This document shows positions 1 through 64,000 of a stretch of DNA of 64,000 nt, piece by piece. Source of the stretch: Candidatus Margulisiibacteriota bacterium (GTDB lineage: Bacteria > Margulisbacteria > WOR-1 > JAHJIW01). The position numbers and the translations under genes were made by a program. The stretch is from assembly GCA_018823125.1 (NCBI GenBank), contig JAHJIW010000005.1:67562-131561 (forward strand), in the 5' to 3' direction. The notes below the pieces were generated by a model that was given only the letters and a program-made list of their open reading frames with translations, was not told the origin of the DNA and ran no database searches. How positions within the stretch are numbered: position 1 is the first letter of the stretch; each line of letters starts with the position of its first letter.

Positions 1-758
1 GCGGCAAAAGATTTCGACCGGCTTTGATGCTTTTAGTATGTGAAGCGCTTTCCGGAAAAGTTAAACAAGTATTGGCGGCGGCCTGTGCGGTTGAGCTGAT
101 TCATACTTTTACCCTGATTCACGATGATCTGCCTTGTATGGATGACGATGATTATCGGCGGGGCAAACTTACTTCACATAAAAAGTTTGGCGAGGATATG
201 GCAACTTTAGCGGGGGACGCCATGCAGGCGCTGGCCTATGAGATATTACTGAAAGAAACTAAAGGGGTTTCTCTACAGTATAAGATGCGTGCATTAGAAA
301 CGATATTAGAGGCGATTGGATCGGATGGGGTGGTGACCGGACAGGTGCTCGATATTCAATCCGAGGGAAAGAAAATAAGTTTATCGGCACTGGAAAATAT
401 CCATTTAAAGAAAACGGCGGCGTTGATTCAGGCTGCGGTGAAAGCGGCCGCCATTCTTTGCGGTGCATCTACTAAAAAAATTACCCAGCTGGATCGTTAC
501 GCCCAGCATTTAGGGCTGTCATTTCAAATTGCGGATGATCTCTTGGATTACACTTCTTCATTTGCTAAGATGGGTAAGCAGCCCGGTAGTGATAAGAAGC
601 AAAAAAAATCTACTTACGTATCGTTACTCGGAAAAGAAAAGGCACGCCAACTGATGGTTAAAGAACGCGATCAGACCCGGCGGGCAATTTCTTTTTTAGG
701 TAAAAAAGGTAAGCGGTTAGCGGAATTAGCCGATTTTGTTATAAAAAGAGAAAGATAA
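1..758 (+). CDS. ispA: Polyprenyl (farnesyl/geranylgeranyl) diphosphate synthase, 5' end outside window
   Basis: Frame is open to position 1 (upstream in-frame residues GKRFRPAL). First and second aspartate-rich motifs present (LIHDDLPCMDDDDYRRGK; FQIADDLLD). Confidence 0.9.
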   Translation, partial: GKRFRPALMLLVCEALSGKVKQVLAAACAVELIHTFTLIHDDLPCMDDDDYRRGKLTSHKKFGEDMATLAGDAMQALAYEILLKETKGVSLQYKMRALETILEAIGSDGVVTGQVLDIQSEGKKISLSALENIHLKKTAALIQAAVKAAAILCGASTKKITQLDRYAQHLGLSFQIADDLLDYTSSFAKMGKQPGSDKKQKKSTYVSLLGKEKARQLMVKERDQTRRAISFLGKKGKRLAELADFVIKRER

Positions 759-778
759 ATTTTTGAGAGGAGCGCCAA

Positions 779-1264
779 ATGAAGATGCTGTGGGATATTG
801 TTAATTCACTTTTAGTTAATTACGTGCTGGTGATCGTGGCGTTTGCCTGGTTTGCGGCGCAGGTAATTAAAGTTTTTTATTACTGGATCGTGGACAAAGA
901 ATTTGATATTTTGCACTTTTTTGAGGCGGGAGGGATGCCCTCGGCACATTCGGCAACCGTATCGGCATTAACCATTGCGGTCGGACTAGTTTACGGCTGG
1001 GATTCTCCGCTGTTTGCGATTTCCGTAGTGTTAGCCTTAATTGTGATGTACGACGCTACCGGAGTTAGACGGGAAGCCGGCCGGCAGGCGTTACTGTTAA
1101 ATAAAATGGTTGAAGAAATTTATGCTTCGGATGGGGATAAGATTAAAAAACTAAAGGAATTAATTGGACATACACCCTTGGAAGTTATCGTGGGGGCGAC
1201 GATTGGCGTGGTAATTGCCTTTGTAAGTTATTATATTATTCATAGCGTATTATTCTTCGTATAA
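779..1264 (+). CDS. Divergent PAP2 / DUF212 family membrane protein (YuiD/OapA-like)
   Basis: 161 aa, hydrophobic, GGMPSAHSA motif typical of DUF212. RBS GAGAGGAG upstream of ATG. Sits between ispA and dxs. Confidence 0.75.
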   Translation: MKMLWDIVNSLLVNYVLVIVAFAWFAAQVIKVFYYWIVDKEFDILHFFEAGGMPSAHSATVSALTIAVGLVYGWDSPLFAISVVLALIVMYDATGVRREAGRQALLLNKMVEEIYASDGDKIKKLKELIGHTPLEVIVGATIGVVIAFVSYYIIHSVLFFV

Positions 1265-1279
1265 GAAATAGGATTGAGC

Positions 1280-3169
1280 ATGGGTCGGATTATCGACGAA
1301 ATTAAACTGCCGCAAGGATTAAATTATCTTTCTACCGAACAACTGGAACAGGTTGCCAAAGAGGTTAGAGGAGTTATTATCAAGGCAACTTCTAAGGTAG
1401 GCGGGCATCTTTCTTCAAGTTTAGGAGCAGTAGAACTTTCGATTGCTTTGCATTCGATTTATGACAGTCCCCGCGATAAAATAGTTTGGGACGTGGGACA
1501 TCAGGCCTACGCCCACAAAATTTTAACCGGAAGATTAGAAAGATTTGATACTATCCGCCAGTACGGTGGTTTATCCGGTTTTCCTAATATTACCGAAAGC
1601 CCGCACGATCATTTTACGGTGGGGCATGCCAGCACTTCAATTTCGTCCGCTCTGGGATTAGCGCAGGCCCGGGATTTAAAAGGTGAAAAACATGCAGTCG
1701 TGGCCGTGATCGGTGACGCTTCACTTTCGGGTGGGTTAGCACTCGAAGCCGTTAATAATTTAGTTCATTTAAAAAGCAATCTGATCATTGTACTGAATGA
1801 TAACGAAATGTTTATTTCTAAAGGAGTCGGGGCGCTTTCTAATTATTTAACCAGGGTTAGAACCAATCCCCTTTACTTCAACGTAAAGGAAAGAATTGAA
1901 AAATTAATTTCAAAAATTCCCCGCATCGGAGTACCGCTGGTGCGCAGTGCCGAAAAATTAAAAGATCGCACTAAACATTTCTTTGTTGACTTTAAAGTAG
2001 GGGTTATATTTGAAGAACTTGGTTTTAAATATTTTGGCCCCATCGACGGGCATAATATTCCGCTGCTCATGTCAACTTTGCACCATGCCAAGGAAGTTAA
2101 CGGTCCGGTTTTAATTCATATCTTAACCAAAAAAGGAAAAGGCTATGCCCCGGCCGAGAAAAATCCTACGCTTTTTCATAGTGCTCCGCCGTTCGATTTA
2201 AAAACCGGAAAGCCGATTCCTAAAAACGGCCGGCCTTCATATACCAGTGTTTTTGGTAAAGCCATGGTAAAAATTGCTAAACAAAATGACAAAGTAGCGG
2301 CAATCACGGCGGCGATGGTCGATGGTACCGGATTAGTGGATTTTGCTAAAGAATTTCCAAAGCGCTTTTTTGACGTAGGGATTGCAGAAGGCCATGCGGT
2401 AACTTTTGCGGGAGGTCTTTGTAAGGGCGGATTTAAGCCGGTCGTGGCAATTTACTCTACATTTTTACAGAGATCTTACGATCATATTATTCATGATGTG
2501 GCGCTGCAAAATTTACCGGTAGTTTTTGCCATTGATCGAGCCGGAATTGTGGGTGAGGACGGGGCAACCCATAACGGTTGTTTTGATATAACTTATATGC
2601 GTTCAATCCCCAATATGGTAGTGATGGCGCCTAAAGACGAAAACGAATTACAAAATATGCTTTTTACCGCGGCTAATTATCAGGATGGGCCGATATCGAT
2701 AAGATATCCGCGGGGCAGAGGGTTTGGGGTTGCATTAGATGAAAAACTTAAAAATATTCCTGTCGGTCAGGCGGAAGTAGTATTTAATCCGCCATCTGGT
2801 GCAGCGGACGTATCCATTATTGCCATTGGTTCGATGGTTTATCCCTCAATTGAAGCGGCCAAATCATTAAAAAAAGAAGGAATTGCCGCATCGGTTATTA
2901 ATGCGCGTTACGTTAAGCCGCTGGATGAAGCATTAATCTTAAAAGAAGTTGGCAATAAAAAATTAATCGTGACGGTTGAAGAAGGAACCCTCGAAGGCGG
3001 CTTTGGATCGGCGGTAGCTGAATTATTATTAAATCATAAAATTGTTACTCCGGTGAAACGCTTGGGTATTCCGGATAAATTTGTACAACACGGAGACAGA
3101 AATATAATATTAGAACTTTGTGGATTAACGCCGGAAAAGATTGTTGAAAATGTAAAGAAAGGTCTTTAA
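1280..3169 (+). CDS. dxs: 1-deoxy-D-xylulose-5-phosphate synthase
   Basis: About 630 aa with transketolase-like TPP-binding signatures (GGHLSSSLGAVEL, WDVGHQAYAHKILTGR, GDASLSGG). Start moved to ATG at 1280 (MGRIIDEI); the track start at 1274 is an in-frame TTG. Confidence 0.95.
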   Translation: MGRIIDEIKLPQGLNYLSTEQLEQVAKEVRGVIIKATSKVGGHLSSSLGAVELSIALHSIYDSPRDKIVWDVGHQAYAHKILTGRLERFDTIRQYGGLSGFPNITESPHDHFTVGHASTSISSALGLAQARDLKGEKHAVVAVIGDASLSGGLALEAVNNLVHLKSNLIIVLNDNEMFISKGVGALSNYLTRVRTNPLYFNVKERIEKLISKIPRIGVPLVRSAEKLKDRTKHFFVDFKVGVIFEELGFKYFGPIDGHNIPLLMSTLHHAKEVNGPVLIHILTKKGKGYAPAEKNPTLFHSAPPFDLKTGKPIPKNGRPSYTSVFGKAMVKIAKQNDKVAAITAAMVDGTGLVDFAKEFPKRFFDVGIAEGHAVTFAGGLCKGGFKPVVAIYSTFLQRSYDHIIHDVALQNLPVVFAIDRAGIVGEDGATHNGCFDITYMRSIPNMVVMAPKDENELQNMLFTAANYQDGPISIRYPRGRGFGVALDEKLKNIPVGQAEVVFNPPSGAADVSIIAIGSMVYPSIEAAKSLKKEGIAASVINARYVKPLDEALILKEVGNKKLIVTVEEGTLEGGFGSAVAELLLNHKIVTPVKRLGIPDKFVQHGDRNIILELCGLTPEKIVENVKKGL

Positions 3170-3181
3170 AATTCATAGCAT

Positions 3182-4837
3182 ATGTTAACTGATATTGAAA
3201 TTGCGCAAAGCGCCAAATTAAAACCAATTACTAAAATTGCTAAGGCCGCGGGATTTTCTCAGGATGAACTCGAGCCCCACGGAAAATATAAAGGAAAAAT
3301 TTGTCTTTCTGCTTATCGCCGCCGCATCCATAAAAAAGACGGTAAGTTAATTTTAGTAACTACCATGACCCCCACCCGCAGCGGTGAAGGAAAAACCACT
3401 TTAACTATTGGGCTGGGGCAGGCGCTTAAAAAAATTGGCAAAAAATCTTTTATTGCAGTTCGAGAGCCGTCTTTGGGGCCGGTGATGGGGATGAAGGGTG
3501 GTGCGGCCGGTGGTGGTTATTCGCAAGTGCTTCCCATGGACGAGATTAATCTGCACTTCGTAGGAGATATGCACGAAATCACGGCGGCCCATGATTTGTT
3601 GGCGGCGATAGTTGATAATCATATCTATCAGGGTAATGCTTTAGGGATTGATCCCAAGCGAGTGGTTTGGCACCGCGTCATGGATATGAATGATCGTGCT
3701 TTGCGCAATATTACACTGCATTCTAAAAAGGGTGATCGCAAAGATCGTTTTGATATTACCGCTTCATCCGAAGTTATGGCCATCATGTGTTTATCCGAAA
3801 GCATTGAAGATATGAAGAAAAGATTTGCCCGCATCATTGTTGGCTATACCCATGCGGGAAAAGCAATTACGGCCGGGGATCTGCATGTGCAGGGAGCGAT
3901 GGCGCTTTTGATGAAAAATGCGCTTAAACCAAATTTAGTGCAAACCATCGAAGGGGTTCCAACCTTTGTGCACGGCGGACCTTTTGCTAATATTGCTCAC
4001 GGCTGCAGCAGTTTAATGGCCACTAAATTAGCGCTTAAAGTAGCCGATTATGTGGTAACCGAAGCGGGCTTTGGTTCTGATTTAGGTGCCGAAAAGTTTT
4101 TTGATATTAAATGTAGGGTGGGAAATTTAAATCCTTCCGCGGTAGTTTTAGTGGTTACGGTCCGCGCGCTAAAACTGCAGGGCGGTGCCGGGAAAGAAGA
4201 TCTTATTAATCAGGATGATGCGGCATTGAAAAAAGGTTTTGAAAACCTCAATCAACATTTTCATAATATTCAAGCATTTGGAGTTCCTTGTATTTTAGCC
4301 TTAAATAAAATGCCGTGTGATACGCCTGAAGAAATCGAACTAGTGCTCAATACTTGTCAGGGCTTGGGTTACGATATTGCTTTGGCTGAAGTATGGGAAA
4401 AGGGTGGTGCCGGAGGAAAAGACTTAGCTAAAAAAGTGGTGAATGCTGCCAAACAAAAAAGCACGTTGAAGTTTTTATATAACCCTAAAGATGGTATTGA
4501 AATTAACTTAGGGAAAATTGCTAAAAATATATATGGAGCTTCGGGTGTAGAATACGAATCAGAAGCCATCAAAGATATTAAACATATTGCTGCGCTGGGC
4601 CTGGATAAATTACCAATTTGTGTAGCAAAAACTCAATATTCTCTTTCGCATGATCCAAAACTTTTAGGCCGGCCCAAAAACTATAAGCTGAAAGTAAGAG
4701 AACTCCAGGCCGATGCCGGTGCCGGATTTATAGTAGCTTACACCGGTGATATCCTTACCATGCCGGGTCTTCCTAAATGTCCCGCTGCCGCTAACATGGA
4801 TATTACCGAAGACGGAAAGATTACGGGGTTATTTTAA
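3182..4837 (+). CDS. fhs: Formate--tetrahydrofolate ligase
   Basis: 551 aa; N-terminus MLTDIEIAQ and P-loop-like [11 protein letters not shown] are characteristic of Fhs. Confidence 0.95.
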
Positions 4838-4841
4838 AGTT

Positions 4842-5423
4842 ATGACAGAAAAAAAATCAATCAACCTAAAAAAGATCGAAAAAGCATTCAAAGAAATATT
4901 AGTGGCCATCGGCGAAGATCCAAAGCGTAAAGGCATTCAGGATACGCCGCGCCGCGTAGCCAAAATGTACGCTGAGATTTTTGCGGGACTGCAAAAAGAT
5001 CCCAAAAAGGAATTAACCGTTTTTCACGAAGAAGAACACGAAGAAATGGTGATGGTGAAAAACATTCCTTTTTATTCGATGTGTGAACACCATTTTGTGC
5101 CGTTTATTGGGAAAGCTCACGTGGTGTATATTCCAACCAAGGGCTATGTAACCGGACTATCAAAGCTGGTTAGAGTAATCGAAGGTTTTGCCAAGCGGCC
5201 GCAGCTGCAGGAACGCCTAACTACCCAAATTGCGGATACGTTAATGAAGGGATTGAAGCCGCAGGGTGTTATGGTGGTAATCGAAGCAGAGCATCTTTGC
5301 ATGTCACTTAGAGGGGTTAAAAAACCGGGCTCCATCACGGTTACTTCTGCGGTACGCGGTGTCTTCCGCAAAAATCCTACCACGCGCGCTGAAGCCATGT
5401 CGCTGATTAAGGATTCAAAATAG
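4842..5423 (+). CDS. folE: GTP cyclohydrolase I
   Basis: Conserved CEHHFVPF motif and length. Start set to ATG at 4842 (MTEKK) immediately after the fhs stop; the track ORF extends upstream into fhs. Confidence 0.9.
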
Positions 5424-5430
5424 GTAACTT

Positions 5431-6537
5431 ATGCGAGACGAATTCAAGTATTTATTAGCACTTTCATCCGTTCCGGGTATTGGCAACGCTACGCTCAAAG
5501 CGCTTTTGACTCACTTTGAGCTGGCGGAAGATATTTGTACCGCTACGGAAAAAGAATTACTAAGTGTGCCGGGGATCAATCCCAAAATTGTAGCGGAAAT
5601 TATAAAAGCCCGTGAAACTCATAATTTTGATATTCAGCTTAAAATTGACATGCCTTCGCATACGGAAATTATTGAATACACTAATGAAAAATATCCGCAG
5701 CTATTAAAAACCATTTATGACCCACCGCCGTATTTATTTGCCAGGGGTAATTTAGATTTACTAGATGAGCTATGCTTTGGTGTGGTTGGAACCAGAAAAG
5801 CTACCAGTTACGGCTTAAAAATGGCGCAGCATATTTCAACCGGGCTGGCTCAAGCTGGTTTTACCATTGTTTCCGGAATGGCCGAAGGAGTGGATGCGGA
5901 GGCGCACCGGGCGGCACTAGCCGTGACCGGAAAAACGATTGCGGTGCTTGGTTGCGGCGTAGATATAGTTTATCCATCCATTAACCAATCACTTTATAAA
6001 GAAATTTATAAACACGGTTTAATTATTTCCGAATTTTTACCGGCGAGCGAACCCACTAAATATACTTTCCCTAAAAGAAACCGTATAATTTCAGGATTAT
6101 CAAAAGGGGTTTTGTTTGTTGAAGGCGGGAAAAAGAGCGGGGCCATGATTACCGTTGATTATGCACTGGAGCAGGGGCGAGATGTTTTTGCCATACCGGG
6201 AAGAATTGATACCGATGCGGCGCAAGGTACCAACTGGCTGATTCAACACGGCGCTAAATTAGTACAAAACGCAAATGATATTTCAGAAGAATACGGAATG
6301 GTTTGTGATGCCCACAATGTTTGCAGTGTTAATCGGGTCAAGGCCATTATTAAAAATTATCAGCTTGACCAGGAAAGCGAAAGAATATTAGAAGCCCTGG
6401 CCGAAGGTGAACAAAATATCGAAATTTTATCCCGCCTTTTAGATATGGATATTCGATCGCTGCAGGCAAAATTAACCATGCTGGAGTTAAAGGGAATCGT
6501 GAAGCGGGTTTCGGGCAGGGTGTTTGGCCTGGCGTAA
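5431..6537 (+). CDS. dprA: DNA processing protein DprA (Smf)
   Basis: 368 aa; Rossmann-like core GVVGTRKATSYG ... IVSGMAEGVDAEAHRAAL typical of DprA. Confidence 0.9.
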   Translation: MRDEFKYLLALSSVPGIGNATLKALLTHFELAEDICTATEKELLSVPGINPKIVAEIIKARETHNFDIQLKIDMPSHTEIIEYTNEKYPQLLKTIYDPPPYLFARGNLDLLDELCFGVVGTRKATSYGLKMAQHISTGLAQAGFTIVSGMAEGVDAEAHRAALAVTGKTIAVLGCGVDIVYPSINQSLYKEIYKHGLIISEFLPASEPTKYTFPKRNRIISGLSKGVLFVEGGKKSGAMITVDYALEQGRDVFAIPGRIDTDAAQGTNWLIQHGAKLVQNANDISEEYGMVCDAHNVCSVNRVKAIIKNYQLDQESERILEALAEGEQNIEILSRLLDMDIRSLQAKLTMLELKGIVKRVSGRVFGLA

Positions 6538-6543
6538 GCGCAG

Positions 6544-7206
6544 CTATAGATTAGTACTAAACTTATAACCTTTTTCTTTAATCAGTTTTATTATTTCAGG
6601 TAGTGCAATAATCAATTCTTCTCTTTTGGGACCGCCGTCGTGCATGAGGATGATCGCACCGTCCGCTAGATTATTATTCACCGTTTTAACATATTCTTTG
6701 GCGGCATGAACATTCCAGTCGCTGATATCAAAGGTCCAAAATGCAATTTTGTAACCCTTTTCTTTGGCTAGTTTAAAAGCGCGCCAGTTAAAAAAGCCGT
6801 AAGGGGGACGAAATAATTTTACATTTACGCCGCTGGCGTCGAAAATTGTTTGATGCGTATTGTCTAACTCCTTTTTGATGACCGCTCGATCAATAACATA
6901 ACCATCGATGTGTGTATAAGTATGGTTTGCCAGGGTATGTCCCTCAATATTGATTCTTTCAATGATTTGAGGATTAGCCTTAGCTTTATAACCAATAACA
7001 AAAAAAGTGGCTTTGACCCCATTATCCCTGAGGATGTCCAGTATTTTAGGGGTATTAACCGGGTCGGGACCATCGTCAAAGGTTAGATATACGGTTTGCG
7101 GAGTATTTTTTTGCCAAATAATTTCACCGGCCTGCGGTACACAGGAAGTAAGTAAAAACGACAAAAAAACTAATATAATTAAGCCGGGGATCAATGTTTT
7201 TTTCAT
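6544..7206 (-). CDS. Polysaccharide deacetylase (NodB-homology) lipoprotein
   Basis: Signal peptide ending LLTSC (lipobox-like); TFDDGPDP motif and downstream His residues typical of CE4 deacetylases. Confidence 0.85.
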   Translation of the reverse strand: MKKTLIPGLIILVFLSFLLTSCVPQAGEIIWQKNTPQTVYLTFDDGPDPVNTPKILDILRDNGVKATFFVIGYKAKANPQIIERINIEGHTLANHTYTHIDGYVIDRAVIKKELDNTHQTIFDASGVNVKLFRPPYGFFNWRAFKLAKEKGYKIAFWTFDISDWNVHAAKEYVKTVNNNLADGAIILMHDGGPKREELIIALPEIIKLIKEKGYKFSTNL

Positions 7207-7305
7207 GATGAATCATTTTAGCATATTATTATCAATAATGTCTTTGCACTAATAACAGGCCCACTGCTATAATTGATTTAAGTTTACAAATTATTGGAGA
7301 ATAAA

Positions 7306-8574
7306 ATGGTTTTATTTAGTGAAATGTATGCTTCAAAATTAAAAAGAGTTGCCGTAGTTGACCGCATCCAGGAGCCGGTAGGCAAAGTTAAGGATTTAGT
7401 CATTACAATTACCGAACCGTATCCCGTCGTTTCGGGTCTCTTAATTACTACTAACGCAGGTAAAGAATATATTATTTTAATGGCTGAGATCGACATGATT
7501 GGCCAGCAATTTGTTGCTACCCGCACCACCAAGGACCGCATCCCCTTTACTAACCACCGCAATCATGAACTCTATGCTTTTAGAGATATATTTGATAAAC
7601 AGATTGTAGATATTAACGGGGCGCGGGTAATTCGGGTCAACGATTTAAAGTTGGCTAAGGTTGAGCAAAGTGTAAATTTAATTGCAGTCGATGTAGGGGC
7701 GAGGGGACTACTAAGAAGAATTGGCATTGAAGGTTTGGTTGATTGGTTGCTGGGATTGTTTAAAATTACAATTCCGGAACGTTTAATTGGTTGGGACCAC
7801 GTCGAACAATTCCAAACTGGGTCGCATCTTGGCCCAATTACCATTCCGCATAATCGGATCACTGAACTGCATCCGGCGGACGTTGCCAATATTATTAGTC
7901 AGGTGCACTCCGAAGAAAAAACCGCCATCTTTAAATCTTTAAGTGATAAGACCGCCGCTGAAGCGCTGCACGAATTAGAACCTAAAATTCAGGCCATGTT
8001 GCTTTTAACCATTGATACTAAAAAAGCCCTGCGGATTATCGAAAAAATGCCGGTAGACGAAATTGCAGACGTATTAGGCGATCTTCCGCAGGAGAAAGCC
8101 AATGAATTGTTAAGGTTGCTGGGTCCGCGTAAGATGCAAAAAGTAAAAGAATTATTAAGTCACCCCGAAGAAACCGCGGGCGGTTTGATGACCACCGAAT
8201 TTATTAGTGTACCTTTGCATTTTTCGGTTGAAGATACCATTTTAAAACTCAGAGAGGTGGCTCCGGACGCCGAAACTATTTATTACGTTTACGTTTTAGA
8301 TAATGATGAAAAATTGATCGGGGTCTTTTCCCTCCGTGAATTAATTATTGCTCAGCCGCAGGTAAAAATCAGCCAAATTATGACTACCAATTTAAAAACG
8401 GTGGATTCGGATGATAATCAAAAAGAAGTGGCGGATATCATATCAAAATATAATTTGTTTTCAGTGCCGGTAGTTGATAAAAATAATAAAATGTTAGGCA
8501 TTGTTACAGTAGATGACGTCGTAGACTTTATTTTACCTCCCATATCTCGCAGAAAGAGGCATATTTTAGGATGA
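7306..8574 (+). CDS. Soluble PRC-barrel / MgtE N-terminal domain / CBS-pair protein (no transmembrane domain)
   Basis: MgtE_N-like helical segment followed by two CBS-like segments; no hydrophobic C-terminal region. Start set to ATG at 7306 with GGAG six nt upstream (track start is an in-frame TTG at 7294). Stop overlaps the next gene's start (ATGA). Confidence 0.75.
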   Translation: MVLFSEMYASKLKRVAVVDRIQEPVGKVKDLVITITEPYPVVSGLLITTNAGKEYIILMAEIDMIGQQFVATRTTKDRIPFTNHRNHELYAFRDIFDKQIVDINGARVIRVNDLKLAKVEQSVNLIAVDVGARGLLRRIGIEGLVDWLLGLFKITIPERLIGWDHVEQFQTGSHLGPITIPHNRITELHPADVANIISQVHSEEKTAIFKSLSDKTAAEALHELEPKIQAMLLLTIDTKKALRIIEKMPVDEIADVLGDLPQEKANELLRLLGPRKMQKVKELLSHPEETAGGLMTTEFISVPLHFSVEDTILKLREVAPDAETIYYVYVLDNDEKLIGVFSLRELIIAQPQVKISQIMTTNLKTVDSDDNQKEVADIISKYNLFSVPVVDKNNKMLGIVTVDDVVDFILPPISRRKRHILG

Positions 8575-9815
8575 AAGCTCCCCGCGCACCTTTTTACAAA
8601 AGAATGTGGTTTTTCCTTTTAATCCTGGGACCAGGGATGGTTTCGGCTATGGCAGGCAACGATGCGGGAGGTACGGCAACTTATTCGGTGATCGGGGCCA
8701 ATTATGGTTTTAAAATGCTCTGGCTTTTGGTAATTGTTGGAATTGGACTAGCTACCATTCAAGAGATGTGTGCTCGGATGGGCGTGGTTACGGGGAAAGG
8801 CTTGTCAGACTTAATTAGAGAAGAGTTTGGGGTACGCTGGACGCTTTTTGCGATGATTATCCTTTTAGTAGCCAATATTGCCGTAACTATTGCCGAATTT
8901 GCCGGAATTGCCGCCTCCCTGGAAATTTTTGGAATCACTCGATATTTAACCATTCCGATTACGGCCGTGTTTATCTGGTGGTTAATTACCAAAGGAACCT
9001 ATCGGTTTGTAGAACGGTTTTTTATTGCGGTATGCTTTATTTATTTTTCTTATATTATTTCAGGTTTAATGGCCAAGCCGGATTGGGCTTTGGTTTTGCA
9101 AAATACGGTGGTTCCTCATTTTGAGTTTAAAGCAAATTTTATTATGATTGCGATTGCCATGATTGGTACTACCATTACTCCCTGGATGCAGTTTTATCTG
9201 CAGTCATCGATTGTGGAAAGAGGGTATAAAACCAGACAATACGGCATGGAGCGCTGGGACGTAATTTTAGGAGCGGTGGTTGCGGTGGTGATTGCCTATT
9301 TTATTATTGTTGCCTGTGGAGCAACGCTGCATACGGCCGGGATACAAGTTCACAGTGCTAAGGATGCGGCCTTAGCGCTTTCGCCGTTGGTGGGTAGTAG
9401 TGCGGCAATGCTATTTGCGCTGGGTCTTTTTGGCTCATCATTTTTAGGCGCCACTATTTTACCGCTTTCTTCCGCTTACGCCATTTGTGAGGCTTTTGGT
9501 CTGGAAAACGGCATTAGTAAAAAATTATCTGAGGCTCCGGTTTTTTTCTTTTTATTTACCGCTTTAATTCTGATTGGAGCCGGGGTAGTTTTAATTCCCA
9601 GTGTTTCACTGATTAATGTAATGGTTATTTCCCAAACTGCCAACGGAATTCTTTTGCCGTTTATCTTGATTTTTATGCTGCTTTTGGGGAATAACAAAAA
9701 ACTGATGGGGGAGCACAAGAATTCTGCTTTTTATAATATTGTTATCTGGGGAATTGCGCTATTCTTAATTCTGCTTACTATAATCCTGTTATTTTCTTCT
9801 TTGGTTCATTTCTGA
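8571..9815 (+). CDS. NRAMP (SLC11) family divalent cation transporter, NRMT-like
   Basis: 414 aa polytopic membrane protein. The TM1 region LGPGMVSAMAGNDAGG resembles the NRAMP GPGFL...DPGN signature but with DAGG. TM6 region reads GTTITPW where canonical NRAMP has A..MPH. Confidence 0.75.
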   Translation: MKAPRAPFYKRMWFFLLILGPGMVSAMAGNDAGGTATYSVIGANYGFKMLWLLVIVGIGLATIQEMCARMGVVTGKGLSDLIREEFGVRWTLFAMIILLVANIAVTIAEFAGIAASLEIFGITRYLTIPITAVFIWWLITKGTYRFVERFFIAVCFIYFSYIISGLMAKPDWALVLQNTVVPHFEFKANFIMIAIAMIGTTITPWMQFYLQSSIVERGYKTRQYGMERWDVILGAVVAVVIAYFIIVACGATLHTAGIQVHSAKDAALALSPLVGSSAAMLFALGLFGSSFLGATILPLSSAYAICEAFGLENGISKKLSEAPVFFFLFTALILIGAGVVLIPSVSLINVMVISQTANGILLPFILIFMLLLGNNKKLMGEHKNSAFYNIVIWGIALFLILLTIILLFSSLVHF

Positions 9816-9820
9816 TGCCA

Positions 9821-9853
9821 TAAAAAAACTAGGATGTTTAATAATAAACATCC
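9821..9853 (-). terminator. Rho-independent terminator (reads on minus strand; possibly bidirectional)
   Basis: Perfect 9-bp stem GGATGTTTA/TAAACATCC with a 4-nt loop, followed on the minus strand by a run of 7 T; lies just downstream of the small minus-strand ORF. Confidence 0.5.
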
Positions 9854-9879
9854 CAGTTTGATAAAGGTAACCCTAAAAA

Positions 9880-10038
9880 CTATTTATTCTTTTTTAGAAG
9901 TTTATGTTTCTTAATAACACCCCAGATTACTTGGGTCATTTTAGTAACAGGTATTGGCTTCGCTCCAAATACTTTTTCTAGAGTTTCGCCTCTTCCTTTA
10001 AAATTAACGGTCATTTTCTTTAATCCACCTCTTGCCAT
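9880..10038 (-). CDS. Small ORF (52 aa), resembles the N-terminal half of a SWIB/MDM2-type domain
   Basis: Not in the ORF track (under 60 aa). ATG preceded by AAAGGAGGTGA; followed by a terminator hairpin. Translation MARGGLKKMTVNFKGRGETLEKVFGAKPIPVTKMTQVIWGVIKKHKLLKKNK. Confidence 0.35.
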   Translation of the reverse strand: MARGGLKKMTVNFKGRGETLEKVFGAKPIPVTKMTQVIWGVIKKHKLLKKNK

Positions 10039-10294
10039 TTAAACTCACCTCCTTTATGTTGAGAGTTCTAGTCATGAAATTAAGCTCGATTATGCTAAAA
10101 CTCATGAATTAGGAGTATTATAAACATATTTATGAGTAAAAATCTACAATTATTTTAATTTTTTTCTCTGAAAAACCATTTTTTATCTCTAAGAAGTTTG
10201 CGGTATTTTGTTGATCGGCACGCTATTTATGGGTTTACGAACCAAAATGAATAGCTTACAATATTTACAGCTTATAAAACTGGAGATGATTGAT

Positions 10295-10684
10295 ATGCGA
10301 AAAATATTTTTATTAACTGGTTTGCTGGTTTTCACTTTGCTGATGGTTAGTTGTGTAGTATCGAAGACCCAATTATTTAATCAGGATGATAACGGCGGAG
10401 GGTTTACAGTTGAAGTAAATAAGGTTTTTAAAGTAACGCTGCCGGCTAACCCAACAACCGGTTACGGCTGGTATTTCAATAAGCTGGATACGGAAGCGTT
10501 TAAGGTGGTTGAGAGTGGTTATAATTCTGAATCGGATAGTCGGGTGGGGGCGGGTGGAAACAGCTGGTGGAAGATCAAAACGCTGGCTAAGGGCGAAAAA
10601 ACCTTAAGTTTATTATATTATCGATCGTGGGAGGGACCCCAAAAAGCGGTAAACCAATATGAAATTACATTAATTATAAAGTAA
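10295..10684 (+). CDS. Chagasin-family (I42) peptidase inhibitor lipoprotein
   Basis: NPTTGYGW motif characteristic of chagasin/I42. Start set to ATG at 10295 (MRKIFLL, RBS GGAG upstream), giving a signal peptide ending LLMVSC. Confidence 0.8.
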
Positions 10685-10733
10685 TTCAGTATCTAATTGC
10701 ATTTCCTCCCATATTTCCCTATAATGTATCGCC

Positions 10734-12098
10734 ATGTTCAAAAAAATCCTGATTGCTAACCGCGGCGAGATCGCCGTACGCATCATCCGGGCCTGTAATG
10801 AGTTAGGCATTAAAACCGTTGCCGTGTACTCAGCCCCCGACAAAGACTCACTTCACGTTAAACTGGCGGACGAAGCCTTTTGTATCGGTCCCGCATCCCC
10901 GGCCGAATCTTATCTGAACGTTCCCAATCTGATTAGTGTCGCCGAAGTTTCCGGTGCCGAAGCGGTTCATCCGGGATACGGCTTTTTGGCCGAAAACGCT
11001 AAGTTTGTGGAAATTTGTGAATCCCATAATATTGTATTTATTGGTCCCCCGATTTCGGCGATGGAAAAAATGGGGGATAAAGCGACGGCTCGCAAAACCG
11101 TGCAAAAAGCCGGAGTTCCGGTTGTTCCTGGATCGGATGGAACCATTTCCGATGAGGATGAGTTAAGGCAAGTAGTAGCTAAAATTGGTTACCCGGTAAT
11201 CATGAAAGCAACTGCGGGTGGTGGAGGAAAAGGGATGCGCGTTGCCAGAAACGATGATGAGCTGATCCGCTTCTTTAAAACTGCCCGGGTTGAAGCCGAA
11301 GCGGCGTTTGGCAACCCTGAAATGTATGTCGAAAAATTTATCGAAGAACCCCGCCACATCGAAGTTCAAATTTTAGCCGATAAACACGGCAATGTTATTC
11401 ATCTGGGTGAGAGGGATTGTTCGATTCAACGCCGCCACCAAAAATTAATCGAAGAAGCGCCTTCTCCAATTATTAATGAAAAACTGCGTAATAAAATAGG
11501 GGAGGCAGCGGTTAAAACGGCGAAAGCGGTTAAATATTATAGTGCCGGCACCATTGAGTTTTTATTTGATAACGGCAAATTTTATTTCATGGAAATGAAT
11601 ACCCGGATTCAGGTAGAACACCCGGTTACCGAAATGATCACTAATATTGATATTATTAAAGAACAAATTGCCATCGCGGCGGGCGAAAAGCTGCGTTTTA
11701 AACAAAAGGACGTTAAGTTTAGCGGGCATGCCATTGAGTGCCGTATCAATGCCGAAAACCCGGCAAAAAACTTTATGCCTTCACCGGGGGATATTCCGGT
11801 TTATCTGCCGCCGGGAGGTCCGGGGGTCAGGGTAGACAGCCATGCTTATCAGGGCTATACAATCCTTCCTTACTATGATTCTTTAGTTTCAAAGCTGATT
11901 GTCTGGGGAAATGACCGCACCGAGTGCATTCAGCGTATGCTGCGCGCATTAGATGAATATGTAATTGATGGAATCCATACTACGATTCCTTTCCACCAAA
12001 AAGTGTTAGAGCATGAAGCCTTTATTTCCGGAGATTTTAATACTAAGTTCATAGAAAAATACTTCAGTAATAATAAGGAAGCAGTTAAGCATGGGTAA
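10734..12098 (+). CDS. accC: Biotin carboxylase subunit of acetyl-CoA carboxylase
   Basis: 454 aa; [22 protein letters not shown]-terminus and ATP-grasp motifs. No accB seen adjacent. Confidence 0.9.
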
Positions 12099-12489
12099 AA
12101 GGTCAACGGCCCGCCGTCTCGCCATGCAAGCCCTCTTTCAATCCGATCTGAGTGGATATGATATAGATAAAACCTTAAAAGATACTTTTGATACCGGTGA
12201 ATTTATTGACGACACCAAGTCTTTTTCAACTGAACTGGCTAAAGGTACCTGGGACCACAAAGACGAAATTGATAAAACTATTTCTGCTCAAGCAGTAGAC
12301 TGGTCTCTTGAACGGATGGGTGTGGTGGATCGAAATATTCTACGTCTGGGAATTTTTGAGCTTAAGTATCAAAAAGGAACGCCTGCATCCGTGATTATTA
12401 ATGAAGCGGTTGAACTGGCTAAAAAATTCGGCTCCGATGACTCGGCTAAGTTTATTAACGGTATCCTCGGCGCATTAGCCAAAAAATAA
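12091..12489 (+). CDS. nusB: Transcription antitermination factor NusB
   Basis: 132 aa; [10 protein letters not shown] motif; overlaps the accC stop by 8 nt. Confidence 0.9.
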
Positions 12490-12571
12490 CCCTCAAAAAA
12501 ATACCTTCCAAAAAGTGAAATTTCCCCGTAAATCTTCCGATAATAAATTGGAATAATCTTCATAAAGCGAG

Positions 12572-13690
12572 ATGAAAATGCCGGGAAGAAGTGCAGTAAT
12601 TTATAAACGTTCTCAAGCCCCCCGAATAGATAGTCAGCAATTTTTGGCTAAAAGTCGAGCGATTCGTACAACCGAAAATAGGGGGGTATTGGCCACAAAG
12701 ATGGATACCGATAGTGTTGATCAACCATCCCCGATAATTGGACTAACCGCACCTGATGCCAGAACTTTCAGATCAGTTTTATTCAATTTACTTAGCAATC
12801 CTGCCATTCAAGTTAATCCTAAAGCACTTAGGTTAACTGCATTCGAAGGGAAGTTTGGCCCACAACTGGATGCGATCGCCGCCCATCAACCCAAAGATGC
12901 TACAGACATATTAGATTTAACACAAGTCGAGGGTTGGAGCGAAGCCCACAACTTATCTGGCGATAAAATCGGTTTTCATTTGGTAAGCGGCGGACTAATT
13001 CCGCAATCTCCGATAGATCTTAGCTTTGCCCGGGCCTGGGCCATGTTTAATTTTACCCAATCGATTACCTCTGCTCAAGCAAGAATTGAAGAAAGTGATA
13101 AATTTTTTGCGCAAATTGTTCGTGAAATTGATGCTTTTGATAAATTAAACGAAAACCCTCTCTTGGACGAGAGCGGTCTTCCGCGGTGCGCTGATTCTGA
13201 ACTTTTGAGAAGAGAAGATTTTCATTTAAGATGTTTTCATAATGCAGGGATTGTTACCATCAAGGTGTCACGGGGAGACTTGACCGACCCGTATTTTGCG
13301 GTTGCTGCCCGGGATACGTATACTTTTTATAAACTGTTATCCAGGGGCCTGGTAAATTCGTATTATGATGGTGAAATAGGAAGGTTTAACGGGGCTTTTG
13401 CACGTTTCTTTGATGGGATTGCCGCACAAGAACACGATCCTAACTTTTCTTTAGCCAGTATTCCTGATTTTCAATGTAGCGTGCCTTTGGGCAGCAACGG
13501 AATTGATGTTGGGATCAGGACCCTCCCTTTAGGTTTAGGAAGGTACCAAGATGAAATTTCGTTTGCAAAAGTTTGGTTTACTTTTGAAACCGGAGGAAGA
13601 AATACTTCGGGACGTCAATTAGCTCAATCAGTGGTTGACGACATCTCAATCCAGATGCATATCCATGCCTCGCAGCTGGATAGAGGATAA
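12572..13690 (+). CDS. Hypothetical protein (372 aa), no family recognised
   Basis: Long open frame with A/T-rich third positions like neighbouring genes; no deaminase (HAE/PCxxC) or other known motif found. Weak RBS, so the true start is uncertain. Confidence 0.5.
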   Translation: MKMPGRSAVIYKRSQAPRIDSQQFLAKSRAIRTTENRGVLATKMDTDSVDQPSPIIGLTAPDARTFRSVLFNLLSNPAIQVNPKALRLTAFEGKFGPQLDAIAAHQPKDATDILDLTQVEGWSEAHNLSGDKIGFHLVSGGLIPQSPIDLSFARAWAMFNFTQSITSAQARIEESDKFFAQIVREIDAFDKLNENPLLDESGLPRCADSELLRREDFHLRCFHNAGIVTIKVSRGDLTDPYFAVAARDTYTFYKLLSRGLVNSYYDGEIGRFNGAFARFFDGIAAQEHDPNFSLASIPDFQCSVPLGSNGIDVGIRTLPLGLGRYQDEISFAKVWFTFETGGRNTSGRQLAQSVVDDISIQMHIHASQLDRG

Positions 13691-13765
13691 ATGCTTACTC
13701 TTGTTTTTCCGCATATTTTCAAGTAAAATGAAGGTTCTAGTTTTTCAAATTTAGGTGGAGGATCT

Positions 13766-14431
13766 ATGTTTACCGGCATCGTCCAGGAACTAGGCAAAAT
13801 CAAAAACATAACCCAAAAAAAGAACCTCAAAAGATTCTTTATTAAGTCAAAATTGGTAAAAAAAGAGCTTAAATTAGGGTCTTCGGTAAGTATTAATGGT
13901 GTATGTTTGACCGTGGTTGATCTTAAATGGGACTATTTTGCAGTGGAAGCGGTGGCCGAAACCTTAAGAACCACTAATTTATCTTCACTTCAGGCTGGCG
14001 ATACGGTTAATCTTGAACCGGCTCTACTGGCGACCGGTCGATTAGACGGTCATTTTGTCACCGGGCATATTGATACCCAGGGCACTATCACGAAAAGACA
14101 AACCGTTGGTCAGCAGGAAGAAATTTATATCAAAATCCCTCTCGAATTTCAAGCCCTGATGGTAAGCAAAGGATCTATTTGTATCGATGGTATCAGCCTA
14201 ACCATTGCGGCGATCAGAGGGGATACCTTTAAAGTAGTGATCATTCCGCATACCCTGAAAAACACGACCCTAAATCAAAAACAAGTTAATCAACTGGTGA
14301 ATATCGAATTTGATATTTTAGGAAAATACACTTTGGCTAAAACCAATAATTTGCAATTTTCTGATCAAAGCCAGCTTAAGGCTAAGCTCATTGAATATTC
14401 AAAATTTGCGTTCCGGGCCAATTTGAATTAG
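13766..14431 (+). CDS. ribE: Riboflavin synthase (alpha subunit)
   Basis: [11 protein letters not shown]-terminus and internal lumazine-binding repeat; RBS GGTGGAGGA. Confidence 0.9.
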
Positions 14432-14439
14432 GTTTAGTT

Positions 14440-15642
14440 ATGAAATTTAGTACCATTGAACAAGCTATAACCGAAATTCGAAACGGCCGGATAGTGATCG
14501 TGGTTGACGATGAATCGCGTGAAAACGAGGGCGATCTGGTTTTGGCGGCAGAAAAAGTTACTCCCCAAGCCATCAACTTTATGATTACCCACGGTAAAGG
14601 TCTAGTTTGTGTTCCGATGCAGGGCGACCGCTTAGACCGGCTTGGCATCCAGCAGATGGTTTCTCAAAATACCGAAGCGATGCGTACCGCCTTTACGGTT
14701 TCCGTAGATGCCGCAAAAATGCACAAGGTTACCACCGGGATTTCTCCTGCGGATCGAGCTAAAACCATCGAGGTATTAATTAATCCGGCCAGTAAAAAAA
14801 GCGAATTAGTTCATCCCGGGCACATCTTTCCTTTGAGAGCATTTCCAGGCGGAGTGTTAAGGCGTGCCGGACATACCGAAGCCGCAGTCGATTTAGCTAC
14901 TTTGGCGGGCTTGTTTCCGGCCGGGGTCATCTGTGAAGTAATCAAAAAAGACGGCCACATGGCGCGCACGCCTGATCTTTTTAAGTTAGCTAAAAAACAT
15001 AACCTTAAAATTATCAGCATTGCAGATTTAATCCGCTACCGGATGCGCAAAGAGGGACTGGTTAAAAAAGTTACTAAGGCAAACTTGCCGACGCGTTTTG
15101 GGGATTTTACTTTAGTTACTTATAAAGATAAAATAAGCGGGGACATTCACCTGGCTTTAGTTAAGGGCAAAGTTTCCGGCAAAAAGAACGTACTGGTCAG
15201 AGTTCATTCCGAATGTTTAACCGGGGATGTTTTTGGATCGAAACGCTGCGATTGCGGAGATCAGCTGGAAATCGCGCTTAAAAGGATTAACCAGGAAAAG
15301 TCCGGAGTATTGTTATACATGCGGCAGGAAGGGCGCGGAATCGGCCTGGAAGCTAAATTAAAGGCTTATCAGCTGCAGGATCAGGGATTAGATACGGTAG
15401 AGGCCAATGAATCACTAGGTTTTGCTGCGGATCTTAGAGATTATGGAATCGGAGCACAAATTTTAGCGGATTTAGGATTATCAACCATAAAGCTGATGAC
15501 TAATAATCCTAAAAAAATAGTTGGCTTAGAAGGTTACGGATTAAAAATTGCAGAACGGGTTCCGGTTAAAATTGCGCCGAATCTGCATAACAAAAGGTAT
15601 TTGAAAACCAAACACGAAAAATTAGGGCATTGGTTGTCATAA
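14440..15642 (+). CDS. ribBA: Bifunctional 3,4-dihydroxy-2-butanone-4-phosphate synthase / GTP cyclohydrolase II
   Basis: 400 aa; DHBP synthase half ([11 protein letters not shown]) and GTP cyclohydrolase II half ([15 protein letters not shown]). Confidence 0.9.
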
Positions 15643-15658
15643 AAAGGAGGAATGAATC

Positions 15659-16123
15659 ATGGTAAAAATAATTGAAGGAAAGCTAAATGCAGAAGGGTTT
15701 AAGTTTGGGATCGTAGTTTCACGTTTTAATGAGTTGGTGTCTAAAGGATTGCTCGAAGGAGCGCTGGACTGCCTGAGGCGCCACGGAGCAAAAGATGCCG
15801 CCATCGATGTGGTATGGGCTCCGGGTTCTTTTGAAATGCCGATGGTGACCAAAATGATTTTGAAAAAGAATAAATATGATGCAGTCATCTGTGTAGGGGC
15901 TGTCATCCGGGGCAGTACTCCTCATTTTGATTTTGTGGCATCCGAAGCCGCCAAAGGCATTGCTAAAGTTTCTTTAGATTCTGCGGTACCAGTAATCTTT
16001 GGCGTACTCACCACCGATACACTTGAGCAAGCACTGGAAAGAGCCGGAGCAAAGCCGGGCAACAAAGGCTTCCAGGCCGCCATGTCTGCCATTGAGATGG
16101 CCAATTTAGTAGAAAGCATATAA
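15659..16123 (+). CDS. ribH: 6,7-dimethyl-8-ribityllumazine synthase
   Basis: 154 aa; [10 protein letters not shown]-terminal motif. Confidence 0.9.
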
Positions 16124-16143
16124 TTCCTTAAAAGGAGGCGACC

Positions 16144-17244
16144 GTGGCACAAGTTAAAATTGAAGGTGTAACCAAAAGATTTGATGATGTAGTAGCAGTA
16201 AAAAATGTTGATTTACATATTAAGGACCAGGAGTTTTTAGTTTTAGTTGGCCCTTCGGGTTGCGGAAAAACCACGCTGTTAAGAATGATCGCTGGTTTAG
16301 AAGAAATTTCCGAAGGAACCGTCTCGATTGGAGATTTAGTGGTAAATGACGTTCCTCCTAAGGATCGTAATATTGCCATGGTTTTCCAAAACTACGCACT
16401 TTACCCGCACATGAAAGTTTACGAAAATATGGCCTTTGGCTTAAAATTGCGCGGGCATTCTAAAAAAGAAATTGACCGACGGGTAGCCGATGCCGCCGAA
16501 ATTTTGGATTTATCTAATCTTTTAAAACGGCTGCCGAAACAGCTTTCCGGCGGTCAGCGTCAAAGAGTAGCTTTGGGTAGAGCCATCGTTAGACATCCTC
16601 AAGTATTTTTGATGGACGAGCCGCTTTCAAACCTGGACGCTAAACTTCGAGTGCAAATGCGTGCCGAGCTTAAAAAAATCCACGACCGCTTAAAAACCAC
16701 CATTGTTTATGTAACTCACGATCAGGTTGAAGCGATGACCCTGGGAGAGCGCATCGCAGTTATTTTAAAGGGCGAACTGCAACAGGTTGATTCGCCGCTC
16801 AAGATTTATGAAAAACCGGATAATCGATTTGTCGCTGGCTTTATCGGCAGTCCTCCGATGAACTTTATTAAAGGGGGATTAGCGCAGGAAGGCGACCGCC
16901 TGGTTTTTAAATGCTCCAGTTTTAAATTTCCGATCCCAAAAGATTTTGAGGAATTTATCAGGGAATACGTTGGTAAAGATGTTACGCTGGGGATTAGACC
17001 CGAAGATATTATTGATGCTAAAAACCAGGATTGGCTGACCGAGAAAATGGCGGTATCCACTAAAGTTAACTTTAGAGAGCTGATGGGATCCGAAACCTAT
17101 CTTTATTTAAAAGCCGGTTCCGAAAGCTTAGTATCCAGGGTGGACGCAATGTGTGATACGGCCTCCGGTTCAGCTTTTAATGTAGTAATAAATTTAAGAA
17201 AGATTCATCTTTTTGACTGCGATACCCAAAAAGTAATCTTTTAG
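16144..17244 (+). CDS. ABC transporter ATP-binding protein, MalK/UgpC-type (sugar import ATPase)
   Basis: Walker A GPSGCGKTT, signature LSGGQRQR, Walker B LMDEPLSNLD and a C-terminal TOBE-like domain. GTG start with RBS AAAGGAGG. No permease genes adjacent. Confidence 0.85.
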   Translation: MAQVKIEGVTKRFDDVVAVKNVDLHIKDQEFLVLVGPSGCGKTTLLRMIAGLEEISEGTVSIGDLVVNDVPPKDRNIAMVFQNYALYPHMKVYENMAFGLKLRGHSKKEIDRRVADAAEILDLSNLLKRLPKQLSGGQRQRVALGRAIVRHPQVFLMDEPLSNLDAKLRVQMRAELKKIHDRLKTTIVYVTHDQVEAMTLGERIAVILKGELQQVDSPLKIYEKPDNRFVAGFIGSPPMNFIKGGLAQEGDRLVFKCSSFKFPIPKDFEEFIREYVGKDVTLGIRPEDIIDAKNQDWLTEKMAVSTKVNFRELMGSETYLYLKAGSESLVSRVDAMCDTASGSAFNVVINLRKIHLFDCDTQKVIF

Positions 17245-17256
17245 TAGAAGATAGCC

Positions 17257-18720
17257 TTGGCAGAAGAAAAAATTGTAGAAAAACTTATCTTTGAATTATC
17301 GGACGAGGGAAACTGCGGAACCTTTCTCCCCGAACTAGATGTACCCCAGGTGAGCTTGCCCGAAAATTTATCCAGAAAAAACCTGCCGCTGCCCGAAGTT
17401 TCAGAAGTAGAAACCGTCAGGCACTTTACTAAGCTTTCTCGGTTAAATTTTGGCGTAGATTTAGGATTTTATCCTTTGGGATCCTGCACCATGAAGTATA
17501 ATCCCAAGATCAATGAAGAAATTGCAGCATTAGCTGGTTTTGCCAGGCTCCATCCATACCTGGAAGAAGATCAAATCCAGGGGATATTGGAACTCCTCTA
17601 TAACTTTGAGGAATATCTTAAAGCATTGTTTGGTTTTTCTGCCTATACTTTTCAACCCGCCGCCGGTGCCCACGGTGAACTTACCGCATTGATGATGATT
17701 AAGGCCTACCATAAAGACCAGAGACAGGAGACCAGAGATAAGATTATAGTTCCAGATTCTTCGCATGGGACTAATCCGGCGTCAGTTACTATGGTTGGTT
17801 TCAAATCGGTGGTAGTGAAATCAAATCCGCAGGGTGGGGTCGATTTAGATGCATTAAAAGCTGTGGTAGGTGACGATACCGCGGGTATTATGCTAACTAA
17901 TCCCAATACTTTAGGTCTTTTTGACGAAAATGTTATTAAGATTGCAGAGGTTATCCACAAGGCGGGCGGTCTTTTATACTATGACGGCGCGAATGCTAAT
18001 GCCTTATTAGGAAAATCACGTCCGTCCGATTTAGGTTTTGACGTTGCTCACTTTAATTTGCATAAAACATTTTCCACTCCGCATGGTGGGGGCGGGCCGG
18101 GGTCCGGTCCGGTAGGAGTAGCGGAAAAATTAGTTCCTTATCTTCCACAACCCAGAGTTATTAAAGAAGGTAATAAGTTCAAATTAAAAACTGCCGACCC
18201 AGATAAATCGATTGGCAAAGTGCATTCGTTCAATGGAAATATTGGAGTGATCATAAAAGCTTTCTGTTACGTAAGACTTTTAGGGAAAGCTATTCAAGAA
18301 GTCAGCGAAGATGCGGTTTTGGCAGCCAATTATCTTATGCAGAAGCTTAAAAAGTATTATTACCTGCCGTACGATCGAACCTGCCAGCATGAGTTTGTGC
18401 TTTCGGCCAAATGGCAGAAAGAAAAATATGGAGTGAAGGCTTTGGATATTGCCAAGCGGCTGATCGATTATGGAATTCATCCGCCAACCGTATATTTTCC
18501 TTTAATTGTTGAAGAAGCTTTAATGATTGAGCCTACCGAAACCGAGTCAAAAGCTACCCTGGACCGCTTTATTGAGGTGATGATTCAAATTGCCAAGGAA
18601 TGCGAACAAAATCCGGAAATAGTTAAATCATCACCTAAAAGTACTCCGGTTTCCAGGTTAAACGAAACCCAGGCGGCCCGTAATCCAAAACTAAAATGGG
18701 AACCCCAAACCTCAAAATAG
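17257..18720 (+). CDS. gcvPB: Glycine dehydrogenase (decarboxylating) subunit 2
   Basis: 487 aa; PLP-dependent GcvPB-like motifs ([27 protein letters not shown]). TTG start as given by the track. Confidence 0.85.
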
Positions 18721-19406
18721 AGATATCTCCAAAATTTGCTGGGCCGCAAAACATGGCGGTCGACGTACAGCTTCTTAAGGACTTCGAAAAAGGTAAAATC
18801 GGCGCAACATTGCGAATTTACTCCTGGGCACCAGCTTGTTTATCTTTAGGCTATTCTCAAAAAAAAGAAAAATTACTAAATGAAAGATTAGTTAAACAAT
18901 ACGGCTGGGATGTAGTTAAACGCCCAACCGGAGGAGGAATTGTTTTTCATAACGAGGATGAGATTACATATTGTTTAATTTTACCTTATGATTTTAAAGG
19001 ATTACCGCAAGGATTAATCCCTTTATATAAGTACATCTCGGAGATTATTGTATCTGCACTTAAAAAGATTGGCGTACCTGCCGCAATTAGTAATAATGCA
19101 GCCCGCCGTGAAAATGCGGACCTTTGTTTTTCTTATCCGGCCGAATATGAAGTTGTAGCTAATGGAAAGAAAATCGTGGGGAGCGCTCAAAAACGCGGCA
19201 AAAGAGGCTTTTTACAACATGGGAGTATCTTTGTCACAAGAAAAAACTATGATAATTTTTTTAAAGTATTAAAAGCCGGATCAGCTACCGATCTCGAAAG
19301 TGCGATTTCGGTTGAAGAAGTTTTAGAAAAAAAAATCGATGATAAAGAAATTATTGCAGCGCTTAAAGAAAGTTTTACTTCTGTTTTTAATAGGAATACA
19401 ATATAA
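18696..19406 (+). CDS. Lipoate/octanoate-protein ligase family protein (BPL/LPL catalytic domain)
   Basis: [18 protein letters not shown] and [11 protein letters not shown] motifs typical of LipM/LplA-type enzymes. Overlaps the gcvPB 3' end; exact start uncertain. Confidence 0.7.
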
Positions 19407-19408
19407 AT

Positions 19409-20854
19409 ATGGCCACCTGGCAGGAAACTTTTAAAAAAATCAATGAGTTCAAATACGAGCTGCCGAAATCCTTCCTTGAAGGGATGCGGGTTCCCGGCAT
19501 TATTTATGCCGATGAGCAGATGATGGATCATATTTTTTCGGAGAATGCGCATATCCAGGTTGCCAATGTGGCTTATTTACCTGGGATTGTCAGGGCGTCA
19601 CTGGCGATGCCGGATATCCATTATGGTTACGGTTTTCCGATTGGAGGCGTAGCGGCCTTTGATCCTGAAAACGGCGGGATCATTTCACCCGGCGGAGTTG
19701 GTTTTGACATAAATTGCGGAGTGCGAATCCTACGTACTGATCTTAAAAGAGAAAAAGTTTTACCCAAAATAAAAGATATGGTTTACGCCTTAGCCAATAA
19801 CGTGCCGTGCGGAGTGGGTAGAGTCGGATCCATAAAACTTAAACTTTCGGATTTAGAAAAGATTATGAAAAAAGGATCAACCTGGGCAGTAGAAAATGGT
19901 TACGGCTGGCAAGAGGATGTTATTCATACCGAGGGAAAAGGGTGTCTGGAAGGAGCTGATCCGGAATGCGTTAGCAGCCGGGCTAAAGAACGCGGTCTTC
20001 CACAGCAGGGAACCTTGGGTTCAGGCAATCATTTTGTGGAAGTGCAATACGTTCAAGAAATTTATGATGAGGCTGCGGCGCGCGTGATGGGGATCGAAAA
20101 AGACACGGTTACGATTATGATTCATAGCGGGTCGCGGGGATTAGGACATCAGGTCTGTACGGATTATATTTCGATTATGTTAAATGCGTCTCGAAAATAT
20201 GGAATTGCTCTTCCTGATCGCCAACTTTGCTGTGCTCCGGTTAATTCTCCTGAAGGCAATGAATATTTTGCGGCGATGGCTGGTGCAGCTAACTATGCCT
20301 GGACTAATCGGCAGATGATGATGCATTGGGCTCGAGAAGCTTTTGCGCAAGTAGTGGGCGGGACTCCGGAAAAACTAGGTATGGATCTTATTTATGACGT
20401 TGCTCACAATATCGCTAAAATGGAAATGCATAACGGAAAATTACTTTGTGTGCATCGCAAAGGGGCAACGCGAGCTTTTCCTGCCGGCCATCCGGAGATT
20501 CCAGAGGATTATAAGGAAATTGGTCAGCCGGTTATTGTTCCGGGGGATATGGGACGCTGTTCTTTCTTGTTAGTGGGAACGCAAAAAGCAATGGAAGAAT
20601 CATTTGGTTCGGTTTGTCACGGTGCCGGCCGGATGATGAGTAGAACCAAGGCTTCGCATACTTTTAAAGCTGATAAACTAGTTGCAGATTTAGCCGGTAA
20701 AGGAATTGTAGTTCACGGCGCCAGTAAACGGGGCCTATCCGAAGAAGCTCCGGAAGCCTATAAAGATGTACGGAATGTGGTAAATGTAGTGGAAGGCGCT
20801 GGGTTAGCCAAAAAGGTAGCCAAGTTAAAACCCCTCGGCGTAATCAAAGGATAA
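19409..20854 (+). CDS. rtcB: RNA-splicing ligase RtcB
   Basis: 481 aa; conserved metal-binding His/Cys residues (GSGNHF, DINCGVR). Confidence 0.9.
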   Translation: MATWQETFKKINEFKYELPKSFLEGMRVPGIIYADEQMMDHIFSENAHIQVANVAYLPGIVRASLAMPDIHYGYGFPIGGVAAFDPENGGIISPGGVGFDINCGVRILRTDLKREKVLPKIKDMVYALANNVPCGVGRVGSIKLKLSDLEKIMKKGSTWAVENGYGWQEDVIHTEGKGCLEGADPECVSSRAKERGLPQQGTLGSGNHFVEVQYVQEIYDEAAARVMGIEKDTVTIMIHSGSRGLGHQVCTDYISIMLNASRKYGIALPDRQLCCAPVNSPEGNEYFAAMAGAANYAWTNRQMMMHWAREAFAQVVGGTPEKLGMDLIYDVAHNIAKMEMHNGKLLCVHRKGATRAFPAGHPEIPEDYKEIGQPVIVPGDMGRCSFLLVGTQKAMEESFGSVCHGAGRMMSRTKASHTFKADKLVADLAGKGIVVHGASKRGLSEEAPEAYKDVRNVVNVVEGAGLAKKVAKLKPLGVIKG

Positions 20855-20997
20855 AAATCTCCGATTTTTCAAAAAAAATGCCTCTCAAACTGAAATTTCA
20901 TACCGGAAACGCAGATATACCAATGCAAAGAGGCAAACCCCGATTCGCCACGATGAACATATGCCCTGAAATAAATATTAACTAAGGAACAGGGCTT

Positions 20998-22347
20998 ATG
21001 AGTATTAATTTTTATCCTACAATTTTAGTAGCTTCTACTGGTTTATCTGCCAAGCAGGGTGTGTCTAATGATCCACAAAAGCTGATAAAAAAAGCTGAAC
21101 ACCTGATTCGTATGGGTAATTTTGGGGGAGCAATTGATCAAATTGAGACAGCACTAACGTTAATCCTAACCCCCACACAAAAGGATAAAATAAATGATTG
21201 CTTGAGTTATATTGTTTCGAAATTGGAAAAGCAGCCAACGCATACGCCAAAAAGAATGTTGGTGTTAGCTAAGGCATATTTATTATTGGATAGAAAAGAA
21301 GAGGCATATTATCAATTTCGGCAATGTCTTGAATATCCAGGAGTTTCTAATGAGGCTCAAGGATATGTTGATAAAATTGTCCAGTCTTTAATTTCCGATA
21401 ATTTACATTTAGCAGGCTTATTTTTTACAGAAGGAGAAATTGACGAGGCGATAAGTTGTTATCAATCAATTCTTGAATTTGTGCCGGATTCGGTTGAGGC
21501 CCACGTTCAATTAGCACTGCTTTATTCTCAAATTCCAGATCACTTTGAAAAGGCGATTGTCGAAGCTGAGCTAGCTTTAAGCTATGATCCGGATAATCGG
21601 TTTGCTTACGTTGCCTTGCTTACCGCGTACACCAATACGTTTCAATACGATAAAGTTTTGAGTCTGGTAGAGGATGAGCATCTATTAGAGAAATATCCTA
21701 ATGATGCCAGTATTAACTATCTTTATGGAAAAACGCTTTTTGATTATGTTCCAACCCAACCGGCTACCCGAGAAATTTTGGGGCAAATGCTAGAAAATGA
21801 TTCTATTGATTTTTCCGCTCAGCAATTATCAGAAATAAATTACTTTATGTCTTTTGCCGTTTATTTTGATGTGAATGCAGTTAGTAATTTTGAAGAAAAT
21901 CGTAAAACGATTATCGATTTATTAGAAAATGCAGTGCGTCTGAATCCGCATTATCAGGATGCCTGGGTGCTTTTATCGTATGCCAGATATCAGGCTGGGG
22001 CCTTTTTAGTAGGGCAAAACCGTAAAATTGAAGCGCTAAATTATCTTAATGATGCACTTGAAGCTGCCGAACAAGTGTATAAAAACGGCAGTCATGATTT
22101 GCGGTACTTAAGATATTGTGGAAGCAATGAAGAAACAACTGAGACCATAAATAAAATACTTTATGTATTATTACACGAATATTCAGAAACCGAAGTTAAG
22201 TTACTTTTAGGAAGAGCTTGTATGCTATGCGGTGATTACGAGGCTGCGGTAAATTATTTTAGTTCGTTTAAAAATGATAATGGTGAAATTCCGGAAGAAA
22301 TCCAAAGAAAATTCGATTATATTGCCACATTAATTGAAGTGCATTAG
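20998..22347 (+). CDS. Hypothetical protein with TPR-like helical repeats
   Basis: 449 aa, helical repeat-like composition; no catalytic motif recognised. Confidence 0.5.
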   Translation: MSINFYPTILVASTGLSAKQGVSNDPQKLIKKAEHLIRMGNFGGAIDQIETALTLILTPTQKDKINDCLSYIVSKLEKQPTHTPKRMLVLAKAYLLLDRKEEAYYQFRQCLEYPGVSNEAQGYVDKIVQSLISDNLHLAGLFFTEGEIDEAISCYQSILEFVPDSVEAHVQLALLYSQIPDHFEKAIVEAELALSYDPDNRFAYVALLTAYTNTFQYDKVLSLVEDEHLLEKYPNDASINYLYGKTLFDYVPTQPATREILGQMLENDSIDFSAQQLSEINYFMSFAVYFDVNAVSNFEENRKTIIDLLENAVRLNPHYQDAWVLLSYARYQAGAFLVGQNRKIEALNYLNDALEAAEQVYKNGSHDLRYLRYCGSNEETTETINKILYVLLHEYSETEVKLLLGRACMLCGDYEAAVNYFSSFKNDNGEIPEEIQRKFDYIATLIEVH

Positions 22348-22369
22348 TCTAAAGCTAACCTAGTTTTGC

Positions 22370-22825
22370 TTAAAAACCCGGACGAATATAATAAGGGATA
22401 TCAATTGGCCAGCCTTCATCTGAGGTTAATAATGAATTTTGATAGGCATTTAAACTTCCCCTTAAGGCTTCAGCCATTTTATTAGCATCCTCTTGGGTAA
22501 GATTTCCCATTATTCCTCGATTAACCGATACCTCTAGGCTTCTAATTGATCCATCCGTTTCTAGTACAAGACGTACGATTATTTCGCCTTTTTTTTCCGT
22601 GTCGCCTTTAAGTATGGAATTATTATAGGCAGCTCTTACTGCTTTTTTTAAGCGGGCTCGAAATGGACTAGTTTCATCCATAACCATTTTTTCTGCAGTA
22701 AAGATTCTACCGTCTTGAGTAGTAACCGTTCTTTCCTCTGTTTTGTTACCTGCATCCTGTGTAAATCCGTGGTAGCGACTTGGAATTCTTGGATTATTTA
22801 CTCTGCCAAAACCATGGATAGTCAT
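22370..22825 (-). CDS. Hypothetical protein (151 aa)
   Basis: Open frame convergent with the TPR gene; no signal peptide; possible TonB-C-like fold is only a guess. Confidence 0.4.
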   Translation of the reverse strand: MTIHGFGRVNNPRIPSRYHGFTQDAGNKTEERTVTTQDGRIFTAEKMVMDETSPFRARLKKAVRAAYNNSILKGDTEKKGEIIVRLVLETDGSIRSLEVSVNRGIMGNLTQEDANKMAEALRGSLNAYQNSLLTSDEGWPIDIPYYIRPGF

Positions 22826-23016
22826 GATACCTTCACTCCCTGAAAGAGGCCTTTTGAGCTAATCGTTAAAGAATGCCCCTTTCTATATATATTATCGTGA
22901 TAAATGGCCTAAAACTTGCATGAAATTGGCGATTTTAAGCAAAATAGTGGGGGGCAGAAGTGAAATTTATCGACAAAAGGCTCGATAGGTAGTAAGTAAA
23001 GATTTAGCTCTATCAA

Positions 23017-23355
23017 ATGGAGGATTTTATGCCACTAGTTAAGGGAACCGAAGGCGGCGCTTATAAAATTATGAGGTTCCCCAAGAAAATAAATATAATC
23101 CGCAAGCAGACTGTGATCAAAAAAGGCAAAGAACAAACCGAAAAGACGGTTTTTTCAATATCTTCTAACGTATCGCCGCAGGAATTGACGCGAAGCGTCA
23201 ACTTTTTATTGGGAACGCAGATTGAGAACATTGATATTAATGACGATGGTGAAATTTCGGATAATGAATTGATTGCGCTGGATCAGATATTAGAAGATAG
23301 GGAAAAAGAAAAGCAAGAAAACACCATTATTCTGGATGTAACTTACGGAAAATAA
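23017..23355 (+). CDS. Hypothetical small protein (112 aa), K/E/D-rich
   Basis: RBS GGAGGA shortly before the ATG; first gene of an apparent three-gene cluster. Confidence 0.45.
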   Translation: MEDFMPLVKGTEGGAYKIMRFPKKINIIRKQTVIKKGKEQTEKTVFSISSNVSPQELTRSVNFLLGTQIENIDINDDGEISDNELIALDQILEDREKEKQENTIILDVTYGK

Positions 23356-23373
23356 ATTATTAGGAGTTAAGCT

Positions 23374-24126
23374 ATGGCAGTTATAGATGGCAAATTAAAT
23401 ATTGCGGGAAAATATTTTCGGGGAGGCAGGGCTCCCGGAATCAGGGAAGCGGCGCACATATTCAGACAACGGGGTGAGGCTGGGAGACTGTTGAGGACCG
23501 GTTGCGATAGTTTTGCGGTGATGCGTTCGGAAGATGCAGGATTAACTGTTCCGGAGCGGGTCAACCGGCTGATGTTAAGCCGGCAGGCCATGACCAGGAT
23601 CATGTGTGTTCCTGAAGCAAGGATTACTCCGCTTGAAATTTTATTTTTGTCGGACCTGGGCGTGGTGGAAGAGATTATTGTTCCTCCTAGGTTTTTTAAT
23701 AAAGGCGAAAAGAGCCGCAGACTTGAATTTTTGATCGGGATCCGGGCGGACCAAAACGGCAGGGATTTTTTGGACGTAACTACCGGTCGGGAAAATTACC
23801 GCGTAAATGCAGAAGGGCTCGCGGTGGGGCTAACCCGGCACATGGCGGAGGAGATTATTTCGGCCATAAATGTTAAAACTACGCTGGGCGTCAGATTTCC
23901 TGCCTCGAATGAAAGCCGGTATCTGTCGGTTGCGGTCAGGGATGAAGTCTGGAAGTCTGAAAGGCGCTTAAGACATACCGGGATGTCCGGGTATTTTTTG
24001 GCAAAGGATCCAGATGGAACCCCGCGGATACAGGGTTTGCGCTATTCGGTTGAGCAATTTACCGAAACCAAAGATAATGTAGATCGTGATTTCGGCGTGG
24101 TGCTGGCCCGCGAAATAATGTTATAA
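23374..24126 (+). CDS. Hypothetical protein (250 aa), Arg-rich, atypical codon composition
   Basis: RBS TAGGAG before the ATG. G/C-ending codons (CGG, AGG, GCG, CCG) are frequent, unlike flanking genes; no known motif recognised. Confidence 0.45.
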   Translation: MAVIDGKLNIAGKYFRGGRAPGIREAAHIFRQRGEAGRLLRTGCDSFAVMRSEDAGLTVPERVNRLMLSRQAMTRIMCVPEARITPLEILFLSDLGVVEEIIVPPRFFNKGEKSRRLEFLIGIRADQNGRDFLDVTTGRENYRVNAEGLAVGLTRHMAEEIISAINVKTTLGVRFPASNESRYLSVAVRDEVWKSERRLRHTGMSGYFLAKDPDGTPRIQGLRYSVEQFTETKDNVDRDFGVVLAREIML

Positions 24127-24137
24127 TCACCTTCGTT

Positions 24138-25199
24138 ATGCAAACCGAAGCCCACGAAGCAATGTTTTACGATAAATTAAAGGACGGTTCTGTTAAATGC
24201 CGCCTTTGCCCCTGGAATTGTGTAATTGATGATGGGCGAGCCGGCTATTGCGGGGTACGCCAAAACGTTGATGGAACCCTTTATTCAGTTATCTACGGCA
24301 AAGCCACCAGTGTGGCGGCGGATCCCATCGAGAAAAAGCCTCTCTATAATTTCAGGCCGGGAACCAGAGTTTTATCTTTAGGTACTTACGGTTGTAATAT
24401 GCGCTGCGGGCACTGTCAAAACTGGCAGATCTCACACGTGATTCCGGTCAAAGATTTTACTTCGGGAAAAACTTTTAAAGTGGTGGAACCGCCGCGCTCC
24501 GAAGAGATTCCCCCCGAAAAATTAGTTACGCTGGCGATCGAAAATGATTGTGCGGGAATTGCCTGGACCTATAACGAACCTACCATCTGGTTTGAATATG
24601 CTTATGACGGTGCCAAACTGGCTAAACAAAATGATTTGTATACCGTTTTTGTTACTAATGGTTATATCAACCTGGAACCATTGGCGGCCATTGCTCCATA
24701 TTTAGACGCTTACCGCGTAGATATTAAAGCCTTTAATGACGATGCCTATAAGTTATTATGCAAAGTCCGATCAATGCAGCCGGTTTTGGATGCAGCCAAG
24801 GCCGCTAAACATAAACATAACATGCACGTCGAAGTAGTTACTTTAATTATTCCCACCTTAAACGATGATGATAAGCAATTAACCGGCATTGCCAATTTTA
24901 TCAAAAATGAATTAGGTGCCGATGTTCCCTGGCATGTAACCCGTTTTGTACCTTATCTGGAATTTAAAAATTACGAAGTAACTCCGGTAGAAACGCTGGA
25001 AAGAGCCGTAGAGATTGGTTATAAAGCCGGATTAAAGTACGTATATATTGGTAATGTTGCTGGTCATCCCGCGGAGCATACTTATTGCCCCAAATGTAAA
25101 AAAGGCTTAATTGAAAGGCACGGCTTTAGTATCGGAGCTTTTAATATTGATGAAGCTAATCAATGTATTTTCTGCGGCGAAAAGATCGATATTACTTAA
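24138..25199 (+). CDS. Radical SAM enzyme, AmmeMemoRadiSam-system (AmrS)-like / PFL-AE family
   Basis: CNMRCGHC (CX3CX2C) radical SAM motif plus an N-terminal Cys cluster KCRLCPWNC. Neighbouring-gene-like codon usage. Confidence 0.75.
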   Translation: MQTEAHEAMFYDKLKDGSVKCRLCPWNCVIDDGRAGYCGVRQNVDGTLYSVIYGKATSVAADPIEKKPLYNFRPGTRVLSLGTYGCNMRCGHCQNWQISHVIPVKDFTSGKTFKVVEPPRSEEIPPEKLVTLAIENDCAGIAWTYNEPTIWFEYAYDGAKLAKQNDLYTVFVTNGYINLEPLAAIAPYLDAYRVDIKAFNDDAYKLLCKVRSMQPVLDAAKAAKHKHNMHVEVVTLIIPTLNDDDKQLTGIANFIKNELGADVPWHVTRFVPYLEFKNYEVTPVETLERAVEIGYKAGLKYVYIGNVAGHPAEHTYCPKCKKGLIERHGFSIGAFNIDEANQCIFCGEKIDIT

Positions 25200-25203
25200 T
25201 TTT

Positions 25204-25686
25204 TTACCTTCTGAATACTATTCTGAGGACAACCAACACGATTACCGCTGCCATGGTAAAGAATAAAAGTATTACGCGGGTAGCTTTAATGGGATGCACG
25301 GTTTGGTGTCCCGGAGCAACAATTTCTAGGCTATCAGCATGAATATCTAAGTCTCCCCCGTGTTGTTTACAAGCCCGATGAAATACTCCAATTACGGTTA
25401 CGGTGTCGCCTTTGAAGTTGTAAGATCCGGCTTGTTTGATTTTATCGGCCATTTCATTTGGCATGAAAATTCCGATGGCGTTATATCTATCCGATACATT
25501 AACCCAGGCATATTTTCCGCGTTTCATTACATTGCCGATAACTTCACCATTAAATTCAACCGTTTTGCCGTCTAAAATTTGTTCGTTATCGATTAGATAT
25601 GAACTGTCAACGGTAGTGGCGGCAAAAGCAGCGACAGCAAGTAGGGTACAAAGTGCAAACACTAAGATTATAATTTTTTTAAGCAT
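25204..25686 (-). CDS. Hypothetical secreted/membrane-anchored protein, possible OB-fold
   Basis: Start set to ATG at 25686 (MLKKIIILVF, RBS AGGAAAGGGA), one nt after the trkH stop. N-terminal signal peptide and C-terminal hydrophobic segment. Confidence 0.5.
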   Translation of the reverse strand: MLKKIIILVFALCTLLAVAAFAATTVDSSYLIDNEQILDGKTVEFNGEVIGNVMKRGKYAWVNVSDRYNAIGIFMPNEMADKIKQAGSYNFKGDTVTVIGVFHRACKQHGGDLDIHADSLEIVAPGHQTVHPIKATRVILLFFTMAAVIVLVVLRIVFRR

Positions 25687-25687
25687 A

Positions 25688-27193
25688 TTATCCCTTTCCT
25701 CTAAAGGTAGCAATAAAGAAACCGATTAAAGCAAAGATCGACATAAATTCGAGTCGACCTAACCACATCTGAAGAATAAACACTACTTTTAATCCAGCGG
25801 GCATCGCAGGACTGGTAATTCCACAGGATAAACCAACGTTGGCGGCCGCGGATACCGATTCGAAAGCGGCCTGCTCAAGCGGATAGCCGTAAATGATGCC
25901 GGCTACGGTACCTAAGAAATAAGTGATTAAATAAGCCAGAATAATTAACAGCGTAGTTCTGACAAATTTTTCTGTCATGATAATATCTTTGATATGGTGA
26001 AATTTAGCTGAGATTACCGCGGTTCCAGGAGACATAACGCGTTTTACATCCTGGAATAATGCTTTAATAAAAATCCCAACACGTAAAACTTTGATTCCGC
26101 CGGCAGTTGAACAAGCCGATCCGCCGATGGCCATGGCCAGCATGGCACCAAACATAGCAATCGTTTTCCATTCAAATACAAATTGCTGAGCATAAATAGT
26201 CATGTAGCCGGTGCCGCTGTGCGCGGATAAGATCTGATAAAATCCCTTTCTAAAAAGAGCTAACCAATTGGGGTAAGTATCCATGCGGGTGAGTCCGATC
26301 GCGGTTAAGGTAAAAATAATTAGTACGCTAAAGAGCAGGGTTTTAGTTTCGATGTTGGTTCTTAATTCTTTCCATTTTCGATCCCACAGGGCGTAATGCA
26401 GACCAAAGTTAAGGGTACCTAAAATCATTAATGCCATGGTAACCAATTCAAACGGAAAGCTGTGATAATAAAGAATACTTTGCGAATAAGGAGTAAATCC
26501 TCCGGTATCAAACGCCGCCATAAAAATCCAGAGACCGTTTAAAAATGATTCTAAAAGCGGGATACCTTCAAAAAAAGCAACGACCGTCAACATGAAAGTG
26601 CCGATTACTAAATAAACGATACTGATCAGCCAGATAAAACGTGCGGTTTGAATTACATTGGGCAAAACCTTTTCTTCGCGGGCTTCGCCGACGTACATGC
26701 GGTAGGCCCCGGCGGTTCCTTTAATTAAAAAAGTTAAACCGATAACCACAATTCCCTGACCACCTAAAAACATCATCAAATGGCGCCACATATTTAAGGA
26801 AATTGAAATGTGGTCTTTGCCTTGCAGGATGGAAAGCCCGGTGGTGGCAAACCCGCTCATCGAATCAAAGCAAGCGTCCAAAAATGAGCCAAATTGTCCC
26901 GAAAGATATAAAGGAATGGCGCCGATAAACATGGCCGCCAACCATGCGGTAGCAGCCACTACCAGGCCGTGCATCCAGTTTAAGTCCTTACGCGTTGAAC
27001 AAATGATTTGCAGCACTAATCCGATGGCTAAACCGGCAAAAAGGGCAATCCCGAAATTCAGCGCCATGGCGTATTCTAAAAAGAGAATGCCGGTAATGAG
27101 GGGAATGATCATGACTAGTCCCAAGGCAACGATTAATCGTCCGATGTGGAAACCAATTACTTTGAAATCATCTAGTCTGGGTCTGAGTAGCAT
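25688..27193 (-). CDS. trkH: Trk/Ktr-type potassium uptake membrane subunit
   Basis: 501 aa polytopic membrane protein with TrkH-like repeated pore loops. Confidence 0.9.
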   Translation of the reverse strand: MLLRPRLDDFKVIGFHIGRLIVALGLVMIIPLITGILFLEYAMALNFGIALFAGLAIGLVLQIICSTRKDLNWMHGLVVAATAWLAAMFIGAIPLYLSGQFGSFLDACFDSMSGFATTGLSILQGKDHISISLNMWRHLMMFLGGQGIVVIGLTFLIKGTAGAYRMYVGEAREEKVLPNVIQTARFIWLISIVYLVIGTFMLTVVAFFEGIPLLESFLNGLWIFMAAFDTGGFTPYSQSILYYHSFPFELVTMALMILGTLNFGLHYALWDRKWKELRTNIETKTLLFSVLIIFTLTAIGLTRMDTYPNWLALFRKGFYQILSAHSGTGYMTIYAQQFVFEWKTIAMFGAMLAMAIGGSACSTAGGIKVLRVGIFIKALFQDVKRVMSPGTAVISAKFHHIKDIIMTEKFVRTTLLIILAYLITYFLGTVAGIIYGYPLEQAAFESVSAAANVGLSCGITSPAMPAGLKVVFILQMWLGRLEFMSIFALIGFFIATFRGKG

Positions 27194-27197
27194 ATTT

Positions 27198-27860
27198 TTA
27201 AGACTTCCCTAAAAATATTCTTTTTAGTTCTTTTTCTTTGCTGGGGAGCGCCAATGCAATTACGTCGTCGCCAACTTCAATGACCGTATTTCCTTTAGGG
27301 AAAATAACTTTATCTCCACGGATGATGGTAGTAATAACCGATTCGGCGGGCAGGACTAAATCTTTAATCATCTTGCGGGCGGCCGGTGAGGCTGCGTTGA
27401 TCACGGTTTCGGTAATGGCAATTTGACCTCTTTTTAAGGTGAGGAGGGTAATAATGTCGCCGACGGTGGCTTCTTCTTCGATCAGTTTAGCGATAACCGT
27501 GGTGCTGGAAACGGCATCGACGCCCAATGAATTAAAGGTTTCCTGGTTTTTGGGGTTATTGATGCGGGCAATGGCGCGGGGTACCCCAAAAGTTTCTTTG
27601 GCCAGCTGACAAATAACTAAGTTATCTTCGTCATCGCCGGTAACTGCCGCAACTACCTGGGCGCGCTCCATGCCGGCGTCTTCCAATATATGCGGATCGC
27701 AGCCGTCGCCGCTAATGACTAAAATATTATCGACGTCTTCTGAAAGTTTTTGGGTAATATTTGCATCTTTTTCTACTAAAACAATATCGTGTCCGCGGCT
27801 TTTTAAGGTTTTAGCTAAAAATTCTCCGACTTTTCCGCCGCCCACAATTACAATAAACAT
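27198..27860 (-). CDS. trkA: Trk system NAD-binding subunit (RCK domain)
   Basis: N-terminal Rossmann motif VIVGGGKVG and an RCK C-terminal domain. Confidence 0.85.
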   Translation of the reverse strand: MFIVIVGGGKVGEFLAKTLKSRGHDIVLVEKDANITQKLSEDVDNILVISGDGCDPHILEDAGMERAQVVAAVTGDDEDNLVICQLAKETFGVPRAIARINNPKNQETFNSLGVDAVSSTTVIAKLIEEEATVGDIITLLTLKRGQIAITETVINAASPAARKMIKDLVLPAESVITTIIRGDKVIFPKGNTVIEVGDDVIALALPSKEKELKRIFLGKS

Positions 27861-28540
27861 TATGCTTTAGCCTCCGTTTTTGCCAGTAGGCCTTTTTTTA
27901 ATCCCAGGTGGTCTCTTAGCTTTTTAAGCGCGGTTACTTTGGCCAGCCCTAAAATCAGGTCGTCAGTTTTGATTATAACCTCTGGAGTGGGAAGGATTAC
28001 TTGCCCTTTTCTTAAGATTGCAGTGGCGGCAAAGTCAGACCCAATATTTAGATCTTCAACTTTTTTCCCGTCAAATTTAATGCCGATTTCAAATTCGATC
28101 AAGGCGTGTTCTTTGCCGACCGGGATATGATAGATAAATACTTCCTGGAGCAGCATGTTTTTAATAATATCGGCCGAGATTTTGGTGGTGCAAATGGTTT
28201 CTAGGCCGAATCGGCGGTAAATGACGGATCTTTCGGGATCGTAAATGCGGGTGATGACCTTAGGAACTTTAAAGATGCGTTTGGCAACTTGAGAAGCCAT
28301 GATATTGGAGTTGTCGCCGTTGGTAACTACCGCCATGGCGTCGGCGCGTTCGATGCCGGCTCTTTTTAAAATATCGGGGTCAAATCCGATGCCGGTGATT
28401 GTGATGCCGTTAAAAGCTGATCCGAGGCGGTTGAATGACTTGGGGTTTTTATCAACGATCACTACGTTATGGCCTTCCTGAGAAAGCATCTGGGCCATTT
28501 GGGATCCGACTCTTCCGCAGCCGACAATAATTATATGCAT
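27860..28540 (-). CDS. trkA: Trk system NAD-binding subunit (RCK domain), second paralog
   Basis: N-terminal IIVGCGRVG Rossmann motif; tandem with the other trkA-like gene. Confidence 0.85.
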   Translation of the reverse strand: MHIIIVGCGRVGSQMAQMLSQEGHNVVIVDKNPKSFNRLGSAFNGITITGIGFDPDILKRAGIERADAMAVVTNGDNSNIMASQVAKRIFKVPKVITRIYDPERSVIYRRFGLETICTTKISADIIKNMLLQEVFIYHIPVGKEHALIEFEIGIKFDGKKVEDLNIGSDFAATAILRKGQVILPTPEVIIKTDDLILGLAKVTALKKLRDHLGLKKGLLAKTEAKA

Positions 28541-28565
28541 GTGCTAAATCCCCTTAATAAACTTG

Positions 28566-30596
28566 CTATCCGATAAAACGACTGATAAAAGCTGCGACGT
28601 ACTGATTTAAAAAGATAATCAAGGGCGCAAATACCAGAGATACTACCGTGATTAATTTTATTAAAATATTGATTGCCGGTCCAGCGGTATCTTTAAAAGG
28701 ATCGCCCACGGTGTCGCCAATGACGGTGGCGGCGTGTTCGGGACTCTTTTTACCGCCGAAATGACCTTCTTCAATATATTTCTTAGCGTTGTCCCAGGCG
28801 CCGCCGGCATTCGCCAGAAAAATGGCCATCGGTACACCGGTAATTAAAACGCCGGCTAAAAGACCCGCGAGAGCTTCCGGTCCAAATGCGATTCCCACCA
28901 AAAGAGGAATTAAAACCGCTGCCAGTCCCGGAGCAATCATTTCTTTTAATGCCGCTTGAGTCGTAATATCTACGCAGCGGGCATAATCGGCTTTGGCTTG
29001 ATTTTCCATTAAGCCTTTGATTTCTTTAAACTGGCGTCTTACTTCACCCACCACTAAAAATGCAGCTCTGCCTACCGCTTGCATAGTTTGGGTAGTGAAG
29101 AGAAACGGAATAACACCGCCTACAAATAATCCGGCAATAACGCGCGGCTGCATAATATCAATAACGGTCATACCGGCAACCTGAGTGTAAGCAGAGAATA
29201 ACGCTAACGCGGTCAATGCCGCTGATCCAATTGCAAATCCTTTGGCGATGGCGGCGGTGGTGTTTCCAGCCGCATCTAAAGAGTCGGTGATTTTTCTGAT
29301 TTCTGGCCCAAGATGGCTCATTTCAGCAATGCCGCCGGCGTTATCAGCGATCGGGCCGTAGGCGTCAACCGAAACCGTCATGCCGGCAATGGAAAGCATG
29401 CCGAGTGCCGCGAGGGCGACGCCAAACATACCTACGAAATGATAAGAAACTAAAATGGTAATACCGATAACCACTAACGGCAGAACCGTACTTTTCATTC
29501 CGGTTGCAATACCGGCAATAATGACGGTGGCCGGACCGGTTTGTGCCGATTCAGCAATTTTTACTACTTGTTTTCCAGAGGTAAAATACTCGGCTACGTA
29601 ACCCATTACTAATCCGGAAATCAGACCAAATAAAATGGCCCAGAAAGGATTGATGCTGCCGTACCAGAGTGTAGACAAAAGTAAGGCCGCAATAATAAAT
29701 AAAGTTGCGGAGGCAATCGTTCCGTTACGCAATGATTTTTGGGGGTTCATATTTTTTCCGGTTCTGACAAAGAAAGTTCCGATAATCGAAGCAACGATGC
29801 CGATCGCTGCCAAAAGCAAACAGAAAACCACTCCTTTTACTTTTGCGGCCGGAGTAGGGAGGGTGGCCACTGCAATTACGATTCCGGCAATAATGGCGCC
29901 TACGTAAGATTCATACAAATCGGCTCCCATCCCGGCTACGTCGCCTACGTTATCTCCAACTAAGTCGGCAATCACGGCAGGGTTGCGAGGATCATCCTCA
30001 GGAATTCCGGCTTCTACTTTACCTACTAAATCGGCACCGACGTCCGCCGCTTTGGTATAAATACCGCCACCGACACGGGCAAATAATGCTACCGATGAAG
30101 CTCCCATCGAAAATCCGGCGATTAAACTGGTCGCTAGTCCTAAACCAAAACTTTGATAGAAAATAAAATACAATAGTGAAAGCGCAAAAAGACCGATGGA
30201 AACTACGTACATTCCCATCACTGCGCCGCCGCTAAAAGCAATTTCTAAAGCATGATTAAAGCTTTTGGTAGCGCCGTGGGCGGTACGGGTATTGGCGCGG
30301 GTCGCAATTTTCATTCCTAAATATCCGGCCGAAAGCGAACAAACTGCTCCTACTAAATAGGCGACGGAGGTTTGCCAGTTTATGCCAAAAAATAAAACTA
30401 CGGTTAAAACCACCACAAAAATAGCGATGGCTTTATACTCGCGTTTTAAGAAGGCCATGGCTCCGGTGTGAATGGCTTCCGAAATTTCAACCATGGTTTC
30501 GTTTCCGGGATCCTCCTTCATTACTTTGGCGGCCAGGTACACGATGAAAATAATTCCGATAGCTCCGGTCAGTGTTGCGATCAAGATAAGATTCAT
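28566..30596 (-). CDS. hppA: Membrane-bound ion-translocating pyrophosphatase (H+/Na+-PPase)
   Basis: 676 aa; [17 protein letters not shown] and related V-PPase motifs. Confidence 0.9.
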
Positions 30597-30611
30597 TTAC
30601 TTTTCCCCTTT

Positions 30612-31220
30612 CTAATGACAGGCGCTGGTTGCGCTTTTATGGGTTAATAAATTCATTAACCCGATTAACAAACCTAAAACTAAAAATGCTCCGGGCGGCA
30701 AGACCATGATTAGGGCCGGATTATAGGATGGGCCAAGCAAACTAAATCCTAAAATGCTGCCGCTGCCTAAAATTTCGCGGACCGAGCTGACTAAAATTAA
30801 AGCTAAAAGAAAACCAAATCCCATGCCGAGTGCATCCATAATTGAATTGGACAGCGTGTTTTTAGATGCAAAAGCTTCGGCGCGGCCAAAAATAATGCAG
30901 TTAACCACAATTAATGGAATAAAGATTCCTAATGATTTATGCAGGGCCGGCGCAAAGGCGGCTAATAATAAATCCGCAATGGTGGTAAAAGACGCGATTA
31001 CAATAATATAAGTAGGAATGCGGATTTTTTTGGGAGTAATGTTTTTAATTAATGAAACGATGATGTTTGAACCTAATAAAACAAAAGTTGAAGCAACCGC
31101 CATGCCGATTCCATTGATGACGGTGGTGGTAACCGCCAGCGTGGGACACATGCCCAGGAGTAATCTGAAAACCGGGTTTTCCTTATAAATGCCTTTGGTA
31201 AATTCCGAAACTAAGCTCAT
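30612..31220 (-). CDS. RnfA/RnfE (NqrD/E) family membrane subunit, solitary
   Basis: 202 aa; LGMCPTLAVT and GIFIPLIVVNC motifs typical of RnfA/RnfE; no other rnf genes adjacent. Confidence 0.7.
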   Translation of the reverse strand: MSLVSEFTKGIYKENPVFRLLLGMCPTLAVTTTVINGIGMAVASTFVLLGSNIIVSLIKNITPKKIRIPTYIIVIASFTTIADLLLAAFAPALHKSLGIFIPLIVVNCIIFGRAEAFASKNTLSNSIMDALGMGFGFLLALILVSSVREILGSGSILGFSLLGPSYNPALIMVLPPGAFLVLGLLIGLMNLLTHKSATSACH

Positions 31221-31847
31221 TTAACTCTCAATCTGCTGGATTTGCCTTTTCTTGGGTGACAGTACTCCACCCGAAACTAAAAGTTTAACGGCATCTTCCA
31301 GCCGCATATCTAACATTATTACATCTTTTTTAGGGAAAGCTACTACATAACCGGTAGCCGGAGTAGGGCTGGTTGGAACAAAAACGGTATAAAGATCGGT
31401 TTTGGTTGCCTCCGCAATATCTTCCGGTCCGTTGCCGGTCACAAAGCCGATCGCCCAGACACCCTTGCGCGGATACTCAACTGCACAAACTTTGCGGAAA
31501 GCTTTAGTTTCTTTTTGTAAGAAAAGTAATTCATTGACCTGTTTTACTGACGAATAAATGGTGTTAACCACGGGCAGTTTGTATAATATTTTTTCGCCTT
31601 GACCTAATATTTGCTTGCCAAAAAGGTGAGTGGTTAAGAAACCAACCACAAAAAAGATAAGCAGGGTTAATAAAATACCCTGGCCGGGGATCGAAATTCC
31701 AAAAATATCGGTAATATAACTTCCTAAAAAGTTATCGGCAAAGGTAAAAATGAAAATTAAAAGCCAAAGGGTAACCAGCAGAGGTAAAATAGTGATCATG
31801 CCGTTAAATAAATATTTGGTTATTCTTCCCCAGATTTCCTTAGCCAT
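31221..31847 (-). CDS. DUF502-like membrane protein
   Basis: 208 aa, N-terminal TM helices, IYSSVKQVN motif; paralog of the next gene. Confidence 0.65.
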   Translation of the reverse strand: MAKEIWGRITKYLFNGMITILPLLVTLWLLIFIFTFADNFLGSYITDIFGISIPGQGILLTLLIFFVVGFLTTHLFGKQILGQGEKILYKLPVVNTIYSSVKQVNELLFLQKETKAFRKVCAVEYPRKGVWAIGFVTGNGPEDIAEATKTDLYTVFVPTSPTPATGYVVAFPKKDVIMLDMRLEDAVKLLVSGGVLSPKKRQIQQIES

Positions 31848-32454
31848 TTTTCCTTAGTTCCTCAACTTCGGCGGGTTTGAGCACCCCGCCCGAAATAACG
31901 TAACGGAAGGCTTCGTCCATTTTCATGTCTAAAAGTATAACATCTTTAGCTGGAACTACAATTAAAAAGCCGGTCGCCGGAGTAGGGGTATTAGCGATGA
32001 AAATATTGATTAATTTTTCTTTGGCTTTACTCTCAATTTCGCTGGCGGCGTCGGAAGTGATGAACCCGACGGTGTAGATCCCTTTGCGCGGGTATTCAAC
32101 CAGGCAGGCCCGCCTAAATTCGCCCGCGCCTTTGTGTAGAAACAAGACGTCGTTAACTTGTTTTACTGATGAATAAATACTTTTTACGATCGGAACGTGG
32201 CTTAAAAATAATTCTCCCCAGTTAAATAGTTTAGCCCCGATAATATAAGACGCAAAATATCCTACCAGAAAGATTAAAACAATGATCCCGATAATTCCGG
32301 CGCCGGGCATCGGTCGGCCGAAAATCATGTTAAAAAGCGGGCCCAAGATACCGTCGAGGAAGTTAAACATGAACATTAAAATCCAGATGGTGACCAAAAG
32401 CGGGAGGAGCGTAACCAATCCACGGAAGAAAACGGCGCTAATTCGTTGCCACAT
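31840..32454 (-). CDS. DUF502-like membrane protein (paralog)
   Basis: 204 aa, same architecture and IYSSVKQVN motif as the adjacent gene; overlaps it by 8 nt. Confidence 0.65.
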   Translation of the reverse strand: MWQRISAVFFRGLVTLLPLLVTIWILMFMFNFLDGILGPLFNMIFGRPMPGAGIIGIIVLIFLVGYFASYIIGAKLFNWGELFLSHVPIVKSIYSSVKQVNDVLFLHKGAGEFRRACLVEYPRKGIYTVGFITSDAASEIESKAKEKLINIFIANTPTPATGFLIVVPAKDVILLDMKMDEAFRYVISGGVLKPAEVEELRKNG

Positions 32455-32538
32455 GCATATACTCCTTTTTGAGACAAATTCGAAGTGAATTTTAGCATAG
32501 AATAGAGCATTATTAAAACGGATTTTTCTGGAGTGTTC

Positions 32539-32590
32539 AGAAGGGATAAGAGGGATTAAGAGGGCGGAAGAAGGGAAAAACCCTTCTTTC
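32539..32590. repeat. Purine-rich tandem repeat (AAGAGGGA-like units) ending in a hairpin with a T-run
   Basis: Sequence agaagggataagagggattaagagggcggaagaagggaaaaacccttctttc; GAAGGG/CCCTTC stem with AAAAA loop. Lies in the divergent intergenic region. Confidence 0.4.
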
Positions 32591-32652
32591 TAGTTGTCCC
32601 TCATTTCAACCATATGCTATAATAACCCCACTTTAGTTAAGGAGGACCCATT

Positions 32653-32892
32653 ATGAAACCGACTAGTGCTTATATTTTGATCGAGTCACTCCCCGGCAAG
32701 GCCCTGGATTTAGTCAATACCGTTAAGGAAGTTGAAGGAGTTAAGACCGTTCACCTCGTTACCGGACCCTACGACGTAATTGCCTTTGTGGAAGCCTCGG
32801 ATCTTAAGTCTTTAGGCGAGCTGATCGTGAAGAAAATTCAAGCTTCCGGTTGTGTAGCTAGGACTTTAACCTGTATTACGGTAGAAAAATAG
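32653..32892 (+). CDS. Stand-alone Lrp/AsnC C-terminal (RAM) ligand-binding domain protein
   Basis: 79 aa with the beta-alpha-beta-beta-alpha-beta pattern typical of AsnC C-terminal domains; extended -10 (TGCTATAAT) upstream. Confidence 0.6.
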   Translation: MKPTSAYILIESLPGKALDLVNTVKEVEGVKTVHLVTGPYDVIAFVEASDLKSLGELIVKKIQASGCVARTLTCITVEK

Positions 32893-34404
32893 TTATTCTG
32901 CCGCGCTCACCAGTCGATTGATTGCCGCTAGATAGGCCTTGGCGGAAGCCACCAAAATATCGGTATCTGCTCCGTGGCCGACAAAGATTCGGCCTTTATC
33001 CGTTAGCCTTACCGTTACCTCACCTTGTGCATCCGTACCGCCGGTAATCGCCTGAATGACATAATCTACTAGTTTTGGATCAGTTTTAGTAAGCTTTTTG
33101 ACCGCTTTGTAGGTAGCATCCACCGGTCCGGAGCCCGTCGCTTTAGTTTTAATGGTTTTGCCCTTGTGGATAAGTACGAGTTCCGTGGACGGTTTTCGTT
33201 TCGTTCCGGCAGTAATGTTCAATGATTTCAGCTTATACACTTCGGGAGCAGTATATATTTCTTCTGAAACAATCGATTCGAGATCACGGTCGGTGATATC
33301 TTTTTTCTTGTCAGCCAGCTTAATAAATGAATGATAAGACTTTTCCAGATTAACTTTGCTGAGTTTATAACCCAAAGCTTCCAGTCGTTTTTTAAGTGCG
33401 CTTCTTCCGGAATGTTTGCCGAGGACTAGTTTGCTTTCTTTAAGTCCGATATCCGATGGATCCATGATTTCGTAGGTTTCCCGGGCGCACATTACACCAT
33501 GCTGGTGAATGCCGGCTTCGTGGGCAAAGGCGTTGGCGCCCACGATGGCTTTATTGGGTTGGACCAGAAGACCGGTCAAGTTACTGACCAGACGGCTGGC
33601 TTTATAAATTTCCTTGGTGTTTATATTTGTTGCCAGACCAAAAAAATCATTACGGGTTTTAATGGCCATCACAATTTCTTCAAGTGAGGCGTTTCCGGCC
33701 CGTTCCCCAATTCCGTTAATGGTACATTCAACTTGAGTAGCTCCAGCCTTAACCGCAGCCAATGAATTAGCGACTCCCAAACCAAGATCGTTGTGACAGT
33801 GAACACTGATGGCGGCTTTATCCATATTTGGAACATTTTTAATAATGGATTTAATCAAATTGCCGTATTCATCGGGAAGGGTATAACCGACGGTGTCCGG
33901 GATATTGACCGTGGTTGTACCTGCATCGATTACTGCTTCGATAATTTTATATAGAAATTCCGGATCGGAGCGGCTGGCGTCTTCACAGGAAAATTCAACG
34001 GCAGCGCAATGTGATTTGGCGAGCTTTACCATTTCAACGGCTCTTTCCAAAACTTCAGCCGGTTTCATGCGCAGCTTTTTTTCCATGTGAATCGGAGAGG
34101 TTGCAATAAAAGTATGAATCATCGGTTTTTCAGCATCTTTTACGGCTTCCCAGGCGGCTTCAATATCGGCTTTTTTACAGCGAGCCAGTGAACAGATATA
34201 AGGTCCCTTAACGGTTCGGGCAATTTGTTGAATGGCGTCCAGGTCACCAGGTGAAGCGATGGCGAAGCCGGCTTCGATTACATCGACGTTAAGACGGGCC
34301 AGTTGACGGGCAATATCCAATTTTTCTTCCGTGTTTAGACTGGCCCCCGGGCATTGCTCGCCGTCGCGAAGGGTAGTATCAAATATTTTAATTATTTTAG
34401 TCAT
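32893..34404 (-). CDS. leuA: 2-isopropylmalate synthase
   Basis: 503 aa; [11 protein letters not shown]-terminal motif, HxH metal site (HCHNDLG) and a LeuA-type regulatory C-terminal domain. Confidence 0.85.
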
Positions 34405-34486
34405 ACATTAAAACCTATAAACCTTAAAACCTTTTCAGTATGCGGAATTCTAGCATGGTAAAAAGTTAGATTCAAACGTTATGGTC

Positions 34487-35824
34487 TTAATGTCCGCCGA
34501 CGGCGACATTTTCTACGACTAGAGTAGGGCTGCCGATAGTGGGGGTAAAACGCAGGTCATTGCCGATAGCCGTGATCGATTTAAGCAGTTCAATGATATT
34601 TCCGGCAATGGTAATTCCTCGCGTTGAATAAGTCTTTTCGCCGTTTTCGATGACGATGCCTTGAGCGCCAAAAGAAAAATCACCCGAAATTGGATTGGCA
34701 GTGTGAACGCCCATCACCCGGGTAATATAAATTCCATCTTTAATATTTTTAATTAATTTATCAGGAGCATCCGTTCCGTTTTCGATATAAAAGTTAGTAG
34801 TAGATAAAACCGGAAAAGATTGATAAGAGCCGCGCGCAGCGTTGCCGGTAGGTTTATTTTTAGTTGCATTGGCCGAATAAATATTATGTAAAAAGCCTCG
34901 CAGGACGCCGCCGCTAATTAATGATGTTTTTTGGGATGGGATCCCTTCGCCGTCAAAGGGAGCGGTGGCTATACCATTAGCTAAGGTTCCATCATCAACA
35001 ATATTAATAATTTTAGCGGCAACTAATTTGCCTTTTTTATCTTTAAAAAGTGATTTACCTTTAATTAACGCTTCACCGGAAAGTGGCGTAGTTAAAATTC
35101 CTAAAATTTGGGCGGCAATCCGCGGGCTTAACACTAAAGTGGTTTTTCGGCTGCGGGTAGGTCTGGGACCCAAAAGCTCAATGGCATTTTCGGCGGCTTC
35201 TTTTCCGATAGCGGTTGCATCTAAATCTTTAAATCTTTTGGCAAAAGAAAAACCCATGCCGGCTTCCAGCGCTTTTCCGTCGCCGGCCACAATTTGAGCA
35301 AACCCACCGCAATGATTTCCTTTAAAGCTTCCCGAAAAACCGCCGGAATTTTGCAGGTATACTTCATATTCGGCTTCTTCGTAGGTAACTTTTTCGGTTT
35401 TTAAAACTCTTTTATCATAAGCGCGGGCGGCTTCTTCCATGGTTTTAGCCAGCGCGATTTTATTTTCCAGTGGAGTAGCGGAGATATCCGGGCTGTAAAT
35501 CTCCATTTTAGTTTTAGGCAGGTTATTTTTAGAGAAAGATAAAAATGGATTGGCAGAGGTGCATTTAGTATTATGTAATGCTTTTTTTAAACAATCATCA
35601 ATGGAGTCGTCATTTAATTCGGAAGTGTAAGCAAAGCCTAATTTTTCTTCCTCTAAAACACGGATGCCCACGCCGGTTTCGGTATGCGAATCCAGGGCTT
35701 CGATTTGTCCGTCCAGAATATCAATTTCGAGAGAGGCGTGGGTGGAGACAAATACTTCGACTTCGCCGTTTTGGGCATCTTTGGCTAGTTTTATAATTTG
35801 GTCCGCAATGTCTTTTGGTTTCAC
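34487..35824 (-). CDS. TldD/PmbA family metalloprotease
   Basis: 445 aa with the PmbA/TldD family pattern. Confidence 0.85.
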   Translation of the reverse strand: MKPKDIADQIIKLAKDAQNGEVEVFVSTHASLEIDILDGQIEALDSHTETGVGIRVLEEEKLGFAYTSELNDDSIDDCLKKALHNTKCTSANPFLSFSKNNLPKTKMEIYSPDISATPLENKIALAKTMEEAARAYDKRVLKTEKVTYEEAEYEVYLQNSGGFSGSFKGNHCGGFAQIVAGDGKALEAGMGFSFAKRFKDLDATAIGKEAAENAIELLGPRPTRSRKTTLVLSPRIAAQILGILTTPLSGEALIKGKSLFKDKKGKLVAAKIINIVDDGTLANGIATAPFDGEGIPSQKTSLISGGVLRGFLHNIYSANATKNKPTGNAARGSYQSFPVLSTTNFYIENGTDAPDKLIKNIKDGIYITRVMGVHTANPISGDFSFGAQGIVIENGEKTYSTRGITIAGNIIELLKSITAIGNDLRFTPTIGSPTLVVENVAVGGH

Positions 35825-35828
35825 AGTA

Positions 35829-36824
35829 TTATTTTACCTGTAAGCAAGTTATGACTGAAACGTTAACGATATCGTCCACGCTGCAGCCGCGTGATAAATC
35901 GTTAATCGGTTTTGCGCATCCCTGAAAAATTGGACCGACCGCGGTAGCTTTGCCGATACGTTCGGCGATTTTATAACCAATATTGCCGGAAGTTAAATCC
36001 GGAAAGATTAAAATATTGGCTTTACCAGCCACATTAGATCCGCGGGCTTTTTTCTTGGCGACGGCCGGAATGATTGCGGCATCCAGCTGCAGTTCTCCGT
36101 CGACGGCTAACTTGGGCATTTTTTGTTTAACGATTTCGGTGGCCTGGACCACTTTTTCCAATGAAGGATGTTTAGCACTGCCTTTAGTAGAAAAAGATAA
36201 CATGGCAACCCGCGGAGTGCGGTCAATAAGTTTTTTAAATGAATTGGTGGTTTGCATGGCGATTTCGGCGAGCTGCTCGGCATTTGGATCCGGAACTACG
36301 CCGCAATCAGCAAAGAACATAATTCCGTTAACACCAAAACTGGTATCGGGAAGGAGCATCACGAAAAAGCTGGAAATAAGGGAGCTGTTTTCTGCTAAGC
36401 CAACGCTATAGACTGCGGCCTGAATGGTATGCGTGGTAGGGTTCATAGACCCGGAAACTAAACCATCGGCTAAACCGGCTTTGATTAAGTAGCAGCCGAA
36501 ATAAACGTTGTCGTTAAGCATGATTTTTGCGGCTTCGTCAGGGGTCATGCCTTTATTTTTTCTTCTGGCGTAAAGCATTTCGGAAAAATCGTGAGTGTAT
36601 TCGGATTGGCGCGGATTTATTATTTTAGCTTGGCTTAGGTCAAGGCCGCGTTCAGCTGCTAATTTATTGATTTCATCCGGATTGCCCACTAAGGTGATTT
36701 TTGCCAGTTTATTTTTGGCTAAAACTTCAGCGGCCGCTAAAATACGCGGATCTTCGGTTTCGGGCAATACTATTTTTTTGTTAAGCTTTTTTGCTTTCAG
36801 ATAAATAGACTGTAAAAAATCCAT
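35829..36824 (-). CDS. pta: Phosphate acetyltransferase
   Basis: 331 aa, Pta/Ptb fold; N-terminus KIVLPETEDPRIL. Confidence 0.8.
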   Translation of the reverse strand: MDFLQSIYLKAKKLNKKIVLPETEDPRILAAAEVLAKNKLAKITLVGNPDEINKLAAERGLDLSQAKIINPRQSEYTHDFSEMLYARRKNKGMTPDEAAKIMLNDNVYFGCYLIKAGLADGLVSGSMNPTTHTIQAAVYSVGLAENSSLISSFFVMLLPDTSFGVNGIMFFADCGVVPDPNAEQLAEIAMQTTNSFKKLIDRTPRVAMLSFSTKGSAKHPSLEKVVQATEIVKQKMPKLAVDGELQLDAAIIPAVAKKKARGSNVAGKANILIFPDLTSGNIGYKIAERIGKATAVGPIFQGCAKPINDLSRGCSVDDIVNVSVITCLQVK

Positions 36825-36866
36825 TGTGCAACCTTTCGGGTTTTATTTTAACAAGGGATGAGCCGT

Positions 36867-37529
36867 TTAGCAAATCAGACCATTTTGTATCAGATCCGCC
36901 TGCGATAAAATATTTTTCTTTTTCAATAGATTTAATAGCTTTAACCAGACCTGATAAGTAATTTCGCAATCGCCTAGGGCCCGGTGTCTGACCGGAGTTT
37001 CGATTTTAAAATAATGGGCAATGGTGTGCAATTTATGATTAACTAATTTTGGTAAAAGAAAACGGGCCAGCTGCAGCGTGCAGATGGATGGATTGGTTAG
37101 CTCCCGATCAAATTCCATTTTAAGGTGCTGTTTTACAAAAGAAACGTCAAAATCAGCGTTATGCGCAACCAAGATATGGTTGCCGATGAACTGCATGAAA
37201 TCGTTTAATGCATTTTTGATTCCCGGGTAGCCGGTTACCATCTCATTGCTGATGCCGGTAATTTTTTCGATGTGGGGCGGGATCGGAGAGAGCGGAAAAA
37301 CTAAAGTGTTGAAGATTTCTTTGATCTCCTTATTTTCAATTTTGACGGCTCCGATTTCAATAATTTCGCAAGTGGTGGGCTCGAGACCGGTAGTTTCCAG
37401 ATCAAAAATTACGTAAGCATCGTTTTCGAGCGGAGATGGTTTTTCGCCTAAAGCTTCCCGGGCGCGGGATAAAAAGGGATATTCTTTCTCGAGCTTTTTA
37501 TAATTATTATCATCCAGTAATGAGTTCAT
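36867..37529 (-). CDS. DnaQ-like 3'-5' exonuclease (DEDD family)
   Basis: Exo I motif YVIFDLETTG and a later HNADFD motif. Start moved to an internal ATG (MNSLLDD) to limit overlap with the upstream gene. Confidence 0.75.
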   Translation of the reverse strand: MNSLLDDNNYKKLEKEYPFLSRAREALGEKPSPLENDAYVIFDLETTGLEPTTCEIIEIGAVKIENKEIKEIFNTLVFPLSPIPPHIEKITGISNEMVTGYPGIKNALNDFMQFIGNHILVAHNADFDVSFVKQHLKMEFDRELTNPSICTLQLARFLLPKLVNHKLHTIAHYFKIETPVRHRALGDCEITYQVWLKLLNLLKKKNILSQADLIQNGLIC

Positions 37530-38541
37530 ATTGCCTCTGGCCCAGTCCGATTTTTTGGGCATATTGCAGTTGAACGGTGCCATCCACGTTTGGATAGAGC
37601 TCTTTAAATATATCCTTGCCGGCTTTTTGATTAACTAAATCGAGTGAGGCTTGATCGATCGCTACCGGATCATCGGAAAATAGTATTCCAATGTCCGGCA
37701 CGATGGGGGGATCGTTGTGAGCATAACAATCACAGTTTGGTGAAATTTCCAGTAAGAAATTAAAATAAATAATTTTTCCTTTTTTGTCTTTGATGGCTCC
37801 GGCGGCGTATTCGGCTATTTTTTCCTGAACCGAATTAGGAGTACCGGCCCACGATATGCCGATGGCTGCAAACCGACAGGCAGCTATGCATTCGGCACAG
37901 CCAATGCATTTTGCTAAGTCAATCCTGGCGATTTTTTTATCCATGGTGATGGCTGAAGTAGGGCACCATTTGACACAGATGCCGCAGCCGGTACAGCTTT
38001 TGGCAATGACCTGCGGTTTGATGTCAGCATGCATCAGTTGTTTGCCGGCCCGCGATCCATTGCCCATCCCCATATTTTTTAGCGCTCCGCCAAATCCGGT
38101 AACGTCATGGCCTTTAAAATGAGTGAAACAAACGATGGCGTCGGCTTCTACTATGCAGGCACCTAAACTTACTTCTTTGAAATGTTTTAAATCTACAGTT
38201 ACTTTAATAACATTATGGCCAAATAAACCGTCGGCAATAATTAAGGGAGCAAAATCGTAACCGTGTTTTTTGGCAGTTTTTAAATGATTAACTGAATCAG
38301 AGCGGGAACCTTTGTAAATAGTGTTGCAGTCGGTTAAAAATGTGTGGGGGGCAACTTTTTCGATCGCACTGAAAATTGGTTTTATATTTTGTGGTTTTAG
38401 ATAGGCTTTATTTCCTTCTTCACCAAAATGAATTTTGCCGGCAACGTAGTCATCGGATTTTATATATCTGGTTAAGTCAATTTGGTTGAGAAGTTTATCG
38501 AGTTCGGTAATATTATTAATAAAATATACTTTTGATTTCAT
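37510..38541 (-). CDS. DUF362 domain protein with 2x[4Fe-4S] ferredoxin insert
   Basis: Two CxxCxxCxxxCP ferredoxin motifs (CTGCGICVKWCP, CIGCAECIAAC) embedded in a DUF362-like scaffold. Confidence 0.7.
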   Translation of the reverse strand: MKSKVYFINNITELDKLLNQIDLTRYIKSDDYVAGKIHFGEEGNKAYLKPQNIKPIFSAIEKVAPHTFLTDCNTIYKGSRSDSVNHLKTAKKHGYDFAPLIIADGLFGHNVIKVTVDLKHFKEVSLGACIVEADAIVCFTHFKGHDVTGFGGALKNMGMGNGSRAGKQLMHADIKPQVIAKSCTGCGICVKWCPTSAITMDKKIARIDLAKCIGCAECIAACRFAAIGISWAGTPNSVQEKIAEYAAGAIKDKKGKIIYFNFLLEISPNCDCYAHNDPPIVPDIGILFSDDPVAIDQASLDLVNQKAGKDIFKELYPNVDGTVQLQYAQKIGLGQRQYELITG

Positions 38542-39722
38542 GGGTTCACGTATAAATTTGGAAAATTACCGGTTACCACCAGCATGGATAATAATCGTAA
38601 GGTGTCCTGGTAATATCCCCAGTCACCGCCGGTTTCCATCTCGCGCAGGTAGGCGTACATTTTATTGAGCCAGGGCTGCAGCTCCGGTAAAACCATGGTG
38701 GCGGCGGTCATCGGGCCCACAAAAGCGGCATTATGATATTTTCCGATAGCTTCACCGTTTAAGGTATAACCGTCCACAATTTTTTTAGGATCTTCGTCGG
38801 TTTTAGTTTGAATCCAGGCCGAAAGACGATGATTCATTAAGTAGGGGACGGGGCTGCCTTGATTTCCGTACCACAAATATTCGATGGTGAATTTTAAGGG
38901 CATCTGGCAGGCGTTGTATAAATAATTATAATCTAATTTTCCGGAAGGTTGGCCGTTGGCTTTGCACCAGTCGGGAACCAGGCCGGTTTCAAAGTTATCA
39001 TAAAAATACTGAAACATTTTATAGGATTTTTCGCGGATCTTGAGCCAGTTTTTGTCTTTGGTAAAATCAGCAAAGATCGGGTAGTAAGCGGTGGAATGAT
39101 AGATTGGATTAGTGGCGGTTGATCCGCCCCAGGTATCCCCGGGTTTTATAACAAAAGTGCCGGGTTCGATCTCATGTTTTTTAATTCGATCTAAGATGCT
39201 TTTAGCTTCGGTTTTGTAATTAAATTTTCCTGAATTACCCCATTGCTGATGAGCAAAAATTAAAGCTAATGCCGCGTTTTCGTCGGCTTCGGTGGCGGAA
39301 TTGGCTTTTATGATTTTTCCGTCTTTGCTGATTTTCCAGTGCATTAAACCAAAGGCATCCAGATATTTTTTGTAATAGGCATACAACCCGTCAAAATATT
39401 TTTGGGTATTATATTTTTGATTGTCCATCAGCACCATGATTAACATGCCAAAGCCGATGCTTTCGGAGGTTGACTCAAAATCATAAGCTTTACCCATGTG
39501 AACGCGATATGCCTGATGCGGAGCGCCGTCGCTGGTTACATAGGCATGAAACCAATCTTGATACGCTTTTTCTACATCTTGATCCATTTGCTCTTTAGTG
39601 AAGTTGTCGGGCATGATGGTTTTCTCCATTTTCATTTTATGGGGATATGGATAGTTGGCGGCGTAAAGGATTCCGGTAAAGATTAATAAAAGCAAGCCAG
39701 CATAAATTATTTTTTTAAGCAT
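38538..39722 (-). CDS. Glycoside hydrolase family 8-like secreted enzyme
   Basis: Signal peptide MLKKIIYAGLLLLIF; TSESIGFGM and ATEADENAALAL resemble the GH8 catalytic Glu/Asp regions. Start set to the internal ATG at 39722. Confidence 0.6.
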   Translation of the reverse strand: MLKKIIYAGLLLLIFTGILYAANYPYPHKMKMEKTIMPDNFTKEQMDQDVEKAYQDWFHAYVTSDGAPHQAYRVHMGKAYDFESTSESIGFGMLIMVLMDNQKYNTQKYFDGLYAYYKKYLDAFGLMHWKISKDGKIIKANSATEADENAALALIFAHQQWGNSGKFNYKTEAKSILDRIKKHEIEPGTFVIKPGDTWGGSTATNPIYHSTAYYPIFADFTKDKNWLKIREKSYKMFQYFYDNFETGLVPDWCKANGQPSGKLDYNYLYNACQMPLKFTIEYLWYGNQGSPVPYLMNHRLSAWIQTKTDEDPKKIVDGYTLNGEAIGKYHNAAFVGPMTAATMVLPELQPWLNKMYAYLREMETGGDWGYYQDTLRLLSMLVVTGNFPNLYVNP

Positions 39723-40509
39723 ATAAACCCTTGTATACCTCGGGCTTGCGGTGCTTGAGGTGCGGCATAAAATCCCGGACTTTGGCAATTTCATCTAAAT
39801 CAATTTCAGAAAAAAGCACGCCTTCTTCTTCTTCGAGCATGTCCATGATTTTTCCGTTGGGATTAATGACCATCGATTTGCCAAAATGTTTTAACTTTTG
39901 GCCGCCGATGCGGTTAACGCCCACCACAAAAATCTGATTTTCGATGGCGCGGGCGCGTAAAATAATTTCCCAGTGATCGGATCTGGGTTTAGGGAATTGC
40001 GCCGGCACAAAAATAATTTCGGCTCCCTTTAAGGTTTTGGCGCGGATTAATTCGGGAAAGCGCAAGTCATAACAAAGCGCTACCGAAATCACCCCGAATT
40101 TGGTTTTTAATACTAAAATGCTTTTGCCGTGTTCAAAGTAGGCGTCTTCGCCGGTTTGCGGAAAAGGGTGGACCTTGCGGTATTTGGCAATCTCTTTTCC
40201 TTCGGGAGAATAAATAAAACAGGTATTGTATAATTTGTCCGCTTCAACCTCCGGCACGGATCCGCCGATGATGTAAGCCCCGGTTTTTTTAGCCGACATT
40301 TTAAAAAAGGAATCAAAGGCAGCTTTATATTTTTGGGCGTACATTTTGAGCTCATCAAAAGCAAAGCCGGTTGCAAACATTTCAGGGAAAGCCAGAAAAT
40401 TGGGCTTAAATTTTGCGGCAGAGGCAACAAATTGTTCAGCTTTTTTTAGATTTTGATCAATGTGTCCGGTTTTGACATCCATCTGGACGGCAGCAATTTT
40501 TACTTTCAC
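39715..40509 (-). CDS. Carbon-nitrogen hydrolase (nitrilase superfamily)
   Basis: 264 aa; catalytic Glu (FPEMF) and Cys (VALCYD) regions. Confidence 0.85.
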   Translation of the reverse strand: MKVKIAAVQMDVKTGHIDQNLKKAEQFVASAAKFKPNFLAFPEMFATGFAFDELKMYAQKYKAAFDSFFKMSAKKTGAYIIGGSVPEVEADKLYNTCFIYSPEGKEIAKYRKVHPFPQTGEDAYFEHGKSILVLKTKFGVISVALCYDLRFPELIRAKTLKGAEIIFVPAQFPKPRSDHWEIILRARAIENQIFVVGVNRIGGQKLKHFGKSMVINPNGKIMDMLEEEEGVLFSEIDLDEIAKVRDFMPHLKHRKPEVYKGLYA

Positions 40510-41147
40510 TGATTACTTCCTTCCAGCTCTCTGACTTTTTTATGAAATTCAAGAGCGTTTACTACTTCTTTCATGTCGTTCCAGGTGTGCCATTTGGGGC
40601 CGCCCTCATTTTTAGAGGCGTTCCGTAAGAGGTAGGAAGGGTGAAAAATAGGCATTACGTCAATATTGGTACCGGGCAGTTTAAACCATTTACCACGCAG
40701 ACTACCCATGGGATCGGTCTTGCCTAATACTACTTTAGTAGAAGGGGCACCGGCTAATAAGATAATTTTAGGGTTAATCAGCCTAATTTGGGCCCGCAAA
40801 TAAGGAAAGCAAGCTTCGGTTTCATTGGCGAGTGGGGCGCGGTTTTTAGGCGGCCGGCACTTTACGATGTTGGCAATGTAAACCTGTTTTTCTCGGTCAA
40901 TGTTGACCGATTCAAATATTTTAGTGAGTAATTTTCCGGCGCGGCCGACAAAAGGTAATCCAGAAAGATCTTCATTTTCTCCGGGACCTTCGCCGATCAG
41001 CATTAAATCGCAGGGAACCGGACCATGTCCAAAAACAACTTTAGTGCGGCCTTTGTGCAGGGGACATTTGGTACATTTTTCAGCGGTTTTCTTGAGTTTT
41101 TCGTAAGAAAACTGGCTGTATTCATCGTTTTTGCTGAATAAGTCCAT
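40506..41147 (-). CDS. Uracil-DNA glycosylase, family 4
   Basis: CTKCPLH 4Fe-4S cysteine motif and GEGPGENED motif. Confidence 0.85.
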   Translation of the reverse strand: MDLFSKNDEYSQFSYEKLKKTAEKCTKCPLHKGRTKVVFGHGPVPCDLMLIGEGPGENEDLSGLPFVGRAGKLLTKIFESVNIDREKQVYIANIVKCRPPKNRAPLANETEACFPYLRAQIRLINPKIILLAGAPSTKVVLGKTDPMGSLRGKWFKLPGTNIDVMPIFHPSYLLRNASKNEGGPKWHTWNDMKEVVNALEFHKKVRELEGSNQ

Positions 41148-41229
41148 ACTTTATTATGCTAGCACGCCAAAAATGAATCAGCAACTACATTCCAGGCGCA
41201 AATTTACGTTCCCTCTTGATCAAACAATA

Positions 41230-41238
41230 TGATATAAT
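41230..41238 (+). promoter_or_regulatory. Extended -10 promoter element (TGaTATAAT) upstream of cimA
   Basis: TGATATAAT lies about 30 nt upstream of the cimA TTG start, followed by RBS AAGGAAAAG. Confidence 0.4.
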
Positions 41239-41267
41239 CAATCGCATCTTTTAAAAAGGAAAAGATT

Positions 41268-42827
41268 TTGAAACAGATCACAATTCTTGATACTACGCTG
41301 AGGGACGGCTCTCAAATGGAGGGAGTCTCATTTACGGTTGAAGATAAGCTGAAAATTGCCCGTCTTTTGGACGAAATCGGCATTCAATATGTCGAAGGCG
41401 GCTGGCCGGGATCAAACCCTAAAGACATTAACTTTTTTAAGAAGGCCAAAAAGCTCAATTTAAAACAATCAAAATTAACTGCTTTTGCTTCGACGCGCCG
41501 CGCTAAATATGCGGCTGAAAAAGATCCCAATCTACAGGCTTTAATCGAGTGTGAAGCTCCGGTAGTATCGATTTTTGGAAAAACCTGGGATTTTCACGTT
41601 AAAGAAGCCCTTAAAATATCCAACGAAGAAAATCTTAAATTAATTGAAGATTCAATTGCTTATCTAAAATCGCAGGGCCGGGAAGTACTGTTTGACGCCG
41701 AACACTTTTTTGACGGGTATAAAGCTAATCCGGAGTATGCTTTGCAGTGCTTAAGTGTGGCCGAAAAGGCCGGAGCCGACGTTTTAGTATTATGTGATAC
41801 TAACGGCGGATCTTTGCCTTCGGAAATTACCAGTATCATGCAGGCAGTTAAAAAAATGATCAACGCTCCGTTAGGAATTCATGCGCACAATGATTCTAAT
41901 ATGGGAGTGGCCAATTCAATTGCCGCGGTCGAAGCCGGGGCGGTTAACGTACAAGGAACCATTAATGGTTATGGTGAGCGCTGCGGAAATGCCGATCTTT
42001 GTTCGGTCATCCCGGTATTAATGCTGAAGATGGGCTATAAAGTAATCGGCGAAGAACATTTAAAAACCTTAAAAGAAATTTCCCGCCACTTAAGTGAAAT
42101 CGCCAATATGGCGCCGATCCCCAATCAGCCGTTTGTGGGCCGCACCGCTTTTGCGCATAAGGGCGGCATCCACGTGAGCGCGGTTTTAAAACATCCCGGA
42201 ACTTATGAGCATATTCAGCCCGAGTTGGTGGGCAACGAACGTCGGGTGACCATTTCCGAATTATCCGGAATCAGTAATTTAATTTACAAAGCCAAGGAAT
42301 ACGGGGTCGATCTTAAAAAAGATTCCCCCCAAATTAAAAAATTATTAAACCAACTCAAAGAATTGGAGCACGAAGGGTATCAATTTGAAGAAGGCGAAGC
42401 TTCTTTTGAACTGCTGGTTAAAAAAGCAGTAGGGGAAGTAAACCCATTTTTTAAGTTAAAAGATTTTAAGGTTTCTTCAATCAAGAGCGGAGCGAAGGCC
42501 ACGGTGGTTCAAGCTAAACTAGTGCTTGCGGTTAAAGGCAAAGAAAAAGTTACCAAAGCCGAAGGCGATGGTCCGGTTAACGCATTGGATGGAGCGCTGC
42601 GTAAAGCCATTGTTGATATTTATCCGGAAGTCAGCAAAGTTAGATTAACCGACTATAAAGTAAGAGTACTGGACAGCCGCGAAGGAACCGCCGCCAAAGT
42701 CAGGGTTATGATTGAATCGGCCGACGAAGAAAAAGTATGGGTGACGGTTGGGGTTTCTACTAATATCATTGAAGCTTCCTGGCTGGCATTAGTAGACGGG
42801 ATTGAATATAAGTTGATGAAAGGATAA
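41268..42827 (+). CDS. cimA: (R)-citramalate synthase
   Basis: 519 aa; LRDGSQMEGVSF N-terminus and a LeuA-dimer C-terminal domain; length fits CimA better than LeuA. TTG start. Confidence 0.8.
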   Translation: MKQITILDTTLRDGSQMEGVSFTVEDKLKIARLLDEIGIQYVEGGWPGSNPKDINFFKKAKKLNLKQSKLTAFASTRRAKYAAEKDPNLQALIECEAPVVSIFGKTWDFHVKEALKISNEENLKLIEDSIAYLKSQGREVLFDAEHFFDGYKANPEYALQCLSVAEKAGADVLVLCDTNGGSLPSEITSIMQAVKKMINAPLGIHAHNDSNMGVANSIAAVEAGAVNVQGTINGYGERCGNADLCSVIPVLMLKMGYKVIGEEHLKTLKEISRHLSEIANMAPIPNQPFVGRTAFAHKGGIHVSAVLKHPGTYEHIQPELVGNERRVTISELSGISNLIYKAKEYGVDLKKDSPQIKKLLNQLKELEHEGYQFEEGEASFELLVKKAVGEVNPFFKLKDFKVSSIKSGAKATVVQAKLVLAVKGKEKVTKAEGDGPVNALDGALRKAIVDIYPEVSKVRLTDYKVRVLDSREGTAAKVRVMIESADEEKVWVTVGVSTNIIEASWLALVDGIEYKLMKG

Positions 42828-42832
42828 ATCAA

Positions 42833-44125
42833 ATGAGTTTTCCCGCTACCGCAAAAATTACCAAAGAAGGAATAATAGAAATTGGTGGAGTTTCGGTTGA
42901 AGTTTTGGCCGAAAAATTCGGCACCCCCTTATACGTGATGGACGAGCAGACCATCCGTCAAAAATGCCGTGAATACCGCCTGGCTTTTCAAAATAAATAT
43001 CCTAATACCAGTTTTATTTATGCCTCTAAAGCGCTTTCCACTCTTTCAATTTTAAAAATTGTTGCCGAAGAAGGCTTTGGCCTGGATATTTCTTCGGGCG
43101 GCGAGCTTTATACCGCGCTCAAAGCCGGCGTGGATCCCGAAACTATTTATTTCCACGGCAATAATAAACCGGCGGATGAAATTACCGAAGCCCTCGAAGC
43201 AAAAATCGGCCGCTTTGTGGTAGATAACCTGGAAGAATTAAATGAACTTAACATGCAGGCTCTAAAACGCGGCGAAAAAGCCAATATTTTAGTCAGACTA
43301 AACCCCGGAGTTGAAGCGCATACCCACGAGTTCATTCAGACCGGAAAAATTGATTCGAAATTTGGTTTTCCGCAGTCAGGAATTCCGGAGCTGATTAAAA
43401 AAATTAAAGCGGCTAAAGCCATTAACTTTGTCGGCATTCATGCGCACATTGGTTCGCAAATTTTTGAAGCCGATTCTTTTGCCAAAGAAACCGATGTGTT
43501 AATTGAACTGGGTGCCAAATTTAAAAAAGAGGGACTGGAAGTAAAAGAAATCAATATCGGAGGCGGGATCGGCATTTCCTACGTTGATTCGGATGATCCT
43601 CCGCCCATCGAAGCCTTTGCTGAAAAGATTGCGGCGGTGCTGATTGAAAAAGCCGAGGCCGCAGGGTTAGATACACCCAAACTTGTTCTTGAACCCGGAA
43701 GATCAATTGTCGGTGAAGCCGGAATTACAATTTACCGGGTTGGTTCGGTCAAGCACATTCCCGGAATCAGAACTTACGTATCGGTAGACGGCGGCATGTT
43801 GGATAATCCGCGGCCCATTTTGTACGGCGCACAGTATAAAGTTTTGGTAGCCAACCGCGCCTTAGACGAAGAAAAACATAAACAGACCATCGGCGGAAGA
43901 TTTTGCGAATCGGGGGACATTTTATTTAAAGATGTGCATATTCCAATGGTTAAAAAAGATGATTTGTTAGTAGTTTTTTGTACCGGCGCCTATGGATACT
44001 CGATGGCCAGCAATTATAACCGGGTTCCCAGACCGGCGATGGTATTAGTTAACGACGGAAAAGCAAAATTAATTATCAAAAGAGAGACTTACCAGGATCT
44101 GATAAAAAATGATATACTCATTTAG
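42833..44125 (+). CDS. lysA: Diaminopimelate decarboxylase
   Basis: 430 aa; PLP fold-III motifs (YASKAL, SSGGELYTA, CESGD). Confidence 0.9.
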   Translation: MSFPATAKITKEGIIEIGGVSVEVLAEKFGTPLYVMDEQTIRQKCREYRLAFQNKYPNTSFIYASKALSTLSILKIVAEEGFGLDISSGGELYTALKAGVDPETIYFHGNNKPADEITEALEAKIGRFVVDNLEELNELNMQALKRGEKANILVRLNPGVEAHTHEFIQTGKIDSKFGFPQSGIPELIKKIKAAKAINFVGIHAHIGSQIFEADSFAKETDVLIELGAKFKKEGLEVKEINIGGGIGISYVDSDDPPPIEAFAEKIAAVLIEKAEAAGLDTPKLVLEPGRSIVGEAGITIYRVGSVKHIPGIRTYVSVDGGMLDNPRPILYGAQYKVLVANRALDEEKHKQTIGGRFCESGDILFKDVHIPMVKKDDLLVVFCTGAYGYSMASNYNRVPRPAMVLVNDGKAKLIIKRETYQDLIKNDILI

Positions 44126-44136
44126 AAGGAGTATCC

Positions 44137-44955
44137 GTGTTTAATATTCCGTTTGAGATTAGATTTGTTGACTTCATCGATATCGCGATCGTCGCGATTA
44201 TGTTTTATTACATCCTGCTTTGGATTAAGGGCACCCGCGCGGTTCAGCTGATTCGAGGGCTTTTACTGATCGTTTTAATCTATGCGGCAGGCCGGTTTTT
44301 TGGATTTTATACCATTAACTGGCTGTTTGATAAGTTTGCGGCGGTTATTTTAGTTTTATTAATCATTATTTTCCAGCCGGAGCTGCGCCGCACCCTCGAG
44401 CGTTTTGGCAGAGGAAAAATTTTGGGTAGAATGGGTTTTCAGGTTGAGCCGCACGGTTCGTGGTTTGTCAGGCACTTAGTGCGCGCGGTCGAAATTTTAT
44501 CCGAAAATAAAATTGGCGCCTTAGTGGTTTTAGAGCGTAATTCGGGACTGACCGAATTTTTAGAATCCGGCGTCAGAATCGATGCGATTACCTCGGCCGA
44601 ATTAATTGTTTCTATCTTTACCCTCAAAAGTCCGCTGCACGACGGCGCGATCATTATTCAGGGTGAAAGAGTTTTGTCTGCGGGATGTCTTTTGCCTTTG
44701 TCTGAAAGCAGACTTTTGGATAAAAGGCTGGGTACCCGGCACCGTGCCGCAGTTGGACTAACTGAACAAACCGATGCATTGGTCCTGGTGGTTTCAGAAA
44801 GATCGGGAACAATTTCTATAGCAGAAAACGGCTTTTTGACCCGCTTCTTAACCCGGGAAATGCTCGAAGAAAAGCTTTTTAATTTATACAAAGCCGAAGG
44901 GGCAAAGGCTGATGTTATTCCATGGCAAATCCTAAAGAAAAAAATCAAAAAATAA
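44137..44955 (+). CDS. cdaA: Diadenylate cyclase (DAC domain, membrane-anchored)
   Basis: N-terminal TM helices; DAC motifs DGAIII and GTRHRAA. Confidence 0.85.
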   Translation: MFNIPFEIRFVDFIDIAIVAIMFYYILLWIKGTRAVQLIRGLLLIVLIYAAGRFFGFYTINWLFDKFAAVILVLLIIIFQPELRRTLERFGRGKILGRMGFQVEPHGSWFVRHLVRAVEILSENKIGALVVLERNSGLTEFLESGVRIDAITSAELIVSIFTLKSPLHDGAIIIQGERVLSAGCLLPLSESRLLDKRLGTRHRAAVGLTEQTDALVLVVSERSGTISIAENGFLTRFLTREMLEEKLFNLYKAEGAKADVIPWQILKKKIKK

Positions 44956-45707
44956 GCGTATCATCCCTCAAGCAATTCAAGCAGAACCATAAAAAAATTA
45001 CCGCCTTAACTGCTTATGATTTTCCTACGGCAAAAATTTTAGATGAAGCCGGCCTCGATATTATTTTAGTGGGCGATTCATTGGGTAACGTAATTTTAGG
45101 TTATGAAAATACTTTGCCGGTAACCATGGCAGATATGCTGCATCATCTAAAGGCGGTAAGGCGTGCGGTAAAGAAAAGTTTACTAGTTGTTGATCTTCCG
45201 CTATTAGGGACTAGAGACCAGAGACCAGGGACCAGAGTCAAGAATATTTTGAAGCTAATCGATGCGGGTGCCGAAGCGGTAAAAATTGAAGGACTAGAGC
45301 ATCTGGATTTAATTAAAGAATGTATTAAAGCCGGCATTCCGGTTATGGGACACATTGGCTTTACTCCTCAGGATATCGAAAAGTTGGGCGGCGCAAAAAT
45401 GCAGGGAAAAACCAAAGAAGCGGCCGAAAAATTAATTAAAGATGCAAAACAGCTAGAAGCCGCCGGTGTTTTTGCGATAGTGATTGAGTTGGTACCCGAA
45501 GATGTTGCTACGCAAATCACGGCAGCGGTAGAAATTCCAACGATTGGAATCGGGGCAGGGCGACATACCGACGGACAAGTTTTAGTTTTACACGATATAT
45601 TAGGCCTGACCCAAGGCAAAACTCCGAAGTTTGTAAAACAGTACGCTAATTTAGGCGATTTGACCAAGCAAGCGGTTCAAAGTTATATTCGTGACGTTAC
45701 TGCTTAA
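44922..45707 (+). CDS. panB: 3-methyl-2-oxobutanoate hydroxymethyltransferase
   Basis: 261 aa; KITALTAYDFPTA and LVGDSLGNV motifs. Overlaps the cdaA 3' end by 34 nt. Confidence 0.85.
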   Translation: MANPKEKNQKISVSSLKQFKQNHKKITALTAYDFPTAKILDEAGLDIILVGDSLGNVILGYENTLPVTMADMLHHLKAVRRAVKKSLLVVDLPLLGTRDQRPGTRVKNILKLIDAGAEAVKIEGLEHLDLIKECIKAGIPVMGHIGFTPQDIEKLGGAKMQGKTKEAAEKLIKDAKQLEAAGVFAIVIELVPEDVATQITAAVEIPTIGIGAGRHTDGQVLVLHDILGLTQGKTPKFVKQYANLGDLTKQAVQSYIRDVTA

Positions 45708-45712
45708 TGCAT

Positions 45713-45785
45713 GCCCCCGTAGCTCAGTGGATAGAGCAGCGGTTTCCTAAACCGTTGGTCGGAGGTTCAACTCCTCTCGGGGGTA
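45713..45785 (+). tRNA. tRNA-Arg (anticodon CCU)
   Basis: 73-nt cloverleaf folded by hand: 7-bp acceptor stem, D-stem GCTC/GAGC, anticodon stem GCGGT/ACCGT with loop TTCCTAA (U33, anticodon CCT, A37), T-loop TTCAACT. CCA not encoded; followed by a T-run. Confidence 0.85.
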
Positions 45786-45788
45786 TTT

Positions 45789-46259
45789 TTATTTCATCCT
45801 CTTATAAATAATATACAACCCGATCAAAACTAACGGCATAACTAAGTCTGATAAAATAATATTCGGACCGATATTGTAAGCTGCCAGATTGCCGCTGATA
45901 TACAAACTATGTACATGTCCGATCATGCAGGCTAAAAGAAAGAAGCTTTCTGCGATAATTGCGGCCAGCCAGAAAGTGCCGCGGATAAACAAACACAAAA
46001 AAGCAACCAGGCCCATGGCCATATCGGCTACGCCAACTTCATATTGAAAGGGACTGCCCGGTGCCCAGCCGATACGGGCCGCAGTTGCCGGACCGTCAAA
46101 AACATGAAATACTCCGGAAACGATGCTGGATAAACCCACGTTGATGGCCAAAAGATACATTAAAATAACGCCAACAATTTTTTTAGCGGATCTTTCTTTC
46201 ATCAAAAACACATGAATCACAATTGCGATTACCGAAATTATAAAGAAAAAGAAAAACAT
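45789..46259 (-). CDS. Hypothetical polytopic membrane protein
   Basis: Start set to the internal ATG (MFFFFFIISV) preceded by AAAGGAG; about 4 predicted TM helices. Confidence 0.5.
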   Translation of the reverse strand: MFFFFFIISVIAIVIHVFLMKERSAKKIVGVILMYLLAINVGLSSIVSGVFHVFDGPATAARIGWAPGSPFQYEVGVADMAMGLVAFLCLFIRGTFWLAAIIAESFFLLACMIGHVHSLYISGNLAAYNIGPNIILSDLVMPLVLIGLYIIYKRMK

Positions 46260-46364
46260 ACTTATCAACTCCTTTATTAAATTATACACCGAAAAGATTG
46301 ACACAAAAAGATCCGGGTGGCACAATATTTACACGGCGGTGAGTTTTTTTGCCGTGGTGATAAA

Positions 46365-47006
46365 ATGCTGTCATTGCTGGTAAAAGTTATACCATTAAAT
46401 ATGGCGTCAGCCTTAAGCCCGGGGATCCTGGCGGTGTCAGTTTTACTGCTGGGAGGAAAACGCCAGCCGGTTTTGCGCAGTTTGGCGTTTTTTTTAGGTA
46501 CGCTGGTGGTTGGAGTAATTGCGGTTTCCGCCGGATTTTTTCTGGGCCAGGCGCTGTCCACCGGGATGAAACAGGGAGCGGCTTCGTCTGTAATTGATCT
46601 GATCCTCGGAGTGATCTTTATTGTTTTCGGGTTCAAGCTTTTTTTTGCCCGGGAAATCAATCCGTCTCTCAAAGAGTACCGCCATCAGCTGCTGACGCTG
46701 TTTGCGGGCGGGCTTATTTTAAGCGGCACCAATTTTGACGCCTTGTTTTTGTCTTTTGCCGCCGCCAAGGAAGTGGGCGGCACCCCGGACATCCAGATGA
46801 TTTCCAGGATATGCCTCTTGGTTTTGAATTTGATATTTTTTACCCTGCCGGTCCTGCTGCCGCTTTTGGCCTTTATTTATTTTCCGCGCTACGCTGCCGG
46901 TTTTTTTAAAAAGATCAATCAGTATGCATTAAAGTACAGCCGCTTCATGCTTTCGGTTTTATTTATCGTGTTTGGAGTGGTGTTGGTGCTACGGGGAATA
47001 AGGTAG
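46365..47006 (+). CDS. Hypothetical polytopic membrane protein
   Basis: Start set to ATG at 46365 (MLSLLVK); hydrophobic throughout. A TTGACA-N17-CACAAT promoter-like element lies upstream at 46298-46326. Confidence 0.5.
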   Translation: MLSLLVKVIPLNMASALSPGILAVSVLLLGGKRQPVLRSLAFFLGTLVVGVIAVSAGFFLGQALSTGMKQGAASSVIDLILGVIFIVFGFKLFFAREINPSLKEYRHQLLTLFAGGLILSGTNFDALFLSFAAAKEVGGTPDIQMISRICLLVLNLIFFTLPVLLPLLAFIYFPRYAAGFFKKINQYALKYSRFMLSVLFIVFGVVLVLRGIR

Positions 47007-47074
47007 GGTTTTCTTTATTGACATTAAAAATATTGAATGGGAAAATACTATTAATTCTAAAGGGGAGGTAAACA

Positions 47075-47623
47075 ATGAAAGTATTAAAATGGATCCTGAT
47101 TATTGTTTTGGTTCTGGTACTGCTCCTGATTGCGTTTCTGGCTTACATGGGGATGATTTTACCGTTGAAAATTAATGAAACTAAGATGGGCCCTTATACC
47201 ATTGCCTACGAAAGCTTTACCGGCCCTTACGCAGAGACGGGACCGGTTTTTGATAAAGTTTACAAAGCATTAAAAGCAGAAGGGATCGGTTCCACTAGAG
47301 GGCTTGGTATTTATTACGATAATCCGAGCAATGTGCCAGCGGACAAGCTGCGTAGTGACTGTGGCGTAATCATTGAAGCTGCAGACCTGGCTAAGTTTAA
47401 TAAAGTAAGAAGAAAATTTAAAATTAAACAAATTCCGCAAGGCGACTGCGTGGTAGTAGAATTTCCGCTGCGCAACATGCTTTCTTACATGATGGGGCCG
47501 ATGAAAGTTTATCCAACGCTGATGAAATATATTCAGGCGAAAGGTTATAAAGTTTCGATGTCCTATGAGCTTTATGATGAACTGCAGAAGAAAATTTATT
47601 TTGTGATGGGGATTACGAAGTAA
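47075..47623 (+). CDS. Membrane-anchored GyrI-like / effector-binding domain protein
   Basis: N-terminal TM helix followed by a roughly 150 aa domain resembling GyrI-like small-molecule-binding domains. A TTGACA-N17-GAAAAT element lies upstream at 47018-47046. Confidence 0.5.
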   Translation: MKVLKWILIIVLVLVLLLIAFLAYMGMILPLKINETKMGPYTIAYESFTGPYAETGPVFDKVYKALKAEGIGSTRGLGIYYDNPSNVPADKLRSDCGVIIEAADLAKFNKVRRKFKIKQIPQGDCVVVEFPLRNMLSYMMGPMKVYPTLMKYIQAKGYKVSMSYELYDELQKKIYFVMGITK

Positions 47624-47662
47624 AAAGGAGAAAATAATATAAATCCTTAAGGAAGTGAAGTT

Positions 47663-49312
47663 ATGAATCTAAAAAAAATAATCCTGTTAGCCGTGATTGT
47701 GATCCTGGTCGTAGTCCTGTCTATTCCTTTAGCCCGCAACCTCATCCGCTCTTTTTACACTTATGACATTTTAATTAAAGGCGGCACGGTCTATGATGGA
47801 AGCAAAGAAAAACCTAAAGTTGAAGATATCGGGATCAAGGGTGACAAAATCACCGCGGTAGGAAAAGATCTTTCCGGATCGGCCATGAAAACGATCAATG
47901 CCGAAGGTTTGATCGTCACGCCCGGTTTCATCGATTGCCATAACCATACCGACCTAAATATTTTAATGGCCCTCCTCATGTCCGGTAAAACGGATGATTT
48001 TTCCATGATCACTCCGGCCTGGAGAAATAATCATAATTATATAACTCAGGGGGTTACAACTATAGTTACCGGGTTATGCGGCGGAGGGCTGCCAGACACA
48101 AACATGTGGCTGGGCCTGATTGATTCTCAGAAATTTGCAAGCAATGTTTATCACCTGATACCTTACGGCATATTAAGACAGCAGCTTTTCGGGGACAACC
48201 AGCCAACAACCCTAACTGCGGAGCAGCTTGATACTCTTAAAAAGATGGTGGAGAAAGAAATGCAGAACGGCGCCATCGGCGTTACCGTGGGTTTGGAATA
48301 CGCACCCACTTGTTTCACAACTACCGATGAGCTGGTTGAGATCGCCAAAGTGGTCAATAAATACGGCGGACTCTACGATGCTCATATCCGGGACCAGACC
48401 GGCACCATGCATGATAACGGCCAGCCAGGGGTGCTGAATTCGATTAAAGAAACCATCGAGATCGGCAAACGCGCCAATATCCCTGTCCACATCTCGCATA
48501 TTCAGCTCAACCTTCCCTGGAATAATGTCCAGGCAAAACAAATGTACGGCTTAATTGAGCAGGCCCGTGCTGAAGGTGTAGATATTACTGCTGACCAGCA
48601 TCCCTACGATGCCGGTTATGCGGTGCTTTCCTACCGCCTGCCGGATAAGTTCAAGACCGGCCTCGGCGTCAATGCAAAATATAAGAATCCCGAAGGCAAA
48701 GCGGAGATGATAGCAGCTACCAAAAAGATATTTACTTTCCTTGGTCCGGATAAGATCATGCTTACTTCAGGGCCTGAAAAATACATCAACAAGACCATCC
48801 AGGAGATCGCAAAAATGGAAGGAAAGGATCCGGCTGAAGTTTATGTCGACCTTTCCTGCCTGGATCCGGCGCCCTTTGCGCTCTTCCAGGAAATCAGCGA
48901 TAAAGTTAATCGGGAAAACATGCAGCACGATTACGTTTTCACCGCTTCCGATGGTTTTACGGTTTTTGAATCTGCGGATTCACCGCATCCCAGATTTTTT
49001 GGCTGTTTCCCGCGCAAAATTAAAAAATATGCGGTGGAGGAAAAATTGCTGAGCTTAAATGACGCGATCCGTTCGATGACTTCGCTGCCGGCGGCCAAGT
49101 TTAAGCTTAAAGACCGGGGCGTGATCGCCGTGGGAAAATACGCGGATATTGCGGTCATCGATCTAAAAAATCTTAAAGAAAATGCTACTTACGCTGAACG
49201 CGGGCTTTATTCCGAAGGCATTGAATATTTATTGGTCAACGGTAAACTGGCAATCGATAACGGTAAGATAACCGGCAAAAAAGCCGGGCGCGCATTGAGG
49301 CTTGGACAATAA
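47663..49312 (+). CDS. Amidohydrolase-family D-aminoacylase (N-acyl-D-amino-acid deacylase-like)
   Basis: Signal/anchor segment; metal-binding GFIDCHNH motif and overall D-aminoacylase-like layout. Confidence 0.8.
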   Translation: MNLKKIILLAVIVILVVVLSIPLARNLIRSFYTYDILIKGGTVYDGSKEKPKVEDIGIKGDKITAVGKDLSGSAMKTINAEGLIVTPGFIDCHNHTDLNILMALLMSGKTDDFSMITPAWRNNHNYITQGVTTIVTGLCGGGLPDTNMWLGLIDSQKFASNVYHLIPYGILRQQLFGDNQPTTLTAEQLDTLKKMVEKEMQNGAIGVTVGLEYAPTCFTTTDELVEIAKVVNKYGGLYDAHIRDQTGTMHDNGQPGVLNSIKETIEIGKRANIPVHISHIQLNLPWNNVQAKQMYGLIEQARAEGVDITADQHPYDAGYAVLSYRLPDKFKTGLGVNAKYKNPEGKAEMIAATKKIFTFLGPDKIMLTSGPEKYINKTIQEIAKMEGKDPAEVYVDLSCLDPAPFALFQEISDKVNRENMQHDYVFTASDGFTVFESADSPHPRFFGCFPRKIKKYAVEEKLLSLNDAIRSMTSLPAAKFKLKDRGVIAVGKYADIAVIDLKNLKENATYAERGLYSEGIEYLLVNGKLAIDNGKITGKKAGRALRLGQ

Positions 49313-49947
49313 TGTTTTTTTTGAAACGATTTTTACTGATAATTGTTTTACTTATCAGCTTAGCCTCTTTTGCCCGGGCTGAAGTATTGAGCAGTGCGAT
49401 CCCGGTCAGTTTAGGACAGTGGGTCCTTGCTCCGTTTATCGGGCAGCAAACCAATGTTAATAATAATTCTGCGCTTTCCCAGACGCTCTATGGATTTTCG
49501 GCTGGCTACGGGTTATGCGACCGTACGGAGCTGGATCTGATCTATGAGTATGGCACCTTCAGCGGGGTTCCCGGCATGGAAATGTTGTTGCAGAGCTACA
49601 GTTGCTCATTGAAATATAATCTTTTGCTGGAGGCGCCGGTTTCGCTGTCGGTGGGGGCCAATTATTCTTTAATATCACAACGCGATAATTTTGCCGGATC
49701 GCCCAGCGGCAGTAACTATGGCTTTAAGGTATTGATCAGTAAAGTATTTTCTTCTTTGCATGCTTACGTCTGCTTAAACCGTTCCATCACTTCACTGGCC
49801 GGAGAAAGCAGTGCCACCGAGGCCACGCTGGGCGGCATGTGGGTGATAACGAACCAAATTGTTTTGATAACCGAAAATACCTGGCAGCTGCAATCGGCCG
49901 GTTACACCAGTAATCAATTATGCTTCAGCGCTGCTTATGTTTTGTGA
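49312..49947 (+). CDS. Hypothetical secreted protein, possible small outer-membrane beta-barrel
   Basis: Start overlaps the upstream stop (TAATG). Signal peptide ending FARA, alternating beta-like pattern, aromatic-rich C-terminus. Confidence 0.45.
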   Translation: MFFLKRFLLIIVLLISLASFARAEVLSSAIPVSLGQWVLAPFIGQQTNVNNNSALSQTLYGFSAGYGLCDRTELDLIYEYGTFSGVPGMEMLLQSYSCSLKYNLLLEAPVSLSVGANYSLISQRDNFAGSPSGSNYGFKVLISKVFSSLHAYVCLNRSITSLAGESSATEATLGGMWVITNQIVLITENTWQLQSAGYTSNQLCFSAAYVL

Positions 49948-49968
49948 TAAAGATTTGAGTCAGATATA

Positions 49969-51273
49969 TTAACTGCCTGCTTTTTTCAGCTTGAACTTGA
50001 AGGGCTCGGTAAATACCAGCGAGGGATCGCCGGTTGCCGGATCGATCGGCCCATCCTTAAGATAAAATTTTATTTCAATGCTGCGCTCGTTGATATCGTA
50101 GAGCATGGTCCAGAGCGTCCGGTGAGGCAAAGGACCGACTGACTGTTCAGCTATGTCAGTGGTATGGGCATAGACCAGGCTCATCGCCTCCTGGACATCA
50201 TCCGGTGAAAATTTCCCCTGATGGGCCTTGACATAATCAGTAAGCTTGGCGTAGCGGTAAAAAGTATTGTAAGTGCCTTTGGTTGTATAGGTCGGGAACT
50301 TGCTGGCGTCGGGATAGAGGTAAACCGCGTGATTGGTTATGACCTGCGGCCGGTCATTGTTATCGATGAAGTGATAACTGAAATCCTTGGGTGAAATATC
50401 GAAAATGAAAGACTTGCCGGAGCGGTCACAGATCAGAAGATGTCCGGGCATGAATCCCGCGACCAGCTTGTTATTGAGGATTGCCATTTTGGCCTCGTCC
50501 ACCGTCGCGCAGGTATCCAGGATCAATCTGTCCAGCTGCAGCATGTTCAGGCCGCCAACATCATCGCCCAGCGGATTGCTATCGGTACTGGGCGTGCCAA
50601 GATCATCTTCCAGCAGGGCCACGATCAGACCTTCGGAGTTCATCCCCCCCTGGAAGCCGTTTAATAAGTCCAGAGCGCCCACGACGATAGAGGAATACCC
50701 TTTATCCGGGTAGAGTTCTATGACAAAATCCCTGGAATAAAGATTATGCTCGCCCTCGACCCGCTTCATCCCCATCATCTCCCGCATGGTCGCGGTGTGA
50801 AAATCTATATTGTGGCCAACCAGATCGTGGCCATTGGCCGTGGAATCGGCCGGGAAAAATACCGCCGAGCAGCCGGGAGGAGTGATAAAGATATCGTAAT
50901 AAAGGCCGCTGGTGACATAAGTGTTATCTGTGGGAGACAGGCCGTATGATTTGGCCACGCCTTTCATCCGTTCAAGCAGGATCGGGTAGTTCTTTTCCAT
51001 GTACTGGCGGCGAGCCTCGGCGTAAAGCGGTCCGGCATAAGGGAGAAGCTTTTTGATGCCGAGCCACTCCTGGGCGATATCGCCCAAGGCTTTGCCGATC
51101 TCCTCATTGGTCCCGCGCAAAACGATGTGCCGGATCTCCAGATAAGTATCCGGCTCCTTTGCCAATATCACTTCATTGGTGACTATAACCGGGTTGGAGT
51201 TTTTGGCTAAGACGCCGGTCCCGAATCCGGCGATGAAACAAGAAACAAGTAAAAGACTAAGCAATTTTTTCAT
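49969..51273 (-). CDS. Peptidase C45-type Ntn-hydrolase (acyl-CoA:6-APA acyltransferase-like), secreted
   Basis: Signal peptide; putative autoprocessing site PPGCSAVFF. Start set to the internal ATG (MKKLLSL) preceded by AGAGGGGGAG. Confidence 0.7.
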   Translation of the reverse strand: MKKLLSLLLVSCFIAGFGTGVLAKNSNPVIVTNEVILAKEPDTYLEIRHIVLRGTNEEIGKALGDIAQEWLGIKKLLPYAGPLYAEARRQYMEKNYPILLERMKGVAKSYGLSPTDNTYVTSGLYYDIFITPPGCSAVFFPADSTANGHDLVGHNIDFHTATMREMMGMKRVEGEHNLYSRDFVIELYPDKGYSSIVVGALDLLNGFQGGMNSEGLIVALLEDDLGTPSTDSNPLGDDVGGLNMLQLDRLILDTCATVDEAKMAILNNKLVAGFMPGHLLICDRSGKSFIFDISPKDFSYHFIDNNDRPQVITNHAVYLYPDASKFPTYTTKGTYNTFYRYAKLTDYVKAHQGKFSPDDVQEAMSLVYAHTTDIAEQSVGPLPHRTLWTMLYDINERSIEIKFYLKDGPIDPATGDPSLVFTEPFKFKLKKAGS

Positions 51274-51310
51274 AATTTCTCCCCCTCTAAAAATATTATA
51301 TCCCTGCAGA

Positions 51311-52498
51311 TCATTTATTTTCAAATAACGGTTTTAGATCAAGCTCCGTCCATCCTGGATTGCCAAGCGCTTTGATCCACATCTTGAGCTCTGCCGGTAC
51401 AACCACTAACTGCTGAATTGCCAGGTTAGGCCGGGTGGCGCCACCCAGAGTGATCGGAGTATCGAGTACTTGCCTCATCACTTGCGCATTGAATTTGCCC
51501 TTATATTTTTCCCCCAGGGCTATCAAATTCTTATAGCGGGTGTAAGAGCGCGTTTCGCCGCCTTCGGTCGGCTCCATATTCCAGGCCGGATTCACAAAAT
51601 GATTGGTCTCGACCAGTAAGCCATCTTTGTCCGGCATTCTTTTCTTGGTATCATCAATCGAACATTCATAGGCGAAGGCGGTATTTTTATCTGCAACGGT
51701 AAAGATCTCAGCCAAACCGAGGCGGATCGAGTTGAGCGCCGCGTCCAGCTGCGTTATGTTCGAAGAATCAAATAAAAAGCTGGTGATGTAAAGTAGCGTC
51801 ATTTGCCGGTTGTCTACCGACGCGGTCCCGCACGATGCGGCCCCGTCGTTAAGCTCCATGAATAATCCATCTTTATTTAATCCGTGCATGGCTGTCACGC
51901 CGCCGGGATAGCCCACGACCGCGGTCGGCACTGCGTCTTCCGGCTGGTAAACGATCACGCTGAGATAGGGGTTAAATTTTTCATAGTATTCCGGATAATC
52001 AAAATTCCGGCCGAAAACCAGCGGCCCGCCGCCGGTATATTCTCCCCAGGCAACGATGGCTGAACAATGGACTGCAGTCTCGGAAATGATGGGCAGGACA
52101 TTGATCTGGTCGAGCGCCAATAATTTATCAAGCTCCAGGCCGGAAGTCTCGGCCATGCCGTAAATAATGTCCTGAAAACGTTTGGGATATACGGCAAAGA
52201 TCCCTCTGGTGGTATCATTAATATCTTCAAGCTTCAATCCTACTTCTTTGACGTAAGTTTCTTCAATTGCAACTTTATACATCTGTGCTAACTGTTCCTT
52301 AAGCAATTTTCCTTCCTGCCGTCCCATCTCCCGGTAAGTGCCGCGCAGCACGACCACGTTGAGATTGCCCGCTTTATATAATTTGCCGCCCTCGTACTCT
52401 GAAACCAATTTTAGCTCGACCGCCAAAGCCGGCAGTGAAATGGAAAACGAAAAGAAAAGGATCAAGATGAACAAAAGGGTAGCTTTTTTTAATAACAT
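51311..52498 (-). CDS. Peptidase C45-type Ntn-hydrolase paralog, secreted
   Basis: Signal peptide; HCSAIVAWGEY...GRNFDY motif aligning with the other two paralogs. Confidence 0.7.
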   Translation of the reverse strand: MLLKKATLLFILILFFSFSISLPALAVELKLVSEYEGGKLYKAGNLNVVVLRGTYREMGRQEGKLLKEQLAQMYKVAIEETYVKEVGLKLEDINDTTRGIFAVYPKRFQDIIYGMAETSGLELDKLLALDQINVLPIISETAVHCSAIVAWGEYTGGGPLVFGRNFDYPEYYEKFNPYLSVIVYQPEDAVPTAVVGYPGGVTAMHGLNKDGLFMELNDGAASCGTASVDNRQMTLLYITSFLFDSSNITQLDAALNSIRLGLAEIFTVADKNTAFAYECSIDDTKKRMPDKDGLLVETNHFVNPAWNMEPTEGGETRSYTRYKNLIALGEKYKGKFNAQVMRQVLDTPITLGGATRPNLAIQQLVVVPAELKMWIKALGNPGWTELDLKPLFENK

Positions 52499-52532
52499 TT
52501 GAAGTCTCCTTTTGGTGAATTATAACACTTTT

Positions 52533-53723
52533 TTATTCAAATAGCGGCTTCAGATCGATTTCGGTCCAGCCCTGATAATTGGTCAGATTTATCCACCACT
52601 TCAGTTCCGCGGGAACGGCTATCACCTGGTATAAGGTCTCTTCATCAGCGCTTATAGGCCGTGTCGCGCCGCCCTTGTCAATGGGCGTCTTCAACAGCTC
52701 TTTCATAGTATCGACATTAAGCCGGCCTTTGTACTTTTCTCCGAGGGCGTAGAGGTTTTCACGCCTCTGTGCGCTCTCTGCTAATGGACACGGCCATCGG
52801 CCCCAGGCCGGATCAACAAAATCGTTTGATGCCGCCAGCAGCCCGTCCGCTCGGCCGGCTACCCGCTGTAATCCGTAGGTGGCCCATTCATATGAATAAG
52901 CCGCATTCTTATCAGCTACCTGGATGATACAGGCGAAATCCGGCAGCGTGGTATTGAATCCGGTGTTGATGCCGTCCATGGTGGAGTTGTCAAGCAGGAA
53001 GAACAATAAATTGGCCATGTTCGGGACCCGGTCGTGCCGGGTGATGATCGCGGTCGTAATATCATCATCGAGTTCGAGGAATATCCCGCTTTTGTTCATG
53101 GCGTTCTGGGTGTAGGCTGCGCCCAGAAACGCAAAACTGGCAGTCGGGATTCCGCCGTCATCCGGATTATAAACAACGCATTCCATAAAAGGCAGGAACT
53201 CCTCAAAATAAGACATATAATCATAATTGCGGCCTACGACCAGCGGACGGCCGCCTGTATATTCGCCCCAGGCCGCGATCGCGGAACAACCCTGAGTATT
53301 CGTCGCTAACATACCGTACACGCCCCAGATCTCGGCGCAGGCATCAAGCGTGTTTAGCAGGATATGTTTTTCCAGAGAGATGCCGGACGTTTCCGCCATC
53401 CCGTATATCAGGTCCTGCGATCTCTTCGGCAGTCTCCTGAAATAGTCGCTGGCGATCTTATCAAGCGTTTCATAAGTCATGCCGTTCTTGCCGATGAAGC
53501 GTTCTTCAAAAGCTTTCTTATAGCACGGTTCCCAATCGTTTTTGAGAAGAGCGCCGTACTGCCGGCCCATCTGGCGGTAGCTCCCGTGAAGCTTAAGGAC
53601 GTTTATCTTCCCGGCCTTATACAGCTTTCCCCCTTCAAATTCAGAAACATATTTCAGCTCCTGAGCGTGAACCATCGAAACCAAAAAACACAAAGCCAGT
53701 ACGATTCCAAATAACTTTTTCAT
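52533..53723 (-). CDS. Peptidase C45-type Ntn-hydrolase paralog, secreted
   Basis: Signal peptide; GCSAIAAWGEY...GRNYDY motif; shares the SEFEGGKLYKAG N-terminal block with the 51311..52498 paralog. Confidence 0.7.
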   Translation of the reverse strand: MKKLFGIVLALCFLVSMVHAQELKYVSEFEGGKLYKAGKINVLKLHGSYRQMGRQYGALLKNDWEPCYKKAFEERFIGKNGMTYETLDKIASDYFRRLPKRSQDLIYGMAETSGISLEKHILLNTLDACAEIWGVYGMLATNTQGCSAIAAWGEYTGGRPLVVGRNYDYMSYFEEFLPFMECVVYNPDDGGIPTASFAFLGAAYTQNAMNKSGIFLELDDDITTAIITRHDRVPNMANLLFFLLDNSTMDGINTGFNTTLPDFACIIQVADKNAAYSYEWATYGLQRVAGRADGLLAASNDFVDPAWGRWPCPLAESAQRRENLYALGEKYKGRLNVDTMKELLKTPIDKGGATRPISADEETLYQVIAVPAELKWWINLTNYQGWTEIDLKPLFE

Positions 53724-53979
53724 TGTACCTTTTTACCTCGCCGTATATTTTATCGCACCTGGCGGCTGAAGTAAATGCTGCTGCATTGACACAAAAACCA
53801 TCCCGCGCTGCAAAACCAACCGGATTTGGGGGCAGGATTGCGGCTCGAATTATGAGCATAGCCCATAGTCCCATATACAAGAGCGTGGCGGCCGCACTAA
53901 AGCTTCAACCCGAAGATGATTTTCTTGAAAAGTGAAATTTATCCTTGCTTTTCTCGATAAAAAACCAAAGGACCCTTAA

Positions 53980-54657
53980 ATGGCAGTAAAACCAATAACC
54001 AGAAAACTATCGCAGGCGATACCTAAGGCACGTCCAATTTTAAAAAAATTGGGAAGAGCCAGTTTAAGTTCACTCCCTATACTTGGAACCTTTGCTACAG
54101 GAATTGCGGCCTATCATATTCACCCCGTATTTCAAGCCGAAGTTGATCGTGGCCGTGAATTTCTTTTAGCGCACAATCCGCATACCATCGAAGTGTTAGC
54201 TTCTGCAACTTTACTGGCAACTTCTGACATCATTGCCCAACGCTACGAAGGAAATAGTTTTAGTTATTCGAGGCTAGGGCGCATGTTTGTTTTTGGAGGG
54301 TTATCTGGTTTTTTTGCGCGACAGTTTTATGATTTACTTGATCAAATGTATCCTCCGGAGAATGGCCGACAAATTGTTAAAAGAGTGCTAATTGATCAAG
54401 GTAATTATGCTCCGCTTTTTTTGGCATCCTTTCATACCTTTAATCATGTCTTACAAGGAAAACCAATCACCGAATTAGCCGGCAGCATAAGAAAATTTGT
54501 TTTTAAATTTATACCTTTAAGCTGGAGCTTTTGGACCCCCGGTGCAACCTTAATTTATTGCTTGCCTGATGATTTGAAAGTATATACTTCAGCCATCCTT
54601 GGTTTAGTGTGGGGAATAGTATTATCCAGAATCGGGCATGACCTGCCGCGGGAATAA
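53980..54657 (+). CDS. Membrane protein resembling the Mpv17/PMP22 family
   Basis: 225 aa; segments TSDIIAQ, LIDQGNYAPLF and a C-terminal W-rich helix resemble Mpv17/PMP22 signatures (by recollection). Confidence 0.45.
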   Translation: MAVKPITRKLSQAIPKARPILKKLGRASLSSLPILGTFATGIAAYHIHPVFQAEVDRGREFLLAHNPHTIEVLASATLLATSDIIAQRYEGNSFSYSRLGRMFVFGGLSGFFARQFYDLLDQMYPPENGRQIVKRVLIDQGNYAPLFLASFHTFNHVLQGKPITELAGSIRKFVFKFIPLSWSFWTPGATLIYCLPDDLKVYTSAILGLVWGIVLSRIGHDLPRE

Positions 54658-54678
54658 CCGTATGCTATAATTCTCTCT

Positions 54679-55731
54679 GTGAAAAAGTTAATCGTACTGG
54701 CTCTCTGTTTAGTTTATCTTGCCCCAATTGCTCAAGCCGGCTCGATTGGCGGGATGCCTTACGTTATATACAACTCAACCTACGGTGCAGAATACGGCCT
54801 GATTGGCCGGCTGAGAAATTACCTGGGATATCACGAATCGCTGACCCTGTCGGCTACCTTGATTGAGAACGGAGGCAACATCAATAATTTTGTGCTTTCT
54901 TTTCCGGATCAGGATTACCGGCACGGTCAAGTTTTTGACCTGGCGGTTGACGTTGAAGGGGCCGTCGGCACCTACATTAACGAAAGATATTACGGATTGG
55001 GAAGCAATACTCCGGGAACCAATTACACGACCTTTAACAATGGGCACAGCCGCGTCAATATTATCCTGACGCGCGCCTACCAAAGCAATTTTTCTCTGGC
55101 GGTCGGTCTGCTGCTGGCGGGTAATTCCTTTTCCAATATTACGCAAGGGGTTAATCCCTTGACGCAAAATGCCCAGGACATCTGCTCAAAATATTACGCG
55201 GGAAGCTTGGGGCTAACCCTGGATAATCGGGATAACAGCATGGATCCGCACGGCGGCAATTATATTTTAACTGATTTTGATTACGGGATTACGGCCGCCG
55301 GGAGTCCGGTGAAATATGCAAAGCTGACGACCGATTTGCGGCGTTACGACACGCCGTTCCAAAAAGACCAGGTCCTGGCCAGCCGGGTGATGCTGGCCAC
55401 GATGACGGGAGATGTCATTCCGATATACGAATATGCTTCGCTAGGCGGGCGTGATACTTTACGGGGCTACGCCATGGACCGCTTCCGCGATAAAAGCGCC
55501 GCCCTGATCAATCTCGAATACCGTTTTCCGATTATCTGGGTTTTTAGCGCTGCGGTTTTTTACGAAGCCGGAAAAGTTGCTCCGCTGCTGACGGATATTG
55601 GATTTAATGATTGGGCCTCTGACTACGGGGCCGGACTGCGCATCAATTTTGGCAATGTAATCGTGCGTGGAGACTTTGGTCGCAGCAGTGAAGGAACCAA
55701 CGCCTACTTTTTCTACAATCAGGCGTTTTGA
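54679..55731 (+). CDS. Omp85 (BamA/TamA) family outer-membrane beta-barrel protein, barrel only
   Basis: Signal peptide ending IAQA; C-terminal barrel pattern with LGGRDTLRGY and terminal residues ...NQAF. GTG start. Confidence 0.6.
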   Translation: MKKLIVLALCLVYLAPIAQAGSIGGMPYVIYNSTYGAEYGLIGRLRNYLGYHESLTLSATLIENGGNINNFVLSFPDQDYRHGQVFDLAVDVEGAVGTYINERYYGLGSNTPGTNYTTFNNGHSRVNIILTRAYQSNFSLAVGLLLAGNSFSNITQGVNPLTQNAQDICSKYYAGSLGLTLDNRDNSMDPHGGNYILTDFDYGITAAGSPVKYAKLTTDLRRYDTPFQKDQVLASRVMLATMTGDVIPIYEYASLGGRDTLRGYAMDRFRDKSAALINLEYRFPIIWVFSAAVFYEAGKVAPLLTDIGFNDWASDYGAGLRINFGNVIVRGDFGRSSEGTNAYFFYNQAF

Positions 55732-56918
55732 TCGTCCCGCCGGATAACTAACGGCCCTTTGGTTGCTTTCATGATGTGGGACACCGGCAGATTATTTTGC
55801 CACAACTGAACCATGCCCCGCATGTATTTATTGATGTGACTGAAATATTTTTTATAGCCGGCGCAGAGGTAATTTAATCCCGGCTCATCCGATGGAGTTT
55901 TTAGGAAGCGCCGTTTGGGACATTCTCCGCGGCAGGCAAAAAGGTAAGTGCATTTTTTACAGTACTGCGGTAATTTGTCCGCTTTAGCCGCGCCAAAGTT
56001 TTTCTGTTTTGGCAGTTCAACCAGATCCTTAAGCTGATCTTTTAGGACATTGCCCAGCAGATATTCCGGATAAACAAAGTGGTCGCAGGAATAAACATCG
56101 CCGTTATGTTCGATCACCAGCGACCGGCCGCACTCAGGCGCAAAGAGGCAAAGCGGGGCAGGGTTGCCGGCCCAGTTATTTAAAGCCCATTCAAAGTTCA
56201 TGACGAAAATTTTGCCGACGTCGTGTCTGACCCATTGATCAAAGATTGCAATCAGGAAATCACCATATTTCTCCGGTTCAACTGACCAGGGTGTAATCAT
56301 GCCGTTTGGATCGCGCTCAACCACGGCGGTAAATTGAACAAACTCAACCCCTTCGCTTTTCAAGAACGCATAGACTTCCAAAGGTTTGTAAGCGGTTTCT
56401 TTGGCAACGCAGGCCAGCACGTTAAATTCGACACCGTGTTTTTTAAGCAGGCGCAATCCTTTGATAACTGCATCAAAGGTTCCGCGGCCCGAGCGATCTT
56501 TGCGGTAAATATCATGAATCTCTTTGGTCCCGTCCAGACTGATGCCGACAAAAAAATTATTCTTGCTTAGAAATTCTGCCCATGCATCATTGAGCAGTAC
56601 GCCGTTGGTTTGCAGTGAGTTTTTGATCTTGTTGCCTTGCTGGTATTTCTTTTGCAGTTTAAGGACCTGGCGGTAAAAAGCCAGGTCCGCAAGCAGGGGT
56701 TCTCCGCCGTGCCAGACAAATTCTACTTCTGCCTGCGGCTGGGATTCGAGGTACTGGCGGATAAAAGCTTCCAGCACCTCGCCGGTCATGCGGAAATTTT
56801 TGCCACTGGGGAAAAGTTTTTCTTTTTCCAGGTAAAAGCAGTAATCGCAGTTTAAATTGCAGGCCGGACCAACCGGCTTTGTAATCACATGAAAACTGGC
56901 AGGTAACTGATTAGCCAT
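55719..56918 (-). CDS. Anaerobic sulfatase-maturating enzyme (radical SAM/SPASM)
   Basis: CNLNCDYC radical SAM motif near the N-terminus and C-terminal Cys clusters (CKKCTYLFACRGECP). Confidence 0.85.
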   Translation of the reverse strand: MANQLPASFHVITKPVGPACNLNCDYCFYLEKEKLFPSGKNFRMTGEVLEAFIRQYLESQPQAEVEFVWHGGEPLLADLAFYRQVLKLQKKYQQGNKIKNSLQTNGVLLNDAWAEFLSKNNFFVGISLDGTKEIHDIYRKDRSGRGTFDAVIKGLRLLKKHGVEFNVLACVAKETAYKPLEVYAFLKSEGVEFVQFTAVVERDPNGMITPWSVEPEKYGDFLIAIFDQWVRHDVGKIFVMNFEWALNNWAGNPAPLCLFAPECGRSLVIEHNGDVYSCDHFVYPEYLLGNVLKDQLKDLVELPKQKNFGAAKADKLPQYCKKCTYLFACRGECPKRRFLKTPSDEPGLNYLCAGYKKYFSHINKYMRGMVQLWQNNLPVSHIMKATKGPLVIRRDDQNA

Positions 56919-56919
56919 T

Positions 56920-58557
56920 TTATGGAACTTGCAGTCCGACCTTTTTAGGCGGATATTTTTTAAAAGAGAGCAGGTGGCGCTGGCCCTCCAGGTTCATGGG
57001 TACGATAGTCCACTCGTACTGTCCGCCTTGACCCGGATAACGTTCTTTGGGATCACGATACAGGCTGTAGGTCCAGGGATAAAGGGTATCGAGCACCAGG
57101 GTGTTCTGCCAGCCGCCGTTGCTGGAATAAGACATATTATCGACCGCGTTAATTTTTAAATGCGACTTAAATTCGCGCCAGCGCAGGGCCATAAAATCAT
57201 ATTGGTTCCAGACAAAGATTGATTGGCGATTGGATTCACCGTTGTCTGAAAGTAAAAATGATGTTTGGTTAATGCCGTCATAGTAGCGGTCTTTGGGCAG
57301 CTTCTGCCAGCTGACCCCGCCGATGGCCAGCGAAGTGTTGAAGAGGTCCATCAAATCGAACAGGCCGTCGGAATCCCGGCCGCCCTTAATCATGCCCGGC
57401 CAGTATGCAATACCGGGGATACGAATGCCGCCTTCCCAGGTATGTCCTTTGGCTCCGCGGAAGGGGGTTACGCCGCAATCATAATATGCGCTTTCTTCCG
57501 GACCATTGTCTGAAGTGACAAAAACAAAAGTATTTTCTGCCTGTCCGGTTTCCTCAAGTACTTTGATCAGCTTTCCGATGATGTCATCTACTTCAACCAC
57601 CGCATCCTTGTAAGGAGTTCCTGCCGGGCTTTTACCCTGATAGCCCTCGGCCGGCCAGTTGTCAAAATGTACTTTGGCGGTAGCGTGAATCAGGTAAAAA
57701 GGCTGATTTTTTTCTGCCTGTTTGTGAATAAATTGTTCGGAAAATTTCAGGAAATCCTGGTCGCAATTAGCAATGCCTTCGATATCCAGCAGTTTAACGT
57801 CTTCCTTGAAGCCGCCTTTTTTCGCGTGAATAATATGGTTATCAAAACCTTTGTGAAGATAGGTTTCCCTCAACAGCGGGTGGTTAACCAGTTCGGGATA
57901 GCGCCGCACATCCCAAGGTGGAGTGTATTCGGCGGTTACAACCAGAAAGCCGTAAAACTCATCATAACCGTTATCCTGCGGCTCTAACCCTTTGCCTTCA
58001 CCGAGATGCCATTTTCCTGATAAAGCGGTAGTGTATCCTGCCTTGCCTAATATCTTGGCGGCAGTCTGTTCATCGGACCAAGGGTTGCGGGTTAGTTTTT
58101 CTCCTGCCATGATCGGACGGATCAGGCCGGTGCGCGCCGGCAAACGTCCGGTCATAAGAGAAGCGCGCGTAGGCGTTGACATCGGTTGAGAATAACAGGA
58201 TGTTAGCCGTAAACCTTGCTCAGCCAGACGGTCCATGTTTGGAGTAGGTGCGCCCACCGCATTTCCACCACCGTAGCAACCCGGATCCCCCCAACCCATA
58301 TCGTCCACTACAATAATTAAAATATTGGGTTTTCTTCCCAAACGTTTTTCTAAAGCATTTAGTTTGGCGGCCGCTTCCTCCTGCTGTTTAGGATGCGGAA
58401 TGACCGGTTCCATGTTAGAGGTGAAAGGAACCGCGGGTAAAAATGGATTAGGTTGCATGTCAGCTGCCTTAACCCCTGATCCGGTCAGGCTGGTTACTGC
58501 GGTTGCGATTCCGGCGATCGCTGCGATTGCTGCATGTTTTTTGTTCATAAATGCCAC
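56920..58557 (-). CDS. Sulfatase (arylsulfatase family), Ser-type active site
   Basis: Signal peptide; IIVVDDMGWGD metal-binding region; signature S-T-P-T-R-ASLMTGR, i.e. Ser rather than Cys at the formylglycine position. Confidence 0.85.
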   Translation of the reverse strand: MAFMNKKHAAIAAIAGIATAVTSLTGSGVKAADMQPNPFLPAVPFTSNMEPVIPHPKQQEEAAAKLNALEKRLGRKPNILIIVVDDMGWGDPGCYGGGNAVGAPTPNMDRLAEQGLRLTSCYSQPMSTPTRASLMTGRLPARTGLIRPIMAGEKLTRNPWSDEQTAAKILGKAGYTTALSGKWHLGEGKGLEPQDNGYDEFYGFLVVTAEYTPPWDVRRYPELVNHPLLRETYLHKGFDNHIIHAKKGGFKEDVKLLDIEGIANCDQDFLKFSEQFIHKQAEKNQPFYLIHATAKVHFDNWPAEGYQGKSPAGTPYKDAVVEVDDIIGKLIKVLEETGQAENTFVFVTSDNGPEESAYYDCGVTPFRGAKGHTWEGGIRIPGIAYWPGMIKGGRDSDGLFDLMDLFNTSLAIGGVSWQKLPKDRYYDGINQTSFLLSDNGESNRQSIFVWNQYDFMALRWREFKSHLKINAVDNMSYSSNGGWQNTLVLDTLYPWTYSLYRDPKERYPGQGGQYEWTIVPMNLEGQRHLLSFKKYPPKKVGLQVP

Positions 58558-58620
58558 CTTCTTTATTAATTATTCAAATTCTACTCCATCCCCACAAAAA
58601 ATCAATTACTCTTTCCTTCA

Positions 58621-58649
58621 TTGACATCAAAATAGGGTAGTGGGAGAAT
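58621..58649 (+). promoter_or_regulatory. Sigma-70-like promoter (TTGACA-N17-GAGAAT), copy 1 of a conserved ~40-bp block
   Basis: Block CTTTCCTTCATTGACATCAAAATAGGGTAGTGGGAGAATA at 58611-58650; RBS AAGGAGG and ATG 21 nt after the -10. Confidence 0.5.
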
Positions 58650-58670
58650 ATCCTTACAAGGAGGTGACAA

Positions 58671-58874
58671 ATGAAAATTGTTATTAAGATTTCGATGTGG
58701 ATACTGGTTATTGGTGGATTGGCCTGGGGTCTGGAAGGTTTAACTGAGATAAATATTTTTGACGTGGTCATTTTATCCGTTGCGCCTCACATTGTTGAGA
58801 ACGCAGTTGAGGTTATCATCGGTTTGGCTGCTTTGATAGGAGCCTATGCTCTGATCGTAAAGAAAGAAGCATAA
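58671..58874 (+). CDS. DUF378-like small membrane protein
   Basis: 67 aa; GGLAWGLEGL motif resembles the DUF378 GGLNWGL signature; strong RBS AAGGAGG. Confidence 0.65.
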   Translation: MKIVIKISMWILVIGGLAWGLEGLTEINIFDVVILSVAPHIVENAVEVIIGLAALIGAYALIVKKEA

Positions 58875-58876
58875 TC

Positions 58877-58920
58877 TTCCAGGGCTGCGAGGAGCAAAAC
58901 TCTTCCCAGCCCTGATTTCT
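58877..58920 (+). terminator. Rho-independent terminator
   Basis: Imperfect GC-rich inverted repeat CCAGGGCTGCGAGGAG...CTCTTCCCAGCCCTG followed by ATTTCTTT. Confidence 0.5.
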
Positions 58921-58936
58921 TTAAGGAGGGTTTTAT

Positions 58937-60073
58937 ATGTTAAAGAAATGTTTAGGTGCGGTTTTGATCCTGGTTCTCTTCCTCTCGGTTTCTGCTTCCG
59001 CGCTGGTTTTTAAGACCGGTGATTCGATCACGATTCCCAAAGGCGAAGTTATCAATGACAACCTTTTTGTATCCGGCAATATGGTTACGATCAACGGGAC
59101 AGTAAGAGGAAACCTTTTGGCCTTTGGAAGCACCGTAGTGATTAATGGCAATATTTCCGGAAGCGTCATTTCCGGTGGTCAGGATGTTAGCATTTCCAGC
59201 CGGTTAAATAACTTATTAGTTGGTGGTAGAACGGTTAGCATTTCCGGCCAGTCAAACAACGTAATCGTCGGCGGAGAAACGGTCAACATCAGCGGATCCG
59301 TGAGTAAGGACCTGATTGCGGGTGGCAAACAGATTATTCTGCAAAAAAGTTCTAAGATTGGCGGGGACGCATTTCTGGGTGCCAGAGACACTAATGTTGC
59401 TGGAAAAATTGGCCGCAATTTAAATATTGGCAGTAATAATATAATTATTGATTCAGCCGCATCGGTAAGGGGGAATTTCACTTATACTGCCCAGAAGCCG
59501 GTCATTTCAGATCAGGCCAAGATAGCTGGAACGGTTACCATAATGGCTCAACCTAAGCCGGTTGAAAAATCTCCCCAGCTCATGTCAGGCTGGTTCTCAT
59601 TCCAAAAGGTTATCGGATTTCTGATGATCTTGTTATTAGGTATATTGATCATTATCTTTATGCCGCATCAAGTTGAATTAGTAACCGATAAAATGAGAAA
59701 ACATTGCTGGAGAAGTTTCGGTTGGGGAATTTTGGCATTGATTGTTCTGCCGATAATTGCGGTTCTGCTGATGATCACCTTAGTTGGAATTCCATTAGGA
59801 ACCATTCTCTTATTCGCTTACCTGGTTGGTGCCTACATAGCATCGATCTTTGTAAGTATTGTTATCGGGAAATGGATCTTGGATAAGGTTGGCAAGTCCA
59901 ATATTTCTTTGATCTGGTCACTTTTACTTGGTTTGATCATACTTAATATTGTGGGCCTAATCCCGATTATCGGAGGCTTGGTCATTTTCGTATTATTCCT
60001 GTGGGCCTTTGGTGCGTTGGTAGCGACTCGTCCTACTACTTATGTTGAGGCTCGCGACGCTAAAATTCTCTAA
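58937..60073 (+). CDS. Bactofilin-like beta-helical repeat domain fused to a C-terminal polytopic membrane domain
   Basis: Signal peptide; repeated G-x-V/I-x-I-x-G units over about 180 aa; C-terminal about 150 aa with four hydrophobic helices. Confidence 0.55.
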   Translation: MLKKCLGAVLILVLFLSVSASALVFKTGDSITIPKGEVINDNLFVSGNMVTINGTVRGNLLAFGSTVVINGNISGSVISGGQDVSISSRLNNLLVGGRTVSISGQSNNVIVGGETVNISGSVSKDLIAGGKQIILQKSSKIGGDAFLGARDTNVAGKIGRNLNIGSNNIIIDSAASVRGNFTYTAQKPVISDQAKIAGTVTIMAQPKPVEKSPQLMSGWFSFQKVIGFLMILLLGILIIIFMPHQVELVTDKMRKHCWRSFGWGILALIVLPIIAVLLMITLVGIPLGTILLFAYLVGAYIASIFVSIVIGKWILDKVGKSNISLIWSLLLGLIILNIVGLIPIIGGLVIFVLFLWAFGALVATRPTTYVEARDAKIL

Positions 60074-60077
60074 AAAG

Positions 60078-60725
60078 CTAATTGAGGTTAACTTTTAGAA
60101 ATAAATCGCCGCGTTTATGACAGAGGGGACATTCATTTCCCCAACCCCTTAAACGCAGTTTGGTTCCGTCGGTGGTTCCTTTAGGAACTTTAACCGTTAA
60201 AGTTTTTCCTTCGGCCATTCTAAGATCAACTTTACCGCCTTGTGCGGCTAGGCTGCGGGGAATTTTAGCGTTGATCATTACATCGGTAGAGACGGCATCG
60301 GGTTTAACATTGACCCGGTAGCCACCTTGAGTGCCCCCGGCAGCTCCCCCAAAAAATTGTGAAAAAGCATCATCGTACATATCGTAATCCATGGTGCTGT
60401 GACACTTGTGTTGTCTACCTCGGCGATGAGTAAATCCAAGATGGGAGAGGAGATCTTCAAAATCAAAACCTTGGGCTGGATCAACTCCACCTCTAGCTCC
60501 CGCGGCAGCGCCCATCTTGCGCTGGTCATCATATTCTTTTCTTCTTTGAGGATTACCTACAACGTAATATGCTTCAGAGATCTTTTTAAATTTTTCTTCC
60601 GCGGCAGACTTGTCACTCTGATGCATATCGGGATGATATTTTTTGGCGAGCGTGCGATAAACGCTTTTTATTTCATCCTGGGTGGCGCTTTCTGATACTC
60701 CTAATACTTTATAGTAATCTTGCAT
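60078..60725 (-). CDS. J-domain (DnaJ-like) protein
   Basis: N-terminal J domain with HPD motif (YYKVLGV...KYHPDMH); Gly-rich linker; C-terminal domain with CPLCH. Confidence 0.7.
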   Translation of the reverse strand: MQDYYKVLGVSESATQDEIKSVYRTLAKKYHPDMHQSDKSAAEEKFKKISEAYYVVGNPQRRKEYDDQRKMGAAAGARGGVDPAQGFDFEDLLSHLGFTHRRGRQHKCHSTMDYDMYDDAFSQFFGGAAGGTQGGYRVNVKPDAVSTDVMINAKIPRSLAAQGGKVDLRMAEGKTLTVKVPKGTTDGTKLRLRGWGNECPLCHKRGDLFLKVNLN

Positions 60726-60753
60726 GGTTTATTTTCCTGCTTTCACATAACAG

Positions 60754-61278
60754 CTAGCGGCCAAAATTTTGCACAGTGGTAATATTTCCGTTAGGAATTG
60801 AATATTTAGTGCCATCGTCGGCCTTGAGAATAGTCAGGCGCAGACTCATGTCAGCGACTTTCCCTTTTATTCCCATGATCTGGACGGTATCCCCAATAGA
60901 GTACTGTTTTTCCAGGATAATGAAGAAGCCGGAGATAAGGTCTCTGACCAGGTTTTGGGAGCCGAAGCTGACAGCCAGTCCCAGGATACCGGCGCTGGCG
61001 ATCAAGGCCGTGATGTTAACGCCCAGTTGCTGCATGGTAGTGATGAACATTACAAAAAATACGCCATATCTAAGGATACTGCGCACGAGGGAAGCGATGA
61101 TATTGAGCCGGTTTTCGGACAAACGGTCTCTGAGCGCGCGGTCCATAGCTACTATAACGATCCGATAAAATACATAGATAACTGCCAGAGAAACGATGAT
61201 CGCGAGGGCTTTCATGATGTAGGCGACCATTTTTTCCGGAGAAAAGAGCACAGTTTTCATTTCATTGAAAATGTCCAT
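60754..61278 (-). CDS. Small mechanosensitive channel, MscS family
   Basis: 174 aa; pore-helix-like GVNITALIASAGILGLAVSFGSQNLVRDLISG followed by a beta domain. Confidence 0.7.
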   Translation of the reverse strand: MDIFNEMKTVLFSPEKMVAYIMKALAIIVSLAVIYVFYRIVIVAMDRALRDRLSENRLNIIASLVRSILRYGVFFVMFITTMQQLGVNITALIASAGILGLAVSFGSQNLVRDLISGFFIILEKQYSIGDTVQIMGIKGKVADMSLRLTILKADDGTKYSIPNGNITTVQNFGR

Positions 61279-61337
61279 GATAAGGATATACTAGCATTTT
61301 TTGATGAAGGGAGGCAAATGCATGCGCCTTTCTTTCA

Positions 61338-61366
61338 TTGACATCAAAATAGGGGAGTGGGAGAAT
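61338..61366 (+). promoter_or_regulatory. Sigma-70-like promoter (TTGACA-N17-GAGAAT), copy 2 of the conserved block
   Basis: CCTTTCTTTCATTGACATCAAAATAGGGGAGTGGGAGAATA, near-identical to copy 1; ATG at 61398. Confidence 0.5.
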
Positions 61367-61397
61367 AGTATACCTAAAAAAATGAAAGGGGTTTTAA

Positions 61398-62936
61398 ATG
61401 ATAATTAAAAAAATTTCACTTTGCATGCTGCTTCTGGTGTTTATTTCAATGCTTTTTGCCCAAACAGTTTCGGCAGAGGAATTCGCCTACTCCAAAAAGG
61501 TGGATGCTCTGGTCGCAGAACTTGAAGCTGACGGATTCATTGTCCAGGAAAGCGGCTACCAGATGATCGACATCCTTAAGCTTTGCAGTGAAGGGTGGTT
61601 TGAATACTGCTTTGGCAATAACGCCGGCTTCCCCTATCTCTGCTATACCATGCCGCCGGCACCCGGACAAAAACCATCCCGCGGTCAAAACCCGCCAGTA
61701 GGTTTTGACCCAAAAGACCCGAATAATTATCCGGCAAACCTTGATTTTACCCCGCCGGGTACAACCTTTAAGCTGCGTCCGGATGAAGCTATTCTCCTGG
61801 TGGGCAAGACCCCGCCTCAAGCCCGTTATTTCAGTTACCGCAGCTATGTTGGCTTTGTGGAAAATAAGCCGGGCAAAGATTATTCTGATATCTTTGTTGT
61901 TAACTCTGCTGACGGCGCGGCCTATCACCGCGTCTTTGCCAGCCTGGGCGACCCGCTCAATCATTTGAGTCCCAATACCAGCGGCACCCCTGATCACAGC
62001 GCAGGCAATGCCTTTGACAAGGAAATAGTGCTCATCACCACGCCGCACCAAGGCGTTAACCAACGCGTGCGCCAGGCTATAAAAAAATCCGGTATTTCTG
62101 AATCCATTGTCAACGATGACATTATTCCCGCTTCACTGGTCAACCTGGGACTGGAAGATGGAAAAGATACTTTTTTGGTTATAACCCGCGCTGCTCTCTG
62201 GGAAAACAATGAACAAGGCCAGGCTTTTTTAAATGACCCCACCAAGACCTGCCGGGTTTTTCGCATTACTCCGAAAGAAGAGCTGGCGGCTGATCCCTAT
62301 CCTGTTCCAAAACTTAAACAACGCGGCAATGGTATATCCGAATTTAAAATCCTGCCCACTGCCAAAGATGATCTGGAAACACTGCGAGAGGCAATCCTGA
62401 AAAAGCACGGCTTGCCCCAATACAAAACCAGGGAGCTGCACACTGATATCTGGCTGCCTGAAGGTTTTATTGGCATCTGCGATGACCTGGACATCCTGGC
62501 TGAGGACCGCGACACTGTTTATCTTCAGAGCGAGGACTTTCAACTTAAGTCAGATGATGATTTTATTATTGTCTACGGCGTAAATCATGAAAAAACCGGC
62601 AAGGCCATCTACTGCAACTTAAGCTTTTACGGCAAAGAGCTGATCAATGGTGTAGCTGGCTCCAACAGCTCCCTCTTCACTGGTTCAGCCAGGGAATATT
62701 TTCCAGCTGGGTATGAGAACGCGGATAATTATTATGTGGTTAAGCTTGCCCGCAAAGGTGATGACTGTGTGATCGTTGAAAAAAGCACGGATAACCCGCG
62801 CGGCAAGGCTTATGGAGTGGACAACAACAAAGATTCTTATATCATAACCCGCTCCTATATTGAAAAACCGAACCAGGTCGGTCCAGCCCATTATGAGCTG
62901 ATCTACGACCGGACGATCCTTTTCACAAAGAAATAA
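61398..62936 (+). CDS. Hypothetical secreted protein (512 aa), no family recognised
   Basis: Signal peptide MIIKKISLCMLLLVFISMLFAQTVSA; GC-richer than core genes by eye; preceded by the conserved promoter block. Confidence 0.5.
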   Translation: MIIKKISLCMLLLVFISMLFAQTVSAEEFAYSKKVDALVAELEADGFIVQESGYQMIDILKLCSEGWFEYCFGNNAGFPYLCYTMPPAPGQKPSRGQNPPVGFDPKDPNNYPANLDFTPPGTTFKLRPDEAILLVGKTPPQARYFSYRSYVGFVENKPGKDYSDIFVVNSADGAAYHRVFASLGDPLNHLSPNTSGTPDHSAGNAFDKEIVLITTPHQGVNQRVRQAIKKSGISESIVNDDIIPASLVNLGLEDGKDTFLVITRAALWENNEQGQAFLNDPTKTCRVFRITPKEELAADPYPVPKLKQRGNGISEFKILPTAKDDLETLREAILKKHGLPQYKTRELHTDIWLPEGFIGICDDLDILAEDRDTVYLQSEDFQLKSDDDFIIVYGVNHEKTGKAIYCNLSFYGKELINGVAGSNSSLFTGSAREYFPAGYENADNYYVVKLARKGDDCVIVEKSTDNPRGKAYGVDNNKDSYIITRSYIEKPNQVGPAHYELIYDRTILFTKK

Positions 62937-62962
62937 GAGCATAAAAAATCGCGGGCAGAAGA

Positions 62963-63829
62963 ATGCGGCCCCCTTGCGAAAGAGGTGTGAAAATAAAATC
63001 GAATCGATTTATATTATTAGGCTGGGTCTTCATTTTTATTTTAGCGCTTTCTTCCAGCTGCTTGGCAGACCAAGGCTATGGCACATTAAAGGTTTTTACA
63101 GAGATTAAAGGCTCATCAATATATGTTGACGGGGAACTGGCCGGGCACGACACTGTAATAATTAAACAAATAGAACCAGGAACACATTATGTAAAAGTAG
63201 AAGCATCAGGAAAGATCTATTACGATGAAGTTGTTACTGTTGTTGAAAATGAAACTGAAACGGTTTTGGTAAAGGATCCTGCTCCTGCTGCTGTGGTTGC
63301 TGCTCACGCACCTGCACCGGCGAGCGTAATTACGAACTACCTTAATTTTTTTGCTAATTATTCGGACTTAAGTCTTTCTGAGAATGTTTCCGGGGTCAAC
63401 AAAAATTATGGTTATGATCCTGCTTTTGGCATTGGAGTGGAATACAATAAAGGGATAGCTGCTACGAATTTTGGGGCCAATATGGGGATCAATTATAATT
63501 TCCCCTCCAATGTTACTTTGTCCGGATTTTCAGGGGGAAGGAGCCTGGGGATCTCCCATATTTATTTTAATCTTGTTTCAAATGCCGGAAAAAACGATGA
63601 TCTGGAAATGAATTTTGCTATCGGGCTTAATTATTCGTTTTGGGCTGTTTCATCCCCTCTTTCAACCATTAATGGCGGCGTCGGATATCAGGGCTATTAT
63701 GAGTTCCTGATCCCTTCAGGCAATAATTATTACAGCGTTAAAATAGGGCACGCGACATTTTACAGTTCGTCAAACACGAGCACGCAAAGCAGTTCGGGGT
63801 TGTTCCTGAAAGGCGGATTCGCCTATTAG
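62963..63829 (+). CDS. PEGA-domain secreted protein with beta-rich C-terminal region
   Basis: Signal peptide; PEGA-like block (KVFTEIKGSSIYVDGELAG...GTHYVKVEASG); aromatic C-terminus (GGFAY). Start codon uncertain (possible in-frame GTG at 62987). Confidence 0.5.
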   Translation: MRPPCERGVKIKSNRFILLGWVFIFILALSSSCLADQGYGTLKVFTEIKGSSIYVDGELAGHDTVIIKQIEPGTHYVKVEASGKIYYDEVVTVVENETETVLVKDPAPAAVVAAHAPAPASVITNYLNFFANYSDLSLSENVSGVNKNYGYDPAFGIGVEYNKGIAATNFGANMGINYNFPSNVTLSGFSGGRSLGISHIYFNLVSNAGKNDDLEMNFAIGLNYSFWAVSSPLSTINGGVGYQGYYEFLIPSGNNYYSVKIGHATFYSSSNTSTQSSSGLFLKGGFAY

Positions 63830-63867
63830 CCCCCAATTTATATTGACAGGGACTGGCCCTTTCTTCA

Positions 63868-63896
63868 TTGACAACAAAATAGGGGAGGGGAGAATA
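63868..63896 (+). promoter_or_regulatory. Sigma-70-like promoter, copy 3 of the conserved block (1-nt shorter)
   Basis: CTTTCTTCATTGACAACAAAATAGGGGAGGGGAGAATA; followed by the same RBS context (AAGGAGGTGACAAATG) as copy 1. Confidence 0.45.
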
Positions 63897-63915
63897 CTTT
63901 ATAAGGAGGTGACAA

Positions 63916-64000
63916 ATGAAACTTCTTATCAAGATTTCGTTATGGTTACTGGTTTTGGGTGGATTGGCCTGGGGGTTAGAGGGGTTAACTGAGATAAATA
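63916..64000 (+). CDS. DUF378-like small membrane protein paralog, 3' end outside window
   Basis: Translation MKLLIKISLWLLVLGGLAWGLEGLTEIN is near-identical to the 58671..58874 product. Confidence 0.6.
   Translation, partial: MKLLIKISLWLLVLGGLAWGLEGLTEIN

What the first reader, a model, noticed from the sequence alone, without database searches (positions are those of the whole stretch)
58611..63896. Three near-identical ~40-bp promoter-like blocks within 5.3 kb, plus degenerate copies elsewhere
CTTTC(C/T)TTCATTGACA(T/A)CAAAATAGGG(G/T)AG(T)GGGAGAATA occurs at 58611-58650, 61327-61366 and 63859-63896, each 20-50 nt upstream of a start codon. Weaker relatives (TTGACA-N17-[G/C]A[A/C/G]AAT with an A-rich spacer start) occur at 46298, 47018 and 53786. 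The conservation extends well beyond the -35/-10 hexamers, so it suggests a shared operator or a duplicated expression cassette driving genes for exported or membrane proteins.
Basis: seen in the sequence. Interest (0 to 1): 0.55.

Follow-up and report, generated by a model that had tools for sequence, protein, structure and literature searches.

The report
Locally copied promoter module, Margulisbacteria island
The three repeated 40-base blocks are real and belong to a family of at least seven copies of one complete bacterial promoter, duplicated in front of successive, mostly unrelated genes in an accessory region of an uncultured groundwater bacterium; this is a tidy example of promoter re-use and not a new kind of element.

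Summary
The window matches a Candidatus Margulisbacteria MAG (GCA_018814585.1). The block is CTTTCyTTCA-TTGACA-17 nt-(TGG)GA(G/A)AAT-A. It occurs at 58611, 61328 and 63859, with a diverged copy at 47008. Three more full copies and one truncated copy lie within 3.3 kb beyond the window end. All copies are intergenic, on the + strand, and point at a downstream gene. Between non-paralogous genes, similarity always stops at the -10 box. The sites at 46298 and 53786 are not members.

The strict block was absent from 185,579 reference genomes and from viral contigs. It occurred nowhere else in the source metagenome. It is therefore a local family and not a genome-wide regulon.

DUF378 homologues in other metagenomes keep CATTGAC and TGGGAGAATA but not the spacer. 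The promoter elements are therefore under selection, and the shared spacer reflects recent copying. An operator in the spacer is not supported. In a relative about 89% identical in DNA, synteny breaks two bases after a copy's -10 box.

Best reading: sigma-70-type extended -10 promoters spread by local duplication and recombination ("putative mobile promoters"). Transcription itself is untested. This is a new member of a known kind, of modest interest.

The parts
58611..58650 (+). Copy c1 of the promoter block. -35 TTGACA at 58621-58626, 17-nt spacer, TG at 58641-58642, -10 GAGAAT at 58644-58649. It heads DUF378a-DUF8173.
58589..58610 (+). Upstream extension of c1 (TCCCCACAAAAAATCAATTACT), shared with copies c5, c7 and c8 beyond the window. 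On the minus strand it supplies the -35-like TTGATT (58605-58600) of a TTGATT-16-TAGAAT promoter-like site facing the sulfatase gene.
61328..61367 (+). Copy c2. -35 at 61338-61343, -10 GAGAAT at 61361-61366. It heads the 512-aa secreted protein gene and the PEGA gene. Its flanks are unrelated to those of c1.
63859..63896 (+). Copy c3. -35 at 63868-63873, 16-nt spacer (the T of the TG is deleted), -10 at 63890-63895. It heads DUF378b.
47008..47047 (+). Diverged copy c6 (TTGACA-17-TGGGAAAAT, about 78% identical to c1). It heads the GyrI-like 182-aa gene.
58671..58874 (+). DUF378a, a small membrane protein gene. It is part of the duplicated unit that starts at the 5' edge of c1.
58880..58914 (+). 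Hairpin CAGGGCTG...CAGCCCTG that closes the duplicated unit. The same hairpin follows DUF378b and its orthologue in L036.
58937..60073 (+). DUF8173 / bactofilin-like membrane protein gene, probably co-transcribed from c1.
61398..62936 (+). 512-aa secreted protein gene of a widespread family with no Pfam match, downstream of c2.
62963..63829 (+). PEGA-domain protein gene, probably in the c2 transcription unit.
63917..64000 (+). 5' part of DUF378b (paralogue of DUF378a; 56 of 67 residues identical; dS about 0.42). It runs off the window end.
47075..47623 (+). GyrI-like protein gene with a hydrophobic N-terminus, downstream of c6.
45712..45786 (+). tRNA-Arg(CCT). It marks the boundary between the core genes and the accessory region that contains every copy of the block.

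Best explanation
The blocks are paralogous copies of one complete sigma-70-type promoter. Each has a perfect -35 TTGACA, a 17-nt spacer, a TG-extended -10 box TGG-GA(G/A)AAT, and a pyrimidine-rich stretch upstream.

RNA polymerase holoenzyme would bind each copy and start transcription about 7 nt after the -10 box. That gives short Shine-Dalgarno leaders for DUF378a, DUF378b, the 512-aa gene and the GyrI-like gene. It gives (nearly) leaderless mRNAs after copies c8 and c5.

The module is the ancestral promoter of the DUF378 gene, within the divergent sulfatase/DUF378 intergenic region. It spread by local duplication and recombination among copies. It now heads six consecutive + strand transcription units, plus one outlier, in an accessory region next to tRNA-Arg.

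The -35 and extended -10 parts are kept by selection. The identity in the spacer and upstream stretch is a sign of recent common descent and not a binding site.

Shown: the anatomy, copy number, orientation, sharp homology limits, local confinement, cross-species footprint and mosaicism. Inferred: that the copies are transcribed, which sigma factor is used, and the mechanism of copying.
For: 1. Anatomy. All 7 full copies have TTGACA and GGGA(G/A)AAT. Six of 7 have TG at -15/-14. Spacers are 16-18 nt. They are among the best consensus matches in the region.

2. Placement. All 8 copies are intergenic (about 6% of the DNA by crude ORF calls; c8 abuts the DUF5674 start codon and the longest-ORF call overlaps it) and lie on the + strand. 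Seven face a co-directional ORF and the truncated c7 abuts the 3' end of the minus-strand Fic gene.

3. Homology limits. Pairwise homology begins at -34 to -41 or at -62 and ends within 0-4 nt of the -10 box for every pair except the gene duplicates c1/c3. The copied unit is therefore exactly a promoter.

4. Cross-species footprint. DUF378 homologues at 70-79% amino-acid identity (L035, L037, L038) keep T.CATTGAC and G.GGGAGAATA plus the Shine-Dalgarno sequence, with unrelated spacers. The 76% orthologue of the 512-aa gene keeps TTGTAA-17-TGaGAGAATA and its leader but not the spacer.

5. Spacer drift. Spacer identity to c1 over the 14-15 aligned spacer columns is 14/14 for c5, 13/14 for c2, 12/14 for c3, 10/14 for c4, 6/14 for c6 and 4/15 for c8, while the hexamers stay invariant. 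DUF378a/b have dS about 0.42.

6. Mosaicism. Copy c5 matches c8 on the left (37/38) and c1 in the spacer (14/14), which points to recombination between copies.

7. Local confinement. The strict pattern gave no related hit in 185,579 species genomes. In the source metagenome it matched only the five strict copies on this contig. Viral contigs gave only generic single hits. A family profile found nothing else in the 72.9 kb available.

8. A distinct class. Other intergenic promoters of this MAG are TGnTAnAAT without TTGACA. TGn[G/C]AnAAT in intergenic DNA occurs only in block copies.

9. Known kind. Copies c1/c5 (67 nt, 87%) meet the published criterion for putative mobile promoters (PMC3488235).
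Against: No transcription start data exist, so promoter activity is inferred from sequence only.

The -12 position is G (or C) in every copy and never the consensus T. G-13, G-12, G-10 and A-6 are invariant across DUF378 promoters of four lineages. That is more constraint than a plain housekeeping -10 box needs and may mean a specialised sigma factor or an overlapping factor site.

Only 72.9 kb of the roughly 300-kb contig, and none of the other contigs, could be scanned with a sensitive profile. Diverged copies elsewhere cannot be excluded.

The comparison of block divergence with synonymous divergence rests on small counts (4/40 against 17/67) and is not significant by itself.

Most copy pairs are shorter than the 50-nt threshold of the published mobile-promoter definition.
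Confidence: 0.62

Rival explanations
1. A regulon-type control element. The extended block, or its invariant CATTGACA / TGGGAGAATA parts, is recognised by a dedicated factor: an alternative or group-2 sigma factor, or a repressor/activator. The locally encoded HTH-HATPase(RsbW-like)-STAS-like(DUF4325) protein would be a candidate. The cluster would then be switched on and off as one unit.
For: Positions beyond the canonical hexamers are invariant in DUF378 promoters of four lineages: CA before the -35, and G-13, G-12, G-10 and A-6. G or C replaces T at -12 in all copies and in the 512-aa orthologue's promoter. This promoter class differs from the TGnTAnAAT class used elsewhere in the window. 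One copy (c4) precedes a gene that combines an HTH, an anti-sigma-kinase-like HATPase and a STAS-like domain. Six adjacent units share the promoter.
Against: The spacer, the natural place for an operator, is not conserved across species. It drifts among the paralogous copies. No conserved dyad or direct repeat is present; TTGAcaTCAA is broken in c3, c4 and c6. TTGACA-17-TGn is the textbook housekeeping architecture, and group-3 or ECF sigma consensus sequences recalled from memory do not fit. The c4 orthologue in L036 has TGaCAAAAT, so GGGAGAAT is not obligatory. No sigma gene was seen among the genes annotated near the cluster. The strict sites are confined to 8.3 kb.
Confidence: 0.2
2. A promoter-bearing recombination junction. 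The 40-62-nt element would be both a promoter and a preferred crossover or insertion site, so that incoming genes are placed directly behind a ready-made promoter. This would be an integron-like cassette logic with one promoter per cassette.
For: In the relative about 89% identical in DNA (L036), synteny with this genome runs through c3, DUF378b, the hairpin and the c4-like block and stops 2 nt after the -10 box. There a leaderless membrane-protein gene replaces the 1.84-kb HTH-DUF4325-SnoaL segment. A relic of that gene's 5' end survives after SnoaL (score 48 against a maximum of 34 in 300 shuffles). Copy c5 is a mosaic, c7 is truncated exactly at the -35, and c5 and c8 abut start codons without leaders. 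The neighbourhood is a patchwork of small unrelated genes, a toxin-antitoxin-like Fic/HTH pair and gene fragments.
Against: Only one alternative arrangement was found. No integrase or transposase is annotated in the 73 kb seen. The element shows no hairpin or attC-like structure; folding z-scores are -0.03 to +1.47, none better than shuffles. No target-site duplication was seen. For c1, c2 and c3, homology with orthologues continues through the 5' UTR, so there the promoter belongs to the gene. Ordinary homologous recombination between 40-60-nt direct repeats explains the data without a dedicated system.
Confidence: 0.1
3. Inert repeats. The blocks would be neutral leftovers of segmental duplications that merely resemble promoters.
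For: Copies c1 and c3 are part of a roughly 310-bp duplication. Copy c5 heads only a 31-codon relic and c7 is truncated. Simple consensus scans find many promoter-like sites by chance (46 found against 32 expected).
Against: The -35 and extended -10 parts are invariant while spacers diverge, both among paralogues and across species at saturated divergence. Homology limits coincide with promoter limits. Orientation and distance to start codons are consistent in every case.
Confidence: 0.05
4. A structured nucleic-acid element: a REP, MITE or attC-type repeat, or a cis-regulatory RNA such as a riboswitch or leader.
For: It is a short intergenic repeat. There is a weak 5-nt terminal complementarity CCCAC/GTGGG in the extended copies and a 7-nt inverted repeat in c8.
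Against: Folding energies are no better than shuffles. No Rfam family matches at E <= 1 apart from one chance hit elsewhere in the stretch. All copies have one orientation relative to genes. The shared sequence ends before the predicted transcription start, so it is not part of the RNA.
Confidence: 0.02

Closest known systems
Putative mobile promoters / promoter propagation (Matus-Garcia, Nijveen & van Passel, NAR 2012, PMC3488235; PMC3575422)
   Same: Highly similar non-coding stretches lie immediately upstream of non-homologous genes within one genome, with no homology in the flanking coding sequences. The family is species-specific. Most downstream genes are hypothetical.
   Different: Most copies here share only 34-41 nt, below the published cut-off of at least 50 nt. 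Only c1/c5 (67 nt, 87%) pass; c1/c8 (64 nt, 77%) falls just short. The family is tightly clustered (6 full copies plus one truncated copy within about 8.6 kb) instead of dispersed. The homology is delimited exactly by the -35 upstream region and the -10 box.
Extended -10 (TGn) sigma-70/sigma-A promoters
   Same: TTGACA, a 17-nt spacer, TG at -15/-14, and A-11, A-9, A-8 and T-7 are all present.
   Different: Position -12 is G or C, never T, and -10 is G or A. The flanking bases (G-13, A-6, CA before the -35) are conserved across species. The rest of this genome appears to use TGnTAnAAT without a strong -35.
Repeated early or middle promoters of phage genomes and repeated promoters of genomic islands
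   Same: Several near-identical promoters head successive transcription units in one direction.
   Different: There are no phage genes. No related sequence was found in 2.9 million viral contigs beyond generic single promoter matches.
Integron cassette arrays (attC sites between cassettes)
   Same: A short repeat lies between small unrelated genes in a variable region, and one synteny break falls exactly at the repeat.
   Different: There is no attC-like hairpin, no R''/R' core sites and no integrase. The repeat carries a promoter, whereas integron cassettes are normally promoterless.
Promoter-carrying MITEs (for example Correia elements of Neisseria)
   Same: A short repeated intergenic sequence that supplies -35/-10 boxes to neighbouring genes.
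   Different: There are no terminal inverted repeats of useful length, no target-site duplication, a single orientation, and local instead of genome-wide distribution.

Membership tests
Sigma-70-type extended -10 promoter | -35 hexamer close to TTGACA | tested here: met
   TTGACA is exact in all 7 full copies and in truncated c7. L035 has TTGACT.
Sigma-70-type extended -10 promoter | 16-18 nt spacer and a -10 hexamer with A at position 2 and T at position 6 | tested here: met
   Spacers are 17 nt in c1, c2, c4, c5 and c6, 16 nt in c3 and 18 nt in c8. The -10 box is GA(G/A)AAT in all copies.
Sigma-70-type extended -10 promoter | TG at -15/-14 | tested here: met
   Present in 6 of 7 copies; c3 has lost the T. 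Also present in L035, L037, L038, L036 and L013.
Sigma-70-type extended -10 promoter | T at -12 (consensus TATAAT) | tested here: not met
   Position -12 is G in all copies and C in the L036 second block. This is tolerated in extended -10 promoters (my own background knowledge) but is atypical.
Sigma-70-type extended -10 promoter | Transcription actually starts 5-9 nt downstream | not testable with these tools
   No RNA data are available here.
Putative mobile promoters (PMC3488235) | Upstream regions align over more than 50 nt at 80% identity or more | tested here: inconclusive
   c1/c5 align over 67 nt at 87% (met). c1/c8 align over 64 nt at 77%. All other non-paralogous pairs align over 34-44 nt at 73-95% (not met).
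Putative mobile promoters (PMC3488235) | Downstream and upstream coding sequences are not homologous | tested here: met
   Pfam content differs: DUF378, 512-aa protein, HTH-HATPase-DUF4325, DUF5674, GyrI-like. Alignments stop at the -10 box except for the gene duplicates c1/c3.
Transcription-factor operator / regulon site | A conserved site (dyad or direct repeat) retained in front of orthologues | tested here: not met
   The spacer and far-upstream parts are not conserved in L035, L037, L038 or L013. Only the -35 and -10 regions are conserved.
Transcription-factor operator / regulon site | Sites dispersed over the genome in front of a gene set | tested here: not met
   The strict pattern occurs only in the 8.3-kb cluster of the source metagenome contig. 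Sensitivity is limited to near-exact copies.
Integron attC site | Imperfect palindrome that folds as single-stranded DNA | tested here: not met
   DNA folding z-scores run from -0.03 to +1.47.
Integron attC site | Neighbouring integron integrase | tested here: not met
   No integrase domain appears among the genes annotated from 39.7 to 72.9 kb. The rest of the contig was not seen.
MITE / REP element | Terminal inverted repeats, target-site duplication, both orientations | tested here: not met
   Only a 5-nt CCCAC/GTGGG complementarity was found. All copies are on the + strand and no duplicated flanks were seen.
Rfam cis-regulatory RNA | Match to a covariance model | tested here: not met
   cmscan at E <= 1 over L001 6900-16000 gave one chance hit elsewhere in the stretch.

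The most novel reading that the evidence does not exclude
The block would be a dual-purpose element: a ready-made promoter whose 3' edge, just after the -10 box, is a preferred junction for gene gain and loss. New genes would be plugged in as leaderless or short-leader units and expressed at once. This would be a promoter-per-cassette counterpart of the integron, in a candidate phylum. Alternatively, or in addition, the invariant TGGGAGAATA box could define the specificity of a so far uncharacterised Margulisbacteria sigma factor controlled by the adjacent HTH-RsbW-like-STAS-like fusion protein.
Probability: 0.1. Interest if true: 0.7.

Novelty: new member of a known kind. Interest (0 to 1): 0.3.

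Why it matters
If the reading is right, the locus is a clean natural example of promoter re-use in an uncultured candidate phylum. It shows the exact copied unit (from about -62 or -40 to the -10 box) and signs of recombination between copies. It also shows one strain-level gene swap directly behind a copy.

It gives a first sequence-based picture of two promoter classes in Margulisbacteria: TGnTAnAAT without a -35, and TTGACA-17-TGGGAGAATA. That could help in designing expression tools or interpreting metatranscriptomes of these organisms.

It does not reveal a new regulatory principle.

Tried and rejected
- **Genome-wide regulon.** The strict pattern scan of 185,579 species genomes returned only two unrelated hits, from Eubacteriales and Dysgonomonas. 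This MAG is evidently not in that collection. The JGI metagenome scan returned only the source contig plus chance hits, one of them a terminator hairpin.
- **Phage origin.** A looser pattern in viral contigs gave 16 single generic promoter or chance matches. None matched the whole block in the profile search.
- **Structured DNA or RNA.** No folding signal and no Rfam match.
- **Defence-island context.** PADLOC hits only for the neighbouring Fic/HTH pair and none for genes behind the blocks.
- **Synteny in other Margulis/Saganbacteria-like relatives via DUF8173 homologues (46-53%).** No DUF378 neighbour and no block-type promoter.
- **Alternative sigma consensus sequences recalled from memory** (sigma-B/F GTTT..GGGTAT, sigma-H, sigma-28, sigma-32, ECF, cyanobacterial J-box). 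None fits in both box and spacing. This rests on memory only and was not a test.
- **Strain polymorphism as a selection test.** The six assemblies differ by only 2-4 SNPs, so there is no power.
- **Possible 11/13-nt terminal inverted repeat (AGTTTTgaAGTGT / ACACTAAAACT)** at the ends of the 1.84-kb segment missing in L036. I saw this by eye and did not evaluate it statistically, so it carries no weight.
- **Literature searches** for the assembly accession, yuzA regulons and DUF4325 gave nothing usable.


Full report
**Observation**

The three blocks are at 58611-58650, 61328-61367 and 63859-63896. The 21-nt core matches three times at up to 3 mismatches, against 0.01 expected in shuffles. Each block ends 20-30 nt before an ATG with a Shine-Dalgarno sequence.

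The repeat finder independently adds 47008-47047 at 70% identity. The sites at 46298 and 53786 share only TTGACA plus an A-run. A profile built from the family does not report 46298 and scores 53786 at E = 7.7.

**Source and extent**

The 512-aa protein behind copy 2 is encoded, with the same neighbours, on contigs from NCBI (GCA_018814585.1 at 301 kb, and GCA_018825025.1), ENA, JGI (3300014656) and Logan. NCBI names the organism Candidatus Margulisbacteria bacterium. These assemblies differ from each other by 2-4 SNPs in 21.5 kb.

Locus L001 continues 8.9 kb past the window end (L001 coordinate + 51397 = window coordinate). It holds more copies:
- c4 at L001 12772-12811
- c8 at L001 14752-14793
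- c5 at L001 15487-15526
- a copy truncated right after the -35 (c7) at L001 15740-15777.

So there are six full copies and one truncated copy within about 8.6 kb, plus c6 11.6 kb upstream. All are on the + strand and all are intergenic. They head these units:
- DUF378a-DUF8173
- the 512-aa protein and PEGA
- DUF378b
- HTH-HATPase-DUF4325 (and SnoaL)
- DUF5674 and a 98-aa ORF
- a 31-codon relic ORF
- the GyrI-like gene, for c6.

Every copy lies downstream of tRNA-Arg(CCT) at 45712-45786. That tRNA separates core genes (leuA, lysA, cdaA, panB) from an accessory region.

**Anatomy**

Aligned, the copies read yyTTCyTTCA-TTGACA-(17 nt)-TGG-GA(G/A)AAT-A. TTGACA and GGGA.AAT are invariant in the seven full copies. 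TG at -15/-14 is present in six.

Four copies (c1, c5, c7, c8) also share a 22-nt upstream extension, TCCCCACmAAAAAkCAAT. In c1 this extension supplies, on the other strand, the -35-like box of a TTGATT-16-TAGAAT site facing the sulfatase gene.

Local pairwise alignments start at -34 to -41 or at -62. They end within 0-4 nt of the -10 box for every pair except c1/c3.

c1/c3 are the heads of a roughly 310-bp duplicated unit (promoter, DUF378 gene, hairpin). Its left limit is the left limit of the block.

The sequence has no secondary structure beyond shuffles and no Rfam match. The shared part ends before the predicted transcription start. It is therefore a DNA signal and not an RNA.

**Is it simply the consensus promoter of this organism?**

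No. Nine of the 18 TGnTAnAAT matches in 72.9 kb lie in the roughly 6% of DNA that is intergenic. Those sit in front of ordinary genes without a TTGACA. TGn[G/C]AnAAT in intergenic DNA occurs only in block copies. The block is therefore a second promoter class.

**Is it a genome-wide regulon?**

The strict pattern TTGACANNAAAANNGGGNAN{1,2}GGGANAAT gave only two unrelated hits in 185,579 species genomes. In the JGI metagenomes it matched only the five strict copies on the source contig, plus chance matches. A looser pattern in viral contigs gave single generic promoters only. The near-exact family is therefore local. Diverged copies elsewhere in the MAG could not be searched for.

**Selection or ancestry?**

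Homologues of DUF378 at 70-79% amino-acid identity were found on short metagenome contigs L035, L037 and L038. They carry T.CATTGAC(A/T)-N14-TGGGAGAATA followed by the Shine-Dalgarno sequence, with unrelated spacers.

The 76% orthologue of the 512-aa gene (L013) has TTGTAA-17-TGaGAGAATA and a homologous leader, again with an unrelated spacer. The 68% orthologue has none of this.

So the -35 and extended -10 regions are under purifying selection. That is good indirect evidence that they are real promoters.

Among the paralogous copies, spacer identity to c1 over the 14-15 aligned spacer columns falls from 14/14 (c5) to 4/15 (c8) while the hexamers stay fixed. The DUF378 paralogues have dS of about 0.42. 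This pattern fits a series of duplications of different ages.

Copy c5 is a mosaic: its left 38 nt match c8 (37/38) and its spacer matches c1 (14/14). This points to recombination between copies.

**A strain-level gene swap**

Contig L036 is 625 nt, from the ENA sample that also holds this strain, and is about 89% identical in DNA. It starts inside a block. It continues through the DUF378b orthologue and the hairpin into a c4-like block (TTGACAgcaaaattgaagagTGaCAAAAT).

Similarity to this genome stops 2 nt after that -10 box. In L036 a membrane-protein gene starts 6 nt after the box. In this genome a 1.84-kb segment with the HTH-HATPase-DUF4325 and SnoaL genes follows instead.

A relic of the L036 gene's 5' end survives directly after SnoaL, at L001 14650-14715. 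Its alignment score is 48, against a maximum of 34 in 300 shuffles.

Gene content has therefore changed exactly behind a block. This fits either ordinary recombination among 40-60-nt direct repeats or a more specific junction function. One case cannot decide between them.

**Mechanism**

The most likely reading (0.62) is a family of sigma-70-type extended -10 promoters. It derives from the DUF378 promoter region and was spread by local duplication and recombination. Each copy drives its downstream unit. In c8 and c5 the ATG lies 9 and 6 nt after the -10 box, so those mRNAs would be (nearly) leaderless. The same appears true for MscS and for the proximal promoter of the HTH gene.

A dedicated factor, whether a special sigma or a regulator, remains possible (0.2). 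G replaces T at -12 everywhere, and G-13, G-10 and A-6 are invariant across four DUF378 lineages. However, the L036 variant TGaCAAAAT shows that the box is not obligatory.

The junction or cassette idea gets 0.1. Inert repeats get 0.05. Structured elements get 0.02.

**Comparison with known kinds**

[quoted passage not shown] Most other pairs are too short. The features of integron attC sites, MITE/REP elements, operators and riboswitches were tested and not met.

**Verdict**

The operator part is not. This is a new member of a known kind, of modest interest (0.3). Its most interesting loose ends are the synteny break at the -10 box and the unusually constrained TGGGAGAATA box.

Noticed in passing
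window 45712-45786, and 45.8 kb onward: tRNA-Arg(CCT) marks a switch from core biosynthetic genes (leuA, lysA, cdaA, panB) to an accessory, island-like region. That region holds DUF6790, SfLAP, GyrI-like, amidohydrolase, three AAT/C45-like genes, Omp85, and a sulfatase with its radical-SAM maturase. GC is raised to 0.47-0.51 at 48-58 kb. No integrase was seen.
   Followed up: partly
window 7223(-), 7265, 32497(-), 32615, 34455(-), 36853(-), 41230, 52527(-), 54663: Ordinary intergenic promoters of this MAG appear to be TG-extended -10 boxes (TGCTATAAT, TGCTAAAAT, TGCTAGAAT) with weak or no -35. Nine of 18 matches fall in the roughly 6% of DNA that is intergenic.
   Followed up: partly
L001 12920-12972 (window-equivalent 64317-64369): The leader of the HTH-HATPase-DUF4325 gene holds a perfect inverted repeat TTGTCAA-N4-TTGACAA. 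It overlaps a second promoter-like site (TTGACA-18-TACAAT). A third TTGACAA lies at the start codon. This looks like an autoregulatory operator.
   Followed up: no
L001 14650-14715 (window-equivalent 66047-66112): A pseudogene relic (MLIWLPRIH*) of the 5' end of the membrane-protein gene that follows the c4-like block in relative L036. It lies directly after the SnoaL stop codon.
   Followed up: yes
L001 12807 (window-equivalent 64204): One of only 2-4 SNPs among six assemblies of this strain falls in the -10 box of copy c4 (GAGAAT in GCA_018814585.1, GAAAAT in the others). These are the two variants seen across the family.
   Followed up: partly
L001 14797-14805; L001 15526-15534; window 61278-61304 (-): Several genes have their ATG only 3-11 nt after a -10 box and no Shine-Dalgarno sequence: DUF5674 after c8, the c5 ORF, MscS, and the HTH gene from its proximal promoter. 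This suggests that leaderless mRNAs are common in this organism.
   Followed up: no
window 61398-62936: The 512-aa secreted protein belongs to a large family (589 hits at E <= 1e-5, typically 45-60% identical) in Clostridia, Deltaproteobacteria, Aminicenantes and others. It has no Pfam domain.
   Followed up: partly
window 59186-59281: A tandem 48-nt repeat (75% identical) inside the DUF8173 / bactofilin-like gene. It reflects the repeated beta-helix-like units of the protein.
   Followed up: no
L001 15783-16828 (-) and 16946-21148: A Fic-domain protein with an XRE-type HTH partner matches the PADLOC candidate systems PDC-S04 and SoFic. It is followed by Zincin_1, split YgjP-like fragments, hemerythrin and cupin genes, which make a decaying, patchwork neighbourhood.
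   Followed up: partly
L042 3' end; L036 5' end: Independent short-read assemblies break inside block copies: L042 ends in the c8 extension and L036 starts within a block. The repeats limit contig length, and copies elsewhere may be under-assembled.
   Followed up: no
window 55719-58557 (-): A sulfatase (545 aa) sits next to a radical-SAM/SPASM protein, consistent with an anaerobic sulfatase-maturating enzyme pair. Its promoter-like site overlaps the upstream extension of block c1.
   Followed up: no
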